A program made the position numbers and the translations under genes. From a phage: a stretch of 64,000 nt of DNA. Shown piece by piece: positions 1 to 64,000 of this stretch. The notes under the pieces were generated by a model. The model saw only the letters and a program-made list of their open reading frames with translations, did no database searches and was not told the DNA's origin. Numbering within the stretch: position 1 is the first letter of the stretch; each line of letters opens with the position of its first letter. Location: the sequence record PZ445446.1, one strand, 5' to 3'.

Positions 1-1
1 T

Positions 2-316
2 GGATATACTTTGCTATCATGCGCCTGCTCAGACACCTACGTTGTGTGGACACTTATCCGGAAGGAAGAGCCTGCAGGGATCTTGGTGCCAAACCCTAAG
101 ATTATTAGTGAGGTGGATGACTATTCCCAGGACGGCCTGCCAGAAGGCTGGGAAGTATGGGAAGGTGGTGAAAACCCTGCACCAGGTAAGTGGGTAAAAT
201 ATAAACTACGTAGTGGTGCACAGTACGCTGACTACTCTGATGACCTAGACTGGAGTCATTCTTCACCAGGATCGTCTGCAAGTTCATATGATATCGTTGC
301 TTTTCAGGAAGAATAA
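2..316 (+). CDS. hypothetical protein, probably 5'-truncated at window edge
   Basis: Frame open from window start; track ORF 11..316; no motif recognised. Confidence 0.35.
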   Translation, partial: GYTLLSCACSDTYVVWTLIRKEEPAGILVPNPKIISEVDDYSQDGLPEGWEVWEGGENPAPGKWVKYKLRSGAQYADYSDDLDWSHSSPGSSASSYDIVAFQEE

Positions 317-328
317 GGAGATAGTGTT

Positions 329-811
329 ATGTCAGATTTTATGTGGAAAGTAGGTTACGCAGCTCCTGAAATGTGTGAGGCTTGCTTTGTGAAAATAGGC
401 CGCGAGGATATCGACAAAGTGATCCTTAAGTTTCGTGATGTGGCTGTGATCGGCAACCGAGTGCTTAAGCACTTAAAGAATCTGAAGCTCACTAAAAAGA
501 AATTCTTCGGGCTTTTCGAAGAGAAAGTTGATGCTTGGACCCATTGCATTCAGGAAGCTAAATCTCACTACAGTGCTATCGTTACCCCAGAACGGGTAGC
601 CAAGATGGAAGGACTCATCAACAGCACAGAGTTTGAGTGTCTGAAAGCTGCACTCGATAGTTATCCGAAATGCCTCAAGCACTTGGACAAGTATGTAGAA
701 AAGGATGGGGAAATGTATCTCACCCTGAACGCATATTATGAGATGCAAGAAATTTTAAATTTAGATTTGACATTGGTATCCACCGAGTATACAATAGGTA
801 TCCGGGTTTAA
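329..811 (+). CDS. hypothetical protein
   Basis: ORF track 160 aa; GGAG-type RBS upstream of ATG; no motif recognised. Confidence 0.55.
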   Translation: MSDFMWKVGYAAPEMCEACFVKIGREDIDKVILKFRDVAVIGNRVLKHLKNLKLTKKKFFGLFEEKVDAWTHCIQEAKSHYSAIVTPERVAKMEGLINSTEFECLKAALDSYPKCLKHLDKYVEKDGEMYLTLNAYYEMQEILNLDLTLVSTEYTIGIRV

Positions 812-817
812 CACTAG

Positions 818-845
818 GCCCTGCCCGAAAGGGTGGGGCTTTTTG
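818..845 (+). terminator. intrinsic terminator (GCCCTGCCC-GAAA-GGGTGGGGC + T-run)
   Basis: 9-bp stem with GAAA tetraloop followed by TTTTT; same sequence recurs at 10964. Confidence 0.6.
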
Positions 846-862
846 CATTAGGAGACAGCAAA

Positions 863-1627
863 TTGAAATTTATCTACAAAGAACACTACCACAAAGGTGT
901 TGTGTGGAGCCTATTTGACGGATCTGGTGGTGCAGTCATTGACTGGGCAAAAGCTGGATATCTGTGCCTGTGCTTTAACGCAAAAGGTGCTGACCACGGC
1001 AGTTATGCAGAGGTGATCACCGATCATCCAAATATTCACTATGTAGATTATTGGATTGATCCATGGTTCCCTCAGGAAACTTTCTGCATGTACCCAGCTC
1101 CGGACTTTGTTCTTGCATTTCCTCCGTGCACCCACTTAGCGGTGTCAGGTGCTGCACACTTTAAGAAGAAGCTGGCTAAGGACCCGTTGATCCAGATTAA
1201 TGCTGTAAAGGATGCTCGGGTTGCAGAAGAGTTGGGAGAGATTTACGATTGCCCGTGGCATGTAGAGAATCCTGTGGGTGTTATGTCCACACTGTGGCGC
1301 AAACCTGATTACCGTTTTCACCCTTCTGACTATGGCGGGTATTTACCGGAGGATGATGTAAACCCCTGGTTTCCTGAATTTATAGCTCCACGTGATGCCT
1401 ATCCAAAAATAACTTGCGGCTGGATAGGTAATGGATTTATAATCCCGGCCACAAAACCTGTCCCGCAAATAGTTGACGCGGTTAGCGGGTATTCCATGCA
1501 ACACGCCAAGCTGGGTGGAAAGAGTGCAAGAACGAAGATGATCCGAAGCCTCACACCACGTGGCTGGGCAAAAGCCGTATTCTTAGCAAACGAGCCTGTA
1601 GTAAGGAGCAGAATTAATGGGAAGTAA
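863..1627 (+). CDS. DNA (cytosine-5)-methyltransferase-like
   Basis: Motifs LFDGSGG (motif I-like), FPPCTHLAVSG (PC catalytic motif IV-like), HVENPVG (ENV motif VI-like), GNG near C-terminus; start moved to in-frame TTG 863 after terminator and GGAGA RBS (track start 833 lies inside hairpin). Confidence 0.55.
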   Translation: MKFIYKEHYHKGVVWSLFDGSGGAVIDWAKAGYLCLCFNAKGADHGSYAEVITDHPNIHYVDYWIDPWFPQETFCMYPAPDFVLAFPPCTHLAVSGAAHFKKKLAKDPLIQINAVKDARVAEELGEIYDCPWHVENPVGVMSTLWRKPDYRFHPSDYGGYLPEDDVNPWFPEFIAPRDAYPKITCGWIGNGFIIPATKPVPQIVDAVSGYSMQHAKLGGKSARTKMIRSLTPRGWAKAVFLANEPVVRSRINGK

Positions 1628-3695
1628 ATTTATGGCATCTGCATACAACCGTTTCGGTGAGCCAAACCCGAAAGCAACTAAGTATAAAAGTGGGGGAAGT
1701 GTGAAACGAGACTATCGTGATGAAAAAGAGGTTGAAACTGTAGAGACTGTTTTAGAAAATACTAAAATTGTCCCTGTTCCACAACAAAATATCGGTCTGA
1801 TGGCTGCACAATATTTTGGTGTGCGATCAGCATTGTCTCAAGAAGACGGTGTGACAGTTACTGCAACATATTTCCCATATTACGACCGCTACGGAAATCT
1901 GTCAGGTTTCAAAAAGCGTGACTGGACGATTCCTAAAGAGCAAAGGGGCCATTTCTCAGTTGTTGGCATAGTAAAGGCTAACTCTCAGATGTTTGGGCAA
2001 AAGCTGTGTGCATCTTCCAACAACCGTAAGCAAATTAACGTTTGTGAGGGGGAAGGTGATGTTATTGCAGCATGGCAGGCTGCATATCAGATACAAGTAA
2101 AAGGGATTCTCACCAACGCTAAAGCCCCGGCAAAGGTGAAGCAGTGGGCTAAAGAGGTCCAGGACGGGATCGATGCAGTTATCAACGGTGGTGATCTGGC
2201 AGGAAAACCCTGCCTACCTTTTGTTGGAATTAACTGTGGATGTGCAAACGCAGTAGATACTTTTGCAAACAATGAGAAGTTTATCCGTAGCTATGGAACA
2301 GTTGTGCTGGCAATGGATAACGATGCAGCTAACGAGGTAGAGAAGCAAAAACACGTCATTAAAGGTGTCGAGGCCACGCACAATATCGCAGCATTTTTGA
2401 TGGCTGATAACGTTTACCACGTAGAATACCCTGGTGAAGTAAACGACCCTGACGGTGTAAAAGATATCCGAGACATGCTGAAGGCTAAAAAGCTGGAAGA
2501 TATTGTCAACATGTTCCGGCATCCTGTTAAATATGTGCCTGATGCTGTGTCGGATTTAGAAGACTTCTCTATCGAGTCTTTGCGGAAAAAGACTTCCAAC
2601 GGGGTAGATATCAGCGCAGAGTTCCCAAAACTGCAAAAAATGCTAAAAGGCTTGCACAAAGGTACACTCGTAATGCTTACAGGCCCATCAGGTGGCGGTA
2701 AAACAACCGTAGCTAAAAAACTGGAACACTGTATTGCAAGATACCTAATGGACCCGACATGCCCGAAGGCTGATGACTATGAAGAGGATGATCGTCTATG
2801 TATGATCCATCTTGAGGAGGACCCAGAGGAAGCAATTAACTCCTTGTATGCAAACCAGTTAGGGTTTGATGTTAAAGAGTTTGTTGAAGATCCTAGCCAG
2901 TTTTTAACTGATCAAGAACACGCAGAGATTCATCAGTCATGGGCAAAAGCTGGAAAAATCAAAGTGTTCAAACATTTCGGGTCTATTCCGGTGGATGAGT
3001 TGATTACCAAGCTTAAGCAAATGGTTTGCCTGTACCATTGCCGTTATATTGTGCTGGATCACCTGTCCATGGTAATTTCAGGGCTTAATGTTAAGGATGA
3101 GCGAAAAGAACTGGACATGGCTATGACCCAACTGGCTGCGTTTTGTAAGCAGTTTAATGTGTTTATCTTGGTGATCGCTCACCTCAAACGTACAGAGATT
3201 GTGCCTCCTAAGGACAAGGATGGTAACCCGTTACCTTTCTGGTATCCTGTGCGAAAAGAGAATTTGCGAGGATCGGCTGGGCTTGAACAGTTGAGTTGGG
3301 TAGTTATAGGTGTCGAGGCCGAAGAAATGGTGGATCGTTCTCGTGGGCGTGTCCGTCTGGTAGGTCTTAAAAACCGTCCAGCAAAAACTTTAGGTATTGC
3401 TGACACTTTAGTTATGGACCCGCACACAGGTAAGTTCCATGATGCCAGTAACTGGTACTGGGACAAAGAAATGCAAATGTTTACAGACGGAGAAGGTGGG
3501 GAGGTTGTTTGGAGACCTCAGGCTATGTTTGAGGATCAGGAGCATGCAGTTGTAGAAACACCTATGGGCAAGGTTGTGGCTGATAAGGTTGTAACTCCTA
3601 CTGTTAAGCCTGTTGACACGCAGGAAGACCTCCAGTACGATGATCCGTCCTCTGACCATGTTCCTGGTTTTGAGGATGATGAAACACCTTTTTAA
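1617..3695 (+). CDS. T7 gp4-like primase-helicase (TOPRIM primase + DnaB-like helicase)
   Basis: TOPRIM-like EGEGD and AMDNDAANE motifs; Walker A GPSGGGKTT; AAGGAG RBS; acidic C-terminus ...DDETPF. Confidence 0.8.
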   Translation: MGSKFMASAYNRFGEPNPKATKYKSGGSVKRDYRDEKEVETVETVLENTKIVPVPQQNIGLMAAQYFGVRSALSQEDGVTVTATYFPYYDRYGNLSGFKKRDWTIPKEQRGHFSVVGIVKANSQMFGQKLCASSNNRKQINVCEGEGDVIAAWQAAYQIQVKGILTNAKAPAKVKQWAKEVQDGIDAVINGGDLAGKPCLPFVGINCGCANAVDTFANNEKFIRSYGTVVLAMDNDAANEVEKQKHVIKGVEATHNIAAFLMADNVYHVEYPGEVNDPDGVKDIRDMLKAKKLEDIVNMFRHPVKYVPDAVSDLEDFSIESLRKKTSNGVDISAEFPKLQKMLKGLHKGTLVMLTGPSGGGKTTVAKKLEHCIARYLMDPTCPKADDYEEDDRLCMIHLEEDPEEAINSLYANQLGFDVKEFVEDPSQFLTDQEHAEIHQSWAKAGKIKVFKHFGSIPVDELITKLKQMVCLYHCRYIVLDHLSMVISGLNVKDERKELDMAMTQLAAFCKQFNVFILVIAHLKRTEIVPPKDKDGNPLPFWYPVRKENLRGSAGLEQLSWVVIGVEAEEMVDRSRGRVRLVGLKNRPAKTLGIADTLVMDPHTGKFHDASNWYWDKEMQMFTDGEGGEVVWRPQAMFEDQEHAVVETPMGKVVADKVVTPTVKPVDTQEDLQYDDPSSDHVPGFEDDETPF

Positions 3696-3753
3696 TGTTT
3701 AACAAAGAGTGGGAGGGGTAGTACAACCGCCTCCCCTTTAAGGAGAACTGTAT

Positions 3754-6531
3754 ATGAGCATGTGGTCGTTCGATTTTGAGTCATCCGGTTTGCTGGAAGA
3801 CCCAGATCTTTATTATCACTGCGGCCTGTTTAAAGAGCTGAATAAGAACCGTTTTATGCTGTTCCTTCCTCTGAATGACCGCACACACTACTCCGAGGAG
3901 GATATAGAGAAGGCCAAGAACTTTATTCTGGCAAAGAAAACTCTTTATAAGGATTTTGAAGTTCGCATAGCAGATTTTTCGGAGTTGGAAGGTTGGCTTA
4001 CAGGAAATTCTGACTGGTCACCAACAGCTTTGAACTGCCATAACTGCTACAGTTATGACTTTATGCTGATGGAGAGATTATCCGGTATTCATTTTGATAT
4101 GTTCCGTGATCCTAAATGCATGGGGACTATCAACGACCACCAGGTTAACCTGTTTGATACGTTGGCGATGAGCAGAATCTTGTGGCCTGATCGCCCTTTA
4201 CCAAAAGGTTGTCCGGACTCTGTATTCAACCCGGTTACTAAGAAAATGCAGCCTGTTGGTCCTCACGGCCTTATGGCATGGGGCTACGCCCTTGGTAACC
4301 AGAAAGTTCAAATTGATGACTGGCGCGATCTTCCGTTGTGGAAGTATGTGGATCGTGTATTCGAGGACGTTATCATCCAGGAGCTGCTCTGGAAAGAGCT
4401 GGTAGCGGAATCAAAAGGTGTATTCTACGGCAAATCTGACATGCAGAACTTTATGTACGATCCAGCCAAAGAGAAGCCGAAAGGGTTCAAGAAAATCACC
4501 TGGAAGAACGCATTACGCCGAGGCATGCTGCAGCACTTCCTGATGGAGCTGCAGGCCCGTCAGGGTGTGTATTTCGACATAGATGGGGCTATTGCTTTAC
4601 GTGACCGTTGCGATGCGTGGATGAAAGAGATCGCTGATCGTGTTGAACCTCAACTTCCTTTAAAAGAGTTGTCAATGTCTCAGCGACCCAAGTTCCCTGA
4701 AAAGCCGTTTAACCAAGATGGGACAATCTCCAATAATGGTTGGAAATGGTTAAAAGATAAGCTTGGCTATCCTGTAGACATGAGCGCTTTAGAATTCAAA
4801 GCCCCGCCTAAGCGAGCATTTACCTCCACAGGAGATGTCAGCAAGATGGGGATAAAATGGTGCGAAGAGATGGGCTGCAAAGACCCCGACAAGATGGCTG
4901 ATTTCTTGAGAGGTTATATTAAGGGCACCTCCACACCACAACCTTTACCTAAAGAGCTGATGGATCAGGCAATAAGTGATCTGCAGCAGAAGCGAATGCC
5001 TGACTGCAAGATACCTATGAAAATCAGCAATCAGGACGACATTAAGCGATACCTGATCAGTGCTGGTTGGCTTCCGACAATGTGGAGAACTAAGGATGTA
5101 ACTAAGGACAGCAAGAAGAAAGCTCTACCTGATGCAGATGTTGATGCACGAGTATATGCATACATGGACGAGCTTTTAGAGTCAGAGTATTGTGACCTAA
5201 TTATCAACTTCTGGAACAAAACTGATGCTAAGTTTCAGACAACAGTGCACAAGTTCCGAAGCTTTCCTAACTCCGAAAGGATTAAAAAGGAAGTGTTCGG
5301 GAAAATACGCAGAAAAGCCAGGGCACTTATTACTTCTCCGCAACTGAAAGATACGTTTGGACACCTATGTCCGAATCTTGAAAAATTGAACGGAGAGATG
5401 GCTAAAGATATCGTCTTGTGGTTATCATTGCGAAACCGCAGATCGGTCCTTGATCCAATCAAGGAGGATAAGGTTGATACTGGTCTTCTTAATCACCCAC
5501 GTTTGAAGATTGACCATAAGCTTCCTGCTAAAAGCTCTGGATTAACAAACACTTCCCGACAGAAACACAGTATTTGTGCAAACATGCCTAAACCATCTCC
5601 TAAAGTGGTTATGGGTAAAGAGATGCGTAGCTTGTGGGGTGTTCCTCCTGGATATTTTGAGATCGGTATTGACGGGTCCAACTTAGAGCAGCTTATCGGG
5701 GCTTGGGGTGCCTTTGAGTTCGACAACGGCTTGTACTATGATGTTGTAAGTAACGGAGACGCACACCAAAACAATGCTGAGGCATATACAAAAGTAGCAG
5801 GCAGAGAGGTGTCTCGTAACGACGGTAAACCTATCACGTATGGGGTTATGTACGGGGCACAAAAAGATAAAGTTGCAGATATGCTGGATATCTCCCCAGA
5901 GTTGGGGCAAAGGGTGATCGATGCACTTTGGGATGCCAACCCCGGTCTTAAGGGGCGCAAAGAGGATCTGGAGAAATTCTGGGAAGCAACAGGTAAGAAG
6001 TTTATCTACTCTTTTGATGGTCATGCTATCTGGACCCGATCTAAACACTCTTTACTTAATGCATACCAACAAAATGGTGGTGCATCGCTGTGTGACTTAG
6101 TTGGGATACTCATGCACCACCAAATGGTGAAGCGTGGGTGGTACGATGAAGGTGTCCGTCGTATTATTTATTACCATGATGAGTACCAACTTCAGGTCCC
6201 TGACACACCTAAGTATAAGACTGTGTACACCTTCGACACAATTGAAGAATTGGAAGCATTTAAGGCAGAGCAGGAGGCCAAACTTCATGTGTTCGACGGT
6301 CATAAGTACAAAAAGGCACGCAAGGATGAAAACGGAAACGAAGTGGTTGACAGAGACGGAAACACGGTGTACGATCCTATCCTGAACGATGACGGAAAGC
6401 TTGAACTTATCTGGAGCCCTGTGGGTGAAATGGTGGTGCATTGCTTCTGGCAAGCTTCTAAAATGATGGGCGTTCCATTCCAGATCACAGGTGAATACTT
6501 GTGCGGTCGTAACTGGGGTGATTGTCACTAA
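3754..6531 (+). CDS. family A DNA polymerase, T7 gp5-like, with insertions
   Basis: N-terminal exo motif FDFESSG..YHCG; AWGYALG; motif B-like TYGVMYGAQ; motif C YYHDEYQ; C-terminal NWGDCH resembling T7 gp5 end; 925 aa. Confidence 0.85.
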   Translation: MSMWSFDFESSGLLEDPDLYYHCGLFKELNKNRFMLFLPLNDRTHYSEEDIEKAKNFILAKKTLYKDFEVRIADFSELEGWLTGNSDWSPTALNCHNCYSYDFMLMERLSGIHFDMFRDPKCMGTINDHQVNLFDTLAMSRILWPDRPLPKGCPDSVFNPVTKKMQPVGPHGLMAWGYALGNQKVQIDDWRDLPLWKYVDRVFEDVIIQELLWKELVAESKGVFYGKSDMQNFMYDPAKEKPKGFKKITWKNALRRGMLQHFLMELQARQGVYFDIDGAIALRDRCDAWMKEIADRVEPQLPLKELSMSQRPKFPEKPFNQDGTISNNGWKWLKDKLGYPVDMSALEFKAPPKRAFTSTGDVSKMGIKWCEEMGCKDPDKMADFLRGYIKGTSTPQPLPKELMDQAISDLQQKRMPDCKIPMKISNQDDIKRYLISAGWLPTMWRTKDVTKDSKKKALPDADVDARVYAYMDELLESEYCDLIINFWNKTDAKFQTTVHKFRSFPNSERIKKEVFGKIRRKARALITSPQLKDTFGHLCPNLEKLNGEMAKDIVLWLSLRNRRSVLDPIKEDKVDTGLLNHPRLKIDHKLPAKSSGLTNTSRQKHSICANMPKPSPKVVMGKEMRSLWGVPPGYFEIGIDGSNLEQLIGAWGAFEFDNGLYYDVVSNGDAHQNNAEAYTKVAGREVSRNDGKPITYGVMYGAQKDKVADMLDISPELGQRVIDALWDANPGLKGRKEDLEKFWEATGKKFIYSFDGHAIWTRSKHSLLNAYQQNGGASLCDLVGILMHHQMVKRGWYDEGVRRIIYYHDEYQLQVPDTPKYKTVYTFDTIEELEAFKAEQEAKLHVFDGHKYKKARKDENGNEVVDRDGNTVYDPILNDDGKLELIWSPVGEMVVHCFWQASKMMGVPFQITGEYLCGRNWGDCH

Positions 6532-6580
6532 TGTAAACTATCAGCACAGGGAGGTGCTGTTGAGCAAAGAGGAGACTTTT

Positions 6581-6865
6581 ATGGTAGTAGAGCCAACAAA
6601 AACATTTACATCCATGACCATTCCTGTTATTATGCAGGTGGAGTGTGTTCAGGTATCTCAAGTGTGGCCTGGCACCAAAATCCCAACAGGGCCTGATTTC
6701 TTTCAGGTTGGGAAAGTGTACAATGTCTGGAAGGCACCAGATTGTTACCCTTTCATTAAAGATGACCGTGGGATGCTGTGGTATCTTGGAAATGACTTGA
6801 CACTGCACCTTGGGAATGCTATTATTGCAGTATTCAGACTTAACAAGAAGGAGACCGATCAATGA
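6581..6865 (+). CDS. hypothetical protein
   Basis: Track ORF 6491..6865 trimmed to ATG 6581 with AAAGAGGAG RBS. Confidence 0.5.
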   Translation: MVVEPTKTFTSMTIPVIMQVECVQVSQVWPGTKIPTGPDFFQVGKVYNVWKAPDCYPFIKDDRGMLWYLGNDLTLHLGNAIIAVFRLNKKETDQ

Positions 6866-7089
6866 CGACTTTGGTTAAAGCTACCTTTGTAGAAGAAAAG
6901 ATGACAGACCTGTCATTCTTTAAAGAAGGAAAGACCTACGAGGTTTATTACGATAAAGCTCGTGCAAACAAAATGATTAAAGACGAGGAAGGGGTTGCCT
7001 GGTATATCTCTCACCTGGCAAACGGTGAGTATCATATCTACGGAACCACTTTGCTTGCCAAGTTTGTAGTTGTTGAAGAGGACCTATGA
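6862..7089 (+). CDS. hypothetical protein
   Basis: ORF track 75 aa; ATGA overlap with upstream stop. Confidence 0.5.
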   Translation: MTTLVKATFVEEKMTDLSFFKEGKTYEVYYDKARANKMIKDEEGVAWYISHLANGEYHIYGTTLLAKFVVVEEDL

Positions 7090-7280
7090 AAGTAAAGTAT
7101 CTTGCTGAAGGTATGAATAGGTATTTTACCCTTGGTGAAGAATATTGGCCCTTTACAAACAACGGTGATGTCTACGTGAAAGATAATTTCGGCACGCCGT
7201 GGTTTCTGCACTCTAATGGGCTGGGATACTCCATTTACTGCGGTGCAGTGAACAACACAACTCTTGCAGAGTTCGTTTAG
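7086..7280 (+). CDS. hypothetical protein
   Basis: ORF track 64 aa; overlapping stop-start. Confidence 0.45.
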   Translation: MKVKYLAEGMNRYFTLGEEYWPFTNNGDVYVKDNFGTPWFLHSNGLGYSIYCGAVNNTTLAEFV

Positions 7281-7290
7281 AGGAGGTAGG

Positions 7291-7662
7291 ATGTTAGTAA
7301 AAGGTACCCATACAGTCAAACAACGTATTGAAGTTGAGATTGATGATTGTGAGCTGAAGCATATTTTACGGTCATGCTCCAACGTTTTGCTCCTTAGTAT
7401 TCTCCAGGAGCGAGCGGAGAACGAGTTCTTAAATGCACTGGCAGGCCGCCCTGGTGATTTCTGTGTGCGTAAGCGTGGTGACAACAAGTCATGGCTGTGG
7501 GAGATAGACGCAGAATGGGATTACCATAAAAATGAGGGTATAGATGAACCTATTCGTGAATTGACGGACAACGAGGTTCAGATGTACAATGAAGTTTGTC
7601 AGTGGGCAAAAAGTCAACAAACTTATCTTGATCCTTGGTGGATGATCGAAAATAGTCGTTGA
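7291..7662 (+). CDS. hypothetical protein
   Basis: Track ORF trimmed to ATG 7291 preceded by AGGAGG. Confidence 0.5.
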   Translation: MLVKGTHTVKQRIEVEIDDCELKHILRSCSNVLLLSILQERAENEFLNALAGRPGDFCVRKRGDNKSWLWEIDAEWDYHKNEGIDEPIRELTDNEVQMYNEVCQWAKSQQTYLDPWWMIENSR

Positions 7663-7687
7663 CAGGAAGTAAGATTAGATATAAGAT
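7659..7687 (+). promoter_or_regulatory. sigma70-like promoter candidate
   Basis: TTGACA 7659-7664, 17-bp spacer, TAAGAT; upstream of ORF 7739. Confidence 0.35.
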
Positions 7688-7738
7688 GCTTCACACAAAC
7701 AGAGCGTTGATTGTTTAACACTTAAGGAGACCGCTAAG

Positions 7739-7993
7739 ATGAAAATTACTCTGAAGCCAGAATGCGTTGAAAATGACCGAGCTTTTAAAGATTGCACAAT
7801 CGGTGCAATTTATGAAGCAGAGTTTTGTGAGAACCCTTTGGTAAAAGCCCTTCTGGAAGAAGGAGCTCCTCTATCACAGGAAGAGCTTGATGAGTTGGAA
7901 AACTCAGCACAGTGCCTTACCTTTAAAGATGATGAAGGAGACTCTGTCTGGTGCACTGTTAATGAAGTAGTTTTTGTAAAACCTGAACATTAA
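7739..7993 (+). CDS. hypothetical protein (paralog of 8057..8329)
   Basis: ORF track 84 aa; AAGGAG RBS; shares KP(E/D)..E.D.AF(K/R)DCT segment with next ORF. Confidence 0.55.
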   Translation: MKITLKPECVENDRAFKDCTIGAIYEAEFCENPLVKALLEEGAPLSQEELDELENSAQCLTFKDDEGDSVWCTVNEVVFVKPEH

Positions 7994-7996
7994 TGC

Positions 7997-8025
7997 TTGA
8001 CAACAGTCATAGGGCCTACTATAAT
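7997..8025 (+). promoter_or_regulatory. sigma70-like promoter with palindrome over -10
   Basis: TTGACA 7997-8002, 17-bp spacer, TATAAT 8020-8025; inverted repeat TAGGGCC..GGCCCTA flanks -10. Confidence 0.45.
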
Positions 8026-8056
8026 GGCCCTATCAAAACGGAAGGGGACCACAGCA

Positions 8057-8329
8057 ATGACCAAACAATATCAACGAATTAAAGCCAAGGTTAAGCCAGA
8101 CTATCTGGAGAAGGACTCTGCTTTTCGGGACTGCACAGCTGACAAAGTTTACACAGGGGCCGTCCTGTTGAACGATGAACTTGAAGTAGATATTCTGGGT
8201 AAAGAGGCCACTATTAAGGACGACCAAGGCGATTATGTTTGCTGCACCACACGTGAGCTAGAAATCTTAGAATACTTCGGTGAAATCTTCACCTCTCTTG
8301 ATGATTACTTAGATGATGAGGAAGCGTGA
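8057..8329 (+). CDS. hypothetical protein (paralog of 7739..7993)
   Basis: Track ORF 7997..8329 trimmed to ATG 8057 downstream of promoter. Confidence 0.5.
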   Translation: MTKQYQRIKAKVKPDYLEKDSAFRDCTADKVYTGAVLLNDELEVDILGKEATIKDDQGDYVCCTTRELEILEYFGEIFTSLDDYLDDEEA

Positions 8330-8718
8330 TGAAAAATATTTGGGATATCGATATCTTTGAAGCCTCTAAGCTTGATGGTGCTGATGGAGTGATTATGGTG
8401 TCTGATGGCAAGGCAACACTAACTTCTGGGGATATCATCTATGCCTTGGACGAGCTGGCGCTTCTGAAATCTACCGGTAACACTTTAGAGGAGCGTCTTC
8501 AAGGCTTCGCCTTCAAAGAAGGCACAAATACCGCCATGATGTGCACCACACGGACAGTTCAAGTTGGTAACGGTGTCTATATGATCATTGCTGTGTGTCC
8601 TAAATTCAGCAACGTCAACAAAGATGATGCTGACGCTGTCAACGATGTGGTTGTTCTCTTCGTGGGTGACGCTATGGCAGATCTGATGAATGCAGGAGAA
8701 GCAGCAAATGAAGACTGA
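8326..8718 (+). CDS. hypothetical protein
   Basis: ORF track 130 aa; ATGA overlap. Confidence 0.5.
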   Translation: MMKNIWDIDIFEASKLDGADGVIMVSDGKATLTSGDIIYALDELALLKSTGNTLEERLQGFAFKEGTNTAMMCTTRTVQVGNGVYMIIAVCPKFSNVNKDDADAVNDVVVLFVGDAMADLMNAGEAANED

Positions 8719-9010
8719 AAACATCACCCCCGCAGGGTTCTTAAAAGTATACCGTGAACTGCTATATACTACAGAGGACAGTGTTCTAGAGTATCCAGAA
8801 TATCTTTTGCTGTATAAGTATCTGCAGGAGGCTGGTGAAAATCTGCCAGTTAGTGCAGAAGGTGGTCCGAACTGGATATACAGCGCATGGAGAAAGGTTG
8901 ACATTCTCCCCGACCCAGGTAAAGATATGGTAGTTTGGCAGCTTATTAACAACATCGGGATTCCAATCTTTGATGAAGCTGTTAAAATCTATTTTGAACT
9001 TGACGATTAA
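8708..9010 (+). CDS. hypothetical protein
   Basis: Track ORF trimmed to ATG 8708 after AGGAG. Confidence 0.45.
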   Translation: MKTENITPAGFLKVYRELLYTTEDSVLEYPEYLLLYKYLQEAGENLPVSAEGGPNWIYSAWRKVDILPDPGKDMVVWQLINNIGIPIFDEAVKIYFELDD

Positions 9011-9027
9011 TATCAGGAGACCTTAAG

Positions 9028-9273
9028 ATGACTGAAGTAGTTGCTCGCGCAGGACAGAAAGTACGTTGTGTTGAAGTAGGTTTTGGTGGCAAAGGGTGTC
9101 AAAACTTGACTCAAGGTAAGGAATACGCTGTTATTTCTGGTGGTGGCGACGAAAGTATTGTGTTCGAGGGCCACATCCTGGATGCTGAAAACTTTGAAAT
9201 CTTTGACGACGATGGAGATCCGATCACCTGCCTGCTGGACGGGAATTGGGGAACTTTCGAAGTGATTGGCTAA
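9028..9273 (+). CDS. hypothetical protein
   Basis: ORF track 81 aa; AGGAGA RBS. Confidence 0.5.
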   Translation: MTEVVARAGQKVRCVEVGFGGKGCQNLTQGKEYAVISGGGDESIVFEGHILDAENFEIFDDDGDPITCLLDGNWGTFEVIG

Positions 9274-9356
9274 CAAATACCTATTGTAATTTACAGAAGG
9301 GGATGCTAAAATAGTGTCTCCTTCTATGTTGTTCAAATAAAATCGGAGATTCCATA

Positions 9357-9722
9357 ATGGAACAAATGAACGATCAAGCGTCGGTTGCGATGAACGAGCA
9401 AGAACAACCTCAAGAATTTTTCTTAGGGTTAAGTAAAGATCAAGTGTCTCTTCTGCTAGTGCTTTCTTCTTTCATGGGAAGACTTCAGGAGCTCACACAA
9501 CAGCCAGAGGCTGAACAATTATTCCAAGCTTTGCGTGAAGAAGAAAAATATCGTCGTTTGGACTATGCCTTAGGTTGGGTAGCTCAACAACGAGATATGC
9601 TGATGGCCCTCTCTGGGACCACAAGTTTTGCAATGGGCCTGCTGGCTCAAGTTCAGGACAAATTAATTCAAGCAGGGTTTGCACACACGGCAAACACTAA
9701 CGAAGAACAAGGAGACAAATAA
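9357..9722 (+). CDS. hypothetical protein
   Basis: ORF track 121 aa; GGAG RBS. Confidence 0.5.
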   Translation: MEQMNDQASVAMNEQEQPQEFFLGLSKDQVSLLLVLSSFMGRLQELTQQPEAEQLFQALREEEKYRRLDYALGWVAQQRDMLMALSGTTSFAMGLLAQVQDKLIQAGFAHTANTNEEQGDK

Positions 9723-10948
9723 TGAGCGTTATTCAACAATTTGCTAACCCGATGAATCCGCGTGAAACTGTTTTACTGGCTCACGGCATGATTAAACGTG
9801 TCAGCATCAAACCTATCAAAGGTGCTGATCCTACAACAGGTATTAAAACCACTGTGTGGCAAGGTAAGAAAATTGAGTCCAGCCACACCATCTCTTTACT
9901 GATTTCTGAACTGGATTCCTCTGATAACCTGCTTCAAGGTGGTGAAGAAGTCTGGATCAGTATGGGTGATAAACTGCTTAAACCGGGTCATCAAGACTCT
10001 GTCTCTGTTAAAATTGATGACAAGTGGGAAACCGTAACACCGGGATGGATCGTAAATATCCCTTTGAAGGCAAACGAGCATAACGGTAAGACCTATTACA
10101 AAGGCTCACTGGCTAAGATGGTCAAGCTGGGGGCAGGAGAGGCTCCAGCAGCGACTCAGCAGCAAAAACAGCAACAAGGTGCACAATCACAAGGCCAGAA
10201 GCAGAAACCTCAGCAGAATGCCAATCAGGACGTTTTACGCATCTATGGTGATGTGACTCAGATTGTTGGCAACGTGGTTACTGTTAATGACCACAAGATT
10301 GGCGAAGGTGCTATGGTTGTCACTGATGAGCAGCTTAAAGACCTGGTGGTAGGTGGTCGTGTTGCAGCCATTGTTGACAAAGACACCGGAAACATTATCA
10401 GTGGTTTCAAAGCCTATCCACCTAAGTCAGAGAACGGCACCCAAGGCTCTGGTGGCAAGCGTAAATCCTCTTACGACCCTATTGGTGTGGAGACGGGACA
10501 TAGCATCAATGCGTTGCAAATCATCCTAGATCGCGGGTTTAAGGTGGACGACCCACTAAGCGTGGCTAAAACACTGCACGTAGTCACCATTGAGCTTAAG
10601 AAAGAGTATGCTCAAGCCACCAACCGAACTGAGGATGAAGTAGGTGCCAGTGTCGGTAATGCGGTGTTGAACGCTTGTCGCCGTATTGACAAGAAAACGA
10701 AAGTTGATGATTTTGCAGCGGCAATTACTGCAGAAGCAAAAGATGTCTTGACTAATCTGGCTGAGCCGTTGTACGATTGGATCAAGAACGGTGCTGGGTC
10801 AACTGACCATCAAGAACCTCAGGCTGCCAAACAGGAAGCAGCTCCACAGCAAAATACTGTAGACGCTCCTCCTGTAAATGATGAGGAAGATGACCCGATG
10901 GATCAGAATCCAGCACAGTACGCCTTTGATGATGACATCCCATTCTAA
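9722..10948 (+). CDS. putative ssDNA-binding protein with SSB-like acidic C-terminal tip
   Basis: Q/G-rich low-complexity linker followed by C-terminal DDDIPF identical to E. coli SSB tip; position in replication module. Confidence 0.45.
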   Translation: MSVIQQFANPMNPRETVLLAHGMIKRVSIKPIKGADPTTGIKTTVWQGKKIESSHTISLLISELDSSDNLLQGGEEVWISMGDKLLKPGHQDSVSVKIDDKWETVTPGWIVNIPLKANEHNGKTYYKGSLAKMVKLGAGEAPAATQQQKQQQGAQSQGQKQKPQQNANQDVLRIYGDVTQIVGNVVTVNDHKIGEGAMVVTDEQLKDLVVGGRVAAIVDKDTGNIISGFKAYPPKSENGTQGSGGKRKSSYDPIGVETGHSINALQIILDRGFKVDDPLSVAKTLHVVTIELKKEYAQATNRTEDEVGASVGNAVLNACRRIDKKTKVDDFAAAITAEAKDVLTNLAEPLYDWIKNGAGSTDHQEPQAAKQEAAPQQNTVDAPPVNDEEDDPMDQNPAQYAFDDDIPF

Positions 10949-10963
10949 CATATAGTTAACATA

Positions 10964-10991
10964 GCCCTGCCCGAAAGGGTGGGGCATTTTT
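10964..10991 (+). terminator. intrinsic terminator (same hairpin as 818..845)
   Basis: GCCCTGCCCGAAAGGGTGGGGC then ATTTTT, directly after SSB-like gene. Confidence 0.6.
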
Positions 10992-11010
10992 GTATAAGGA
11001 GATCTGAAAA

Positions 11011-11427
11011 ATGACATTAGAAGATATCATTGTTAAGCCTGAGAACTATGACCAATACAACCTGTCAACTCAATCTGTAGACCTTGGATGCGCCACGGTC
11101 AGTGCGTGGCTGGTTAACGGAAAAGAGCTGGATAAATGCTTAGAAGCTCACATGTCTATTAACAAGTTTCTGGATGAAAATACTCACTGGCTTGAGGGTG
11201 CAGGCGTATATGCTTCATGGTTGGAGAGTATGGGATTCGACTACCAATCTGAAGAGGGGTGGTGGAGCTATTTAGCTATCTGCCCAGAGACGCTGCAATG
11301 CTTCATGAAATATTCTGAAGATTTAGAGTATCGCGCTGTGGTTGACAGTGCTATTGCCCGTTATAGCCGTAAACCTTTTTCCCACGACATTAAAACTGTG
11401 GAAGAATTTGTTGAAGTTTTCTGTTGA
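11011..11427 (+). CDS. hypothetical protein
   Basis: ORF track 138 aa; AAGGAG RBS. Confidence 0.55.
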   Translation: MTLEDIIVKPENYDQYNLSTQSVDLGCATVSAWLVNGKELDKCLEAHMSINKFLDENTHWLEGAGVYASWLESMGFDYQSEEGWWSYLAICPETLQCFMKYSEDLEYRAVVDSAIARYSRKPFSHDIKTVEEFVEVFC

Positions 11428-11455
11428 CACAGGTTGAAAGGTGTGCAATTATAAC
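11424..11455 (+). promoter_or_regulatory. sigma70-like promoter candidate
   Basis: TTGACA 11424-11429 and AATTATAAC about 17-20 bp downstream. Confidence 0.35.
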
Positions 11456-11523
11456 TTCATAGAACGGGAGGACGTGATGAACGAAGAAAACTGGGATGTA
11501 TAACTAACAGGAGGCCACTGCCC

Positions 11524-11721
11524 ATGATTTATCGAATCCGTGTAAGAGAAGATGCACCAGGCTGTTACTTTGACTGGCGTGGGTGGTGGTTTCTCCACCC
11601 GATGGATGGACTCACAGATAGAATGCTGGATGCTGCCCTTTATACAGATACCGACATAGAATATAATCTCTATCTGAAGGACGGTATAGATAACGGTCTA
11701 TTTGAAGCAATTCCTGTGTAA
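11524..11721 (+). CDS. hypothetical protein
   Basis: ORF track 65 aa; AGGAGG RBS. Confidence 0.5.
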   Translation: MIYRIRVREDAPGCYFDWRGWWFLHPMDGLTDRMLDAALYTDTDIEYNLYLKDGIDNGLFEAIPV

Positions 11722-11789
11722 GAGACTGTGATAGCCATGTTTTATGATCTTCCTGTAGCACCACCACCTGTTGAACCTGGAGAACTAAG

Positions 11790-12215
11790 ATGATCTATGA
11801 AATGCCAAAACTGATTCGTGACGATGCCCAAAACGCTCACACCATTATTATGGGCAAACGCATGGATATTATTTGTCATAAAGATTTCTGGGAAGGAAGT
11901 TACTTCACAGAGTATTTTGGTAAACTGGACAATGGTCTGCTGATCCAGTTCTACACCGATGCGGAAAACAACATTCACTGGGAGTTCGAAACTGAAGATA
12001 TCCATAAACTTTTCACCTTCCTCGGTATTAAGGTTGAGGCCAAGTTTGAAGAAGGTGAGTGCGACGATTGTGGATTCTATGAGGTAACAGATTTCTACCT
12101 TCCAAGTGGTAAAAATCTCTACTACGAAAGCCACTTCGGCAACTCAAATATGCCACAGGGTTGGGATGAGTTTTTGGAAATTGCAGAAGAGGAGCTGAAA
12201 TACCGTGATTATTGA
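11790..12215 (+). CDS. hypothetical protein
   Basis: ORF track 141 aa. Confidence 0.5.
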   Translation: MIYEMPKLIRDDAQNAHTIIMGKRMDIICHKDFWEGSYFTEYFGKLDNGLLIQFYTDAENNIHWEFETEDIHKLFTFLGIKVEAKFEEGECDDCGFYEVTDFYLPSGKNLYYESHFGNSNMPQGWDEFLEIAEEELKYRDY

Positions 12216-12663
12216 TACTGTAAAGGGAGATCTAATCTCCATTTTCAAGAAAGGGTCAGGCCACATGATCCACGGTTGTAACTGCTTTCACACAATGGGT
12301 GCAGGTATAGCGAAAGATATTGCCCGTGAGTTCCCTCAAGCACTGGCAGCCGACAAAGAGACTGCTTATGGTAATCTAGACAAGCTGGGTATGTTTTCTT
12401 GTTGGGAGCATTTTGCCAAGACCAGGGTCGTATATGGAATCAACCTGTATACCCAGTTCTACCCAGGGCCCAATGCTGAATACTTCTCAATCATGAAAGG
12501 TTTTGAGCGAGTCAACGAGGTATTCAAAGGTATGTCATTGCCGTTCTACATTCCTAAAATCGGATGCGGTATTGGAGGTCTAAAGTGGGAACATGTAGAA
12601 GATGTAATTAATCTTGCAACCACAGATATTGATGTGGTTGTAGTAGAGTACAAAAAGTGTTGA
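12205..12663 (+). CDS. macro domain protein (ADP-ribose binding/processing)
   Basis: HGCNCFHTMGAGIAK signature typical of macro domains; 152 aa. Confidence 0.7.
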   Translation: MIIDTVKGDLISIFKKGSGHMIHGCNCFHTMGAGIAKDIAREFPQALAADKETAYGNLDKLGMFSCWEHFAKTRVVYGINLYTQFYPGPNAEYFSIMKGFERVNEVFKGMSLPFYIPKIGCGIGGLKWEHVEDVINLATTDIDVVVVEYKKC

Positions 12664-12914
12664 CGACCATCTTCTGAGGTGATATAGTTTCCACAACAAC
12701 TAAAAGAGGAGAGCACTGTGGAGACTAAAATCTTAATTCTTGCTGTGGTAGATACAACCGAAGGAGCTATATTCGAATCTGCAGGAGGGTATTTCTACCT
12801 ACCATACGGAAAAAGAACTTCCGAGCCAAGTAAAGATTCAATCCTCAAAGTGTTCCCGTGTGCTTTCTGGCTGGAGATTTTGGTATAAGATTGCAGATGA
12901 TTTGGGAGAGAATT

Positions 12915-13109
12915 ATGAGAAACAAGAAAGAACTTTACTCTGGTGAGTGGATCAACGATCAACAGGTGGGAGAGGTAACCTGCTTCCGATGTTTTACCAG
13001 GTACAATCTTAAAACTGCACCAAAAAGTGTTCCAAAGACTGATGGTTATTATATAAAAGAACCTCATTGCCCAAAATGTAAATGCCGATTGTACTGGAGC
13101 AATCTGTAA
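12915..13109 (+). CDS. small zinc-ribbon-like protein
   Basis: Track ORF trimmed to ATG 12915 after GGGAGAG; CFRC ... CPKCKC cysteine pairs. Confidence 0.45.
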   Translation: MRNKKELYSGEWINDQQVGEVTCFRCFTRYNLKTAPKSVPKTDGYYIKEPHCPKCKCRLYWSNL

Positions 13110-13113
13110 GAGG

Positions 13114-13141
13114 TTGACATCTGAAAACTGCAGTGTATAAT
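13114..13141 (+). promoter_or_regulatory. sigma70 consensus-like promoter
   Basis: TTGACA 13114-13119, 16-bp spacer, TATAAT 13136-13141, TG just upstream of -10. Confidence 0.55.
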
Positions 13142-13172
13142 ATACGCATAAACTAACAGAGAGCGATGTATT

Positions 13173-13364
13173 ATGGTAATTTTTAACCGGGATGGTATCA
13201 TAGTTAGACAGCACCCGTTCCTTGAATACTATCAAATTGAGCAATGGTGCTACGGGGATTGCAGTCACTCCTATGGGCAAAGTTGGGGATACCGTACAGT
13301 TTTTGAATCCACAGACCTTGACAAAGTAAGACAGAAAGTTTTAGAACTTATTAACAACAAGTGA
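13173..13364 (+). CDS. hypothetical protein
   Basis: ORF track 63 aa downstream of promoter. Confidence 0.5.
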   Translation: MVIFNRDGIIVRQHPFLEYYQIEQWCYGDCSHSYGQSWGYRTVFESTDLDKVRQKVLELINNK

Positions 13365-13371
13365 GTATGAT

Positions 13372-13704
13372 ATGGTAACATTAGAAAGACGTAAAGCTAT
13401 TGCCGCCACACTGGCAGACATCTTTTGGGATTGTAATTTAAAATCTACCCGAAATTGTGGCGCATCTGTAGATGTATTATTCCCACGGCCTACTATTGTT
13501 GCAATGGGCAACCTTCTTGATGTGGTATATGGAGCATGGGACAAGGAAGGTGGATTCTATATCTGGCAACCTGACTACGGGACTTGGAAAGAGGTTAGTG
13601 GTTCTACGGACTTCACTCCTGCAGTGGCTAAAATGGATGGCTGGAAAATCTATGTCGGTAACGACATGGAACTGAAAGGCGAAATTGTTTACTGGTTACC
13701 TTAA
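13372..13704 (+). CDS. hypothetical protein
   Basis: ORF track 110 aa. Confidence 0.5.
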   Translation: MVTLERRKAIAATLADIFWDCNLKSTRNCGASVDVLFPRPTIVAMGNLLDVVYGAWDKEGGFYIWQPDYGTWKEVSGSTDFTPAVAKMDGWKIYVGNDMELKGEIVYWLP

Positions 13705-13724
13705 GAAAGTGCAGGAGATAAAGT

Positions 13725-13970
13725 ATGAACAAAGGGTGGACATTTGTAGACGGCGTTGAAAACATGCCTCTAGGAAAGTATATTGTAGCCATGGCAGATG
13801 AGAATGGCAAGGTTGATTTCGGAGCTTGCGAGATTGTTCTTGCAGGATCTGGTGACCATGTGCACAAAACTGGGATAATTAACGGTCATTTCTACTTTGA
13901 TTACAACCCTGTTGTGGCGTATATGGCTATGCCAGAGTTAGAGCTCCCAAAGGAGGGTGCAGATGTTTAA
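13725..13970 (+). CDS. hypothetical protein
   Basis: ORF track 81 aa; GGAG RBS. Confidence 0.5.
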   Translation: MNKGWTFVDGVENMPLGKYIVAMADENGKVDFGACEIVLAGSGDHVHKTGIINGHFYFDYNPVVAYMAMPELELPKEGADV

Positions 13971-14160
13971 GCTTAAATCTGCATGGAACATCGCTGTGGG
14001 GGATGAGATCCGCATCCCAGGTGGAAAGACCATTATGAAGATATCACGTATCGAGTATGAAGGTGATCGTGTATTTCATATCTTTGCAGAAGATGGTCGA
14101 GAAATTTATATACAGGCAGGCTCTCACATCTATATCAGTAAGAAAGGGGACGACAAATGA
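13957..14160 (+). CDS. hypothetical protein
   Basis: ORF track 67 aa; overlapping start. Confidence 0.45.
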   Translation: MQMFKLKSAWNIAVGDEIRIPGGKTIMKISRIEYEGDRVFHIFAEDGREIYIQAGSHIYISKKGDDK

Positions 14161-14489
14161 CAGAGATCATCGTTTCAACTGCAGGGTATGTATTCCTGAC
14201 AATCATTGCGTTGGCTATTCTGGTGGCGGTGTATGGATTTGTTATCCTGCCTATTCTTGAGACATTTAGCTTGTGTCGGTGTTGGAGAAAAGCTTACGGA
14301 CCACAACCGTGGAAAGACTGGTTTCATTTGGTGCGTATAGCGTTCTCTTATGCCTATGATCACTCCAGCAGTGCATGCGTAACCGGGTACCATGCCTACA
14401 ACTGGAACTGGGAAGGGCTTGGGAGATGGACTGTTACAAAAACTATACCCTTACGGTTGTATAAAGGAAAGAACACACTGGGAGCCTGA
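14157..14489 (+). CDS. hypothetical membrane protein
   Basis: ORF track 110 aa; hydrophobic N-terminal segment IIALAILVAVYGFVILPIL. Confidence 0.5.
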   Translation: MTEIIVSTAGYVFLTIIALAILVAVYGFVILPILETFSLCRCWRKAYGPQPWKDWFHLVRIAFSYAYDHSSSACVTGYHAYNWNWEGLGRWTVTKTIPLRLYKGKNTLGA

Positions 14490-14797
14490 TATTTTAAGTT
14501 ATCAGATTGCCAGAGATCAGGAGGATTTCTAAAATGGATTTCCTCCTTTTGATATTTTACCTACCAGGATATTTTAAAATCCTTAGAAAATCAGAAAATG
14601 GATCGAAAACTAAAATGGATTTTTCAGAGCAGGCACGACGAGATGAACCACTCATCCTATCGTCTGCACCATATTCCAGACCACCATTACAGATTTCCCG
14701 CACATGCTCACACCCTTCTACTAGAACTTCCCCCACTTACCCTTGACCTTTTATAGTAATAATCCAACCACTACCTTGAAGTTGTGGCGCAGCTTTC

Positions 14798-14990
14798 CAA
14801 GTACTCGATCTGTTTTTCGTTTCAAAGATTGAATTTTCTGAAAATTTTTCTCGATAAATTTCTCAGTACTCGATCTGTTTTTCGTTTTCTGAATCGGATT
14901 TTCTGGAAATCGTTCCGGCTCTCGACCTGAAATTTTTGGGGACGAAATCGATTTTTCGTTTTCAGAAATGGATTTTTAAAATTTCTATAT
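14798..14990. repeat. about three imperfect tandem copies of a ~66-bp unit (iteron-like)
   Basis: AGTACTCGATCTGTTTTTCGTTT perfect at 14800-14823 and 14865-14888; degenerate third copy; AAAATGGATTT recurs nearby. Confidence 0.6.
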
Positions 14991-15117
14991 GGGAATATTT
15001 TAGTGGATACTATTTTATAGGAAATTGTTACGGAGGATAATTAGCGTGCTAATTAAATTTATTAAATGCGAGGAGTTCTCATTTAGAATTTTGAATGATA
15101 ATCATTCTCGTTTGCAG

Positions 15118-15165
15118 AATAACGGGCAGGCCCGGTGATTGTCTCCCGGCCCCTACTGCCCCGGC
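15118..15165 (+). repeat. GC-rich structured element copy A
   Basis: GGGCAGGCCCGGTGATTGTCTCCCGG...; homologous to 15255 and inverted copy at 24225. Confidence 0.5.
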
Positions 15166-15254
15166 TTGTTATTATAGTAACACACAGGACAAAGAAAGCA
15201 AGAAGTTTTTGCATAAATTTTTAGACGATAATGATAATCGTTCTCATTTCATGC

Positions 15255-15300
15255 AGCGCCCATCCCCGGTGGTTGTCTCCCCCGTCACCGGTGCCTGCCG
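15255..15300 (+). repeat. GC-rich structured element copy B
   Basis: CCCCGGTGGTTGTCTCCCCCGTCACCGGTGCCTGCCG; internal CCGGTG/CACCGG stem. Confidence 0.5.
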
Positions 15301-15353
15301 TCCTTTCGATAGGTATATTTTGCCACCTGGCGGGGCCGCTGTCAACACTTTTC

Positions 15354-15367
15354 AAAAAAAAAAAAAA
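15354..15367 (+). repeat. A14 homopolymer tract
   Basis: 14 consecutive A in non-coding region. Confidence 0.7.
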
Positions 15368-15509
15368 TTCTAACCTGATGCGCTGACCGCTGCAACCTGG
15401 CGGGGCCAGCCTGGCAGGGCCTAACTGACCAGGTAGGAGAGAATGAAGGCTTGCAAACCTGGTGGGCCTATGCTATAGGATAGGTAACAATTGAAGAGGA
15501 GGTACAAAA

Positions 15510-15646
15510 ATGGAAGGTAATATGATCCCCCTGGTTGAAAAGGCTATGGCGGGAGCGTTGGAACATAAAGAAGAGTACGAAAAAATGATGGTTAACCTGG
15601 CAGGGGCGGCGGCTGGAGAATTCTACCCAAAAAATAATTTTAACTA
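15510..15646 (+). CDS. small hypothetical protein (45 aa)
   Basis: GAGGAGG RBS 6 nt before ATG; below track cutoff; read by eye. Confidence 0.35.
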
Positions 15647-15650
15647 ATGG

Positions 15651-15679
15651 TTGACAGCTCGGACAGTTCTTGTTATTCT
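15651..15679 (+). promoter_or_regulatory. sigma70-like promoter candidate
   Basis: TTGACA 15651-15656, 17-bp spacer, TATTCT. Confidence 0.4.
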
Positions 15680-15732
15680 TATCCTCACAAGGTGAACAAC
15701 ACCACACCAATTAACAGAGAGGATAAAAAATC

Positions 15733-15930
15733 ATGAACGCCTACGGAATTAAAGTACGTCGCAACACTCGCCAGGTGGTCACCAATCAAGTGATTTGCCG
15801 GGTGGATGTAACCATCAACAACGGGCAAGGCCTTTATAAATTTCGTCGCGGTCATAGCTATACCCTGCAACAGCTTAACCGTTGCGCCCTGACAAAAGGT
15901 CAGATCAACCACTGGTTTAATAAAAAATAA
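15733..15930 (+). CDS. hypothetical protein
   Basis: ORF track 65 aa; leader GAGAGGATAAAAAATCATG. Confidence 0.55.
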   Translation: MNAYGIKVRRNTRQVVTNQVICRVDVTINNGQGLYKFRRGHSYTLQQLNRCALTKGQINHWFNKK

Positions 15931-15932
15931 TG

Positions 15933-15961
15933 TTGACATATGGTCTGACACAAAATACACT
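15933..15961 (+). promoter_or_regulatory. sigma70-like promoter candidate
   Basis: TTGACA 15933-15938, 17-bp spacer, TACACT. Confidence 0.4.
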
Positions 15962-15993
15962 GAAATCACAAAAGACACTAAGAGGATAAAATC

Positions 15994-16392
15994 ATGAAAA
16001 CCACTACCTTTAATTTTGATAATGCGGACTTTTCTTTTTCTGATGTCAAGAACTGCCGCCGTGATCGTGGATTTTACAAGGCTTATAATCTGGTGGGCCT
16101 GGACGATGACAATAATTTGCACGAAGTAGCTGAGATCCGGTATTATGCCGCCGCCAGTGGTAACACTCACTACTGCGTGTTTTGGATTCACGACAACAAG
16201 AACAATAAGTACGGTTATACTGGCGGCAAGGCGAGCGGTCACGGTTACGATAAAGCTAACGCAGCACTTGAGAGCGCATTAAATGCTATGGGGATCACTG
16301 CCGACGGCTGGATCTACGAAGAAGAGTTTTTGTCGGCACTTGCTGACCACCTGGGCTATAAAAAGCACATTGTGACATGCGCCCACGAATAA
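15994..16392 (+). CDS. hypothetical protein
   Basis: ORF track 132 aa; leader AGAGGATAAAATCATG. Confidence 0.55.
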   Translation: MKTTTFNFDNADFSFSDVKNCRRDRGFYKAYNLVGLDDDNNLHEVAEIRYYAAASGNTHYCVFWIHDNKNNKYGYTGGKASGHGYDKANAALESALNAMGITADGWIYEEEFLSALADHLGYKKHIVTCAHE

Positions 16393-16398
16393 AAATCA

Positions 16399-16427
16399 TT
16401 GACACGCTGCAAAATTTAAGTAAACTA
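16399..16427 (+). promoter_or_regulatory. sigma70-like promoter candidate
   Basis: TTGACA 16399-16404; followed by leader hairpin GGCGGGAATGTTTCCCGCC. Confidence 0.4.
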
Positions 16428-16475
16428 GACACAAAAGGCGGGAATGTTTCCCGCCAGCACAAAGGAAAAAAGATC

Positions 16476-16871
16476 ATGAATAAGAACGTACGCCGCATCA
16501 TGAACGAACTGGCAAACGATGAAAAAATTATTGACATGCATTTAGTCAACATTTGCCGCCGTTGTGTAACATATAACAACCGCGCCGCAAAAGCGCGTGA
16601 GATGAACGCAAAAGGCACCTTAAAGCCCTTTCAGGTGGTTGTAAAATCTATAACCAGTGCAGCAGGCCAGGCGCATGACCACAACAACGGGAGCACTAAT
16701 ATTGATCCGTCTTACGTAATGAAACGGATCCGGACTTGCAAGAATAAAGAGCAGGTGTATAATGTCATAGACTGGTTGGATTCTATGGGCGATGTGGTTT
16801 ACAATAGGTTTTCTGCAGCTATCGAGATCCAGCTTGACAGGTTGGACGGTAAAGTACTGAAAACTTACTAA
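16476..16871 (+). CDS. hypothetical protein
   Basis: Track ORF 16377..16871 trimmed to ATG 16476 after AAAGGAAAAAAGATC leader. Confidence 0.5.
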   Translation: MNKNVRRIMNELANDEKIIDMHLVNICRRCVTYNNRAAKAREMNAKGTLKPFQVVVKSITSAAGQAHDHNNGSTNIDPSYVMKRIRTCKNKEQVYNVIDWLDSMGDVVYNRFSAAIEIQLDRLDGKVLKTY

Positions 16872-16918
16872 GATTATTTTTAGATGGCCTTGACTTCAGG
16901 GCCATCAATAAAGTAAAC
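16872..16918 (+). promoter_or_regulatory. repeated palindromic TTGAC cassette, copy 1
   Basis: GATTATTTTTAGATGGCCTTGACTTCAGGGCCATCAATAAAGTAAAC directly after stop codon; ATGGCC/GGCCAT inverted repeat around TTGACT. Confidence 0.5.
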
Positions 16919-16951
16919 TAATCCCAGTTAAGCGAAAAAGGAGGCTTGAAG

Positions 16952-17071
16952 ATGAGCACTACACGCCAACACACAAAGGTAACGATTATCGTTTGCATCA
17001 TTGGTTACATCCTGGCGCAAATGTTGATGGGTAGCGCCAATGATTTCGCAAAATTTTTCTTAGACTTTTAA
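16952..17071 (+). CDS. small hydrophobic peptide (39 aa)
   Basis: Strong AAAAAGGAGG RBS 5 nt before ATG; hydrophobic core IIVCIIGYILAQMLM; read by eye. Confidence 0.45.
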   Translation: MSTTRQHTKVTIIVCIIGYILAQMLMGSANDFAKFFLDF

Positions 17072-17072
17072 T

Positions 17073-17100
17073 TGACAAGCTAACTTAAATCAGTATAATA
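17073..17100 (+). promoter_or_regulatory. sigma70 consensus-like promoter
   Basis: TTGACA 17073-17078, 15/16-bp spacer, TATAAT 17094-17099. Confidence 0.5.
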
Positions 17101-17151
17101 CTAAGCACATAAACGGGAAAACTTCCCAGAACACCAAAAGGAGAAAACATT

Positions 17152-17502
17152 ATGAATACTTCCATCACTATGACCGCCGAAGAAAAAGCCCTGCAGATCG
17201 CCGCTCTGAAAAAACAGATTGCAGAACTTGAAGACAAGATCGACAATTTTGAAATCGACGAAGACAAGTACGACGATAAATATGATGAATGGTTAGACGA
17301 GATCTACGGCGAAATTATGATCGGAAACATTTCTTTTCTTCCGTCGCGTATCCTCAAGGAGCTAGATCCTATCGCTTACCGCTGCGGATTTAGCGACTAC
17401 ATCGACAGCCTGGATATTGAGGACGATGAAGAATACCAGGAATTACAGACAGAGTTAGAAGAAGCAAAAGAAGAGCTTGCAGAACTGGAAGAAAACGAGT
17501 AA
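17152..17502 (+). CDS. hypothetical acidic coiled-coil protein
   Basis: ORF track 116 aa; AAAGGAGAAAACATTATG leader; very acidic. Confidence 0.55.
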   Translation: MNTSITMTAEEKALQIAALKKQIAELEDKIDNFEIDEDKYDDKYDEWLDEIYGEIMIGNISFLPSRILKELDPIAYRCGFSDYIDSLDIEDDEEYQELQTELEEAKEELAELEENE

Positions 17503-17550
17503 GATTATTTTTAGATGGCCTTGACTCCAGGGCCATCAATAAAGTAAACT
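17500..17550 (+). promoter_or_regulatory. repeated palindromic TTGAC cassette, copy 2
   Basis: Near-identical to 16872..16918; directly after stop codon. Confidence 0.5.
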
Positions 17551-17591
17551 TTATACTGTTAACACTGAACTAATGCATAGGAGTTAAAACC

Positions 17592-17837
17592 ATGGCAGCA
17601 CTAATCACCAAATATTATGCCCCTACCAACACCAAAAGCGCCCGTATCATGGTAAAAGGCTTCGGACGTAAAAAGGTGTACACCTGGGATTATGCCTTAG
17701 ACACGGAAGACAACTACACCAACGCGATGACCGATTTTATTAATGATCTGAACACGCGGATCTTGACAAATTATAAAATTACCGATATTGCCTATATAGG
17801 GGAAGGCGGGATCTGTTTTGTCGGTATCGTCAAATAA
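17592..17837 (+). CDS. hypothetical protein
   Basis: ORF track 81 aa; AGGAG RBS. Confidence 0.55.
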   Translation: MAALITKYYAPTNTKSARIMVKGFGRKKVYTWDYALDTEDNYTNAMTDFINDLNTRILTNYKITDIAYIGEGGICFVGIVK

Positions 17838-17839
17838 GC

Positions 17840-17885
17840 TGTTTTTTCGGTGGTCCTGGTAGCAGGGCCATCTATAAAGATAGTT
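17840..17885 (+). promoter_or_regulatory. variant of repeated palindromic cassette
   Basis: TTTTTTCGGTGGTCCTGGTAGCAGGGCCATCTATAAAGATAG; shares CAGGGCCATC..ATAAAG core. Confidence 0.35.
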
Positions 17886-17912
17886 TATCAATACAATGAA
17901 AGGAGAAAGTAC

Positions 17913-18266
17913 ATGATCAGCGGGGCAAGTTTTATTATTGGCGCTATTGCTACGGCTTTAATTGTAAACAAGATCCAATCTAAAAACGAAAAAGATAGCA
18001 ACGCCCTTACAGAATACCCGTTTTGGGTATTCAACGACAATGAAGACTATATTATCAAGTACAAGAATGAGAAGGGCGACCAGGTAACACCGCGACCGAT
18101 CCCGGCTTACAAGATGCAAGAAACACTATACCGCCTAAAGGCTGGAGGCGCAAAAATCGTAGACTTTTGGGGATACGATCACACAGATCAGGAAGTTATA
18201 AAGCGCCGTATCCGGGCTATTCAGGCCAATATTGAAGTTAGCAAGGGGGGAATATATGAAGATTAA
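17913..18266 (+). CDS. hypothetical protein with N-terminal TM segment
   Basis: Track ORF trimmed to ATG 17913 after AAAGGAGAAAG. Confidence 0.5.
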   Translation: MISGASFIIGAIATALIVNKIQSKNEKDSNALTEYPFWVFNDNEDYIIKYKNEKGDQVTPRPIPAYKMQETLYRLKAGGAKIVDFWGYDHTDQEVIKRRIRAIQANIEVSKGGIYED

Positions 18267-18453
18267 TTTTGAGAAGATTGTAAAGCGATCTCATGCTTCC
18301 GAAGAGCTGCCGGAACGCCGCCAGCGCAACAATAAACTGAATAAGCCAAAAAGATTTGGGAAGATCTGGCGGAATCATTATGATCGCAAATTACCGGGCC
18401 TGCTTTTGGAACGTGAACGACAGGCGGAACGATACCGCCACAAAGGCAAATAA
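18256..18453 (+). CDS. small basic protein
   Basis: Track ORF trimmed to ATG 18256 after AAGGGGGG; Arg/Lys-rich. Confidence 0.4.
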   Translation: MKINFEKIVKRSHASEELPERRQRNNKLNKPKRFGKIWRNHYDRKLPGLLLERERQAERYRHKGK

Positions 18454-18460
18454 CAACCAA

Positions 18461-18490
18461 CGCCCCGCCATTGTGCGGGGCTTTTTATTT
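18461..18490 (+). terminator. intrinsic terminator
   Basis: CCCCGCCATTGTGCGGGG hairpin then CTTTTTATTT. Confidence 0.6.
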
Positions 18491-18634
18491 CTATCCTACA
18501 AATAGCGCCCCTGGTTGGCCCTGTAAGCGCCAAAAAGGCCCCACCTATGCAATCGCCCCCCTTTAACCTGAAAACATCGCTTAGGGCCGTTTTATGGCGT
18601 TAAAAATATCATTGACAGTGATTTTATTTAAAGC

Positions 18635-18662
18635 TTGACATCTTAAACAGGTTAGCTATACT
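18635..18662 (+). promoter_or_regulatory. sigma70-like promoter candidate
   Basis: TTGACA 18635-18640, 16-bp spacer, TATACT; second TTGACA at 18612. Confidence 0.45.
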
Positions 18663-18694
18663 AACCACATCAAAGAGAGAAAGGAGTAAACGCC

Positions 18695-18943
18695 ATGCGT
18701 AAATTAAAAAATTTTGATAAAGTTGATGTTGTCCTGAATAATTTTTACTACTGCAACAACAAGGCCATTTGGTGGCGTGATAGTTCCACCGATAAAGTCA
18801 AGGCGCGCTTTCTCCAGGGGCACTGGCAAGGCCGCCCAGTGATTAAAATCATGGGGCAATTGGTAGCGTTTAAAAATTGCCGCCGTGTTGATGACGTTGA
18901 AGAGATCTTGAATATTTTACGCCACAATAATTTAAAAAAATAG
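18695..18943 (+). CDS. hypothetical protein
   Basis: ORF track 82 aa; GAGAAAGGAG leader. Confidence 0.55.
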   Translation: MRKLKNFDKVDVVLNNFYYCNNKAIWWRDSSTDKVKARFLQGHWQGRPVIKIMGQLVAFKNCRRVDDVEEILNILRHNNLKK

Positions 18944-18945
18944 TG

Positions 18946-18973
18946 TTGACAAGTAAATCTCAATAAGTATACT
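18946..18973 (+). promoter_or_regulatory. sigma70-like promoter candidate
   Basis: TTGACA 18946-18951, 16-bp spacer, TATACT; followed by leader hairpin GGCGGGAAGTTTTCCCGCC. Confidence 0.45.
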
Positions 18974-19030
18974 TAAGCACACAGGCGGGAAGTTTTCCCG
19001 CCACTAACAAAGAAAATAGGAGAAAATATC

Positions 19031-19654
19031 ATGACCACCGTTAACATTACCACAGGTTGCAATTTATCTTTCGACGTGCTGACCGATGAACAAAAAGAAA
19101 AAGCTATTGAAATGGTCCGCGAAAGAGAAGAACACAGCGGAGAGGATTTTTTCGCAGAAAGTGTAATTGAATATTATAAAGAACAAGTTTTTCCAGAGTA
19201 CGGCCTTGAAGATACCGATGTACATTGGTCCGGCTTTTGGTGTCAAGGCGATGGCGCGTCAATTAGTGCTGAAAATGTAGACTTAGAGAAATTCTTGCGT
19301 AAAGTCAAGGCCCTGACCAAGTTCCGATCAATTCGTCACTTGTTCGGAACAATGCACGATGGCGAACTATCAGCCAGTGTTGAACGCGACAAGTACAGCC
19401 ATTACAGCCATGAAAACACTGTAAGCGGATATATTGATACTACCTGGCTAGATCTGACCGCAAAACAAGAAAATAAAGTAGAAGATCTGGAAGAGCTGAT
19501 CACCGAGACGGTACGGGAGCTATCCCGCAAGGTTTATGTAGACCTGGAGGAGGCCTATCTTGAACAGTTTACTACCGAAAACCTGATCGGCCTTATTGAA
19601 GCCAATGATTGGCGGTTTGATGTGGATGAATATGGAGAAATGAGTTTTTCATAA
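19031..19654 (+). CDS. hypothetical acidic protein
   Basis: ORF track 207 aa; GGAGAAAATATCATG leader. Confidence 0.6.
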   Translation: MTTVNITTGCNLSFDVLTDEQKEKAIEMVREREEHSGEDFFAESVIEYYKEQVFPEYGLEDTDVHWSGFWCQGDGASISAENVDLEKFLRKVKALTKFRSIRHLFGTMHDGELSASVERDKYSHYSHENTVSGYIDTTWLDLTAKQENKVEDLEELITETVRELSRKVYVDLEEAYLEQFTTENLIGLIEANDWRFDVDEYGEMSFS

Positions 19655-19745
19655 ATAAAGTGTTGCAATAATCTAAAAACCTGCTATATTAAAACTTAAG
19701 GGGGAGAGATGACTTGCCCCCACACAAAACAAAGAGGAAAACATC

Positions 19746-20126
19746 ATGAAAAACACTACTAAAGCTATTGACACCGTTATGTTTAACCTGGTTACATTCC
19801 GTGAAGATATGAAAGATCTTCCACGTGAAACAGTGTGCGACCATATCGAAAACTATCGCAAACTAATCAAAGAGTTGCCTTTAAAACGTGACCAGTACGC
19901 GGCTAACGCTATGCTTAACGCCATGATCAAGAAAATGATTCAGTGCGATTTGACTTTAGCTTATGATTATGCAGGTGGTCGTTTTGCAGTATACAATCAG
20001 CCCGTGCCTGGTATGAGCACCACAGAAGAATTGCACGCGTTAAATCTAAAACAAGACGTATGGGATAACATGCCCCGCGTGGTGGTGTGGGCAGAAAGCG
20101 GAAAGATTTACGGCGATAATTTTTAA
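19746..20126 (+). CDS. hypothetical protein
   Basis: ORF track 126 aa; AAAGAGGAAAACATCATG leader after hairpin. Confidence 0.6.
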   Translation: MKNTTKAIDTVMFNLVTFREDMKDLPRETVCDHIENYRKLIKELPLKRDQYAANAMLNAMIKKMIQCDLTLAYDYAGGRFAVYNQPVPGMSTTEELHALNLKQDVWDNMPRVVVWAESGKIYGDNF

Positions 20127-20190
20127 TCAGGTAACAGGCGGCATATTTGCCGCCTTATTGTTAAACAGAACTGCAAAAGAGGTACATAGA

Positions 20191-20562
20191 ATGGAATTTA
20201 TTATTTTGGCTGTAGTAGTTGCCTTGTTCAACGCCTGGATCGCTGGCAAGATGGGTAGATCCGCTTTTCTATGGTTTGTTATATCTATTTTCCTGGGAGT
20301 GGTTGCAACTATTGTATTGGTTATCCTTGCAATTGTTGACAAGGGGAATAATAGAAAGGGTAAAGTATTTTCAGACCTGTACGACGCTCAAACGTTTGTC
20401 AACGCCTATTATAGTGATCTTCCAGTCTCCCTACGCTGCAGCCTGGCACAACAGGTTTTTGATGAGGCTAAAACCAGAGACCAAGCCCATGAGATATGTT
20501 TAACTGAGGCGGATCGCCTATTTGAGAGGAATAGAAAATATGTGGACCAGCCGTTTAAATAA
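20191..20562 (+). CDS. hypothetical membrane protein (two predicted TM helices)
   Basis: Track ORF trimmed to ATG 20191 after AAAAGAGG; hydrophobic stretches. Confidence 0.5.
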   Translation: MEFIILAVVVALFNAWIAGKMGRSAFLWFVISIFLGVVATIVLVILAIVDKGNNRKGKVFSDLYDAQTFVNAYYSDLPVSLRCSLAQQVFDEAKTRDQAHEICLTEADRLFERNRKYVDQPFK

Positions 20563-20781
20563 TGCCACGTTAATTAACCCCTTTAGTGAAGATTTGAAGC
20601 CAGCCGCCTGGCGGGATGGATTCAATAACGAAAGCTTTATTTTCAGGCCTGATCTTAAGGAATTTTATAACAATGGATCGAACAACGACAGAGATAATTT
20701 TTCTTGTAATGTGCGTGGTGATAATACTCCTGGGGGCCATTGCAAACCACGTCACTGCTAACAGGAGGAAAGGGGGAGACG

Positions 20782-20901
20782 ATGACACCCAAGGATAAGC
20801 CCCGCACCGATAAGGCGCGCCGTGTTATGGTATGGCTTGAGATCATCGCCCTTGAAATATTGTTAGGCGTAGGGATGTATTTTATCGCTGTAAGTAACTG
20901 A
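20782..20901 (+). CDS. small membrane peptide (39 aa)
   Basis: AGGAGGAAAGGGGG RBS; C-terminal hydrophobic segment; read by eye. Confidence 0.3.
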   Translation: MTPKDKPRTDKARRVMVWLEIIALEILLGVGMYFIAVSN

Positions 20902-21040
20902 TAACGGCCCCGATCCCTGGGGCCTAACTTTTCAAATTTTTTCTCCCTGAGTGTTGCAATCCGATCCAGAATATGGATAATAACAATCAACGGGGAGACA
21001 CTCCCCACCGCATAGACAAAGTTCCAAAAGGAGAAACAAA

Positions 21041-21241
21041 ATGAGCAACAATATCCGCGTTATTAACTTCAAAAAAGAAGAAAAAATTGCCGTGCTGATT
21101 GACGGTCAAGAAATCTTTAAAGGTGATTATGAAGATCATCAAACGGCGATTAGTATCACTCGCGTGATTGGTTACCATAATTTTTACCCTCAAGGCGCTG
21201 AGGCAGCAGTAAAACGAATTAAAGAGATTGTAGGCCTGTAA
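21041..21241 (+). CDS. hypothetical protein
   Basis: ORF track 66 aa; AAAAGGAGAAACAAAATG leader after hairpin. Confidence 0.55.
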   Translation: MSNNIRVINFKKEEKIAVLIDGQEIFKGDYEDHQTAISITRVIGYHNFYPQGAEAAVKRIKEIVGL

Positions 21242-21290
21242 AATTTATTTTTAGATGGCCTTGACTCCAGGGCCATCAATAAAGTAAATT
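21241..21290 (+). promoter_or_regulatory. repeated palindromic TTGAC cassette, copy 3
   Basis: AATTTATTTTTAGATGGCCTTGACTCCAGGGCCATCAATAAAGTAAAT directly after stop codon. Confidence 0.5.
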
Positions 21291-21332
21291 TAAACCCTGT
21301 TAAAATAATCAGTGCAAAAAGGAGTAATGATC

Positions 21333-21632
21333 ATGTTTATCCAGGCTAATAATCTTTATTTCTTTGATGGTCAGATCGTAGACGGCGTGGAGGTGGAAAT
21401 CACCGGGTGCCCTGGCGGTCAGGTTATGACTTTTCGGAATAATGCCTTTGATGATTCTCATATCGTTATGAGAATGGAAGTTAGTAAGCTGGATGACAAG
21501 AAAACACTTATCGACTATTCCGTCAAAGATCATCCAGACTACCACATGATCTATGGTGATTTGTGCATTGTTGACCGTGACAAGGTGGGCGGCATTGTGA
21601 TCGCTATTGTGAACGATGTTTTCTCAAACTAA
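21333..21632 (+). CDS. hypothetical protein
   Basis: Track ORF trimmed to ATG 21333, 8 nt after AAAAAGGAG. Confidence 0.5.
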   Translation: MFIQANNLYFFDGQIVDGVEVEITGCPGGQVMTFRNNAFDDSHIVMRMEVSKLDDKKTLIDYSVKDHPDYHMIYGDLCIVDRDKVGGIVIAIVNDVFSN

Positions 21633-21649
21633 TTTCAGCAGGTGATTTT

Positions 21650-22000
21650 ATGAAAGTAAAACTATATTACCTTAATGAGCTTAACCCCCTTGCCCAGGTC
21701 CGCGCCCTGGCTAATACCTTGATTTGTGAGAAATCTGTATATTGTGTTGAGCTTAACGCCATGCGTGAACGTCTCAAAGGTGGTTACTTTGACATCCATG
21801 CTGCAATCAACGGCCTGAATATGGAATTTATCCGCTTACGTAACAGCCGCCAGAATCTGGCAAGAATGGAACAAGATCCGGCCCACCTTCGTAAGCTGGT
21901 TATTGAAAATCATCTGATGTTTAATGCCGATGGTGATTATTACCATTTTCACCGCAAACGCTGGTACCGTGGCGGCAATACAGGCAAGAATGCAAAATAA
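21650..22000 (+). CDS. hypothetical protein
   Basis: ORF track 116 aa. Confidence 0.5.
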   Translation: MKVKLYYLNELNPLAQVRALANTLICEKSVYCVELNAMRERLKGGYFDIHAAINGLNMEFIRLRNSRQNLARMEQDPAHLRKLVIENHLMFNADGDYYHFHRKRWYRGGNTGKNAK

Positions 22001-22036
22001 GGCCCCAGGCAGGGCCTGCAGCGATATAATCACATA

Positions 22037-22070
22037 AAGGCTATGCGGTTGCATGGCCTTTATTATTTTA
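22037..22070 (+). terminator. intrinsic terminator candidate
   Basis: GGCTATGCGGTTGCATGGCC hairpin followed by TTTATTATTTT. Confidence 0.45.
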
Positions 22071-22201
22071 GCGTTACAGCGGCCCCAAGGCGCTTAAAAA
22101 ATTTTTAAAGAAGTACTTGCATCAAGTCCTACAATATGGATAATAGGACGTGTCAGGGGGGCGGCCCCCAATCATTAACCGGATAGATAGGAGTTAAAAT
22201 C

Positions 22202-22486
22202 ATGGCTATTGTCACCGTTGGCGATGTAGTGGAAATGGAAGCAAAATACTTAAAAGCGGGTATGCATATCCTACGGAATGATCAAGAATTGTTATTAACG
22301 ATGGTAGACTATAATCCCGGCCAGGATTATCCAAGCATCGACTACTTTTTTGAGTATGTTGATGAAGAATTGAAAGAGGATGAGGCTTATCAGGGTGAAT
22401 TCTGCAATTTCTTTTGCCCTGATGAGGTTGTAAAAGTTATCTATCAACCTGGAGTACCTTTCCCGCTGCACGCTATCAATAAATAA
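22202..22486 (+). CDS. hypothetical protein
   Basis: ORF track 94 aa; AGGAGTTAAAATCATG leader. Confidence 0.55.
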   Translation: MAIVTVGDVVEMEAKYLKAGMHILRNDQELLLTMVDYNPGQDYPSIDYFFEYVDEELKEDEAYQGEFCNFFCPDEVVKVIYQPGVPFPLHAINK

Positions 22487-22540
22487 ACCTGGTGGGGCCG
22501 AAAAGGCCCCAATTATGAAAATAAAGAGAGGTAAATCATC

Positions 22541-22774
22541 ATGATGGAACAAATTAAACGCGCTGAGTCTATTAATGGCAATGTGATCTATTTTGTCAGC
22601 AAAAACGAAAAAGGCGTACCATATGCGGCGGTAATAGTACAACCTGACGGCGATTATTGGTTTACTGTGTACGGCGCTTATTCTTTTGGGCGTCCGGTGC
22701 ATGATAGAATTTTGAAAGTAGCGAACCCTACCGGGAAAAATATTACAGCAGAAAAATTTTTTGAAAATAGTTGA
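22541..22774 (+). CDS. hypothetical protein
   Basis: ORF track 77 aa; AAAGAGAGGTAAATCATCATG leader. Confidence 0.55.
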   Translation: MMEQIKRAESINGNVIYFVSKNEKGVPYAAVIVQPDGDYWFTVYGAYSFGRPVHDRILKVANPTGKNITAEKFFENS

Positions 22775-22798
22775 CATGACCATATAAGACTGTAGAAT
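22771..22798 (+). promoter_or_regulatory. sigma70-like promoter candidate
   Basis: TTGACA 22771-22776, 16-bp spacer, TAGAAT. Confidence 0.45.
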
Positions 22799-22850
22799 AT
22801 AAATCAAAGGGGGCAACAAGCCCCACCAACCACAAAGAGGATAAAAAATC

Positions 22851-23030
22851 ATGGCTATTATTGCAAAGACTGAGATCGTAGGCTTAGATTCTATTCTCCT
22901 CGCATATGAGGAAGCTATAGAAATGTATGTGGTTTCCTATGGTGAATATATCCGTGAATATAAATCTATTGATCTGGCTTTTGAATGTTATATTCGCCAG
23001 GTTAATAAAGCGTACGATGATTATCGTTAA
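22851..23030 (+). CDS. small hypothetical protein (59 aa)
   Basis: Leader AAAGAGGATAAAAAATCATG after GGGGGCAACAAGCCCC hairpin; below track cutoff; read by eye. Confidence 0.4.
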   Translation: MAIIAKTEIVGLDSILLAYEEAIEMYVVSYGEYIREYKSIDLAFECYIRQVNKAYDDYR

Positions 23031-23120
23031 AATAGCTTGACAACAAACAACCATCTAACAAAGCATAATACATAAGGCGGTGGAATGGTCCGCCACCTGG
23101 AACAAGAAGAGGAAAACAAG

Positions 23121-23225
23121 ATGAAACAGAAATTAATTGATGCGGTGATCCTGGTTATTGCCCTGGGTATTGGCCTGATTGCAACCATGTCTAATATGAT
23201 CTTGTCTTCCAACGGTATCGGGTGA
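23121..23225 (+). CDS. small hydrophobic peptide (34 aa)
   Basis: Leader AAGAAGAGGAAAACAAGATG; sequence VILVIALGIGLIATM; read by eye. Confidence 0.35.
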   Translation: MKQKLIDAVILVIALGIGLIATMSNMILSSNGIG

Positions 23226-23234
23226 GGTTGGCAA

Positions 23235-23450
23235 ATGATCACTAACAAAACAGGCAAAACAGAATTTTTACGCAACTTACAGATCGGCAAGCCTGAGATC
23301 TGGTATTGCACTAAAACACCACGTGACGAAATGAAAGACTTCACCGCCACGCTGCAACGGGTAAAGATATCCATCACGCAGAAAAAGGCCTTATTAGTGG
23401 TGGAAGGTGAGATCCCCCAAACCGTTGTTATAGTTGGGCGTACAGCATAG
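23235..23450 (+). CDS. hypothetical protein
   Basis: ORF track 71 aa. Confidence 0.45.
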   Translation: MITNKTGKTEFLRNLQIGKPEIWYCTKTPRDEMKDFTATLQRVKISITQKKALLVVEGEIPQTVVIVGRTA

Positions 23451-23541
23451 TTTAATTTATACCGATACCCGAAAATTAACCAACAAAGCATAAACAGGCG
23501 GTTACCGCCGCCTTAAACGTAGCAGAAAGAGGATAGACACA

Positions 23542-23826
23542 ATGAAAAAGATGATCGCAGTGGTTGCCCTGGTTGTTGGACTTAATGCGCCTGTAATGGC
23601 TAAAGAGCTGGCAAAAGAGGTTAATCTAACGGATATTCATGCCGTCAATCAAATAGGGGTTACTTATCGCTTATGCCTTGCCGCTAAAACTTTTAAGGAC
23701 GGCACGACAGAGTACTACGGATTCGAGGGTATCCGGTGCGGTGAGCTTGCTCGCGACCTTAAGGAAGATCCAGACCTGGAAGATCTGCCCATAACCGTGA
23801 ACGGGAAAACTTACGTAAACCGTTAA
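23542..23826 (+). CDS. hypothetical secreted protein
   Basis: ORF track 94 aa; N-terminal signal-peptide-like MKKMIAVVALVVGLNAPVMA. Confidence 0.55.
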   Translation: MKKMIAVVALVVGLNAPVMAKELAKEVNLTDIHAVNQIGVTYRLCLAAKTFKDGTTEYYGFEGIRCGELARDLKEDPDLEDLPITVNGKTYVNR

Positions 23827-23975
23827 CCATGAGAAAGATAATTATCACCTTGGGGATTGTGGCGGGATCGCTGGCGCTCTTTCCCCTTATGGTTAGATAT
23901 GTGCTGATCAGTATTGTCCTGATAGTCAGTGATCTATTGGAAACGGTTGGCACCTTGTTTTAAAGAGCGGTAAAA

Positions 23976-24167
23976 ATGAATATCGAACAAGTTAGAAAGG
24001 TATTAGCAGTACTGCGTTATCATAATCATAGAAAGGTTATAGACGATCCTGATTATGTTGATTCAAGTCTGGAAGGGGATACACTGCAAGCCATAAGCAA
24101 CATGCAAGAATTGCTAAAGCGCATGACAGAGAAAAACCGACCGGACTACATAGGCGAAAAAATATAA
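23976..24167 (+). CDS. hypothetical protein
   Basis: ORF track 63 aa. Confidence 0.45.
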   Translation: MNIEQVRKVLAVLRYHNHRKVIDDPDYVDSSLEGDTLQAISNMQELLKRMTEKNRPDYIGEKI

Positions 24168-24185
24168 TCCTTATAAACTACAAAA

Positions 24186-24212
24186 CAGGGCTTGCAATGG
24201 TCCTGTTTTTTG
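24186..24212 (+). terminator. intrinsic terminator candidate
   Basis: ACAGG..CCTGT stem followed by TTTTTTG. Confidence 0.4.
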
Positions 24213-24224
24213 TTATACTTGTTT

Positions 24225-24273
24225 CACGGCAGGCACCTGGCGACGGGGGGAGACAATCACCGGGTGTGCCTGC
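24225..24273 (-). repeat. GC-rich structured element copy C (inverted relative to A/B)
   Basis: Reverse complement closely matches 15262..15300; contains GCAGGCAC/GTGCCTGC stem. Confidence 0.5.
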
Positions 24274-24295
24274 TATATAAAAATTATAAAAACCG

Positions 24296-24324
24296 TTGAC
24301 ATCTGCCAGGTGGTGGGGTAGCAT
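24296..24324 (+). promoter_or_regulatory. sigma70-like promoter candidate
   Basis: TTGACA 24296-24301, 17-bp spacer, TAGCAT. Confidence 0.4.
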
Positions 24325-24379
24325 TTATCTCGAAGGGGGCAAAAGCGCCCACACAACAACCGGAAGAGAGGAAAACGCC

Positions 24380-24652
24380 ATGTTAAGCTGGATTAACCAA
24401 GAAGTTGAATCACGTTTTAATGCTATTTGGGATCTCATCGAAAAAGAGGACGGAACATCAAGCCCTTATCTCAATAATCTTGAATTCCATTTCGTGGAAG
24501 CGATGAACGCAGAACATGATCACGAAGGTGGTGCGGATGAATTCGCTAAAGGATATGGCTTCAACAATGCCAACGAAATGATCGAGGCGGTTGTACTCCA
24601 GGCTGAGGAAGATTATCAATTAAAAACGCTTGAATTCTGCCGCCGTAAGTAA
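24380..24652 (+). CDS. hypothetical protein
   Basis: Track ORF 24296..24652 trimmed to ATG 24380 after GAAGAGAGGAAAACGCC leader. Confidence 0.5.
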   Translation: MLSWINQEVESRFNAIWDLIEKEDGTSSPYLNNLEFHFVEAMNAEHDHEGGADEFAKGYGFNNANEMIEAVVLQAEEDYQLKTLEFCRRK

Positions 24653-24712
24653 TAAGATAATGACACGGGCCAAAAGGCCCACTAATCAGAACCGCACAAA
24701 GAGGTAAACATC

Positions 24713-24976
24713 ATGAAACGTCTTGATCAGCTCAAATTAGTTCAATATATGGCTTATCGTGTTCTTGAAGTCCAGAAAGGTAGCAAAAAAGAGGTTTGCG
24801 AGAAAGCTTATAAGATCTTCACTCGCAAAAAAGATGACTGGATGCTGCGCCAGACTAAAAAGGCTGACATCTTGGGGTACCTGGAAGAAGAGATCCGCCT
24901 TGAAGAGCAAGAAGAGATCCGCCGTAGTGAGGCAGATTATCAGGCAGCTTGGGAAAACTGGATGAGCAACAAATAA
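24713..24976 (+). CDS. hypothetical protein
   Basis: ORF track 87 aa; AAAGAGGTAAACATCATG leader after GGGCC..GGCCC hairpin. Confidence 0.55.
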   Translation: MKRLDQLKLVQYMAYRVLEVQKGSKKEVCEKAYKIFTRKKDDWMLRQTKKADILGYLEEEIRLEEQEEIRRSEADYQAAWENWMSNK

Positions 24977-25042
24977 TACAACAAGTTACATGGTCAGGGG
25001 CAATAAAGCCCCTTGATCACATAAAAATTATGCTATCCCTGG

Positions 25043-25071
25043 TTGACAGGGATCGGCAGTTTTGCTATATT
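25043..25071 (+). promoter_or_regulatory. sigma70-like promoter with palindrome around -35
   Basis: TTGACA 25043-25048 inside CCCTGG..CAGGGA inverted repeat; 17-bp spacer; TATATT. Confidence 0.45.
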
Positions 25072-25120
25072 CTTTTTTGAAGGGAAGTTGTAAGAAAATT
25101 AACTAAGAGGTAAAAACACC

Positions 25121-25540
25121 ATGAACATTAAATCTAATAATCCGGCATATAGCTTTGATAACGCTTTTTGTCACGGTCCGGCGGCGAAAGGATTCGAAAT
25201 CGATGGTAAACTAATTATTGTCAATGTTGACGGGGAAGAGGTTGCAGTATATCCGGTGGCAGACGTAAAAAGCCGTTTACAATGCCGCATGGATGTTACC
25301 GCCTATCAGCTTGATCCGGTCCGCATAGTTGCCCTGGTCCTGGAAGAAGAAATTAAAGCCATGCACCATAGCAACAGATTTATTGGTGACGCGCAGGATA
25401 ATATGAAAGTATGCCGCCATAAAGTTAATGAAGTGCTTAAAGAGTACGGCTATAAAGATCTTATGATCAAACGTGAGGAAAAATTCCGCTACCGTAACGA
25501 CCTGGCAAATCGGATTTTTGAAATATACGAATCATTATAA
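25121..25540 (+). CDS. hypothetical protein
   Basis: ORF track 139 aa; last plus-strand gene before convergence zone. Confidence 0.55.
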   Translation: MNIKSNNPAYSFDNAFCHGPAAKGFEIDGKLIIVNVDGEEVAVYPVADVKSRLQCRMDVTAYQLDPVRIVALVLEEEIKAMHHSNRFIGDAQDNMKVCRHKVNEVLKEYGYKDLMIKREEKFRYRNDLANRIFEIYESL

Positions 25541-25560
25541 TTTTTTAACTGAATTATCAA

Positions 25561-25584
25561 GGGGCTTAGGCCCCTTTCTTTTTG
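25561..25584 (+). terminator. intrinsic terminator
   Basis: GGGGCTTAGGCCCC hairpin followed by TTTCTTTTTG. Confidence 0.6.
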
Positions 25585-26189
25585 TCTGCTCTTCTCCTAC
25601 CATAAACGGCCCTACCTGGCAAGTGGAATAATTGACTAGCCATCAATCCCACATACTGTACAAATATACATGGAAAATAACTATTGCATAATTTTTCATT
25701 GTGTGGTAGCAAGTCCATTTTTACCCGTTTTCTCTCCCAAAAGTGCACGTAATGCCGCTATTGCACAAATTTTAACCTGATGCACATCTCCAATATCTTG
25801 TCAACAACTAAAAATCTTTATAAGTCATACACTTACACAGCATCGAAAGCGTGTTCTACGCGAAAAATCGAGTATAACTATAGCCGCCAGATCTCAGAAT
25901 TCACGTACGCACGCCATTCTATAGCCTGCAAAGTATTTATTCCAACCACAGAATAACGGAATAGTCAATACCTGCATAAAATAATTATTCGTGTAAACTG
26001 CATAACATAAATCAGCTCAGGTGTCAACATTTTTCGTAAACAGTCCGAAATTATCACGATGAGCTATCATAAACAGAGAAATATTTAGTCGTCTAATGTT
26101 TACTGTACATTACTATACTGACTGGAATCATTAGATGACTAAGAGAAAGATAAGAAATAATTAATAATGTAATTATTTTACCTGTAACA

Positions 26190-26500
26190 ATAAGGCAACT
26201 ATGCAAACGAATGGCATGGCGCGACGGAGTCGCGACATAATATAAAAGCAGTAACCATCACCCCCGTGATAGTTTGTCTGCAAACTATTAATCAGATCAT
26301 AGTTGCCTTGTATTTAGTTAATCATGACATAACAAGCAAGGCAACTATAGATCTTCTAATAGTTGCCCTGCTTTTATATTATGTCATAGGAACGCCCGAA
26401 GGGGTGACCTAGTCACCTGGTATAGCCAGCGAAAGATTATTAACTTGTCGATTGTTATCTTGTTAATTGTTTTCATGCAAACGAATGGCATGGCTTATCA
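26190..26500. repeat. cluster of inverted and direct repeats in non-coding DNA
   Basis: AAGGCAACTAT at 26192 and 26338 with inverted ATAGTTGCC(T/C)T at 26299 and 26359; 20-bp direct repeat ATGCAAACGAATGGCATGGC at 26201 and 26475. Confidence 0.6.
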
Positions 26501-28060
26501 TCTATGCGTGAACAGTGAGGCATGCAATAGTAACAATTGTTATTGTATCCAGTGTGTTGAGTATGCCCAGTGTGTCACTATTATGTCATATTATGTCACA
26601 GTATGTCAGACAAGTTTTCCTCCTCTTTGTCAAGTGCTGCATGAAAAATTTACAAGCTTGTATGGTAGCATTTTTGCGGCCCTGTTTACATTCAGTGTTG
26701 TATGTATAATCCTTGTTGTGTGGGCGTTTAGACGTCTGGACGGTCAGAAGTTTGCAGGTCAATATCTAATCTATTGGCTGCTAACTATATCCCCCACAAA
26801 TAATAAGAAATATAATTGTTATGTGCGTAAACAGTAACCCATGTTATCAATCCCTGTATGTATCGCCAGTGGTGCGCATAATGGGTATTATGTTAAATTG
26901 CCCGTAATGATAACAGTTCTCACAATGATAGGTATTCTCATTCATCCACACAAAATAGGTTGCAAATGTTGTGCCACTGTGTGAACGGCCTGGCCTATTA
27001 ATTTCTCTCACTGCCTCGATATTTGAGAATTGTTATAAGAATGAGAAGTATTCCCATTCCGTCCGCCTGGCAGCACTCCAGTAGCTACCGGCTCCTGACA
27101 GGGCAGCACTCCTGTAGGTCAGGTCAAAATCGTGGTAGAATTGGGCCTGTTCAGATATTTCTGACTGACTCTTCAGATCTGTGTGGGAAAAGCCAACCTC
27201 TCCGGAGGGGCAGGGGAGGTCAATTAAAAAATTTACGTGGTGTATGAAGCGCTCTTCAGGTAAGGCATGTATTATGGGATGAAACCCTCTTCAGGCAATG
27301 ATATTTGTGGGTGTGATATTTGCTGGAAAGCCAGATATGACGGGACTCCCGGCGGGGATGGGGTAGTACAGACAGGGAAAATATGGGGATGTAGTTGGGT
27401 AAATTGATCAGACAGGTAGAGTATGGAATATGTTACAAGTATGTTAAATAGGGAGGATGAATATCTGCAGGATTTGTGTGTAAAATCAAAGACTTAAGTG
27501 GTGTTGTGGTATTTTCTATAAATAATTCAAGTTTAATAGGTAATATTTGTCTCTATCCACTTTGTGTGGTAAACAGATTCAGATGAAATTGGTTTACAAG
27601 TGTATACATAATATACAAATTAAAGATACAAGAAACCCCCCTCCCCCTTCGGCTACCATTCACCTTTTCCTCTGACTGGTACTTAAACACTTATTCAGAC
27701 TCTTCAGGTTATCACCCATATATCATATGGCAGTGACTGGTGTCCTCCGGCCCCTCTTTCGTCACCCGTCCGCTTCGCCATGCTAATGCCATAGCCAATG
27801 GTTCGGTTGTTCACTCTGTTCACTCAGGTGTATCTCCATACCCCTTCAAACCGAAGAGAACAGAAAACCCGAATTACTCGGTAAAAGAAAAGAGAAGAAC
27901 TTAATTTTATCAGGATAGGCAAGAATGTCAAGGCATGACTGCTCACTAAACAAGCAAACAGTCATGTGTGGAAGGTAAGTGATTGTGGTGGTGGGAAATT
28001 TAGTTGAAAGATGTGTTATAGGTGCGCTTCCAGCACTTTGGCCGGGCAGCTAATTGTGTG

Positions 28061-28276
28061 TCAGTCCAGCGGTTCATCCTCTACTTCACTGAAATCAATG
28101 TTCATGGTCTCCTCCCAACCATCGATCTCAGCACAAGAGTGGAGTTCTTTAGGGTTTACTCCCAAAGCCTCAGCAACAGAGTCTATATTTAACACCTCTG
28201 GCAGGTATGATTCATCGAATTCAAGGTAAATCAGGCCACGAGTGTTGTCAGCTCCACCAAATATCTCTATCTTCAT
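28061..28276 (-). CDS. small acidic protein
   Basis: ORF track 71 aa; GAGGAG RBS; starts MKIEI; D/E-rich. Confidence 0.5.
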   Translation of the reverse strand: MKIEIFGGADNTRGLIYLEFDESYLPEVLNIDSVAEALGVNPKELHSCAEIDGWEETMNIDFSEVEDEPLD

Positions 28277-28397
28277 GAAATCTCCTCTGGAAATGAGAGT
28301 GTGAACAGGGTTTTATACGTTCTAATGCACAGGAATTATACACGTTTGCCTCTTCAGGCCATGCTTTAGCATGAGGAACCTGTGTGGGCTCGGTGCT

Positions 28398-28610
28398 TCA
28401 TAGTCTACCACCTCTGAACTCTTCGTGCTCAGGCATAATAGAGAACCAGATATCTACGATGTCCTCCCACGTCAGGTCATCAGCCTCAGGATCTGTCTGG
28501 GACGAAGATGAAGAGTCCTCAGAATCTAAGTTTTCCTCTTTAACTGGCTCATCCAAGGGACATATGGTCACTCCTTCGGATGTCTCTTCAGATGCATGTG
28601 TGTTGATCAT
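28398..28610 (-). CDS. small highly acidic protein
   Basis: ORF track 70 aa; strongly D/E/S-rich. Confidence 0.45.
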   Translation of the reverse strand: MINTHASEETSEGVTICPLDEPVKEENLDSEDSSSSSQTDPEADDLTWEDIVDIWFSIMPEHEEFRGGRL

Positions 28611-28970
28611 GTTCCCCCCGTGAGTATTCCGGCAACAGCCGCTATGGAAGTAATGATCATCAGGATCACCACTAAAACTTCAGACAATGTTCTCATTGTA
28701 TATTCCATATTCTCCAAACTGTGTGTGGATACTATCACGGGAGCGGTAATGTGTCAACAGCAACGCCGCGAGGGTTTGGTTAAAATCCGAGCGTATGGTG
28801 ATTTGGGTCAAAACGGACGTGCGTTCTCGCTACGCTCGAAAGAGAGACTTGTTTGTAGAAAGCTCTTAAACGCTCTGTAACGAGATTATCTGTCCAAGGT
28901 ATGCAATCGTGCACCAGATAAAGAAAAGGACGCCACAGAGCGTCCTAGGTGTCTTAAATTTGATATTTTG

Positions 28971-29282
28971 CTATACCCATGAGGGCTTATCAAGGTTGGA
29001 GTAGCTGAAAGGTGTCAAAAGGTGACTGTCAAAATCCCTCAAACTATCCAAATCTTTTTCCTCGTCCTGACACCATCTGTGCCTACATTTATTGTTGTAG
29101 TGCATAGAATGCATAGCGTTCTGCAACTTAACAGGTACAAGTGATTCAGGAGTAGATAGTATTGTTGGGTATGCCAGAATCACCTCAAACAGTGGAAACA
29201 CATCGAAACTAAAGTCTATCTCTGCAGAGGTTGATGGCATATAGGAGTATTTAGCCGCCTTTGTAGACATAATCCACCTCAC
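28971..29282 (-). CDS. hypothetical protein
   Basis: ORF track 103 aa; start uncertain. Confidence 0.35.
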   Translation of the reverse strand: MRWIMSTKAAKYSYMPSTSAEIDFSFDVFPLFEVILAYPTILSTPESLVPVKLQNAMHSMHYNNKCRHRWCQDEEKDLDSLRDFDSHLLTPFSYSNLDKPSWV

Positions 29283-29605
29283 ACAGGTTTGATAATACCT
29301 TTACCGAATAATTCTTCGTATCTAATCTTATCCGGATCCCACTCTTGGATAATTTCGAAGACAATATCCAACCCAGGGATAATCACTTCTCCAGTGTCAA
29401 GTTTGGCAAGAACAAAACCAGAAGGCTGAATGGTTTCCCAGTTGCGCCGATTGGAATAGAAGACCTCGAAAATATCGCCGACCTTTATCTGTTGATCAAG
29501 ATGTTCAAGATTCTCTTTCATATAGACGCAGCGGATTTTTCGTGCAGGCCAGAGACCACCTGCATCACGTTCATTTAGCTCTTTTACAGTAATCGGTATA
29601 CCCAT
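29279..29605 (-). CDS. hypothetical protein
   Basis: ORF track 108 aa. Confidence 0.5.
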   Translation of the reverse strand: MGIPITVKELNERDAGGLWPARKIRCVYMKENLEHLDQQIKVGDIFEVFYSNRRNWETIQPSGFVLAKLDTGEVIIPGLDIVFEIIQEWDPDKIRYEELFGKGIIKPV

Positions 29606-29626
29606 CTCAAATCTCCTTCATAGATA

Positions 29627-29653
29627 GTAAAAAGAGGGGCCCAAGCCCCCCTC
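29627..29653 (-). terminator. intrinsic terminator candidate (minus strand)
   Basis: GAGGGGGGCTTGGGCCCCTC hairpin followed by TTTTT on minus strand. Confidence 0.45.
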
Positions 29654-29660
29654 TTTGTCA

Positions 29661-29966
29661 TTATTCTACAGAGCGTTTGAACAGAATGTCTGCCTCAGAC
29701 ATGTGCTCAACCTCTTCTTCGATTTTAGCGCGACGTTTTTCAGCCTCATAGCGAATATCGAACTCGGTAGCCACCAGAGATTTGATGAATTTAGGAGAAT
29801 ACAGGTGATCCTGCTTCTCAACGAGAATGATATCCTTAATGGCATCTTTCAGATCTTTAATCTGAAGTTGGAGTTCTACCAGTTCTTCGATTGTTTTGCG
29901 AAGGCGATCACGCTCTGCAGTGTCAGAAGGAAGAGAGGTGAACAGTTCAACTTTAGATTTAGCCAT
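29661..29966 (-). CDS. hypothetical coiled-coil protein
   Basis: ORF track 101 aa. Confidence 0.5.
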   Translation of the reverse strand: MAKSKVELFTSLPSDTAERDRLRKTIEELVELQLQIKDLKDAIKDIILVEKQDHLYSPKFIKSLVATEFDIRYEAEKRRAKIEEEVEHMSEADILFKRSVE

Positions 29967-29994
29967 AGTAAGAGTCTCCTTATGTTGTTTTAAA

Positions 29995-30312
29995 TTAACG
30001 TTCTACAAAAATACCGTTCAGTTCAATAACCAGGAATTTCTGGTCTTCACTATCGTCTCGTGCCAGCACCTCACAGACGTATCGGTCATCCCCATCATCA
30101 TCGCAGTCAAATACAAGACTGAGGACTTTATCATGGTAAACCTTCGCCACTACCGCCTCGTAAGTATTGCCGATTGTGAATCCAAGATAATCTCCGATGC
30201 ATTTGACAACAACATGGTCTCCAGCATTTAAGTCAATCTTCGTCATTACTGCGCTCCTTGGGTAATAATACTGTATGTAAAACTTTAACCAGAGATGTGA
30301 ATAACGCCCCAA
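29995..30312 (-). CDS. hypothetical protein
   Basis: ORF track 105 aa. Confidence 0.5.
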   Translation of the reverse strand: MGRYSHLWLKFYIQYYYPRSAVMTKIDLNAGDHVVVKCIGDYLGFTIGNTYEAVVAKVYHDKVLSLVFDCDDDGDDRYVCEVLARDDSEDQKFLVIELNGIFVER

Positions 30313-30401
30313 AACACACCGATAGCGCTAAAACAGACAAGGCCATCATTAAAGCTTCAGTAAAATCAGTCATTCCTCACCTCTTGTTAGTCACTGTACT
30401 A

Positions 30402-30665
30402 TCATTTATCCTTGTCGTCAAGAACTTTTTTAAATCTTTCAGGGATATCTCCCGTTCTTAGATAGTTCATGACCTCGCAAGGTTCCCACTTGAATTTCTT
30501 ACAGAGCAGGGCGGCTGAGATTGTTTCATTGCGAAAAGAAAGGATATTAATATCCCACTCTGAGAACCCCAACTTCCGAAGGGTAGCTACAGAAATCCTC
30601 ACCGCAACCCAGCAGCAAAAACATGCAACAAACGCCACTGCTACAACCCACATCAGGATGTTCAT
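30402..30665 (-). CDS. hypothetical membrane protein
   Basis: ORF track 87 aa; N-terminal TM WVVAVAFVACFCCWVAV. Confidence 0.5.
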   Translation of the reverse strand: MNILMWVVAVAFVACFCCWVAVRISVATLRKLGFSEWDINILSFRNETISAALLCKKFKWEPCEVMNYLRTGDIPERFKKVLDDKDK

Positions 30666-30754
30666 ATAAGCACCTTACTGAAATACAAGACACAGTGTTA
30701 AGGTTACTGACCAGCAAATAATTAACAGTGCCGTTGCAACCTTTGCAAGATTTA

Positions 30755-31042
30755 TCATAGTGCCTCTAAGATTTCATATCCTTCGGGTCGGAATACAAGC
30801 CACTCCGTGGCTCCGTTTGGTCGATACGCTTTATACAGAACAACCTGGTCTCGGCACATGCACATGGCTACATAGTTTTCATCCACACCTGCAGCCTGCA
30901 TTGCATCTTCTTCTCCGGCAACTGCTTTGCTTACAACTTCCTTGGTAGGCAGGTGTGCGATCAGCTCGTCACCATCATTAATTCCAAAATGGCTGAGTTC
31001 GCCGTTGGTATCTTTAATCTTAATCTTAACCAGATCTTTCAT
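30755..31042 (-). CDS. small hypothetical protein
   Basis: ORF track 95 aa; translationally coupled array. Confidence 0.5.
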   Translation of the reverse strand: MKDLVKIKIKDTNGELSHFGINDGDELIAHLPTKEVVSKAVAGEEDAMQAAGVDENYVAMCMCRDQVVLYKAYRPNGATEWLVFRPEGYEILEAL

Positions 31043-31371
31043 TAGTCTTCCCCCAGGTTCAAAGGTCCTAAGATTTCATATGCCAGATTAGAAGTTACAA
31101 GAGGGTCTTCTGCGTCTTTAGTATTATACCACCCGTGAATGACCAGAGTCCCACTTTGTTTCATGTCCAACTGGAACTCTTCTGCCGTTTCCTCATCCAG
31201 CTCCAAGATTTCCATAAGGTATTTGATGTTAGGGAGGTATGCAGCTGTTACAGTCCCCTCTACCAGACCTTCAGGCCAACCTACATCTGGATGACAAGTA
31301 GGAACCAGGTTGGTCAGCTTAATGGTGTACGCTTTTTCTGCACGAGCCTTCAGTAACGGGTCAATCTTCAT
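31042..31371 (-). CDS. small hypothetical protein
   Basis: ORF track 109 aa; overlapping start/stop. Confidence 0.5.
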   Translation of the reverse strand: MKIDPLLKARAEKAYTIKLTNLVPTCHPDVGWPEGLVEGTVTAAYLPNIKYLMEILELDEETAEEFQLDMKQSGTLVIHGWYNTKDAEDPLVTSNLAYEILGPLNLGED

Positions 31372-31721
31372 TATTCGTCCTCCTCTTCGGTACCTGCTTC
31401 CAGTAATAAGTTAAGAATATCTTCTGCACAAGGTTCATAGAACTCTTGGCCTTCATTATCGATGATTTTGTAGTCATCTCCACGAATAATCAGGGGATCA
31501 CTATCAAAATTATCGAGACCTTTAACAACGACAACACGATCGATTGCCATCATTGTAAGAACTTTATCGACATCTTCCTCTGCTACACCATACTGCAGCA
31601 GAATGTCTTTGGTAGGAGGAACAGCATCCACCACAACGCCGTTACCAAAACCTTCTGGAAGTTTAGCTAAAATATCTTCCGGAACCACATTCACATCAAA
31701 ACCGGTAATTTCTACTTTCAT
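31371..31721 (-). CDS. small acidic protein
   Basis: ORF track 116 aa; starts MKVEITG; acidic C-terminus. Confidence 0.5.
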   Translation of the reverse strand: MKVEITGFDVNVVPEDILAKLPEGFGNGVVVDAVPPTKDILLQYGVAEEDVDKVLTMMAIDRVVVVKGLDNFDSDPLIIRGDDYKIIDNEGQEFYEPCAEDILNLLLEAGTEEEDE

Positions 31722-31982
31722 TTACAGCACCTCTTCGTCAACTACTTCATAAAAATGGCCTGGGATTGCAATAGCGTTCTCACCTTCACCTACAAACACA
31801 GTTCCGTCAAGAATCAACATCATAAGAATTTCTGTAATATCCTCTTCCGGAACGTTGCCAAAACCTTTAATCAGCTCGTAGGTTGGAATATTTACCTCTA
31901 AGATGTCACCATCTTTAGAACGGAAATCAACACCGTCCTGAATCTCTGCCGTTTCAAGGTTTTTCAATTTAATCTTCATCAA
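31722..31982 (-). CDS. small hypothetical protein
   Basis: ORF track 86 aa. Confidence 0.5.
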   Translation of the reverse strand: MMKIKLKNLETAEIQDGVDFRSKDGDILEVNIPTYELIKGFGNVPEEDITEILMMLILDGTVFVGEGENAIAIPGHFYEVVDEEVL

Positions 31983-32058
31983 TCGGTCCCCTGTCTTGTT
32001 AAGATGAAGGTATTATTTCACACAGGGTTGGCGTTGTCAACACCTGTGTGCAAGAAAA

Positions 32059-32454
32059 TTACTGAAACAGTGCGGATAAATTACCTTCTGGTGGGAACTT
32101 ATCTGCCAAAAACGGTGTTAGCACAGTAGCCTTCTGAAGATCTGGGGTCCACTCGTTGTTCAGAACATCCCAGTAGTACGCAATGTTGCTGTGTGGGTGC
32201 CGCATTACGAACTTTTTCCCTTCGTAGTCATCTGAAACCTCTACAGAAGAAATAACAACAGAATCTTCAAGGGTTTCTTCATAGAAAGATCCACCTTCAA
32301 ATTTCCAACGAGATGCAAGAGCCCCTGCCTTGAACGCTGCAGATAACGGACTGTCGGCAAGAACATACATTTCTTGCACTCTGTCGCTGCGATCTTTGCT
32401 TCTTACGTTGTATACAGTATCTGAGCTATACTCAACACGGTATAGGCTTACCAT
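32059..32454 (-). CDS. hypothetical protein (paralog of 34261..34659)
   Basis: ORF track 131 aa; shared HP.S...YW.....WTP segment with paralog. Confidence 0.55.
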   Translation of the reverse strand: MVSLYRVEYSSDTVYNVRSKDRSDRVQEMYVLADSPLSAAFKAGALASRWKFEGGSFYEETLEDSVVISSVEVSDDYEGKKFVMRHPHSNIAYYWDVLNNEWTPDLQKATVLTPFLADKFPPEGNLSALFQ

Positions 32455-32786
32455 TACCGCACCTCCTCAATAACTTCCACATCTGAACCTACCACAAATG
32501 CAAAAGGACAGGTTTCATGAAAGATATCCGGATCGCCGCCAAGCTTGCTAACAATTTCTCCACCACTAATAAACACAAGCTCACCGATATTCATCAGATT
32601 GCTGAAATAGTACCCATAATGATTAAAGAATGCAGCAGGGTCAGGTAGACTAGTAGCCTCAAGCACTACATCAGTTGAGGTTACTTTCTTATCATAACCT
32701 CTCGCCTTTTGAGATGCAAGATCTGCAGAATCCTCAGGCGACCGGAGATGCACAGGAATTGTTTCACCAATAAAGCGTACTTTCAT
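32454..32786 (-). CDS. small hypothetical protein
   Basis: Track ORF 32454..32813 trimmed to internal ATG (MKVRFIG...). Confidence 0.4.
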   Translation of the reverse strand: MKVRFIGETIPVHLRSPEDSADLASQKARGYDKKVTSTDVVLEATSLPDPAAFFNHYGYYFSNLMNIGELVFISGGEIVSKLGGDPDIFHETCPFAFVVGSDVEVIEEVR

Positions 32787-32790
32787 ATTA

Positions 32791-33054
32791 TCACCCAACA
32801 ACCATAGCTTCAAAAGGGGTCATGAACGAATAAACGGCATCATCATCTGCTTCAGGGAATGCTCCCAAAGACTTCATGTCTGAGCCCTTGACAAATACAA
32901 GGTTTTGATCAAAAGCTTCTTGAGGATCAATCCGATACATATTTCGTAGAATATCGCCTACCTCCTCATCAAGAGGTGAGTATGCTGTGCACGTTTTTCC
33001 GATCAAGCTTTGAGAATCAGGGTATCCACCTGAAGTTTTAAAATAAACAATCAT
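32791..33054 (-). CDS. small hypothetical protein (distant member of MKVK family?)
   Basis: ORF track 87 aa; FVKGSD..LGA resembles LVKGKDLLAAGA of paralogs. Confidence 0.45.
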   Translation of the reverse strand: MIVYFKTSGGYPDSQSLIGKTCTAYSPLDEEVGDILRNMYRIDPQEAFDQNLVFVKGSDMKSLGAFPEADDDAVYSFMTPFEAMVVG

Positions 33055-33145
33055 ATAGTATCACCTCTGGTAAGAGATTGGGATTCCTTTCCCACAAATA
33101 ATTACAAACCTTCCTTATCGAGGAAGTATGCTAATCCAAGCAAGA

Positions 33146-33415
33146 TTATTCCTCTACAATCTCATACACATCCGGAGTTACAATCAACTCTTCTCCGTTA
33201 CCCGGTGCAACAAACACCACCATGCCTTCAGGTGTGTGCTTTTTAGCCATCTCGATAACATCTTCTCGCAGAGCTGGCTCCATCAGATCAAAACCTTCAC
33301 CCAGGGCATCACGAACCACCTTCATATAGTCAACTGGTTGTGCTTCGACAATCATACCTTCAACCAGTCCACAGTTTTTGTCTGCCAGCTCAGTTTTGAA
33401 TAATTTAATTTTCAT
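33146..33415 (-). CDS. small acidic protein
   Basis: ORF track 89 aa; starts MKIKLFK. Confidence 0.5.
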   Translation of the reverse strand: MKIKLFKTELADKNCGLVEGMIVEAQPVDYMKVVRDALGEGFDLMEPALREDVIEMAKKHTPEGMVVFVAPGNGEELIVTPDVYEIVEE

Positions 33416-33552
33416 TTAGAGGCCTCCTCAATTATTTGATATTAATAGCCGTAACCTAACACATTAACTACAACTGCGATTGCAAACATAATTTCAAAGC
33501 ATGCAATCTCTACATTTGGGACTAATTTCTTGATCACACCCATTGTAGCACC

Positions 33553-33870
33553 TCATTCTCTAAAGTCAATCTTTACTTTGCCTTTCCCCTTACCTTTCTT
33601 TCCACCGCATTTAGCCAGTTGACGTGCTGCAACATCTACCATACGGTCAGTTGCCTCGTAAGCATCACTGCCTTTAGCTTTGGCAATAACTTCTTTTCCA
33701 GAATTGTCAAAAATGAACGCCATAACTTCCTGGTGATCATTTTCAACTTTTACACTCACACGTGCATAGTTGGCAGAGGGATGCAAACGCTCCAGCTTAG
33801 ACATTTTGTGGGAAATGAAAGACACCATACCTTCAGTGATTTCTACGTTGCCAGTGATTTCAATTTGCAT
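33553..33870 (-). CDS. hpf: ribosome hibernation promoting factor / RaiA-like (HPF)
   Basis: MQIEITGNVEITEGM..KLER...V.VKVE...ARQLAK closely parallels E. coli HPF (MQLNITGNNVEITEAL...KLEQ...VLKVEK...ARQLTKHKDK); 105 aa. Confidence 0.8.
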   Translation of the reverse strand: MQIEITGNVEITEGMVSFISHKMSKLERLHPSANYARVSVKVENDHQEVMAFIFDNSGKEVIAKAKGSDAYEATDRMVDVAARQLAKCGGKKGKGKGKVKIDFRE

Positions 33871-33952
33871 AACGTGTTCCTTTTAAAGAAGAGGGAACCA
33901 AACCCTCTTTGAAAACAATGATACTAAATCTGAAGCGTTGTGTCAACAGTTT

Positions 33953-34243
33953 TTACAGATTGTTGTCGATAGTTTTTAAAATATCCACAGCAAGATCTGC
34001 CATTTTTCGAACATACTCTGCAAACTCAACAGGATCCTTGATCAAAGAATTCACAGGGTCGTACCCTAGAGCGTTCAAAATGGCTGCAGCATCTACAACC
34101 TTCTCATCATTTGCGAAGATCTCTCCATCAAACTTGTAGGTCCATTTTGAGTCAATCTTGGCAGGGAATGATTGGTCAACGCTTGTTACACCATCCTTTT
34201 TAAACGCTCCGGTGTTATCAGTGTCTAGAACTAAATCCATCAT
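33953..34243 (-). CDS. hypothetical protein
   Basis: ORF track 96 aa. Confidence 0.5.
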   Translation of the reverse strand: MMDLVLDTDNTGAFKKDGVTSVDQSFPAKIDSKWTYKFDGEIFANDEKVVDAAAILNALGYDPVNSLIKDPVEFAEYVRKMADLAVDILKTIDNNL

Positions 34244-34260
34244 GTTAGTACCTCACCGTT

Positions 34261-34659
34261 TCAGTTTAGCTTTTCTTCAACAACCCCATAGCTCGGGACA
34301 GAGTCAAGAGCTTTCTGGTTTAAAAGTGGTGTAGCAGAATCTGCAAACGGTGTCCAAGTTTTTGTTCTGGCGTTCCAGTAATGCTTCACTCTGGAATCTG
34401 GATGCACTATAACAAAAACTTTTTCACTTGTCAACACATTAATTTCTTCCACACCCCTGCTGATAATTTCTCCGTCATATCCCCCGGTCTGGTATCCTTC
34501 GTACCAGGTTCTTGCATAGGCATAGCCAGCCTGCCAGCATGCAGCCTCCTCCGAGGTGGAGACTACGTAGAAGTCTTTCTCAAATTCTGGGATACGCCCT
34601 TGCTTTACGCTCCAAGCTCCGCGAATTTTCATTGTAACTTTGAATAGTTTATTTTTCAC
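34261..34659 (-). CDS. hypothetical protein (paralog of 32059..32454)
   Basis: ORF track 132 aa; paralog alignment. Confidence 0.55.
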   Translation of the reverse strand: MKNKLFKVTMKIRGAWSVKQGRIPEFEKDFYVVSTSEEAACWQAGYAYARTWYEGYQTGGYDGEIISRGVEEINVLTSEKVFVIVHPDSRVKHYWNARTKTWTPFADSATPLLNQKALDSVPSYGVVEEKLN

Positions 34660-34671
34660 AACGGTTACCCA

Positions 34672-34926
34672 TCACAGTTCTACAATATCTGCATCTGACC
34701 CTGCCCCAAAGGCATAATAGGACTCTTCCCCGAAATAATATTCCGGTGCACCAGCAGCGATCAGGTCTGATCCCAAAATGAATACCACGTTGTGGCCTAC
34801 ATAGCTGTGATTTTGCCGCACAGGATCATCCCACGGCAACCCTTCGAAGTATACCGCAGGGACGACCTTTCCTTTCAGGAAGGATTGCCCCAAGTAGACG
34901 TTAGAATCAAGAATTTTAACCTTCAT
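34672..34926 (-). CDS. small protein, MKVKxLD paralog family
   Basis: ORF track 84 aa; MKVKILD...GKVV...DLIAAGA. Confidence 0.55.
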   Translation of the reverse strand: MKVKILDSNVYLGQSFLKGKVVPAVYFEGLPWDDPVRQNHSYVGHNVVFILGSDLIAAGAPEYYFGEESYYAFGAGSDADIVEL

Positions 34927-35143
34927 GATCGTCCTCCACTATCTCTACATCCTCACCTAGGGCAAAGTTGTAGGTCCACTGACTGTCAAAGCATTCCTGA
35001 GATGCACCAGCGGCAATAAGATCTGCCCCTTTTATTTTTAAAAGGTCAGGGTAATCTTCGTTAGGGACAGCAGTAAACACTTTCCCTACTAAAGGCTCCT
35101 GACCAATATAGAAGCTTGAATCTAAAACTTTAACTTTCATCAA
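34916..35143 (-). CDS. small protein, MKVKxLD paralog family
   Basis: ORF track 75 aa; MKVKVLD...GKVF...DLIAAGA. Confidence 0.55.
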   Translation of the reverse strand: MMKVKVLDSSFYIGQEPLVGKVFTAVPNEDYPDLLKIKGADLIAAGASQECFDSQWTYNFALGEDVEIVEDDHEG

Positions 35144-35427
35144 CGGTCTCCATCAGGTGGTTGTGGGACGTAAACACTGTTACGAATATCGTCCGCAGTA
35201 TAGTAATAAGTGTCTCCAACCCTATCTCTGGCTGCAATGTACTCTGCTATACCAATAAGTGCCATTGATTTGGTGGCGTATCTTCCCCACTCGTTAGCTC
35301 CCCAGTAGAATTTAGACCAGTAGGGAATAATACCGAACAAATATACCTTTTGACGAACTTCCCAGTAAGTGCCTTTTCCGACAAGTTTAAACTCTACTTC
35401 ACTACTGTTAATCTTTTTCATTATCAA
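35140..35427 (-). CDS. hypothetical protein
   Basis: ORF track 95 aa; ATGA overlap. Confidence 0.5.
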   Translation of the reverse strand: MIMKKINSSEVEFKLVGKGTYWEVRQKVYLFGIIPYWSKFYWGANEWGRYATKSMALIGIAEYIAARDRVGDTYYYTADDIRNSVYVPQPPDGDR

Positions 35428-35720
35428 TCTCCCTCTACCGTGGTCGGATTGTCAGTAAGAAATTGAGCATTGGCTGGAGGCACGCCTGACATTTTCCACA
35501 CAACCATAAGTTTGTAACCAGGAACTCTATTAAGTGCAGATCGAGTAGAGTTTGTGCACGTATACTTTCGCTTTCCAAACCCGTTCTCCATCATAATCCA
35601 GTACCCAGTATCTTTGTCACCAGGTATCGGTAGACCACCTTCATCAACCCACTGAATGGACCACGGCACGATGGCTACAGCTTTATATTTAAACTTTTTA
35701 AACCACTCAAAAAGTTTCAT
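35424..35720 (-). CDS. hypothetical protein
   Basis: ORF track 98 aa. Confidence 0.5.
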   Translation of the reverse strand: MKLFEWFKKFKYKAVAIVPWSIQWVDEGGLPIPGDKDTGYWIMMENGFGKRKYTCTNSTRSALNRVPGYKLMVVWKMSGVPPANAQFLTDNPTTVEGD

Positions 35721-35815
35721 AATTCAGCCTCGCATAGACATAATCACTATAAACAGGCAAACAATGAATCCGAATGCCACGCCACCCATAAACGTTAATA
35801 TTGATGCAATCATAG

Positions 35816-36001
35816 TCAATCAGCCTCGCTTGGCAACTCTTCTACCTTAACATGCCGAAAAGTGTTACCGTAATGGTTGATCCATGACATCAGCTCGCTT
35901 TCTTGCTCTTCCTCTGGGATGAACTCTCGAATGCTGACAAGTTTTAAGAAAACCCAATCACAATCTGCACCCATTCTACCAGACAGGCAATAGTGCTTCA
36001 T
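35816..36001 (-). CDS. small hypothetical protein
   Basis: Track ORF 35816..36079 trimmed to internal ATG to avoid overlap. Confidence 0.35.
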   Translation of the reverse strand: MKHYCLSGRMGADCDWVFLKLVSIREFIPEEEQESELMSWINHYGNTFRHVKVEELPSEAD

Positions 36002-36020
36002 AAAAACCCCCCCACCTGGT

Positions 36021-36215
36021 TTAGAATATTGCTTCTTCCATTGCACCTGAGAGCAACAAAGAGGTGATCTGGCTAACATTCATCTCAGACTCTACTTCCT
36101 CCCCTTTGAAAGGTTCGCGGCAGAATAGGACTGTTTCAGGACTTTTACTTCGAACAGTATAATACAAATCATTCAATGTGTTGTAGTAATAAGTGTTAAA
36201 ACGTAAGTTTTTCAT
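36021..36215 (-). CDS. small hypothetical protein
   Basis: ORF track 64 aa. Confidence 0.4.
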   Translation of the reverse strand: MKNLRFNTYYYNTLNDLYYTVRSKSPETVLFCREPFKGEEVESEMNVSQITSLLLSGAMEEAIF

Positions 36216-36499
36216 TTTCTAGTCCCCTTCTTAGATTTTTGTGTAGAAACGCTTTCTGCAATACGAGACAAACGTTCTTCTGAAGCCTTGCCTATTCCAG
36301 GTTTTTTGAGTGGGTTATCTTTATGACCACAATCCAATTGGATATTGGATACCTCTCCAACCTTGTAAGTCAATTCTAGCAAAAGGTTGTCGTCCTTGTC
36401 AAATGTTCTTACGATAAATTTTTTATCGTTCTCCTGAACTTCGTATCGGGTACCCGCAGTATACAGCATGGTGCCATCCGCATAGGATATCCAGATCAT
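36212..36499 (-). CDS. hypothetical protein
   Basis: ORF track 95 aa; ATGA overlap. Confidence 0.5.
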   Translation of the reverse strand: MIWISYADGTMLYTAGTRYEVQENDKKFIVRTFDKDDNLLLELTYKVGEVSNIQLDCGHKDNPLKKPGIGKASEERLSRIAESVSTQKSKKGTRK

Positions 36500-36843
36500 T
36501 GAACCTCCTTCTGCTGCAACAGCATTAACTCTTTGTTGGAGATTTTTACTGCTGTTTTTATTGTTCCATCTTCACGAAACCACGACCAGAACTCTACAGT
36601 GTCCCCACTGTCAAGCAAAGCATACCCGTGGTAGAAGTCTTTGTCCTTAGACAGTTTCTCATCTATGTCTGCATCGACACATTCGTGATCCATAGCATTT
36701 TGCCTGAATGCATCGGTTATACCAATGCACGCCTTGCTCTCAAGACTGGTATATCCGATATCTTTTAATTCAGTTTCCCAAGTCCAGTACCCTATAAAAG
36801 CTAAAACAGCTACCCACATTAATAACGTTTTAATCTTTGGCAT
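36496..36843 (-). CDS. hypothetical secreted/membrane protein
   Basis: ORF track 115 aa; N-terminal hydrophobic LLMWVAVLAFIGYW. Confidence 0.5.
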   Translation of the reverse strand: MPKIKTLLMWVAVLAFIGYWTWETELKDIGYTSLESKACIGITDAFRQNAMDHECVDADIDEKLSKDKDFYHGYALLDSGDTVEFWSWFREDGTIKTAVKISNKELMLLQQKEVQ

Positions 36844-36905
36844 TCTCTCTACCTCTTTCTTAGTTTATTTCACTATGGCACATCCTTTGTGCCATATCTC
36901 AACCA

Positions 36906-37367
36906 CTACTTAAATAGTAGTCCAAAATAGTGCAAAATTAACAGAAGTTGAACTACACCTAGTGCAACGGCGAGTATGTTAATCTTAGAATCGAAAAACT
37001 TCTTAACTTTTACTCTAAAAGGTTCCTTAATGTCCTTTACGATCCTATTTATAGATGATTTCATATCCCTGATTACCATCCTAAACATTAGAGACGGATC
37101 TTCCTTCTCTGTAATAGAATCGAAAACATACTCTCTTCGGTCATAAGGACCTCCAGATCTGCGTATTAACCTCTCCACAGAGACCTCGTACGACACACCT
37201 GTAACGTAATCATCTATGATAAGTAGTGACGGGTCTTTATCGTCCAAGGGTATTAAAGTTATCTTTCCAGATTTTGTTAAAATTTCTCCTTTTTCAAGCA
37301 AGGTGTACCAATGCTCTCTACCAAGATTGTTGAGGCACGTTTTTACATATTTAACAAACATCGTCAC
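36906..37367 (-). CDS. hypothetical protein with C-terminal TM anchor
   Basis: ORF track 153 aa; C-terminal ILAVALGVVQLLLILHYFGLLF. Confidence 0.5.
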   Translation of the reverse strand: MTMFVKYVKTCLNNLGREHWYTLLEKGEILTKSGKITLIPLDDKDPSLLIIDDYVTGVSYEVSVERLIRRSGGPYDRREYVFDSITEKEDPSLMFRMVIRDMKSSINRIVKDIKEPFRVKVKKFFDSKINILAVALGVVQLLLILHYFGLLFK

Positions 37368-37567
37368 CCCTCATCGCACGTCTGATATAACCACTCTATG
37401 AAATCTTGATACCATTCGCCCTCTGAGCGCTCCGTAGGCCAATAATCTTCACCCTCTCGTGCATTAAAATCTGAGTATTCAACTTTCCACTCCTTTACCA
37501 GCTCGTGGAGAAGGTTTTCAGCCTGCTCTAAAGATTTATTTTTTGCCATTGCTGTCTCCTTTTTCAA
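37364..37567 (-). CDS. small hypothetical protein
   Basis: ORF track 67 aa; ATGA overlap. Confidence 0.45.
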   Translation of the reverse strand: MKKETAMAKNKSLEQAENLLHELVKEWKVEYSDFNAREGEDYWPTERSEGEWYQDFIEWLYQTCDEG

Positions 37568-37768
37568 GATAGTTATACATCAGAACTGCACCACCTAAGA
37601 TGGCTACCAGTAACAATATCCCAGATAGCATCTCAATAAACATGGCTTGAAACACTGGAAGGTCTCCCTAAATTAACGCACCATTTTAAATACATGCTCT
37701 TTTCCCATAAAGGTGCCTGGCTAAGATCTGCGTAGAACGCAATCTCTTTAAGAACAGTATAGATAGTT

Positions 37769-37996
37769 TTAGGTGCGGTCTCCATCCCTACTCTCCTTCC
37801 TGATATTCTTGTAGTAATCAACTAGGCACATTATTACGATGAAGATAACAACAGGCCAAAAAGGTGCAGCAGTGATGATGGTGATAAAATCATCAAACTT
37901 CACCCTTCGTCTGGACACGATGCATACACCTGTCAAGAATACCGCTGTTATAACGGACATTACCAGGTAACCTATTAGCACAACATTTATACTCAT
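37769..37996 (-). CDS. small membrane protein (two TM segments)
   Basis: ORF track 75 aa; two hydrophobic stretches. Confidence 0.5.
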   Translation of the reverse strand: MSINVVLIGYLVMSVITAVFLTGVCIVSRRRVKFDDFITIITAAPFWPVVIFIVIMCLVDYYKNIRKESRDGDRT

Positions 37997-38026
37997 TGGT
38001 CCTCCCTTTGTAGGTTAAATTGTATA

Positions 38027-38560
38027 CTACAAATGGTCGCTGAGGGTGTCAAGAAAATTATCCCGTTCTTTCTCAGAGTTTTCATGTGTGTAGCTGAAAA
38101 ACATATCGAGAATAACCTTATTGATATATTCCAGCTCCTCTGTGTTCAGATGCTTAGCAGGATCTACAATGACATCCCAAATATCATACAGACCACACTC
38201 ATGATACCCATAACGCCACTCAATTGTCAAGCTGAGCGGCAAATCTTTACCTTCACAAACAACCTTCCATCTACATATGTTGGTATCTGGTCGTACCTGT
38301 GCACGGTAAACCTGCACAAAATCCAATTTGAATTTGAGGTACTCGTCATACAATTTAAGCACAAAGCTCTCGATTTGTGGAGACACTTTTGCAGCAAACT
38401 GTGCGTATTTGTACTTGCACTGGATGATCTTTCTACGTTTTGCAGTTAAATTTTTTGCCGCCAGTTGTTCTTCAGTGTATCTCCACCTACGATCAACAAA
38501 CGCAACAGGGTCTTTGTCCCCATAGAGGTCTTCCCAGTTAATCAGAAGCATACCTGTCAC
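38027..38560 (-). CDS. hypothetical protein
   Basis: ORF track 177 aa. Confidence 0.55.
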   Translation of the reverse strand: MTGMLLINWEDLYGDKDPVAFVDRRWRYTEEQLAAKNLTAKRRKIIQCKYKYAQFAAKVSPQIESFVLKLYDEYLKFKLDFVQVYRAQVRPDTNICRWKVVCEGKDLPLSLTIEWRYGYHECGLYDIWDVIVDPAKHLNTEELEYINKVILDMFFSYTHENSEKERDNFLDTLSDHL

Positions 38561-38790
38561 TCCTCCACAACTTCAAGGCCTTTACCGCCTCGCTCTGGCA
38601 GATTACTTAAAGATAGGTAATACATATAATCAGGAGAGATCCTGCCAGACTCTGCACCTGCAGCTAGTAAATCCTTCCCTTTAACCAGGACAACATTCTC
38701 GTTTGCAGATAGCCGTTTTGCTTCCACAATTTTACCAACACAGTCAACCAAGGAAGGGTACCCTAAATCTGTAAGAAATTTAACTTTCAT
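38557..38790 (-). CDS. small protein, MKVKxLD paralog family
   Basis: ORF track 77 aa; MKVKFLTD...GKIV...DLLAAGA. Confidence 0.55.
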   Translation of the reverse strand: MKVKFLTDLGYPSLVDCVGKIVEAKRLSANENVVLVKGKDLLAAGAESGRISPDYMYYLSLSNLPERGGKGLEVVEE

Positions 38791-38827
38791 GCTACCTCCT
38801 ACCTACCGTCCCTGGTAAGATAAATTA

Positions 38828-39226
38828 TTACTGAACAGAGCGCGGTGCTGGGAAGGATAACTCTTCTAAAGAGAAGATTTCATTTCCTACCACCCAAGTT
38901 GCTGGGTCATCTGGATCAACAGGTTGGATAATCATTACCTCATCCGCCTCGCACACACGTTTCCCACCCATAGTAGCGTCAGCCACTAACATACGCGGCT
39001 CTTCAGAAATGCACAGGTAGCCACCTCGGCCCACTGTTCCTTCCACGGGATCCTGCCCTTTGACCACAATGAATACCTTCTCTCCTGTGGCGATATTACT
39101 TTTCACACTAACAGTTTGACCAACTTTAGATGTACCGATCTTGGTGGCTTCAAACATTAAATCCCGAATTACTGTTGCATAGTTGCCGGACACTTTCTTA
39201 CCTTCTTTAGTAATCTCAATCTTCAT
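38828..39226 (-). CDS. hypothetical protein
   Basis: ORF track 132 aa; starts MKIEIT. Confidence 0.5.
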   Translation of the reverse strand: MKIEITKEGKKVSGNYATVIRDLMFEATKIGTSKVGQTVSVKSNIATGEKVFIVVKGQDPVEGTVGRGGYLCISEEPRMLVADATMGGKRVCEADEVMIIQPVDPDDPATWVVGNEIFSLEELSFPAPRSVQ

Positions 39227-39495
39227 AATCTAGGCTCCTTAAATGAATCTATGTAATCAATTAAATCCCAAGCATCCCTATGACCTGTCAGAGGGTATAC
39301 TTCTCCAAGAGGGATCATAGCAATAAGTCTATCAAAAACCCAATCTGGACGCAACATTTTATGGTGATACTCCCACTCACCTTCTACAGACTTTTTCTGA
39401 GTGATCAGGATCTCTGTGTAGTGTTTCGCCTGTCTTGAGTAGATTGAGAATGACTTGTACATAAATGGCCCCCTCTTGTTGAAAACAAAATACAC
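39223..39495 (-). CDS. hypothetical protein
   Basis: ORF track 90 aa. Confidence 0.5.
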   Translation of the reverse strand: MYFVFNKRGPFMYKSFSIYSRQAKHYTEILITQKKSVEGEWEYHHKMLRPDWVFDRLIAMIPLGEVYPLTGHRDAWDLIDYIDSFKEPRL

Positions 39496-39497
39496 TA

Positions 39498-39782
39498 CTA
39501 CCAGGTCACTGTCAAGTAGGCAACTGTGTTATTTTTCTCCGGAGAGATGCCAACAACATCCACCTGCAGACCTCCTGCCCTCAAATCCCCAACAATGTGT
39601 GGGAAGTAGTCTGAGAGGTGTGATGGGAGATTTATCGAAAATCCACATCCCAGAAAGCCTGCTAACGCTTTATTTTGTATCTCCCCAACAATCGCATCAT
39701 AAATAGAGTTAAGCTCGTCAGGAAGCGTTACAGGACGTTTTAGCGCTAACTGGTGCAACTTGTCCTTAGCACTCATTTTCAT
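39498..39782 (-). CDS. hypothetical protein
   Basis: Track ORF 39498..39851 trimmed to internal ATG that forms ATGA overlap with upstream stop. Confidence 0.4.
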   Translation of the reverse strand: MKMSAKDKLHQLALKRPVTLPDELNSIYDAIVGEIQNKALAGFLGCGFSINLPSHLSDYFPHIVGDLRAGGLQVDVVGISPEKNNTVAYLTVTW

Positions 39783-40312
39783 TTCAAGTCTGCCTCTGGT
39801 GGTGCCAACCACATAAATGGCGGCAAGTCTAGACGGTTTTTCTTGTCCCATACAAAATATGCATATGCCTGCCCATCCGTTCTACCATTAGATTGGAATG
39901 ACGGACGCTTAGATATTGTGATCACAGTGGTAGGTGCATTATCAAGCCACCATTCAAATCTGGCCTTGCTTTCCAGAAAATTAAGACGCAAAAGCATAAT
40001 AACTACGTCGGCATCTTTCAACGCCTTGTCCACAAACTCACGAGCCAGGCTGTACGGCGGGTTGGTGATAATACAGTCAACATGGTTGTATTCTGTATTC
40101 AGATAGTCAACACCTTCTTGGATTTCTCCCCATGCAGATCCTAACGGCATACGGGAGTAGAACACACCTGAGGCACTATTCCTGCAAGGCTCTAAGTAGG
40201 TCCAGTCTTCTGGGAACGGAATAAGGTCATACAGCCCTTCTGCACACCACTCCGGTGTCACATACTCATCGTAGGCGTTACGTTGTTCATCAGGTTTTCT
40301 AGCACAAGTCAT
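39779..40312 (-). CDS. putative small N6-adenine/N4-cytosine-type methyltransferase
   Basis: DCIITNPPY motif IV-like (NPPY); 177 aa. Confidence 0.45.
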   Translation of the reverse strand: MTCARKPDEQRNAYDEYVTPEWCAEGLYDLIPFPEDWTYLEPCRNSASGVFYSRMPLGSAWGEIQEGVDYLNTEYNHVDCIITNPPYSLAREFVDKALKDADVVIMLLRLNFLESKARFEWWLDNAPTTVITISKRPSFQSNGRTDGQAYAYFVWDKKNRLDLPPFMWLAPPEADLK

Positions 40313-40363
40313 GCAAATCTCCAGATCATAAAAGCCCTCCGAAGAGGGCTTTAGAATTAATGT

Positions 40364-41413
40364 TTAAGCTTCTTCGACAATTCCTGCACCCAGGATTTTT
40401 TCATTGAGCTCTTTTGCTGTTTTAATAATATTGTCCACAAGACGCTTGCGAGTCTTATCTTTCACCTTAACCTCTTCACCGCCGTTCAGAGTAGTCTTCA
40501 ATTGAGACAGAATATCCTGAAGTTCAACGACAGAGAATCTCTGCAGATCTTCTGAAGTAATCTCACCCAGGGCAATTCGGACGGTCTCGCCACTTTCCAT
40601 CTGCAGATTCAGGAACACAGTGTGAACATCACCTTTCGAACCACCCGCTTTTGCAGATTCAACAGCATGAACTAACTCATCTAAAGATGTGCACTGATGA
40701 ATCTCCGGAAGACCTGCTTCACCTAACACGCCTTCTTCATCACCTTTTGCCAGAAGCTTTTTCGGTTTTTGTCCGTTCTGGATGCGTTGTATGTTGCCTT
40801 CATCCAGAATAATAGCTCCAGTGCGTGCTGCCAACTCTTCTCCGTCCAACCACACTTCGCCACCAGCTGTGATGGATGCGATCTCATCTTCTGTCAGCAC
40901 CCCACCGTAGTATTTTTCGATCAGGTGTTCAAAACGTTTTTTCCAGTAGCTGACCTGAGTATTCATGTTAACACCGTTACCATAAGTGCCACCTTGATAG
41001 TAGTGGAACATAAATTCTGTGTCCGGAGCCACAGTACGTTCTTTGCAACCAAGCCATAAGATTGTTCCAGCAGAGCAGCACATCCCTTCAGCATGTGCAA
41101 CAACGCTTGCCTGAGACTCGCGGAATGCCTGCAGATAGGCCATTGCAATGTGCACGCAACCACCAGGGCTATTGATGATCACACGAATGCTTTCTTCCGG
41201 CTGAGCCATACGGATCGTCTGCAGACGAGACATATGATCCTGCAGGTCCTCCAAATCGTCGATATAAAGAACGTGGTCAACAACAGGTGTTGGGTAGCTG
41301 TATGTTTCCATGATACCGCCCGGCATACCAAACATTTTATTACTCATAGGTTCGAAACCGTTCTGTTTTTCTTTCATGCCGTGTACCATGGTGCTGCGAG
41401 GTGTTAAATTCAT
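40364..41413 (-). CDS. ClpP-like (S14 family) serine peptidase with C-terminal extension
   Basis: INSPGGCV, GMCCSAGT (Ser site-like) and FMFHYYQGG (His site-like) in ClpP-like order and spacing; 349 aa. Confidence 0.55.
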   Translation of the reverse strand: MNLTPRSTMVHGMKEKQNGFEPMSNKMFGMPGGIMETYSYPTPVVDHVLYIDDLEDLQDHMSRLQTIRMAQPEESIRVIINSPGGCVHIAMAYLQAFRESQASVVAHAEGMCCSAGTILWLGCKERTVAPDTEFMFHYYQGGTYGNGVNMNTQVSYWKKRFEHLIEKYYGGVLTEDEIASITAGGEVWLDGEELAARTGAIILDEGNIQRIQNGQKPKKLLAKGDEEGVLGEAGLPEIHQCTSLDELVHAVESAKAGGSKGDVHTVFLNLQMESGETVRIALGEITSEDLQRFSVVELQDILSQLKTTLNGGEEVKVKDKTRKRLVDNIIKTAKELNEKILGAGIVEEA

Positions 41414-41473
41414 GAGAAATCCTTAATATTGGAAGTTGAAAGCTATTTATTTAAACCTGATTCACATTTACCT

Positions 41474-41785
41474 TTATTTAGCAATCACTATGGAGTACTT
41501 ACGATTGTCAGAAGCATCACAACTCAATGATTGCCAATCTACCACATACCACGTATCATTGTCAACAATTACTTTATCGCCTGTTCTGTAGCAAGTGCTG
41601 CTTTCAATAATTCGAGACTCGATAAAGAATCTGTGTCGGCGCTCACGTAGCAACGCTAAGTTGATTATATTACCACCGCTGTCCTTGATCCACACATTCT
41701 TGGATCCCTTATTTGCCAAAATTGTCTCGCCGTTATAGACAAACAGGCAGTATATTTTATTCAGTTTCTCTTGTATTGTAGCCAT
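41474..41785 (-). CDS. hypothetical protein
   Basis: ORF track 103 aa. Confidence 0.5.
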   Translation of the reverse strand: MATIQEKLNKIYCLFVYNGETILANKGSKNVWIKDSGGNIINLALLRERRHRFFIESRIIESSTCYRTGDKVIVDNDTWYVVDWQSLSCDASDNRKYSIVIAK

Positions 41786-41886
41786 ACTGTCCTTCTCTCT
41801 GTTTTGTCCGATAATAATATCTAAAGCTTACCTATTTGTCAACAACTGTTTTAGATATTTAAGGGTGGAATAACCACCCTTCTGTA

Positions 41887-42675
41887 TTACTCGGAAACAG
41901 GGGTCCAAATATGATTTGCACGATCCTCAATAAGATTGAGTGCGATCTGACGACCCAACCCAGAACGAACGACATCGTCTGGACTATCAAAGCTGATCAT
42001 TCCAACCTCAGGATCTGGATGACGAGTAAAGAAATCCGTCACCCATGCAAGGCCAGATTTACCAGGGATGTCACGTTGGCTATTATCACCCATAATTACA
42101 AGGGTGGCTTGATCAGAGATCCTTGTGATAATTGACAACATTTCTTCAGGGTTAGTTTGCTGTGCCTCGTCAATCAGGACAAAGCATCGCTCATCGAAAC
42201 TACGACCACGAATGCTTTCAACTTCACAAATCTCGATACGGCTGTTCTGACCGTCTCCCAGCATTGCGGCAAAAGCACCTTTGCCAACACGACGACAAAT
42301 CGTGTCCATCATGCTTCGAAGATAGGGCCACAGTTTCTGCATTGCATTTCCAGGTTTAAATCCTGAAGTCTTTCCTGTCTGAACGTAAGGACGTGCAACA
42401 ATAATCTTATCAATCTCGTTCTTACGCAGAAGATCACCTGCATATGCAGATGCCATGAATGTCTTACCGGATCCAAACACACCGTTTACAATAATAATCT
42501 TACGTGACCCTAGATAATCAAGATACTTTTGCTGCTTCTTATTCATTGGTCGGAGAGCTGGAGCGGTGTGCTCTCTTTCGTCAGCAAATTTCTCAGCAGC
42601 CTTACGCAGGCGATCAGATTTGCGAGCCTCTCTAGCTTCATCACGCATGCGTTTTGTTTCTTTAGCTCGACCCAT
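41887..42675 (-). CDS. phoH: PhoH-like ATPase
   Basis: Walker A GVFGSGKTF; Walker B-like VLIDEAQ; size and motif spacing typical of phage PhoH. Confidence 0.7.
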   Translation of the reverse strand: MGRAKETKRMRDEAREARKSDRLRKAAEKFADEREHTAPALRPMNKKQQKYLDYLGSRKIIIVNGVFGSGKTFMASAYAGDLLRKNEIDKIIVARPYVQTGKTSGFKPGNAMQKLWPYLRSMMDTICRRVGKGAFAAMLGDGQNSRIEICEVESIRGRSFDERCFVLIDEAQQTNPEEMLSIITRISDQATLVIMGDNSQRDIPGKSGLAWVTDFFTRHPDPEVGMISFDSPDDVVRSGLGRQIALNLIEDRANHIWTPVSE

Positions 42676-42713
42676 GTTGGGACTCCTTTCAGATTGAGAT
42701 GTGCCAAGTACTT

Positions 42714-43064
42714 TTACTGCAACAGTTTTTCAATAGCCGCTTCCATGCTGCTTGCAACAGCCTGAACTCGGATATTCATCTCTTCTTGGTGGATCAGCTC
42801 CTTAAGCTCTTTAATGGTAAATTCTTTAGAGAAACCTTCCACCATAATCTTGTGCAAGGCTTCTTGCGTGTCTACTTGCAAGAACTTTTCCAGTTTGTTG
42901 GCAGAGGCTTCTAAATCAGCCCGAATACGAGGGTCATCTGTGCGATTCAGCATTAGGCGTAAGCCATCAAGATTAGTAGAAATAGCATCTGCATGTTGAG
43001 TAACTAACCGTGGCAAAATGAGATCTACAAACTTATTAGCCAAATCGATACGTTCTTGTGTCAC
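42714..43064 (-). CDS. hypothetical protein
   Basis: ORF track 116 aa; apparent GTG start overlapping upstream stop. Confidence 0.45.
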   Translation of the reverse strand: MTQERIDLANKFVDLILPRLVTQHADAISTNLDGLRLMLNRTDDPRIRADLEASANKLEKFLQVDTQEALHKIMVEGFSKEFTIKELKELIHQEEMNIRVQAVASSMEAAIEKLLQ

Positions 43065-43174
43065 TGTTGCACCCCCTCTTCATCTTCATGATGTTTCTTT
43101 TCACGCTTGTGTTTTTTCTTAAGCTCAAGCGCAATCTCTTTCTTGTACGCCTTCTTCAAGGCTTTTTTAGCCAT
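43061..43174 (-). CDS. small lysine-rich protein (37 aa)
   Basis: GAGGAGGT RBS; MAKKALKKAYKKEIALELKKKHKREKK...; stop overlaps next start; read by eye. Confidence 0.35.
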   Translation of the reverse strand: MAKKALKKAYKKEIALELKKKHKREKKHHEDEEGVQQ

Positions 43175-43236
43175 TTGGCACCTCCTCTGCTTTCATTACG
43201 GCAATTATAACCAACTCAACAAAGCTTTGTCAACAA

Positions 43237-43710
43237 CTAGTCTACCTGAACCCAACCGCCTGATACTTTTTTAAACATTCTTTGGTTATCACTGCCTCGG
43301 AACGGTTTCTTGGTTGGTAAATCTTTTACATACTTACCGTCAATGATGATATCAGCCAGTTTAAGAACATCACTAGAGATATGGTCAAATGTGAACCCAG
43401 TATATACAAGAATAGTTTTCTTGTCACCAAATTTTTCCTTAATTTTCTCCATCAGGCTAATAATATCTGGCTCATTATAGTATGCTAAGGGTTCTCCACC
43501 CAGTAGAGAGATACCGCACACAGACGGGTTATCTAAATCTGACAAGATTTTTTGCAAGTCTTCTTCAGTGAACTTCCTCCCCTTATCTTTTGACCAAAAT
43601 GCCTGATTAAAGCAACCAGGGCAAGCGTGTGGGCACCCAGATACCCACAAGGCAGTTCTAATACCTGGTCCTTCGGTGTAAGATATTTCTGTGTATCCAG
43701 CAATGTTCAT
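43237..43710 (-). CDS. nrdG: anaerobic ribonucleotide reductase activating protein (radical SAM)
   Basis: CPHACPGC (CxxxCxxC) cluster near N-terminus; immediately downstream of nrdD. Confidence 0.75.
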   Translation of the reverse strand: MNIAGYTEISYTEGPGIRTALWVSGCPHACPGCFNQAFWSKDKGRKFTEEDLQKILSDLDNPSVCGISLLGGEPLAYYNEPDIISLMEKIKEKFGDKKTILVYTGFTFDHISSDVLKLADIIIDGKYVKDLPTKKPFRGSDNQRMFKKVSGGWVQVD

Positions 43711-43823
43711 AGATACTCCGCATCACATTTAGGGCAATGCCAAATAAAATCGTCTAGTGCCTTGCACCAACGAAGATTACAACTACAGCCGCACTTGCAA
43801 ATTTTATAAATACCTGATGACAT
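43707..43823 (-). CDS. small Cys-rich zinc-ribbon-like protein (38 aa)
   Basis: AGGAGGT RBS 5 nt before ATG; CKCGCSC...WC...CPKC; ATGA overlap with nrdG start; read by eye. Confidence 0.45.
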   Translation of the reverse strand: MSSGIYKICKCGCSCNLRWCKALDDFIWHCPKCDAEYL

Positions 43824-43886
43824 ACTGCACCTCCTAGCTCACTGTGTGTCAATAATATGCCACATCCTTGTGGCTTTTGTCAAGAA

Positions 43887-46010
43887 TCAGCAACCACAAC
43901 TTCCGTAGTGCTTAACTCGCTCGATAACTTCCGCTTGCTTACCTTTATTGTAAGGACGGGAGTTAGGACTGGAAAGGTATCCAGACACACGTCGAATTAC
44001 ACTGATCGTTCCCTCTTCATGGTTTCCACACTCTGGGCATACAAAGCCTTTAGCTGTTGCACTGAACTCACCAGAGAAACCACACTTGAGACATTTATCC
44101 ACAGGCTGGTTAATACCAAAATACATAATGTGTTTATACCCGAAGTCAACAAGAGCCTCTAAAGCATCCAGGTTGTTTTTCAGGTTAGGTGTTTCTACGT
44201 ATCCGATGTTGCCACCAGAGGAGATCATAGCAAAACCTTCCTCATACTCCCACTTATCAAAAGGAGAGCTATTTATCCATACTGGCTGATGGAAACTGTT
44301 GGTGAGATATTCATGCTCGTGCTTCAACACTTCCGGATATTCACGATCCAGACAGGTTGCAGCTTTATAGCATAGACTCTCAGAAGGAGTGCCGTACAAG
44401 CTAAATGCTAGTCTACTTTCCTTCTTGTATCGCTCACAAGCATCTCTCATGTGCTGAAGGATTCCAAGAGCTAAAGCCTTGTCACCCTCTCTGCCCAAAA
44501 TCTGACAGGTTTCATACACACCGATATACCCAATACTGATGGAAGCGTACCCGTCATAGAAGAGTTTATCAATACTCTCTTCAGGATCCAGGCGAGCAAG
44601 AGCGCCTTCACACCACATGATGGGGTTCTGCCCTGCCTTTGTTCCTTTTAGACGATTAACCCTTACAAGGTGAGCCTCGTATGCAAGATCCAAGTATTCG
44701 TCAAGAACTGCAAAGAAATCAACACCTTCCGTCTTGGCTTTTGCCGCAATCATTGGCAGGTTAAGGCTAACAACGCCTAAGTTAAATCTGCCAAGGTATT
44801 TCTCCTCGCCTGTTTCCAAGTCATTGTATTTGCTAAGAAAACTCCTGCAACCCATGCTAGTTACTTTGCCATCTGTCGAGCCTGTCACTTTTCTATTTAG
44901 TGGTACAGATACGAAGTCAGGATAGATACGTTCTGCACAGCATTCCAGAGCTAATCGTTTCAAATCATAGTTAGGATCCCCAGGGTTCATGTTGACACCC
45001 TCTTCCAGGAAGAACAGCACTTTAGGGAACACAGGTGTGATACGTTCTTCACCAAGACCCATTTTGTGGACTTTCAGGTAGTTTTTGGTAATCATTCTAC
45101 CAAAGACCGAGGTATCCAGTCCTAAACTCAATGTGATGAATGGAGTTTGCCCGTTGACAGAAGTTAACGTGTTGATTTGATAGAGCAAAGTCTGCATGCT
45201 GTCAAATACGTCTTTATCTGTCATTTGCATTGCAACAGTTTCAGCATCCGGCAACCAATGTTCCTGGCAAAATTTAAGGTTCTTCTCATAGGTTGCTTCA
45301 GCATACTGTGCCAGATAATGATCAATATGGCTCATAGTCTGACCACCATATTGAGCACTAGCTACCGCACTAGAGATTTGGCTAAGGATTGTTGTTGCAA
45401 CCCCTATTGACTTCGGCTTGCTGACATGGGCGTTACCAATGTTGAATCCGTTTTCCAACATATCTGGATAATTTACCAAACAACAGTTTGTTAACGGACT
45501 GATCAAGTAGTCAAGATCATGCACATGGATGAATCCTTTATTGTGCTCTTCGGAGACACGGTCTGGCAGGATCTGTGTTGATGCAAGGTGTTTGCTAAGA
45601 ATACCTGCAAGCAGGTCGCGATGAGTGTGTACATGATTAGTAGGCTTATTTGCGTTTTCTTTTGTAAATTCATCACAAGTTCGATCCAAGAAGCCACTAA
45701 TATCTGCAAGCAGTTTTCCACCTGCCTCTCTGTTATTATCTCTTGTCTGTCTATACTGGATGTATTCTCTGGCTGCACATTTTAAACCCATATCCATAAG
45801 AGCATCTTCAACAAGGATATGGATATTTTTTACAGAGATCGTGCACTGGTCGGTTGGTAGATTGTTAGCAACAACTTCATTAACCGCGCAGGCGATCCGG
45901 TAAGCTTCTTCTTCAGTATGTCCAGACTCAAGTAAGGCGGACTCTGCCGCCTTGATCACCTTAATTCCGTTATAGAACTCTTCTCTACCGTCCCGTTTTA
46001 CAACTTTCAC
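43887..46010 (-). CDS. nrdD: anaerobic ribonucleoside-triphosphate reductase
   Basis: N-terminal ATP-cone-like; C-terminal CLKCG...CPECG zinc site and glycyl radical-like RVSGY; 707 aa. Confidence 0.8.
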   Translation of the reverse strand: MKVVKRDGREEFYNGIKVIKAAESALLESGHTEEEAYRIACAVNEVVANNLPTDQCTISVKNIHILVEDALMDMGLKCAAREYIQYRQTRDNNREAGGKLLADISGFLDRTCDEFTKENANKPTNHVHTHRDLLAGILSKHLASTQILPDRVSEEHNKGFIHVHDLDYLISPLTNCCLVNYPDMLENGFNIGNAHVSKPKSIGVATTILSQISSAVASAQYGGQTMSHIDHYLAQYAEATYEKNLKFCQEHWLPDAETVAMQMTDKDVFDSMQTLLYQINTLTSVNGQTPFITLSLGLDTSVFGRMITKNYLKVHKMGLGEERITPVFPKVLFFLEEGVNMNPGDPNYDLKRLALECCAERIYPDFVSVPLNRKVTGSTDGKVTSMGCRSFLSKYNDLETGEEKYLGRFNLGVVSLNLPMIAAKAKTEGVDFFAVLDEYLDLAYEAHLVRVNRLKGTKAGQNPIMWCEGALARLDPEESIDKLFYDGYASISIGYIGVYETCQILGREGDKALALGILQHMRDACERYKKESRLAFSLYGTPSESLCYKAATCLDREYPEVLKHEHEYLTNSFHQPVWINSSPFDKWEYEEGFAMISSGGNIGYVETPNLKNNLDALEALVDFGYKHIMYFGINQPVDKCLKCGFSGEFSATAKGFVCPECGNHEEGTISVIRRVSGYLSSPNSRPYNKGKQAEVIERVKHYGSCGC

Positions 46011-46285
46011 TTTTTCTCTCCAAAACCATTCTTAACAAAAGAGATGAAATCGTCGGCACCGCCTATATGGACACTGTCAAGATCGCTTTCTAAGAAGATC
46101 TGCGGCAACGTTCTGGGGACAATTGGACTGCACTTCTCAATAAGCTCTTCTTTTGTGTAGCCCTCGCCAAGTGTCTTATATACAAAAGGCAGACCTTTGC
46201 TGATTGCAAATTCTTTTGCTCTGACACAATGTGGGCAGTTATCCTTACCGTAAATGATGATGAAAAAAGATTTTTCGCAGCTCAT
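46007..46285 (-). CDS. glutaredoxin-like redoxin
   Basis: CPHC active site, TLPQIF and GGADD motifs; adjacent to nrd genes. Confidence 0.75.
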   Translation of the reverse strand: MSCEKSFFIIIYGKDNCPHCVRAKEFAISKGLPFVYKTLGEGYTKEELIEKCSPIVPRTLPQIFLESDLDSVHIGGADDFISFVKNGFGEKK

Positions 46286-46288
46286 ATA

Positions 46289-47377
46289 TTAAAACTCCCA
46301 AATTTCTTCTTCAGCGTCGTTAACAGTTGTGTTGACGCGGTAGTCAGTGTTCGACATTTCTTGGTTCGCCGTCTGTTGTAATGAAGGTTTCATCCACACC
46401 TGCATAAACGGTAGCGGGTCCTTTGTTGGCGGCACAAAGTCTTTGTCGATGTCGTAGTAATCATAAATCGGTGAGCAGTTATAGTCAACCCACTCTTTAA
46501 GCAACGGTGAGTTAAGACCTATAATCGCTCTTCCTTCGCTGAAAATATAGTCACTCCAACCGTACTCTTTGGTTCGTACTTCATCAAGAATCTCTTTTAA
46601 CTCCCCCTTTATCTCAAGGAAGCTTTTCTCCCATGCGGGATCATTAAGCAAGATATCAATGATGGCAAAATCACCTTTCGAATGTAGCATTTCGTCAAGC
46701 ATGATTTTTTGAACAAGCTGCGCCACCTGAACAAAGATACCCTGTTCAGCTACTGCGAAAGTGCATGCAAAACTTGCAATAAACTCAATACTTTCCAGAG
46801 CTAAAAGCGCAAAAAGCGCTCTAAGAATGCATTTCCGCACAATATCTTCTTCAACACTAGAAGGATCCAGGCGGTATTTTGCACCAATAACCTCAAGCTC
46901 TTGCATGTATTTGACAATAACGCCGGATCTGCTCAGAACGTTTTGGTTTTCCTGAATCTCTTCTATAATCTCACGGGCATTGGGGAGGCATTGTCTAACA
47001 ATCTCTGAGTAAGTTAGTGCGTGAAGAACTTCAATCTCTGACTGTTTCATCAATAGAGTGAAAAGCTCACTATTAGTGATGAATGGTGAAAAGAGGCAGA
47101 TGATCGATCTTGCCGCAACGCTATCAGCCTCCCATTGCCACATCAAGGTCTGCACCATCACGTCATAAGTTGACTTTGAGCATGTTACAAAATCTGAAAT
47201 AGATTGCGACAAATCCACTTCATCCTCTGCCCAATCTTGCTCTTTTTGTTTTTTGTATAGTTCAAACAGTTGTGGATATTTTTTGTTGATAGAGTCGTAC
47301 ATACCCATTTGCTGTCCCAGAAACAGCGGATAGTCACCAGTTTTATGAGCGGTGTTCTCAGCATTAAATACAGCCAT
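46289..47377 (-). CDS. nrdB: ribonucleotide reductase beta subunit
   Basis: Two E-x-x-H iron-ligand motifs (EVLHA, DEMLHS); track ORF trimmed to ATG at 47377 with AGAGGTAG RBS. Confidence 0.75.
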   Translation of the reverse strand: MAVFNAENTAHKTGDYPLFLGQQMGMYDSINKKYPQLFELYKKQKEQDWAEDEVDLSQSISDFVTCSKSTYDVMVQTLMWQWEADSVAARSIICLFSPFITNSELFTLLMKQSEIEVLHALTYSEIVRQCLPNAREIIEEIQENQNVLSRSGVIVKYMQELEVIGAKYRLDPSSVEEDIVRKCILRALFALLALESIEFIASFACTFAVAEQGIFVQVAQLVQKIMLDEMLHSKGDFAIIDILLNDPAWEKSFLEIKGELKEILDEVRTKEYGWSDYIFSEGRAIIGLNSPLLKEWVDYNCSPIYDYYDIDKDFVPPTKDPLPFMQVWMKPSLQQTANQEMSNTDYRVNTTVNDAEEEIWEF

Positions 47378-47393
47378 TATTCTACCTCTAAAA

Positions 47394-47407
47394 TGGGGCC
47401 GAAGCCC
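47394..47407 (-). promoter_or_regulatory. intergenic hairpin between nrdA and nrdB
   Basis: GGGGCTTCGGCCCC (minus strand) followed by ATTTTA. Confidence 0.3.
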
Positions 47408-47415
47408 CTTTAAAA

Positions 47416-49731
47416 TTATAGTGCACAGCTTTCGCAATACGGATCTTCAACTGAACTATCTGCAATCAAAGGATAGTTCTTTCTGGTTTCATCTTCAGCC
47501 TGTTTCTTGGCATGAAGTTCCTCTGCCAAGGAGTCACCAGCACCAACCCTAGAGTTTAAATAATACCATGTCTTCATCCCGAATTTAGTGGCACGGATAA
47601 GGTACCCTAACTGCTCCTTCATTGAAATTTTACCATCTTTCAACTTGGTGTAGTCTATGTATAAATCCGCGCTGATTGCCTGACCTGTGAATTTTTGAAT
47701 CACGGCATACATATCGATCATGTCGTTAGTATCAACGTCCCAAGCCGAGGTGTAATACTCTTTCAACTCATCATAGTCAGGAACGATAAACAGCACCTGC
47801 CCTTGTGGCGACTTTTTAAAGATAATGTGCTCACGGACAGGATAAACCCCGTTAGTGGTGTTTGTTGCCAGCGAAGAGCTTTCATTAGGCATATATGCTT
47901 CAAGAACGCTATTACGTAGCCCACCATTCTCAATGATTTCTTTACGTAACCCTTCCCAATCCTGTTTAAGAGAAGGATCTTTCACCACGCTATCGACCTC
48001 TTTGTTATAGGTGTCGATTGGTAACCAACCTTCTGGATATTTTGTTTTATGCATCCACTCGCAGACACCACGCTCTTTTGCCAACCGTAAACTTGCCTTA
48101 TGCAAGCTGTAGCTGTGAAGTTCTGCAAGATCGTGAACGAGCTGTTTACTTTCAGGAGACCCGTAAGTAACCTTGTGGCTGGCAATAAAATGTGCAACAT
48201 TGGTAAGGCCAACCCCGATGGATCTGCGTTTTTTAACTGTGCTTTCCATATTTTCATACGGATATGTCATGATTTCTATAACATTGTCAATCATAAGCAC
48301 CGTATAGTATGCAACATCCTCATACTCCTCTGGAGTAACCCTCCCAGCTACAAGAGATGACAGGAAGCACAATGCAACCTCTCCATCATCAGCATCGTGC
48401 TTGAAGATATTACGCATATCTGAATAGCCTTTTGTCGGGAGGGCTATTTCTGCACACAGGTTGCTTGAATAGATCACATCTTTAAAAGGTGTATGTCTAT
48501 TCATCTCATCTGTCCAGTATACGTACAGCCTTCCCACCTCAGTGCGCTGCGTGATCAGTTCAACAGCAAGATCTCTAGCTCGGATCCATGTTTTAGGAAT
48601 ACTGTCATCTTTAGCAATACGATCAACCTCTGCATCAAACTCCTCCATAGACATGGTGAAGATACCCTCATGCAGTTGAGGCGCGTGCTTATAAGAAACA
48701 AGCATCCAATCTAAATTCTTAGCCACACGGTTGATAAACGACCTATTAATACCGATGGAGTAGTCCATGGTGTTGATTCTTTTTGAAGCAACAGTCATAG
48801 GGTTTCTCAAACGGATTAGCTCATCAATCTGCGGGTCCAGTGCAAGGAATGATACTGTTGCAGAACCACCACGTGATTGTTGTCTGTTCTCCTTAACCCC
48901 AGCATCAATACCTCGATAATATGGAATCTTACCCATATGTTTAATAGTGTTACCACGAACACCATCGCCTGCAGATCTTGAGGATAAGTAGTAGCCGATA
49001 CCTGCTTGATTAACCGTCATTGTGTACGCAACTTCACGTGCCACACCAATAGATTTTGCTGTATCGTCAGCTTTTATTACACAACAAGATGCATACCCTG
49101 TCTTACCTGTGCGCAGCCCGTTTAAGTACGGTGTCGGGGCATTGATCTTTAAGTCGGACAGATAAGTGTATAATTTTACAACATCGTTGATACGACGTTC
49201 TTTCGGCATATTCTTCATGACAGCCATTGCTATCCCCATAAACATCATCTGGGGAGATTCAAACAAGGTGTCTTTAAGAGTATCCTTGATCCCATATTTG
49301 TCGCGAAACTGTTTAAGGACTGCATAGCCATAACCGAGATCTTTACTGTGGTCAATAACAGCGTCTAAAGTGTTTAGCTCGGTAAAGCTATAGCCCATAT
49401 CCTCCCAATACCCTTTCTCAACCATGGTATTGTAAAATGATGGTAAGGAAGGGATCTTTGTAAACCCTCCAAAAGCCTCTTTATAGATCTGACCAATAAG
49501 AACACGACCAGCCATACGGGAATGTGCTTCGTCTTTACGGCTAACACAAGAGTCTATAATAGCTTGGTTAACTTCTTTGGTTGTACATCCATCATACAAC
49601 CGCTTGTAGGCATCCAGTGCAATATGTGACCAATTGCCGTTACCGTCGTCACCGAAAATAGCTGCCTTATTTAAACGTTCTGGATCGAATGCCACTTCAC
49701 ATCCGTTGCTTTTAATTACCTTGGTGATCAA
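47416..49731 (-). CDS. nrdA: ribonucleotide reductase alpha subunit (class I)
   Basis: N-terminal ATP-cone-like; SSNLCAEI active-site motif; C-terminal CESCAL cysteine pair; 771 aa. Confidence 0.85.
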   Translation of the reverse strand: MITKVIKSNGCEVAFDPERLNKAAIFGDDGNGNWSHIALDAYKRLYDGCTTKEVNQAIIDSCVSRKDEAHSRMAGRVLIGQIYKEAFGGFTKIPSLPSFYNTMVEKGYWEDMGYSFTELNTLDAVIDHSKDLGYGYAVLKQFRDKYGIKDTLKDTLFESPQMMFMGIAMAVMKNMPKERRINDVVKLYTYLSDLKINAPTPYLNGLRTGKTGYASCCVIKADDTAKSIGVAREVAYTMTVNQAGIGYYLSSRSAGDGVRGNTIKHMGKIPYYRGIDAGVKENRQQSRGGSATVSFLALDPQIDELIRLRNPMTVASKRINTMDYSIGINRSFINRVAKNLDWMLVSYKHAPQLHEGIFTMSMEEFDAEVDRIAKDDSIPKTWIRARDLAVELITQRTEVGRLYVYWTDEMNRHTPFKDVIYSSNLCAEIALPTKGYSDMRNIFKHDADDGEVALCFLSSLVAGRVTPEEYEDVAYYTVLMIDNVIEIMTYPYENMESTVKKRRSIGVGLTNVAHFIASHKVTYGSPESKQLVHDLAELHSYSLHKASLRLAKERGVCEWMHKTKYPEGWLPIDTYNKEVDSVVKDPSLKQDWEGLRKEIIENGGLRNSVLEAYMPNESSSLATNTTNGVYPVREHIIFKKSPQGQVLFIVPDYDELKEYYTSAWDVDTNDMIDMYAVIQKFTGQAISADLYIDYTKLKDGKISMKEQLGYLIRATKFGMKTWYYLNSRVGAGDSLAEELHAKKQAEDETRKNYPLIADSSVEDPYCESCAL

Positions 49732-50036
49732 TTTGCTTCCTCCACTTCATTAACGTATTTATCAAGGCAGGTATCAGTATCTTGCTGGATAAAGGTATCC
49801 TCTTCTACAGAGATATTTATAATTTTACCTGTATACTCGTCATAATAAACATCATCATACATTTTAATATCGTTTGTCAGGCCGTTGAACCAAAGCCAAC
49901 CAACATACTCTGCCCGACTTGCAAAACCAAGATCCTTCCACTTGGAGTTATGACTCATCTTCACCACCTTAGCTTTCAATACCGAATAATTTTTCCAGGC
50001 GATGCAGATCTTCAAAATTGAAAGGTTCATCAACAA
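49728..50036 (-). CDS. hypothetical protein
   Basis: ORF track 102 aa; start uncertain. Confidence 0.4.
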   Translation of the reverse strand: MLMNLSILKICIAWKNYSVLKAKVVKMSHNSKWKDLGFASRAEYVGWLWFNGLTNDIKMYDDVYYDEYTGKIINISVEEDTFIQQDTDTCLDKYVNEVEEAN

Positions 50037-50469
50037 TATGAATATCTTCAGCCTTTTCAGATTGTTTTGTATACTTTCTTACATTAACACGATCCTCTAC
50101 AGGGATATCATACGGAAGATCTTGAACAAGCATTGCCTCACCGGGTGCTTTATCTACATCTAAAATATCTACACCGTTATACATTTGCGGGTATCTAAAG
50201 TCTGCACGCATGACACCAGCAAATACATCTGCCTTTCGATAATGTGTTGGCTTATTTTTGCATCGAACGTTTTTTCCACGAAGAACATCAATACTTTTTA
50301 AATCAAACCCTACGGCAAAGAGTGCAGCTCGGAGACCGTTTCGTGTGCGAACGTTAAACCCGGGAACGGTAGATAGGAAATCCAAAGTAACTGAAATAAA
50401 TGTCTTTTTAGGAATCATAACATTACTCATATCTGTCTCCATTTCTGGCTCACTAACAAAGTGAGCCAT
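49969..50469 (-). CDS. hypothetical protein
   Basis: ORF track 166 aa. Confidence 0.5.
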   Translation of the reverse strand: MAHFVSEPEMETDMSNVMIPKKTFISVTLDFLSTVPGFNVRTRNGLRAALFAVGFDLKSIDVLRGKNVRCKNKPTHYRKADVFAGVMRADFRYPQMYNGVDILDVDKAPGEAMLVQDLPYDIPVEDRVNVRKYTKQSEKAEDIHIVDEPFNFEDLHRLEKLFGIES

Positions 50470-50528
50470 TATTATAGATTATCTGATACTATTAGTCAAC
50501 ACAAAAGTTACCTATCGCTGTGATAGGA

Positions 50529-51512
50529 TTAACCTTTCACGAAGTGGTTATTAAGCAGTTGTCTGTGCTGAACCCACCCACAAAAGTTGGCAGACCAGAA
50601 TTTACCATCACGGTCTTGATGGGTTACACCTTCCTGCCAAGTACTGATGTCTTGTGTGATTTCACATGAAGACAGGTAGTAGTTTAAACGTTCCATTGCG
50701 TTATCGTGATCCATAGGTGTTGCCTGGTGCTCGTAAGGGCTTGCATGAATACGATCCCCACCAATCAATTTTTTAGCCACACTGTCTGCCTTTTCAAACG
50801 TGCTGTCAATATTTCGATAAGATACTTGTGCACAGCAACTAGCACTGATAGACAGAGCTTCTTTAGTATCGAGAATGCAGAGCTTTCCTTCTGTGTCACG
50901 CACAGCGTAGTTAAACTCTCCGTCCAAATAAACGTGCTCTACATATGGGGTGTGCCATTGACCCGGTTTAAGGATTTCAGGAGTGCTATTCCCAAGAGCC
51001 TCCCACATACAATTAGCCAACATCTGAATCGTAGGATCCGCATCGTGCCAGCAACGGAGGTGGAAAAAATTGTTCCACTCGGTGCTTGTTACAACTGTTT
51101 TCATGCGCTGAAAAGGCTCCACTAAGCGGTTACATACTTGCTTATGGTAACCAGCAAGTGCGAACTTCTCTGCATGCCAAGCGGCGTTTTTTGCAGCCTC
51201 TTTCCAAAACTCTTCAGGAGTTAGCTCCATGTCAGTGTACTCTACACGGATCTTTTGATCGTGTTCCCCACCATCCTCCATTCCTCGCTTATTTACACCG
51301 AAGCGAACTGGCATTGCCGGATTCTCCACAATCTGCTGCAGCATCTTGCCGACAGGCACTGCACGGGAAGACATGGCGTTTCGGCTGAATACTCGATGCG
51401 TCATAAGCTCTGAGTGAATAATTCGAGGATACTCTAGCTCAAAAGTGGTGATGCGCTTACCTTTCTCGGAAATGCTGTCAGCAATGATCTTTGCAGTGCA
51501 CAGTTTTAGCAT
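50529..51512 (-). CDS. thyX: putative flavin-dependent thymidylate synthase (ThyX-like)
   Basis: THRVFSRNAMSSR fits ThyX signature (R/T)HRxxSxxxxSxR; nucleotide-metabolism context. Confidence 0.5.
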   Translation of the reverse strand: MLKLCTAKIIADSISEKGKRITTFELEYPRIIHSELMTHRVFSRNAMSSRAVPVGKMLQQIVENPAMPVRFGVNKRGMEDGGEHDQKIRVEYTDMELTPEEFWKEAAKNAAWHAEKFALAGYHKQVCNRLVEPFQRMKTVVTSTEWNNFFHLRCWHDADPTIQMLANCMWEALGNSTPEILKPGQWHTPYVEHVYLDGEFNYAVRDTEGKLCILDTKEALSISASCCAQVSYRNIDSTFEKADSVAKKLIGGDRIHASPYEHQATPMDHDNAMERLNYYLSSCEITQDISTWQEGVTHQDRDGKFWSANFCGWVQHRQLLNNHFVKG

Positions 51513-51712
51513 TATTTAGCTCTCCTTGTTTTAATTTTGGAAATTTCGTCTGGGTTTATATTGGCCTTAAATGCAAGGTATCTGTTAAACATATCAGAGC
51601 ACATATCTTGGGTGATCCTGGAGGCATACACTAGCTTACCTCCTAGATCATACACCTCTAGCCAGTCACCATATCTGACTACAGGATCGCCACCTTTAGA
51701 ACATCTGACCAT
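51512..51712 (-). CDS. small hypothetical protein
   Basis: ORF track 66 aa. Confidence 0.45.
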   Translation of the reverse strand: MVRCSKGGDPVVRYGDWLEVYDLGGKLVYASRITQDMCSDMFNRYLAFKANINPDEISKIKTRRAK

Positions 51713-51713
51713 T

Positions 51714-52307
51714 TCAAATACCTTCTAAAAATTTTCCTATTTTATACCAGCTATTAGCGGTATAGTCAACACTGACCTTTAACTCCTCGAATTGCTCATA
51801 AGGCGTATCTTTTAGGATTTTAATAACTTCAGGTCGTGAAGCGAATTGGTTCAGGTATTCATGCCTGTCGTCAATTATAACATCTACAGCCACATTCCCT
51901 TTGAAATGTGTGGCGTAGAAGCCGTGGCCCTGGGTGTGGTCGTCCAGATCCATAAAATCACTGGTCCAACGCTTTAAGAACCTTGATTTAGATGCAAGGT
52001 GACCTTTCTTGCATACCGAGATAAATGCAAGCTTGTGACCACGAGCCACCAAATCTTTCATAACCTCAACAGCCCCATCTTCAGGCTTAAGAAAGTCGTA
52101 GAGGAATGGGTCACTCCAGAAATCAAAAGGCCCTATGATGTTTTCTTTGGGGCGATCAGGCCAATACTTTGACAGATCGTAATACATCAGTCCATTAGAA
52201 GGTTTAGCGACTGTCTTACTGGCTGGACCATACAAACGCTCCAACCACTCCCACCATGCTGTTCCTGAATCTACCAGTGTCAAATCTACATCAATTCCGA
52301 TTAACAT
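51714..52307 (-). CDS. HAD-superfamily hydrolase (putative nucleotidase)
   Basis: N-terminal IDVDLT (DxDxT) motif. Confidence 0.5.
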   Translation of the reverse strand: MLIGIDVDLTLVDSGTAWWEWLERLYGPASKTVAKPSNGLMYYDLSKYWPDRPKENIIGPFDFWSDPFLYDFLKPEDGAVEVMKDLVARGHKLAFISVCKKGHLASKSRFLKRWTSDFMDLDDHTQGHGFYATHFKGNVAVDVIIDDRHEYLNQFASRPEVIKILKDTPYEQFEELKVSVDYTANSWYKIGKFLEGI

Positions 52308-52918
52308 TCTTCTTGGGCCTCTTTAGCATCAATATACTTGCACACAATCTCCGATGCACACTCCCAAGGTGCACCTTCAGGGTTTACAACATCAAACTCA
52401 ACCCCTTTTATTCCGTTCTTTTCCAGACTTAGATAGGTTCTGGAATCATTTCCCCAGTCATATCCTACACGGTGAATACGGAACAACAACAGATCTCCAC
52501 CTGTGCTGTATGCGTACTCGCTAAGGCATGCCAGCTCCTCTTTGAATCCCCCATCGGAGTAAACAATAACCCCTTTACCTTCAGGGAAATCTTTCTTCAA
52601 AGATGCGACTGCGGCTTTACCGAAAGCATCTTCACCAAAGATAGGTTTAATCAGATTTTCACTACAATGGATCATCCATTCTCGCGGAGAAACATGCTTG
52701 CCGTCTATCATTAAGAAAGGGCAAGGCTCTTCTTTGTAGTGGCGGTCATAAAGTGCATTCCAGAGTTGAGGAGTTACACCAGCTGCCTTAATTGCCACAC
52801 TGAAGAGCATCTCCTTAACCTCACGGTGGTGTGAGTTAGGAATAGCTTCCAACAAGAGATCTGCAATGTGATCCTTACCACTGCTGGGTGGGGCGTTAAG
52901 AACAATAATATCCATCAA
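52301..52918 (-). CDS. putative deoxynucleoside monophosphate kinase (T4 gp1-like)
   Basis: N-terminal LNAPPSSGKDHIADL resembles T4 gp1 P-loop region. Confidence 0.4.
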   Translation of the reverse strand: MMDIIVLNAPPSSGKDHIADLLLEAIPNSHHREVKEMLFSVAIKAAGVTPQLWNALYDRHYKEEPCPFLMIDGKHVSPREWMIHCSENLIKPIFGEDAFGKAAVASLKKDFPEGKGVIVYSDGGFKEELACLSEYAYSTGGDLLLFRIHRVGYDWGNDSRTYLSLEKNGIKGVEFDVVNPEGAPWECASEIVCKYIDAKEAQEEC

Positions 52919-53118
52919 AAACCTCCATGGTATTCTTCAACTGCATCAATAATACTTTTACACTTATCTACCAGCTCGTTAGCCACTACAGCGTCGTCTT
53001 CCCAAACAGCCTCCTCAATCTGATCAAGCAATGATCGCATCTTACTCATCATTTCTGGGATAAAGTTTTCTGAAAAGCTGTCTGGAATTGTTAACTCTAG
53101 TGTCATTTCGGTCTCCAA
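52915..53118 (-). CDS. small acidic protein
   Basis: ORF track 67 aa. Confidence 0.45.
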   Translation of the reverse strand: METEMTLELTIPDSFSENFIPEMMSKMRSLLDQIEEAVWEDDAVVANELVDKCKSIIDAVEEYHGGF

Positions 53119-53133
53119 TCATACTATGCGTTA

Positions 53134-53592
53134 TTAGAAGTTTGTTTTTACACGTCCCTTTTCATCAACCTCGTTGTTAGCTAAAAGCGTTACAAAGTCT
53201 GTGAAACGGACATGAAGAACTCTTTTCTTATCAAGGTATCCTAAAGCCACCCCTGAGAAATTTAGCATCAAAGGGGCTAAAGAAGCTCTGGCACTGAAAT
53301 GCTGTTGTTCTACCCTTCCAACACCCTTAGTGTAGGATGGGTTAAGATTGTAAGTTCTGAATCCCAGTTTTGTTGGAGCTTTAGAATTAAAAACGACTTT
53401 ATAGCGTTTCTTACTCAACTTATGCTCCAGGATAAGCATTCCCTTATCACCTTTGATAAGTTGAAAATCTGTAAAGTGCTCTTTTAAGACGAAAGGTAGT
53501 GCCAGTCCCATCGCCTGTCCTCTTTGTACCGCTGTCTCACCAAAAGCTTTTGCATCAGTAAGTTCTTTGGTCAAGTCTATGCTTTTGATCAT
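53134..53592 (-). CDS. hypothetical protein
   Basis: ORF track 152 aa. Confidence 0.5.
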   Translation of the reverse strand: MIKSIDLTKELTDAKAFGETAVQRGQAMGLALPFVLKEHFTDFQLIKGDKGMLILEHKLSKKRYKVVFNSKAPTKLGFRTYNLNPSYTKGVGRVEQQHFSARASLAPLMLNFSGVALGYLDKKRVLHVRFTDFVTLLANNEVDEKGRVKTNF

Positions 53593-54403
53593 ACCTGGTC
53601 TCCAAAATGTATTGTAGTTCTTTCTTACCTATACTCTTCATTCCAGCAGTCTTACCTGCTTCTTCTTGAAAAGAAGAATAGCATTCAGCAAACACTCTGT
53701 CAACACCGTTAACTAAAGATTTTATGAAATATGTTGATTCTTCAGATTTTGGGTCATCATCCCCCAATACTTTTCCAGCATTATACCCAACACGTCTTAC
53801 ACAGAAGTCGTAGTCATCTGGTGTGCTAAAAGAAAATAACTTATTCTCTCCAATCTCTACAGGATCCCTATTGCACGCCTTTTTCTCCCAAATTTGGAAA
53901 ACACATGGCACGTCATAAGGTTTGCCATTAAGTAAAAACGAATTCTTAGGGCACCTTTCGCTGTAGACAAGGTGCATCGACATGTCCAGTTTGTTTGCAA
54001 AAAATATTTTTTCAAATGTCCGTGGCAAGATGAAGGCTATAGCCCCTCCAAGCTCTAGCAATGATGCACAATGGTTAAAGAATTTGCAAGCTAAGGATGA
54101 ATTCTTGCCAAATGGTGGGTTACCTATGAAGACATCTGCCTTGGGATGCACCTCCAAGAAGTTTGCCTGAATGCACGGTGTTGGTCCTTCAAATTCAGGA
54201 TCTGGTACTAAATCGTACGACAGTATCTCTGAAAATAGTTTTGAAAAAGAACCCCTTCCAGCAGAAGGCTCAACGTATGCACAATTCCCATACTTATCTT
54301 TTACTTTACCAACAAGATATTCTGCATACTCAGGGTTTGTGTAGTATTTGTCGTTGGACTCTTTCTTGCTCAAAGTGCCTCCAAAAGGAAAAGGGAGGCG
54401 CAA
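53555..54403 (-). CDS. N6-adenine-type methyltransferase (DNA or RNA target not resolved)
   Basis: SAM-binding-like VEPSAGRGSF then FIGNPPFG motif IV. Confidence 0.6.
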   Translation of the reverse strand: MRLPFPFGGTLSKKESNDKYYTNPEYAEYLVGKVKDKYGNCAYVEPSAGRGSFSKLFSEILSYDLVPDPEFEGPTPCIQANFLEVHPKADVFIGNPPFGKNSSLACKFFNHCASLLELGGAIAFILPRTFEKIFFANKLDMSMHLVYSERCPKNSFLLNGKPYDVPCVFQIWEKKACNRDPVEIGENKLFSFSTPDDYDFCVRRVGYNAGKVLGDDDPKSEESTYFIKSLVNGVDRVFAECYSSFQEEAGKTAGMKSIGKKELQYILETRYDQKHRLDQRTY

Positions 54404-54418
54404 GCCTCCCTATAATTG

Positions 54419-55402
54419 TTAGATTATCTGAATCAGGGTATTTTTCATTTCTTCTCTGGTGCGGATGTTGTTACGGTCACGAACAACAGATCCACAACCT
54501 TCGCAGCGGTATGTTTTAAATGCACTCAGTTGAGTATACGCCAAAGCTTCTTCCTCGTGAAGGTGTTCTCCACCACAGCGTGGGCAACGAACTTTTGGCT
54601 CCTCATCCTGGTAGTACAATGACATGTTGGGGTGCTGCTTAGCAAACGGGCGAGCCAGCAAATACAGGCCTTCCAGAGATAGGATATCGCCAACATTGTA
54701 CTCCCGCATCTGTTTAAACGCCTCAAGATCACCGTGAACACACTTGATCCACATTTCAAATGTGTGGTCAATCAGTTTCTGTCGGGCAAGTTGGAAGTAT
54801 TTGCATGCATACTCCAAAGTGTTTGCATTCAAACGGAATGCCTTCTTGATCATTTTAAGGGTGTCAACCTCTTTGTAGGGGCTTGTTGGAGGCAATCCGT
54901 GAAATGCAAATCGTTGGTTGGCCCACCCACAGTCAAAACCTGAATTGTGGGCTACTGCGACATCACATTTATCCAGATAATACCACAAATCCTGAATCAA
55001 TTCGAGATCATTGTGAATATCCTCATCCCACATTTTGTAATCAGGAAGAGCGCAGTCAACCACACTAGGACTGTCTAACCACTTACCTGCGAAAGTTAGC
55101 ATGTAGGGCATAATTTCAATACCGCAGGTTTGAATGTTGGTCTTATAGTGCCCAAAGAACCAGCCGTTTGTTGGAGATGTCTCTGTATCATACACCCAAA
55201 CTTTAGCACCTTTGTGCTCTTCAAGGAAGCGCTCCGTTGCTTCTCCTACAATCTCTGACATATTCTCTTGTGCACGTTTAAGCTGTAGTCGGATCCAGCT
55301 CTCACGTGACTCACGGCCTAAAAATTCACGAGCAATTTGTCTATTAGTGTATCCCTGTTGCTTTAGTGTTAAAATTTGCTCAAGAGTTAACTTTGTCATC
55401 AT
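54419..55402 (-). CDS. DEDDy-type 3'-5' exonuclease with N-terminal HTH-like region and C-terminal zinc ribbon
   Basis: VYDTETS (Exo I), AHNSGFD (Exo II), YNVGD (Exo III-like); CPRCGG...CEGCG. Confidence 0.5.
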   Translation of the reverse strand: MMTKLTLEQILTLKQQGYTNRQIAREFLGRESRESWIRLQLKRAQENMSEIVGEATERFLEEHKGAKVWVYDTETSPTNGWFFGHYKTNIQTCGIEIMPYMLTFAGKWLDSPSVVDCALPDYKMWDEDIHNDLELIQDLWYYLDKCDVAVAHNSGFDCGWANQRFAFHGLPPTSPYKEVDTLKMIKKAFRLNANTLEYACKYFQLARQKLIDHTFEMWIKCVHGDLEAFKQMREYNVGDILSLEGLYLLARPFAKQHPNMSLYYQDEEPKVRCPRCGGEHLHEEEALAYTQLSAFKTYRCEGCGSVVRDRNNIRTREEMKNTLIQII

Positions 55403-55414
55403 CGTTAAGATTCC

Positions 55415-55636
55415 TTAGTAAAACTGAAGAATGTCTTTTAAAGCGAAGTCACGATATTCGCCCTTGTCTACATCGAAGGCACGCATCAACCACTGCTCTT
55501 CTTTATGATACTCTGTAGAGCCAAACCATAAATTAGGCTCAGTAACGCAGCGATCTGCAACAACACCTTTCCAGTTACGGTATTTCATCCTGATCAGGAC
55601 TGAGTCGCAAGGATTGAATACCTTTTTCATCCCCAT
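55415..55636 (-). CDS. small hypothetical protein
   Basis: ORF track 73 aa. Confidence 0.4.
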   Translation of the reverse strand: MGMKKVFNPCDSVLIRMKYRNWKGVVADRCVTEPNLWFGSTEYHKEEQWLMRAFDVDKGEYRDFALKDILQFY

Positions 55637-56180
55637 AGAAATCTCTCTCCTCAGTTTTCTTTATAAACTCCTGCATGTAGGACTCAATAGCCTCATGCTT
55701 GGTGCACTCTGGATTAATGACAAGATTGAGATCTGATTCTGCTCGTGCAATGATCGTAGCTTTAGAGCATCTCCTCAAGAACTTTGTCATATCATCTCTG
55801 TAGTTTTTGTGGAGCGGGAAGTCGCTGTAGTCTTTCTCCAAATAGTCAGCCATCCGGCGCAACGCCTCTGATAAACTGCAATCTGTATACTCGTTACAGT
55901 ATTTCATCCAGTATTTAAGCACATACCCCTCAAAGGTATTAGTGCATTGTGACAAAACACCCCTGCAACGACCAGTCAGATGGTCATGATCCAAACAAGG
56001 CTTACGAAGTGGCTCGCACAAGATCGGATCAAGACCATCCTGCTCCTCTGACAATTCTTTTCGAAAGTTGGCTATGTCCTTAGAATCTTTTAACCACCCG
56101 TTATGAACGGGGGCTTTGACAGCTTTCTTTCTTATTTTACGCTTTGCGATAATCCCTCCAGATGCGCCCTGCCTATCCAA
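55575..56180 (-). CDS. endonuclease VII-like protein
   Basis: CLDHDHLTGRCRGVLSQCTN resembles T4 endo VII HLDHDH...RGLLCNLCN motif. Confidence 0.5.
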   Translation of the reverse strand: MDRQGASGGIIAKRKIRKKAVKAPVHNGWLKDSKDIANFRKELSEEQDGLDPILCEPLRKPCLDHDHLTGRCRGVLSQCTNTFEGYVLKYWMKYCNEYTDCSLSEALRRMADYLEKDYSDFPLHKNYRDDMTKFLRRCSKATIIARAESDLNLVINPECTKHEAIESYMQEFIKKTEERDFYGDEKGIQSLRLSPDQDEIP

Positions 56181-56761
56181 TAAGCATCTGCGAGATCGGC
56201 CTTACCTTGTACCAAATTGATCCCATCTAGGAACCCAGGTTCAGATACTTCGCAGGCCTTAACCATCAACTTTTTATCCATCGTAACAGGTTTCTTCACA
56301 GTATGCTCTTTACCTGTCTTTTTGTCAAGCTTTTTCTTCTCCTCGAAAGCAAGTTCCTCAGGAAGATGACTACGAGCAAACTTTTTGGCAGTTGTTGGTG
56401 TCACTGTGTGGACCTTAAACAGGCCGTCATTTTCACAATCAGCTAAGGCATCCCAAAGCATAACTTCAAGACCGTAAAACAACCCAGCCAGTTCACGTGT
56501 GGCATCCCCGCGTGATCCAAAGGAAAGCCCTTCCATAACTACAGTGTCAACGCCGTGCGTGTGGATATAATATCTGACCTGTTTGCAGATCCAGTCAATA
56601 CGCTCAGCAGCTGTTGCAAAAGAAACCGTCCCTGGTTTCTTCTCTTTTGCAGATGAGCTTTGAGTTCGTAACACAACCTTATGAACAGGCTTTCCATCGT
56701 CCCATACAACGCAAGCTGTGTGTGTCAACGACTGGTCTATGGATAATAGACGCTCTCTCAT
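56132..56761 (-). CDS. RuvC-like Holliday junction resolvase
   Basis: LLSIDQS (N-terminal Asp motif), VVMEG (Glu), ADLADAYWIG (DAxDAxxI-like C-terminal motif). Confidence 0.5.
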   Translation of the reverse strand: MRERLLSIDQSLTHTACVVWDDGKPVHKVVLRTQSSSAKEKKPGTVSFATAAERIDWICKQVRYYIHTHGVDTVVMEGLSFGSRGDATRELAGLFYGLEVMLWDALADCENDGLFKVHTVTPTTAKKFARSHLPEELAFEEKKKLDKKTGKEHTVKKPVTMDKKLMVKACEVSEPGFLDGINLVQGKADLADAYWIGRAHLEGLSQSVK

Positions 56762-57093
56762 GCTTCCTCATCCTCCTCTCCTTCATCAGGAGCATAAGCC
56801 TTATCTTTGAACAATACGAGAGAGCAAAGCTTAACATCTGTTTCCACACTGGTGAACATGCATAACCGCTCGCCCTCAATCAGCTCACAATCCTCTTTTA
56901 AAACAGCAGACCATACACGGTCATCTGCGTAATCATCCGTGTACAGGATGTATGAAATGGTGTCATCTTCATACAACCGCCACATACCTGTGGCAACAAC
57001 GAATGTATTTTTTGTTTTAAGTGTCCCTGTTGTGTGATCATCCTCAAAAACAGCTTCCATAATTGCGTTATCTACAGAATTTTTAGTCATCAA
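56758..57093 (-). CDS. hypothetical protein
   Basis: ORF track 111 aa; ATGA overlap. Confidence 0.5.
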   Translation of the reverse strand: MMTKNSVDNAIMEAVFEDDHTTGTLKTKNTFVVATGMWRLYEDDTISYILYTDDYADDRVWSAVLKEDCELIEGERLCMFTSVETDVKLCSLVLFKDKAYAPDEGEEDEEA

Positions 57094-58229
57094 ATTGCTC
57101 CAACATTTCTAAGAACGTTAACAAGTTTTGTTTGATCATTGAATGTTCGCTTCATATACAAACAGTCAAAAATTATACTCATCCATTGACCTACGGAAAT
57201 TCTACGATCAATACCATTGAAGTCAGTATACTTAACAACACCTTTCGGGAACCACTTCTTGTACTGATCAATAATAGCCACCCACATCTCCTTTGGAGTG
57301 CTGCACTGAGACAGTAGGTAGAATGCTGAGGCATCTCCGAACTTACCCTTACCGATAAGTCCTTGATACGGCTTGATGTTGTCAGCAGAGTCACCACACA
57401 GCATTTGGTATCCGAAGAACAGCATTCCGTAACCACCAACCTCTCCATTAGGCTTCATGAAGATGTCCCCCATACCGTTATCGATCAGCATAGGGGTTTC
57501 CCTTACAAAATCTCCCTTATCGTTTCGCATGGGATCGAACACAAGCCCCGGTAGTGTTCTTTGGTCCTTATCAATAGAGATAATAAACTTGTTGAACTTA
57601 CCTGTTTTTTGGTAGTGGTTCCAACCTTCAAATTGCTGGATAGCTAACCAGTCATCAGCCTCGATACCGTTGATCACTTGAGCATTATACTGCTTTTGGA
57701 GATACTGTCTTGCATCTCCAAGCAGCAGTGGTCGAAGAGTATTGTTACGGTTGGCTTTGTATCTTTCCGGCATTGGAAGATCTAGTCTGAAGTTACCTGT
57801 GCCTCCCAACACCCCGACACATCGCTCTTCCGGAATACCAAGATAGTTAAGAACTGCATTTGCCTTACATTTTATTGTGTGCAAGCAGTTCTCTACAGGG
57901 TCAGGTGTTTGGATATCCAAGACATCAAAATCTTCACGTGTCCACGGAATAAACTCCTTACCAGACTTTTTACATGCGGCTTCACGGTTGGTATTCTCAG
58001 CTTTTAGCCAACCACCAACGGTGTTCTTCTGCCGCCCCCAGAACTCTGTTCGTGTTTTAAACATCTTCTTACGTCCGGAGGCTTTGTGTGTTACCTCAAT
58101 TGTCCTTTTTTCACAACTTGCTGCAGCTTGATATGCAACCTGATCGAAGTCATAATAAACTATAGCGTCAGGTTCAAGAAGATCAGCCAGACAATCTATG
58201 GACTCAATAAGTGGATATTCTCTACTCAA
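57090..58229 (-). CDS. 5'-3' exonuclease / flap endonuclease (FEN family)
   Basis: YKANR, EADDWLA, SIDKDQ and GDSADNI..GKGKFGDASA (H3TH-like) motifs. Confidence 0.65.
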   Translation of the reverse strand: MSREYPLIESIDCLADLLEPDAIVYYDFDQVAYQAAASCEKRTIEVTHKASGRKKMFKTRTEFWGRQKNTVGGWLKAENTNREAACKKSGKEFIPWTREDFDVLDIQTPDPVENCLHTIKCKANAVLNYLGIPEERCVGVLGGTGNFRLDLPMPERYKANRNNTLRPLLLGDARQYLQKQYNAQVINGIEADDWLAIQQFEGWNHYQKTGKFNKFIISIDKDQRTLPGLVFDPMRNDKGDFVRETPMLIDNGMGDIFMKPNGEVGGYGMLFFGYQMLCGDSADNIKPYQGLIGKGKFGDASAFYLLSQCSTPKEMWVAIIDQYKKWFPKGVVKYTDFNGIDRRISVGQWMSIIFDCLYMKRTFNDQTKLVNVLRNVGAI

Positions 58230-58530
58230 AGACCCTCCTGTTAGTTATTCTGCAAGATGGTTGGATGCTGTAATGGAATGCATCATCACTCTCTGCAATA
58301 AGTGACTCAACATCCCAATACTTTTCAAAAAGGAACGGATTAGACCCCCAGTGGTGGGTTATTTTCATCAAGGAGTCTGGTATCATATAACCACAGATCT
58401 TAATTACATCGCCAGGTTGAATTGTGTTTTCATGAAGGTTGCTTGCCTTCTTCAGAATCATACCTTTATGATTCTCGTTTGCATACAACTGGACAATATC
58501 TTTATCTTCAACAATAAAAATTTTAAGCAT
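58222..58530 (-). CDS. hypothetical protein
   Basis: ORF track 102 aa. Confidence 0.5.
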   Translation of the reverse strand: MLKIFIVEDKDIVQLYANENHKGMILKKASNLHENTIQPGDVIKICGYMIPDSLMKITHHWGSNPFLFEKYWDVESLIAESDDAFHYSIQPSCRITNRRVFE

Positions 58531-58589
58531 ACCTAGTTCTCCTAGTTTATAGATATCTGACCGATAATATCAGATTAATAACACTTTTG

Positions 58590-58883
58590 TCAAGACTTTT
58601 TAGTCTTTCTTGGAGAGCTTTTTGTTGATCTTTTCCTTTTGTGGTAGATTCCAAGTGCAGCGTTTTCTTGGGCGCACGTTTTAACAGTTCTCAGACAAGA
58701 GCTTTCAGCTTTAGGCAGGTTTAACTCCCACCAACCAAGCCAGTAAAGTTCTGATTCAGACAACTGCTCAGATTCAGCCTTCCGATACAAGGCTTGCATA
58801 CCTCTGATGATATCGTCCAGAGGTGTATCGAATACAAAAGCTGTCTTATCGAATTTCTCTTTTACAGATCTCTTAGCCATCAA
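58590..58883 (-). CDS. hypothetical basic protein
   Basis: ORF track 97 aa. Confidence 0.45.
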   Translation of the reverse strand: MMAKRSVKEKFDKTAFVFDTPLDDIIRGMQALYRKAESEQLSESELYWLGWWELNLPKAESSCLRTVKTCAQENAALGIYHKRKRSTKSSPRKTKKS

Positions 58884-59337
58884 GGTAACCCTCTATCCAC
58901 GAAAAGTCAGTCTTCCACTCTGGAACTTTACTAAGCTCACGCCACTCTGCAAAGCAGTCTCGGTAATACGCCTCTGCCATACCTTTGGTGATCTTATTCA
59001 CCTTAGCCAACTGATTAACTGCCTGAGCATACTTTCCACGAATATTTGCTAACCCAGGATGCACCGATGTGTGACAATCTGGGCACAACGCTATCAGTCC
59101 GACAAGCCGGATCACTCCCTCTTCGAAAGTGTAAAGTTCATGACACTCCACTGGGTGTTTGCTGCCTTTACCGCCACACACCTCACAAGTGTAGTTGGCT
59201 TCTCTATAGCACTTCTTGCGGATCTTATCCCACTCACTCTTCTTCACAGCGTTTCGGAGGTTATTATACCAAGCTGTTTCTGGGATCAGTTGCACAATAA
59301 GCCTGCGTTCAGACTTCATTAAACGTCCGTCTTCCAC
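58873..59337 (-). CDS. zinc-binding protein, possibly HNH-like
   Basis: CEVCGG...ECHE...CPDCH cysteine/histidine pattern. Confidence 0.35.
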   Translation of the reverse strand: MEDGRLMKSERRLIVQLIPETAWYNNLRNAVKKSEWDKIRKKCYREANYTCEVCGGKGSKHPVECHELYTFEEGVIRLVGLIALCPDCHTSVHPGLANIRGKYAQAVNQLAKVNKITKGMAEAYYRDCFAEWRELSKVPEWKTDFSWIEGYLDG

Positions 59338-59346
59338 GTATCCCCC

Positions 59347-59553
59347 TTATTCAAAGAAATGGGTGCGAGGGCAGGAACCTGCCTCGCCTTGTTTCACAAG
59401 CTCGTAGAGCTCACCTTGGCTTGTCTCATAAAGGCAAATACGTTTACCATTGTCCCGATACACATCGACAAGATACGCTGTTTCACCTGCAAACACGACA
59501 CCACAGGCCAGACATGCTGCCATGAACAAAATTGCCAACAGAAAATCTTTCAT
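59347..59553 (-). CDS. small putative lipoprotein
   Basis: Signal-peptide-like LLAILFMAACLACG with lipobox-like Cys; directly downstream of endolysin. Confidence 0.4.
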   Translation of the reverse strand: MKDFLLAILFMAACLACGVVFAGETAYLVDVYRDNGKRICLYETSQGELYELVKQGEAGSCPRTHFFE

Positions 59554-59616
59554 GGTTAAACCCTCCTGAACATCTTATGAGGTAACAATACCACGTCCGT
59601 GTGGTCATGTCAATGA

Positions 59617-60087
59617 TCAATCCAGGACAACGCCGCCTGCCTTTTTAAACACCTCGATCAACTTCTCGATCTTCTGTTCATGCTGACCATATCCAGCACC
59701 AGGTAACGAAGCCCAGCGGCTGCGGCATTTATAGATGGCCTGATGAATACGCCCTTCATCAATGTCGGCGAGAGCCTTGCACTCACGGATCAGTTGCAAC
59801 GCAATCTTGTCCTGACTGGCAGGGCCAAAATCTGGTAATCCTAACTGTTTCATGTAGTGTTTAGCAAACTTCTCCAAAACCTGGTAACGACCAGCAGCGG
59901 AGGAGGTAAGTTTAGCATTTAGCTTAACGTAAACACCAGGATGCTTGCTATAATCGCTGAACAGCTTGCCGCCGACTATGACATCGTACCCCCGATCCTT
60001 AGTAGGTTGTCTACCATTATCTGTGCCTTCCGAATATGCGATCATATCCAAGAAAGCTTTTCGTTGAACATTTTTATCAAGTTTCAT
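59617..60087 (-). CDS. lambda R-like endolysin (lytic transglycosylase)
   Basis: QRKAFLDMIAYSEGTDNGRQ...GYDVIVGG...AGRYQ...WASLPGAGYGQ nearly collinear with lambda R. Confidence 0.9.
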   Translation of the reverse strand: MKLDKNVQRKAFLDMIAYSEGTDNGRQPTKDRGYDVIVGGKLFSDYSKHPGVYVKLNAKLTSSAAGRYQVLEKFAKHYMKQLGLPDFGPASQDKIALQLIRECKALADIDEGRIHQAIYKCRSRWASLPGAGYGQHEQKIEKLIEVFKKAGGVVLD

Positions 60088-60211
60088 TTTTCATACTCTC
60101 CAGTTTACTCATAACTAACCAGATCAACAACACTGCATAGTGTGGTTATGTAGGTGCCAATTGAAAAACCATCATTCAATTGGCTACCGTTACCTACTAG
60201 ACCCTCCTACA

Positions 60212-61495
60212 TCATTCCAGAACCTCCCAAGTATCTGGGTTAACATTTCGGACGCAGATACCGACAGGGAATTGGTAGTTGTTGTCTTCTGTCCTTGCTT
60301 GATATTTGAAGGTGACAAACTTGCCGATCATTTCCTGCATCCTGTCATAGCTACGCTCCTCGTGCGTGCCTTTCATCTTCATTTTAACAACAACACCCTC
60401 CTTGTCAACACAGATAAGAACACCTTCATCATTCTTATCTTTCTCAACGTCAATAACTTTCACCTCTGCGTCGTTGAACTTTTTCCATTTCAATGCTTCA
60501 GATGTTCGCTGACCATACTCATACTTACCACAGAAGTTACGCATAATGGTACCTTCATATCCTTCAGACATAAATATACCAACAGACTCTTCGCACCGAT
60601 CAACTGTATATGCAAGCTCTGCATCAACAACCTTAATATGATCAAGCATCAAAGAAGAAATAGCACCATTTGCCTCCATAAGATCCTTACAGCGCCCAGA
60701 CTCTGTTTCAGGATCCCACCACACCTTATCGCTAGGGATATCGAAAATATGATACTCTAAGTCGTAGCTGCAGTACCCTCCGTAACGCAAATCATCACGA
60801 ACAGGCTCAACATCAACAGGAATGTCCATCTTGTTGAAGTTTTTGTATGTTGCTAAACCTGCCTTAATCGCAGCCTGACGTCGTTTTTTATCTGCCTTGT
60901 AGTCTTTATCGATCTCGGCCTGAATTTCTTCCTGTGTGCGCCATCGTTTAGCAAGAGAAACTATTTTCTGCAGAGGCAGACCATGAATATAGAGCTCTCC
61001 GTCGAGCTGTTTAATCCCAGTGGTGAGGTGGAAAGAGCGAAGTTGCTCCAGAAGCTTTCCTTGAATAGGGTAGGACTTATTACCACGGGAAATAAATTTG
61101 GGCTCACCATTCTGGAAAACAACAAGTAGACGAAGGCCATCTAACTTACGCAAGATCCAGCAAGGTAATTTAAGAGCCTTGCCACGCTTCAGGTAGTCAT
61201 GCACCAGCATGGGTAAAAGGTCAACACCCTGCTCGCAATCTTCCATATTCTCAACATACCCCAGACGGACTTGTTTTTCCCACTTGCTAATAGCCTCAAG
61301 CTCGGCCTGTTGCTCAGCGGTAGTCTCGTTGGTACGACCTACGTTCTTAGGCGTGCATACCGTCTCTTTGTATTGCAGTTTACCATCAAGCTTGCCAAAC
61401 TCTACGATAACCTTATCACCATCCGTGAATACTTTCCACTGTTGGTAGCTGCCATCTTTGTTCAGTGCGTACAGTGTTGTTTTGATCTGATGCAT
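60212..61495 (-). CDS. ATP-dependent DNA ligase
   Basis: Nucleotidyltransferase motif I RKLDGLR, motif III LDGELY, motif IV EGTIMR, motif V LKWKK. Confidence 0.65.
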   Translation of the reverse strand: MHQIKTTLYALNKDGSYQQWKVFTDGDKVIVEFGKLDGKLQYKETVCTPKNVGRTNETTAEQQAELEAISKWEKQVRLGYVENMEDCEQGVDLLPMLVHDYLKRGKALKLPCWILRKLDGLRLLVVFQNGEPKFISRGNKSYPIQGKLLEQLRSFHLTTGIKQLDGELYIHGLPLQKIVSLAKRWRTQEEIQAEIDKDYKADKKRRQAAIKAGLATYKNFNKMDIPVDVEPVRDDLRYGGYCSYDLEYHIFDIPSDKVWWDPETESGRCKDLMEANGAISSLMLDHIKVVDAELAYTVDRCEESVGIFMSEGYEGTIMRNFCGKYEYGQRTSEALKWKKFNDAEVKVIDVEKDKNDEGVLICVDKEGVVVKMKMKGTHEERSYDRMQEMIGKFVTFKYQARTEDNNYQFPVGICVRNVNPDTWEVLE

Positions 61496-61764
61496 TACTC
61501 GGCCTCTTCCTTAAAAATGTTAAACATCTCTTCTTTACTCATTACCAACCAGTCTCCCATAAAGTCAACTAACCAATCTCCCTGGTACAAGACCAGGTTA
61601 CCAAACGGCTCGACAAGCTCACACATGCGACGAAGATCTCTGGTACGAACAGGTGACGATGTAAACACACCTGTATCAATCCACCGTTGCAGATCAGATA
61701 CTGATGAAGAGCTTCCGTCAAACTGGTGTGCTTCTACAGGTTTAGCAAGATTAAATAACGGCAC
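61495..61764 (-). CDS. hypothetical protein
   Basis: ORF track 89 aa; overlaps ligase start. Confidence 0.45.
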   Translation of the reverse strand: MPLFNLAKPVEAHQFDGSSSSVSDLQRWIDTGVFTSSPVRTRDLRRMCELVEPFGNLVLYQGDWLVDFMGDWLVMSKEEMFNIFKEEAE

Positions 61765-62089
61765 TGCAGTCCTCCTTATCTAATAGGTCTTTTATCGGGT
61801 AAACAAGCAGGTGTGGATCGTAATAATTTATAGTTTTATTCTGCCACACTATGAACTTAATTACAACTAAATTTACCACATCTTTATCTCCATGTAGTCC
61901 AACACACAGATTTGTCCATATTTTGTGGTTGAATACTTTGCTGTCGATGTAGATCTTAGTGTCAAACTTATCCTCTATCCTGCCTATGAGTTTAACCAAC
62001 TCTTTCATCTGATCCCCAAACACAGCATCGTTTTCAAGATCTCTAGAGTGCTTGTACATAACTATCTTCCTCACTTGCATACTTTCCAC
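61751..62089 (-). CDS. hypothetical protein
   Basis: ORF track 112 aa. Confidence 0.5.
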   Translation of the reverse strand: MESMQVRKIVMYKHSRDLENDAVFGDQMKELVKLIGRIEDKFDTKIYIDSKVFNHKIWTNLCVGLHGDKDVVNLVVIKFIVWQNKTINYYDPHLLVYPIKDLLDKEDCSAVI

Positions 62090-62122
62090 AACAAGTAAAG
62101 CCGGGTAATCCCGGCTATGTTG

Positions 62123-62836
62123 TTAAATATACTCTGTTACATCCTTGAAGCTCGAAGGCTTCATGATCTTACCTTTGCTGTCAAGGAATATGATAACTTT
62201 ATTACCGTTGTAGAATTCTTCCTTAGCAACAAAACCTTCATATCGACCATCAAAGCGTCGCTCAAGATCTTTAATCTCCAACTCGATGAGTTGTTCAGCA
62301 GGCATATCTGCACTGGCACCGTGTGAATACTGTAGATGGTTGACCCGTGCAAACTTGCTGTCATTCGATTTGAGAACCTTACGCATCATCCCGCACACAT
62401 CGCCGCGAAGCTGGAACAGCAAAGCTGTTGACAACTCTGCTAAGCGGTAAGCGGACGCTTTTTGCTTAGAGGTGTTTTTCGCAGCGATCAGTGTATCATA
62501 GAACTCACCGATCTTGAACTTAAGACCCTGTGGATTATCAAACAGGTTTGACCACTTTTCGTGATTATCATTAACAAGATAAGCGGCATAACTTGTGACA
62601 ACGTGAAGATCGCAGGCCTCTTTTAGCAGGTGATCTCCGCCATCACCTTTCTCCAGCTCTTCCAAAACTTCATTGAACTCTTCCTCAATGAAGCTAAGCT
62701 GTAATTCGAATGGTGTGTATGATTTTTTCACTTTAGCTGCCACACGGTTCCAGTTTTCCACCCAGTTGGCAGACCAAAGGTAGTTTTCAGGTTGGGACAG
62801 TTTTTCCAGGTTGTCAATTAATTTGGTATTCAGCAT
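62123..62836 (-). CDS. hypothetical protein with MazG-like NTP pyrophosphohydrolase-type N-terminal motif
   Basis: IEEEFNEVLEELEKGD..D acidic E-x-x-E cluster resembling MazG-like metal site; rest unassigned. Confidence 0.35.
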   Translation of the reverse strand: MLNTKLIDNLEKLSQPENYLWSANWVENWNRVAAKVKKSYTPFELQLSFIEEEFNEVLEELEKGDGGDHLLKEACDLHVVTSYAAYLVNDNHEKWSNLFDNPQGLKFKIGEFYDTLIAAKNTSKQKASAYRLAELSTALLFQLRGDVCGMMRKVLKSNDSKFARVNHLQYSHGASADMPAEQLIELEIKDLERRFDGRYEGFVAKEEFYNGNKVIIFLDSKGKIMKPSSFKDVTEYI

Positions 62837-62849
62837 TAAAGGTCTCCTT

Positions 62850-63611
62850 TTAAAGTTCCATAAAGTTTTCTACGGTCTCAATGAATGTTTTATCAGAGAA
62901 AGCATCAACCGCCCCGTTAAACCAAACTGGGATGCCGCGATCCTCATATTGGTAAATATCACTACGTGAAATACCATTCTCCCCTAGCTGCTGTGAGTCG
63001 TATTTGTTAACGATCAGCAGTTTGGTTCCCTTATTGCAGGCAGGGAATAGCTCCCAGTTAAAATTGATAACTGTGTTGGAACACCCTACAAGGATAACCA
63101 TATCATTACTCGTAAGAGAAGTCAACAGGTCATACATGTCTGTATACTTCGGAGCTACTTCTCCGAAGAACACCACATTAGGTTTAACCCAGGTATACTT
63201 TCCTGCATCTACCTCAGAGTATCCAATGTCCTTAATGACGTCACTTCCTTCATCGTCCTCATAGACTATTTCTGGCAAATACCCGTGAACATGTAAAATA
63301 TCTTCATGTTTTACACCAGCACGCTCCAGCAAATCATCTACATTGGTGGTAAGGTTGATCACACGACCAGACCAGCGGGAATACCACTCAGCGATCCGAA
63401 GATGTGCAAGGTTAGGCTCAACACCGCCTAGAGCTACACGACGTGCATTGTAAAAGTCATGCACCTTGTAGTAGTTCTTGGCAAAGGTGTGGATGTTGCA
63501 CACCTCATCGATGCTGAAATTCTCCCACATTGCAGTGCTACCAGATCGGAAAGTGGGAATACCAGATTCAGCGCTCAAACCAGCACCGGAGATAATAATC
63601 AGTCGTCGCAT
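62850..63611 (-). CDS. Sir2-family (sirtuin-like) protein
   Basis: GAGLSAESGIPTFR NAD-binding signature, TTNVDDL, catalytic-like HVHG; no obvious Zn-binding Cys tetrad. Confidence 0.75.
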   Translation of the reverse strand: MRRLIIISGAGLSAESGIPTFRSGSTAMWENFSIDEVCNIHTFAKNYYKVHDFYNARRVALGGVEPNLAHLRIAEWYSRWSGRVINLTTNVDDLLERAGVKHEDILHVHGYLPEIVYEDDEGSDVIKDIGYSEVDAGKYTWVKPNVVFFGEVAPKYTDMYDLLTSLTSNDMVILVGCSNTVINFNWELFPACNKGTKLLIVNKYDSQQLGENGISRSDIYQYEDRGIPVWFNGAVDAFSDKTFIETVENFMEL

Positions 63612-63619
63612 AAGTGTCC

Positions 63620-63970
63620 TCAGTAGATGTTTTGTTTAATCTCTATTCCAAACTTTTTAAACGAGTCAGCTGCAAGCATGAATTTACGAGCCGCTGATGG
63701 GTTAGAAGTATGCACGAAAATCTTCACGTTGTCAACTACAGGGGGCTTACCAAATACAAATTTTTCCTCCAACATAGATAGGCAATCGTACCCTTCGAAC
63801 ACCTCTCCAAGGTCGTTGTCCATGTGCCACTCAGAAACGCGTCTGTAGAGCTTTCCCCTATCGTTAATAAAATCTATAAACTCGGAGGAATTCTTTAGCC
63901 AAATAGCGTCTGGGAGCCCATAATTTGACGGATCTCTCAAGTCATCCAGCCACACAATCAACTTCTTCAT
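63620..63970 (-). CDS. hypothetical protein
   Basis: ORF track 116 aa. Confidence 0.5.
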   Translation of the reverse strand: MKKLIVWLDDLRDPSNYGLPDAIWLKNSSEFIDFINDRGKLYRRVSEWHMDNDLGEVFEGYDCLSMLEEKFVFGKPPVVDNVKIFVHTSNPSAARKFMLAADSFKKFGIEIKQNIY

Positions 63971-64000
63971 TGCATATAGTTCTCGTTGTGGAAATAGTAA

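Follow-up and report, generated by a model that had tools for sequence, protein, structure and literature searches.

Sir2-like and MazG-like genes of an rV5-like coliphage lie in a known cassette with a predicted role in RNA repair

A sirtuin embedded among RNA-repair genes has already been described in phages by Iyer, Burroughs, Anantharaman and Aravind (2022, Viruses 14:1977; PMC9503650), whose neighbourhood type 2, with Escherichia phage V5 and Proteus phage Mydo as prototypes, combines the sirtuin with a T4-like tRNA ligase, cREC, a nucleotide kinase, a pyrophosphatase of the MazG superfamily and a calcineurin-like phosphoesterase. These authors predicted that the sirtuin uses NAD+ to strip 2'-phosphates from RNA, like KptA/Tpt1 (PMC9503650). 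The proposed analogue, KptA/Tpt1, carries out NAD+-dependent RNA 2'-phosphate removal in a heal-and-seal pathway alongside ligase, kinase and cyclic phosphodiesterase enzymes, but has an ART-type fold instead of the sirtuin Rossmann fold and no sequence relationship to the phage protein, for which the activity is a prediction only. The T4 Pnkp-Rnl1 and Clostridium thermocellum Pnkp/Hen1 systems resemble the phage cassette in pairing an Rnl1-type ligase with a P-loop 5'-kinase. C. thermocellum Pnkp also shares its calcineurin-type phosphoesterase, which acts on the 3' end, and the cassette, like the T4 system, is phage-encoded; it adjoins tRNA genes. The cassette differs from both in having kinase, phosphatase and ligase as separate small proteins, and in its additional cREC, sirtuin and MazG-like genes, none of which either system has.

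The locus considered here lies at the end of a 64,000-nt stretch of phage DNA (sequence record PZ445446.1, hereafter the window). The phage is an rV5-like Vequintavirus coliphage, its window being 99.8% identical to Escherichia phage JeffSchatz and 97-99.8% identical to rV5-group genomes. Its Sir2 gene is annotated in more than 100 GenBank records (near-identical genomes), all of which label it as being of the protein deacylase type. Because the neighbourhood was already described in 2022 in this well-sequenced group of coliphages, the locus is a known RNA-repair cassette of predicted function and not a discovery. It is the type 2 locus of Iyer et al. 2022 (PMC9503650), with nothing essential differing. 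To that description can be added the hairpin-bounded four-gene unit, the loss of Zn-ribbon cysteines with retention of Y-x-x-R in the sirtuin, a dimeric dUTPase as the nearest fold of the MazG-like protein, and the limitation of Sir2-MazG adjacency to Vequintavirus, together with a phAPEC8-like block without Sir2. The relevant features of the window are as follows.

12205..12663, plus strand: macro-domain protein, 152 aa, TARG1/OARD1/Poa1p-like (Pfam, PDB and PHROG matches)
60212..61495, minus strand: ATP-dependent DNA ligase, 427 aa
61495..61764, minus strand: small conserved protein, 89 aa, PHROG 14585 (3.8e-63)
61751..62089, minus strand: small conserved protein, 112 aa, PHROG 7684 (1.1e-49)
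62099..62116, minus strand: GC-rich stem-loop AGCCGGG-AUUA-CCCGGCU with a U-rich tail (terminator scan and direct reading of the sequence)
62123..62836, minus strand: MazG-like all-alpha NTP pyrophosphohydrolase, 237 aa, ATG start, with a small C-terminal beta-hairpin
62850..63611, minus strand: Sir2-family protein, 253 aa, ATG start (Pfam SIR2, PHROG 2162, CobB profile, Foldseek)
63620..63970, minus strand: cREC, receiver-like domain, 116 aa (Pfam cREC_REC, PHROG 1479)
63967..64000, minus strand: T4 Rnl1-type RNA ligase, last 10 codons and stop, the rest lying past the window end

A preliminary description of this DNA had placed the Sir2-like and MazG-like genes in a DNA-metabolism block, which is not simply so, as they make up the distal half of an operon for RNA end healing and sealing, beside a kinase, a metallophosphoesterase and a tRNA cluster. 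Four genes, all on the minus strand, follow one another in the order Rnl1-type ligase, cREC, Sir2 and MazG-like, with gaps of -4, 8 and 13 nt (the ligase stop codon falls within a 4-nt overlap with cREC). The stem-loop occupies the 33-nt gap past the MazG-like stop codon; its RNA fold (-17.6 kcal/mol, z = -4.5) was equalled in stability by 0 of 200 shuffled sequences, and it is likely a terminator or stabilising hairpin that closes the four-gene unit. Sir2 and the MazG-like gene are clearly the distal half of this co-oriented, tightly packed and hairpin-closed unit. Facing the opposite way are a 5'-OH polynucleotide-kinase-like P-loop kinase, a calcineurin-like phosphoesterase and the tRNA cluster, and all five partners around Sir2 (tRNA ligase, cREC, kinase, MazG-superfamily protein and phosphoesterase) lie within 2.5 kb.

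The catalytic motifs of all six cassette genes are intact. Window positions 63900-64000 are identical to positions 11501-11601 of JeffSchatz (L001), and the full RNA ligase of 305 aa matches Pfam RNA_lig_T4_1 (5.7e-15) and carries motif I as K-K-N-G. The cREC protein (PF20274) matches Pfam cREC_REC (1.3e-14, 55.1 bits against a cut-off of 27) and PHROG 1479 (7.5e-35), retains the acidic residues of a receiver-like site in LDD (D9-D10) and MDND (50-53; D51/D53), and is under purifying selection (pN/pS 0.12-0.17); its predicted role is cyclic-phosphate processing. Beyond the hairpin, the DNA ligase is supported by Pfam DNA_ligase_A_M (1.1e-8), OB_2 (1.3e-7) and PHROG 114 (1e-82).

Domain searches assigned the 253-aa protein to the sirtuin family and a structural comparison recovered an NTP-pyrophosphatase fold in its neighbour, in agreement with what had been proposed for both. 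The sirtuin-type motifs first reported for the 253-aa ORF, GAGxSxxSGIPTFR (residues 9-22) and HG (109-110), are present, and the family assignment lies far outside chance: the Pfam SIR2 profile (PF02146) is matched with 95.3 bits (cut-off 24; E 5.6e-27), from position 1 to position 178 of its 180. The protein also matches PHROG 2162 (1.8e-108) and, in a profile comparison, E. coli CobB (2.8e-28), to which it is only about 27% identical. Its structure model (pLDDT 89.2) retrieves CobB with Foldseek at 1e-18 (TM 0.75-0.83), and CobB, archaeal Sir2 and SIRT5 together at E values of 1e-18 to 1e-14 (TM 0.7-0.84). The NAD+ motifs comprise G9-A-G-L-S-A-E-S-G-I-P-T-F-R22, including I18-P-T-F-R22, and N90 and D92 of (T/S)QNxD, while the catalytic His in H109-G110 is aligned with the HG of CobB. 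Invariant in 32 relatives are G9-A-G, S13, S16-G17, I18-P-T-F-R22, Y54, R57, N90, D92 and H109-G110, as well as the FGE loop (VVFFGE); the Q of TQNxD is replaced throughout this clade by an invariant T89. The segment F53-Y54-N-A-R57-R58, with the invariant Y54 and R57, aligns with FYNARR of CobB, and in SIRT5 and CobB the Y-x-x-R pair binds succinyl or malonyl carboxylates. The phage protein has a complete NAD+ pocket and catalytic His and descends from CobB/SIRT5-like (class III) sirtuins.

Zn-ribbon cysteines occur in none of the 32 clade members, whereas CobB has four in the aligned segment; the only cysteines of the phage protein are at positions 38, 177 and 192, with none between H109 and K143, and the region still has three beta-strands in the model. 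The protein belongs to a phage-specific CobB-like clade without Zn-ribbon cysteines, distinct from cellular CobB. It shares with CobB and SIRT5 the fold (Rossmann plus small domain), GAGxS, FR, the N and D of TQNxD, HG, the FGE loop and Y-x-x-R, and differs from them in its low identity (~27%), the absence of Zn cysteines, the Q-to-T change, a phage-specific C-terminal extension and a genetic context of RNA repair, not metabolism. Orthology to CobB (equivalog) was rejected because the NCBIfam scores fall below about half of the cut-offs (best 122 bits against 243; others 55-102 against 221-395). Membership in the KptA/Tpt1 family was rejected as well, the fold being that of Sir2, not ART-type, and SIR2 the only Pfam family matched; any likeness is at most one of function.

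The 237-aa neighbour carries the MazG-like acidic motif previously noted, as E51-E-E-F-N-E-V-L-E-E60 and E73-A-C-D76. It clearly has the helical-bundle fold seen in all-alpha NTP pyrophosphohydrolases, together with an intact EExxE...ExxD metal site (E52-E-F-N-E56 and E73-A-C-D76), of which E53, E56 and D76 are invariant in 60 relatives down to 24% identity. It matches PHROG 671, "nucleotide pyrophosphohydrolase", at 1e-21. Pfam PRA-PH scores 13.7 bits against a cut-off of 21.3 for this protein, and 42 of 60 family members match PRA-PH and 11 of 60 MazG (E <= 0.01); dUTPase families, including dUTPase_2, found no match in the Pfam scans of the protein and these 60 members. A PDB sequence search gave no match with a shallow profile and only marginal HisE matches (E 0.011) with a deeper one, so that relatives of known structure had to be sought by fold. 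The best structural matches are dimeric dUTPases (staphylococcal phage Dut 5myd, Campylobacter jejuni 1w2y, Leishmania 2yay), which belong with MazG and HisE to the all-alpha NTP-PPase superfamily, at only 9-14% identity, an identity at which the uracil-specific residues of dUTPases cannot be mapped; compared with them, the phage protein adds a highly conserved C-terminal beta-hairpin that bears a KGKIMKP motif. The protein forms a small family of its own, with 164 cluster representatives among 1.84 billion proteins. Both its gene and Sir2 are under purifying selection (pN/pS 0.07-0.13).

Other phages link this sirtuin clade to RNA-repair genes in three arrangements (rV5/Mydo-like, T5 and jumbo phage). 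In T5, whose Sir2 is 58% identical, a HAD_SAK_2 phosphatase ("Swiss-army-knife RNA repair", 4e-20) is encoded three genes away from it, and on a 607-kb jumbo-phage contig a Sir2 (42% identical) lies two genes past an Rnl1-type RNA_lig_T4_1 ligase (2.7e-28). Rnl1 and kinase occur near Sir2 at 11 of 60 viral loci, and a phosphoesterase or DNA ligase as well at up to 15 of the 60, in a gene order unlike that of rV5. The two small conserved proteins are found at 10 (PHROG 7684) and 11 (PHROG 14585) of the 60 loci; the former keeps its place in the block in related phages, and the latter directly follows the DNA ligase in Mydo-like phages. At about 40 T5-like loci Sir2 is present while Rnl1, cREC and MazG-like genes are absent.

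The MazG-like gene was followed across the rV5-related phage group. In all lineages compared it shares a block with cREC, phosphoesterase and usually Rnl1 and kinase. The functional pairing of Sir2 and the MazG-like gene implied earlier is supported by adjacency within Vequintavirus only, and elsewhere the MazG-like gene comes after DNA ligase, its most persistent neighbour there. In phAPEC8-like phages the block reads cREC, phosphoesterase, Rnl1, kinase, ligase and MazG-like, with Sir2 about 28 kb off. An apparent absence of Rnl1 and cREC beside the MazG-like gene of Phapecoctavirus was rejected, as iterated profiles find both annotated as hypothetical, and only Sir2 is missing. Locus searches from distant single MazG-like members returned no viral loci (P0152) or only more rV5-related phages. 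Most of the phages that show the linkage have common ancestry, so their shared synteny is only partly independent evidence.

The reading that we favour, at a probability of roughly 40%, is that the cassette heals and seals cut RNA, with the sirtuin acting as a KptA/Tpt1-like NAD+ enzyme on a different fold. Along the lines drawn by Iyer et al. 2022, tRNA or other RNA would be cut by anticodon nucleases of the host or by toxin RNases, which leave 2',3'-cyclic-phosphate and 5'-OH ends. The 5' end would be phosphorylated by the kinase, the cyclic phosphate opened or removed by cREC or the metallophosphoesterase, and the nick sealed by Rnl1, while Sir2 would carry out a KptA/Tpt1-like reaction with an unrelated fold. 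The by-product of that reaction may be linearised and dephosphorylated by cREC, possibly also by the distant TARG1/Poa1p-like macro protein. The MazG-like protein, presumably an active nucleotide pyrophosphohydrolase and co-transcribed with the cassette in this phage, might remove nucleotides that the pathway generates as by-products or, with about equal likelihood, serve as the phage dUTP/dNTP pyrophosphatase. What is counted in favour of this mechanism comprises six domain calls, the operon structure, the linkage to RNA-end genes, the invariant residues, the distinctness of the clade from cellular CobB and from defence sirtuin models, purifying selection and the macro protein. Counted against it are the phAPEC8-like block with no Sir2 in it, the roughly 40 T5-like loci where Sir2 stands without Rnl1, cREC or a MazG-like gene, and the completeness of a Pnkp-type pathway without 2'-phosphate removal. 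A kinase, a metallophosphoesterase and Rnl1 make up a complete heal-and-seal set of the T4 or C. thermocellum Pnkp type, and such a pathway yields 3'-OH/2'-OH ends on which removal of a 2'-phosphate is unnecessary.

A more specific form of this idea, which we regard as doubtful, would make the protein the first sirtuin with a nucleic-acid substrate. The Y54/R57 pocket would be reused for an RNA 2'- or terminal phosphate that attacks NAD+, the Zn-free scaffold acting as a Tpt1-like 2'-phosphotransferase or an RNA ADP-ribosyltransferase, and cREC, the macro protein and the MazG-like protein would dismantle the ADP-ribose-cyclic-phosphate by-product. Taken together, these steps would amount to a full tRNA repair pathway dependent on NAD+ in phages like rV5 and T5. 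At its core this proposal is already a published prediction, the sole additions being the reuse of the pocket and the chain of steps acting on the by-product.

In another reading, Sir2 would be a phage copy of CobB that deacylates protein lysines with NAD+ in the conventional way, possibly as a desuccinylase. It would remodel the acylation of host or phage proteins, so that, for instance, ligases or host enzymes have their catalytic lysines kept free, and its position among RNA-repair genes would be incidental or regulatory. Its closest matches in both sequence and structure (E. coli CobB, archaeal Sir2 and SIRT5) are bona fide lysine deacylases, the best NCBIfam matches are "NAD-dependent protein deacylase" models, the annotation is the same in every GenBank record, and all protein-deacylase features other than the Zn site are kept, invariance extending to the catalytic His, two residues of TQNxD (N and D), the FGE loop and the Y-x-x-R pair of class III. 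These features also weigh against the RNA-repair mechanism. We nevertheless consider a deacylase rather unlikely, given the clade-wide loss of the four Zn-ribbon cysteines and the Q-to-T change, scores far under the CobB equivalog cut-offs, a CobB already provided by the host, and the repeated linkage of the clade with RNA end-processing enzymes in three gene arrangements. For the MazG-like protein, independence from Sir2 is a real possibility, if somewhat short of an even chance: it would be a dUTP or dCTP (dNTP-sanitising) pyrophosphatase, supplying dUMP to the phage thymidylate synthase and keeping uracil out of DNA, as T4 gp56 and the dimeric dUTPases do, and its place next to Sir2 would stem from a rearrangement specific to Vequintavirus. 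The enzyme may in that case be the phage's missing dUTPase. Set against this are the identity of only 9-14% to dUTPases, at which uracil-specific residues are uncheckable, the lack of a Pfam dUTPase_2 match where sequence matches are to PRA-PH and MazG, the position of the gene ahead of the hairpin within the Rnl1-cREC-Sir2 unit, and the block it shares in all lineages with cREC, phosphoesterase and usually Rnl1 and kinase; in addition, the genome was read for a second dUTPase only outside its structural half.

The preliminary description had instead suggested that the two proteins, together with a separate macro-domain gene, might counter NAD-depleting defences. More broadly, Sir2, the MazG-like protein and the macro protein could manipulate NAD+/ADP-ribose pools or nucleotide messengers against host immunity (NAD-depleting or cyclic-nucleotide), or Sir2 could be an NADase or a host-takeover ADP-ribosyltransferase. 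In several defence systems Sir2 domains do serve as NADases, and signalling nucleotides can be broken down by enzymes of the MazG family (reviewed in PMC9503650). The macro domain is indeed encoded in the genome: the 152-aa protein scores 26 bits against a Pfam Macro cut-off of 22, matches PHROG 335 (6e-60) and, in the PDB, the macrodomain 5e3b (4e-6), the ADP-ribose-1''-phosphate phosphatase 6lfu (7e-5) and OARD1 (5e-4). Its gene, however, lies in another transcription unit about 50 kb from Sir2 on the other strand, unlike the adjacent genes of SirTM-macro pairs. The phage Sir2 shares with these pairs and with ThsA, DSR1/2 and SIR2-HerA an NAD+-using Sir2 fold and a setting of phage-host conflict, but it is the gene of a lytic phage and has no sensor, effector or other partner domain; with PADLOC models, the assignment as a defence-type Sir2 was rejected, the only match being PDC-S65 at a negligible E of 0.011 (13 bits, 34 residues). 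An enzyme that consumes NAD+ cannot restore it, and the genome regions read carry no annotated NAD-salvage genes (NARP-type). With RNA-repair enzymes as its operon partners, the locus therefore points to NAD+-using RNA or tRNA repair and not to countering NAD-depleting defences, a role for which we find no support and which we hold to be improbable. A candidate macro gene at 38027-38560, annotated as a putative glycosidase, was discarded for want of a Pfam match, the macro gene being that at 12205-12663. The earlier opinion that function is not determinable from sequence seems too pessimistic, as a testable prediction for this neighbourhood was published in 2022 (PMC9503650).

Should that prediction hold, sirtuins would gain RNA phosphates as a new substrate class, and common phages such as rV5 and T5 would carry an NAD+-dependent tRNA-repair branch against host anticodon nucleases. 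A gene labelled "deacetylase" for two decades would be explained, and phage RNA repair would be tied to the availability of NAD+, a target of many defence systems. Literature searches on T5, rV5 and other phage sirtuins and on KptA-like sirtuins turned up only two papers, both of comparative genomics, and no biochemical test of any member of the phage sirtuin clade or of cREC; the NARP3 paper is unrelated. The present analysis adds little, since more than 100 near-identical genomes already carry annotations of these genes and the neighbourhood has been described before; its gains are the caveat that the MazG-like protein may simply be the missing dUTPase and the exposure of several annotation errors.

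Across the whole window, Rfam and tRNA scans gave no match, and a promoter consensus scan returned 20 sites, not above the expectation from shuffled sequence (14.1 +/- 4.7). GC skew is negative over this part of the window, which fits its minus-strand coding.

The two ORFs from which the preliminary description started are found exactly where it placed them, one of 253 aa at 62850-63611 and one of 237 aa at 62123-62836, in a region of minus-strand coding and negative GC skew. The first protein carries the sirtuin signature GAGLSAESGIPTFR at residues 9-22 and HG at 109-110, the second the acidic motifs EEEFNEVLEE (51-60) and EACD (73-76), and domain searches agree that these are a Sir2 and a MazG-like protein. 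The phage carrying this pair has already been sequenced and annotated: over its final 2.6 kb, the window matches Escherichia phage JeffSchatz (Bas55, Vequintavirus) at 99.8% identity and another 119 rV5-like records at 90-99.7%, and these records already label the 253-aa ORF Sir2 or NAD-dependent deacetylase. Both genes are under strong purifying selection (pN/pS of 0.09-0.13 for Sir2 and 0.07 for the MazG-like ORF, among relatives with 10-37% difference at synonymous sites). They are flanked in the window by the following features:

63967-64000, minus strand, upstream: T4 Rnl1-type RNA ligase, last ten codons only (RNA_lig_T4_1, 5.7e-15)
63620-63970, minus strand, upstream of Sir2: cREC protein (Pfam cREC_REC, 1.3e-14)
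62099-62116, in the 33-nt intergenic gap that follows the MazG-like ORF: GC-rich hairpin (-17.6 kcal/mol, z = -4.5)

The ligase, cREC, Sir2 and MazG-like genes are separated by -4, 8 and 13 nt, and the hairpin is the boundary between this unit and the two small conserved ORFs and ATP-dependent DNA ligase lying 3' of it. Just past the window end, divergently oriented, are genes for a P-loop polynucleotide-kinase-like protein and a calcineurin-like phosphoesterase, along with six tRNA genes. The tRNA cluster (Arg-AGA, Tyr, Lys, Thr, Ile, Pro) adjoins the kinase and phosphoesterase genes in JeffSchatz, at 16513-17325 of the locus (L001) that extends past the window, about 4 kb from the window end. 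Known targets of anticodon nucleases include Lys, Tyr and Arg tRNAs, and this phage may keep functions for replacing and for repairing tRNAs side by side.

The locus is already known: Iyer, Burroughs, Anantharaman and Aravind (Viruses 2022, section 3.7.3; PMC9503650) took Escherichia phage V5 and Proteus phage Mydo as its prototypes and gave its gene set as sirtuin, T4-like tRNA ligase, cREC, nucleotide kinase, MazG-superfamily pyrophosphatase and calcineurin-like phosphoesterase. Those authors, who placed the majority of viral sirtuins in this clade, proposed that the sirtuin is KptA/Tpt1-like, removing RNA 2'-phosphates in an NAD+-dependent manner, and that cREC and the phosphoesterases open cyclic phosphates or process an ADP-ribose-cyclic-phosphate product (PMC9503650); our literature search found no experimental follow-up of this prediction. 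The best-supported reading of the pair is that it belongs to a phage cassette for healing and sealing tRNA/RNA, one whose sirtuin uses NAD+. The domains and the NAD/ADP-ribose theme of the preliminary description stand, but the context is that of adjoining RNA-repair genes, and its suggestion that the genes might counter NAD-depleting defences finds no support.

To follow the Sir2 clade more widely, 60 viral loci carrying its members (42-94% identity) were searched by profile for each cassette gene. The cassette is present in 11-15 of them, from rV5-, Mydo- and Seuna-like phages of 140-153 kb, with a different gene order (phosphoesterase, Rnl1, sometimes cREC, kinase, Sir2, DNA ligase, small ORF, MazG-like). 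About 40 of the 60 loci are T5-like. The Sir2 of phage T5 itself (T5.102, 58% identical) has no Rnl1, cREC or MazG-like gene at its locus by profile search; three genes downstream lies T5.105 (NC_005859; 8143-8649 of locus L064), a HAD_SAK_2 'Swiss-army-knife RNA repair' phosphatase (Pfam, 4e-20). In a 607-kb jumbo-phage contig, an Rnl1-type ligase (2.7e-28) is encoded two genes upstream of a Sir2 with 42% identity. Given these rV5/Mydo/Seuna-like, T5 and jumbo-phage loci, the Sir2 clade and RNA end-processing enzymes recur together in three arrangements, and this recurring linkage supports the RNA-repair reading. RefSeq mislabels T5.105 as 'Sir2 (NAD-dependent deacetylase)', the true T5 Sir2 being T5.102, and two downstream genes at that locus encode DUF7415 proteins. 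The same sirtuin clade has two further partners: an arginase-family gene between ligase and Sir2 in the 607-kb contig (L062, 5818-6723), and a nucleoside 2-deoxyribosyltransferase-like gene (1.2e-33) after Sir2 in a 279-kb jumbo-phage contig (L063, 7713-8198).

The sirtuin assignment is clear from Pfam SIR2 (95 bits, cut-off 24) and PHROG 2162 (1.8e-108). With a profile of 32 relatives the best solved structure is E. coli CobB (2.8e-28), and the AlphaFold model (pLDDT 89.2) superposes with CobB, archaeal Sir2 and SIRT5 (Foldseek E 1e-18 to 1e-14, TM 0.7-0.84). The NAD+ pocket and catalytic His are invariant throughout the clade, as is the class III Y-x-x-R pair (FYNARR; Y54, R57). Unlike cellular CobB, however, the clade has no cysteine in the Zn-ribbon segment (Sir2 has cysteines at positions 38, 177 and 192 only) and has T instead of Q in the TQNxD motif; Sir2 scores below half of the NCBIfam cut-offs for CobB and matches none of the PADLOC defence-Sir2 models. 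Within the cassette Sir2 would act as a 2'-phosphotransferase, a chemistry that we infer with a probability of roughly 0.4, and a conventional deacylase remains plausible, at a somewhat lower probability. An RNA-repair sirtuin would be notable if proven.

The MazG-like protein alone reaches 13.7 bits on PRA-PH, short of the 21.3-bit threshold, and matches PHROG 671 'nucleotide pyrophosphohydrolase' at 1e-21. An exhaustive profile search shows its family to be small (164 cluster representatives, most of 200-260 aa). Because 42 of 60 aligned members match PRA-PH and 11 match MazG, E53, E56, D76, N158, K161, K223 and K226 stay invariant in members with as little as 24% identity, and the model (pLDDT 73) has a helical core with a C-terminal beta-hairpin, the predicted NTP-pyrophosphohydrolase fold is confirmed, the dimeric dUTPases being the nearest branch. 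This ORF is called 'putative Sir2-like protein' in MN850593, MN850626, MN850576, MN850627 and UniProt A0A7H0XDZ2, a label apparently copied from the adjoining gene.

Among sequenced phages, the family is restricted to rV5-related myoviruses (tblastn, 324 records). Direct adjacency to Sir2 is a Vequintavirus feature, as phages outside that genus always place the MazG-like gene just behind DNA ligase. The phAPEC8-like block, for instance, runs cREC, phosphoesterase, Rnl1, kinase, DNA ligase, MazG-like, and lacks Sir2, whose gene sits elsewhere on that contig at a distance of about 28 kb. The phage also encodes its own nucleotide metabolism:

49731-52918, minus strand: nucleotide-metabolism block with thymidylate synthase (50529-51512), dNMP kinase (52301-52918) and class I and class III ribonucleotide reductases

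Alongside these enzymes, neither the window, nor the annotated genome parts that were examined, nor the published account of the rV5 genome shows a recognisable dUTPase, and a mimivirus structural relative of the MazG-like protein is fused to a thymidine kinase. The restricted adjacency, these nucleotide genes without a dUTPase and the fusion together make a dUTP/dNTP-pyrophosphatase role a serious rival to a Sir2-coupled one.

The macro-domain gene of the preliminary description is real (12205-12663, plus strand, TARG1/OARD1/Poa1p type), with existing labels of 'hypothetical' or 'phosphatase' only. This group includes ADP-ribose-1''-phosphate phosphatases, and the type would fit clearance of a Tpt1-type by-product. 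The gene lies among early small genes, 50 kb from Sir2 and in a separate transcription unit, and we therefore take it only as compatible with the cassette reading. Its product could process ADP-ribose-1''-phosphate, or reverse nucleic-acid or protein ADP-ribosylation, for example against DarT.

Another translation-directed gene of the early region is a ribosome hibernation factor (RaiA/HPF-like) homologue at about 33535-33852 (minus strand), as annotated in JeffSchatz and APECc02. About 2.4 kb without annotated CDS (25600-28000) lies at the switch of coding strand and GC skew, and matches no Rfam family or tRNA. This stretch, with a repeat-rich core at 26185-26600, holds direct and inverted copies of the motif ATAGTTGCC(T/C)TG together with two perfect repeats, a direct one of 20 nt (26201 and 26475) and an inverted one of 18 nt (26234-26251 and 26368-26385), and may be a replication origin or a regulatory region.
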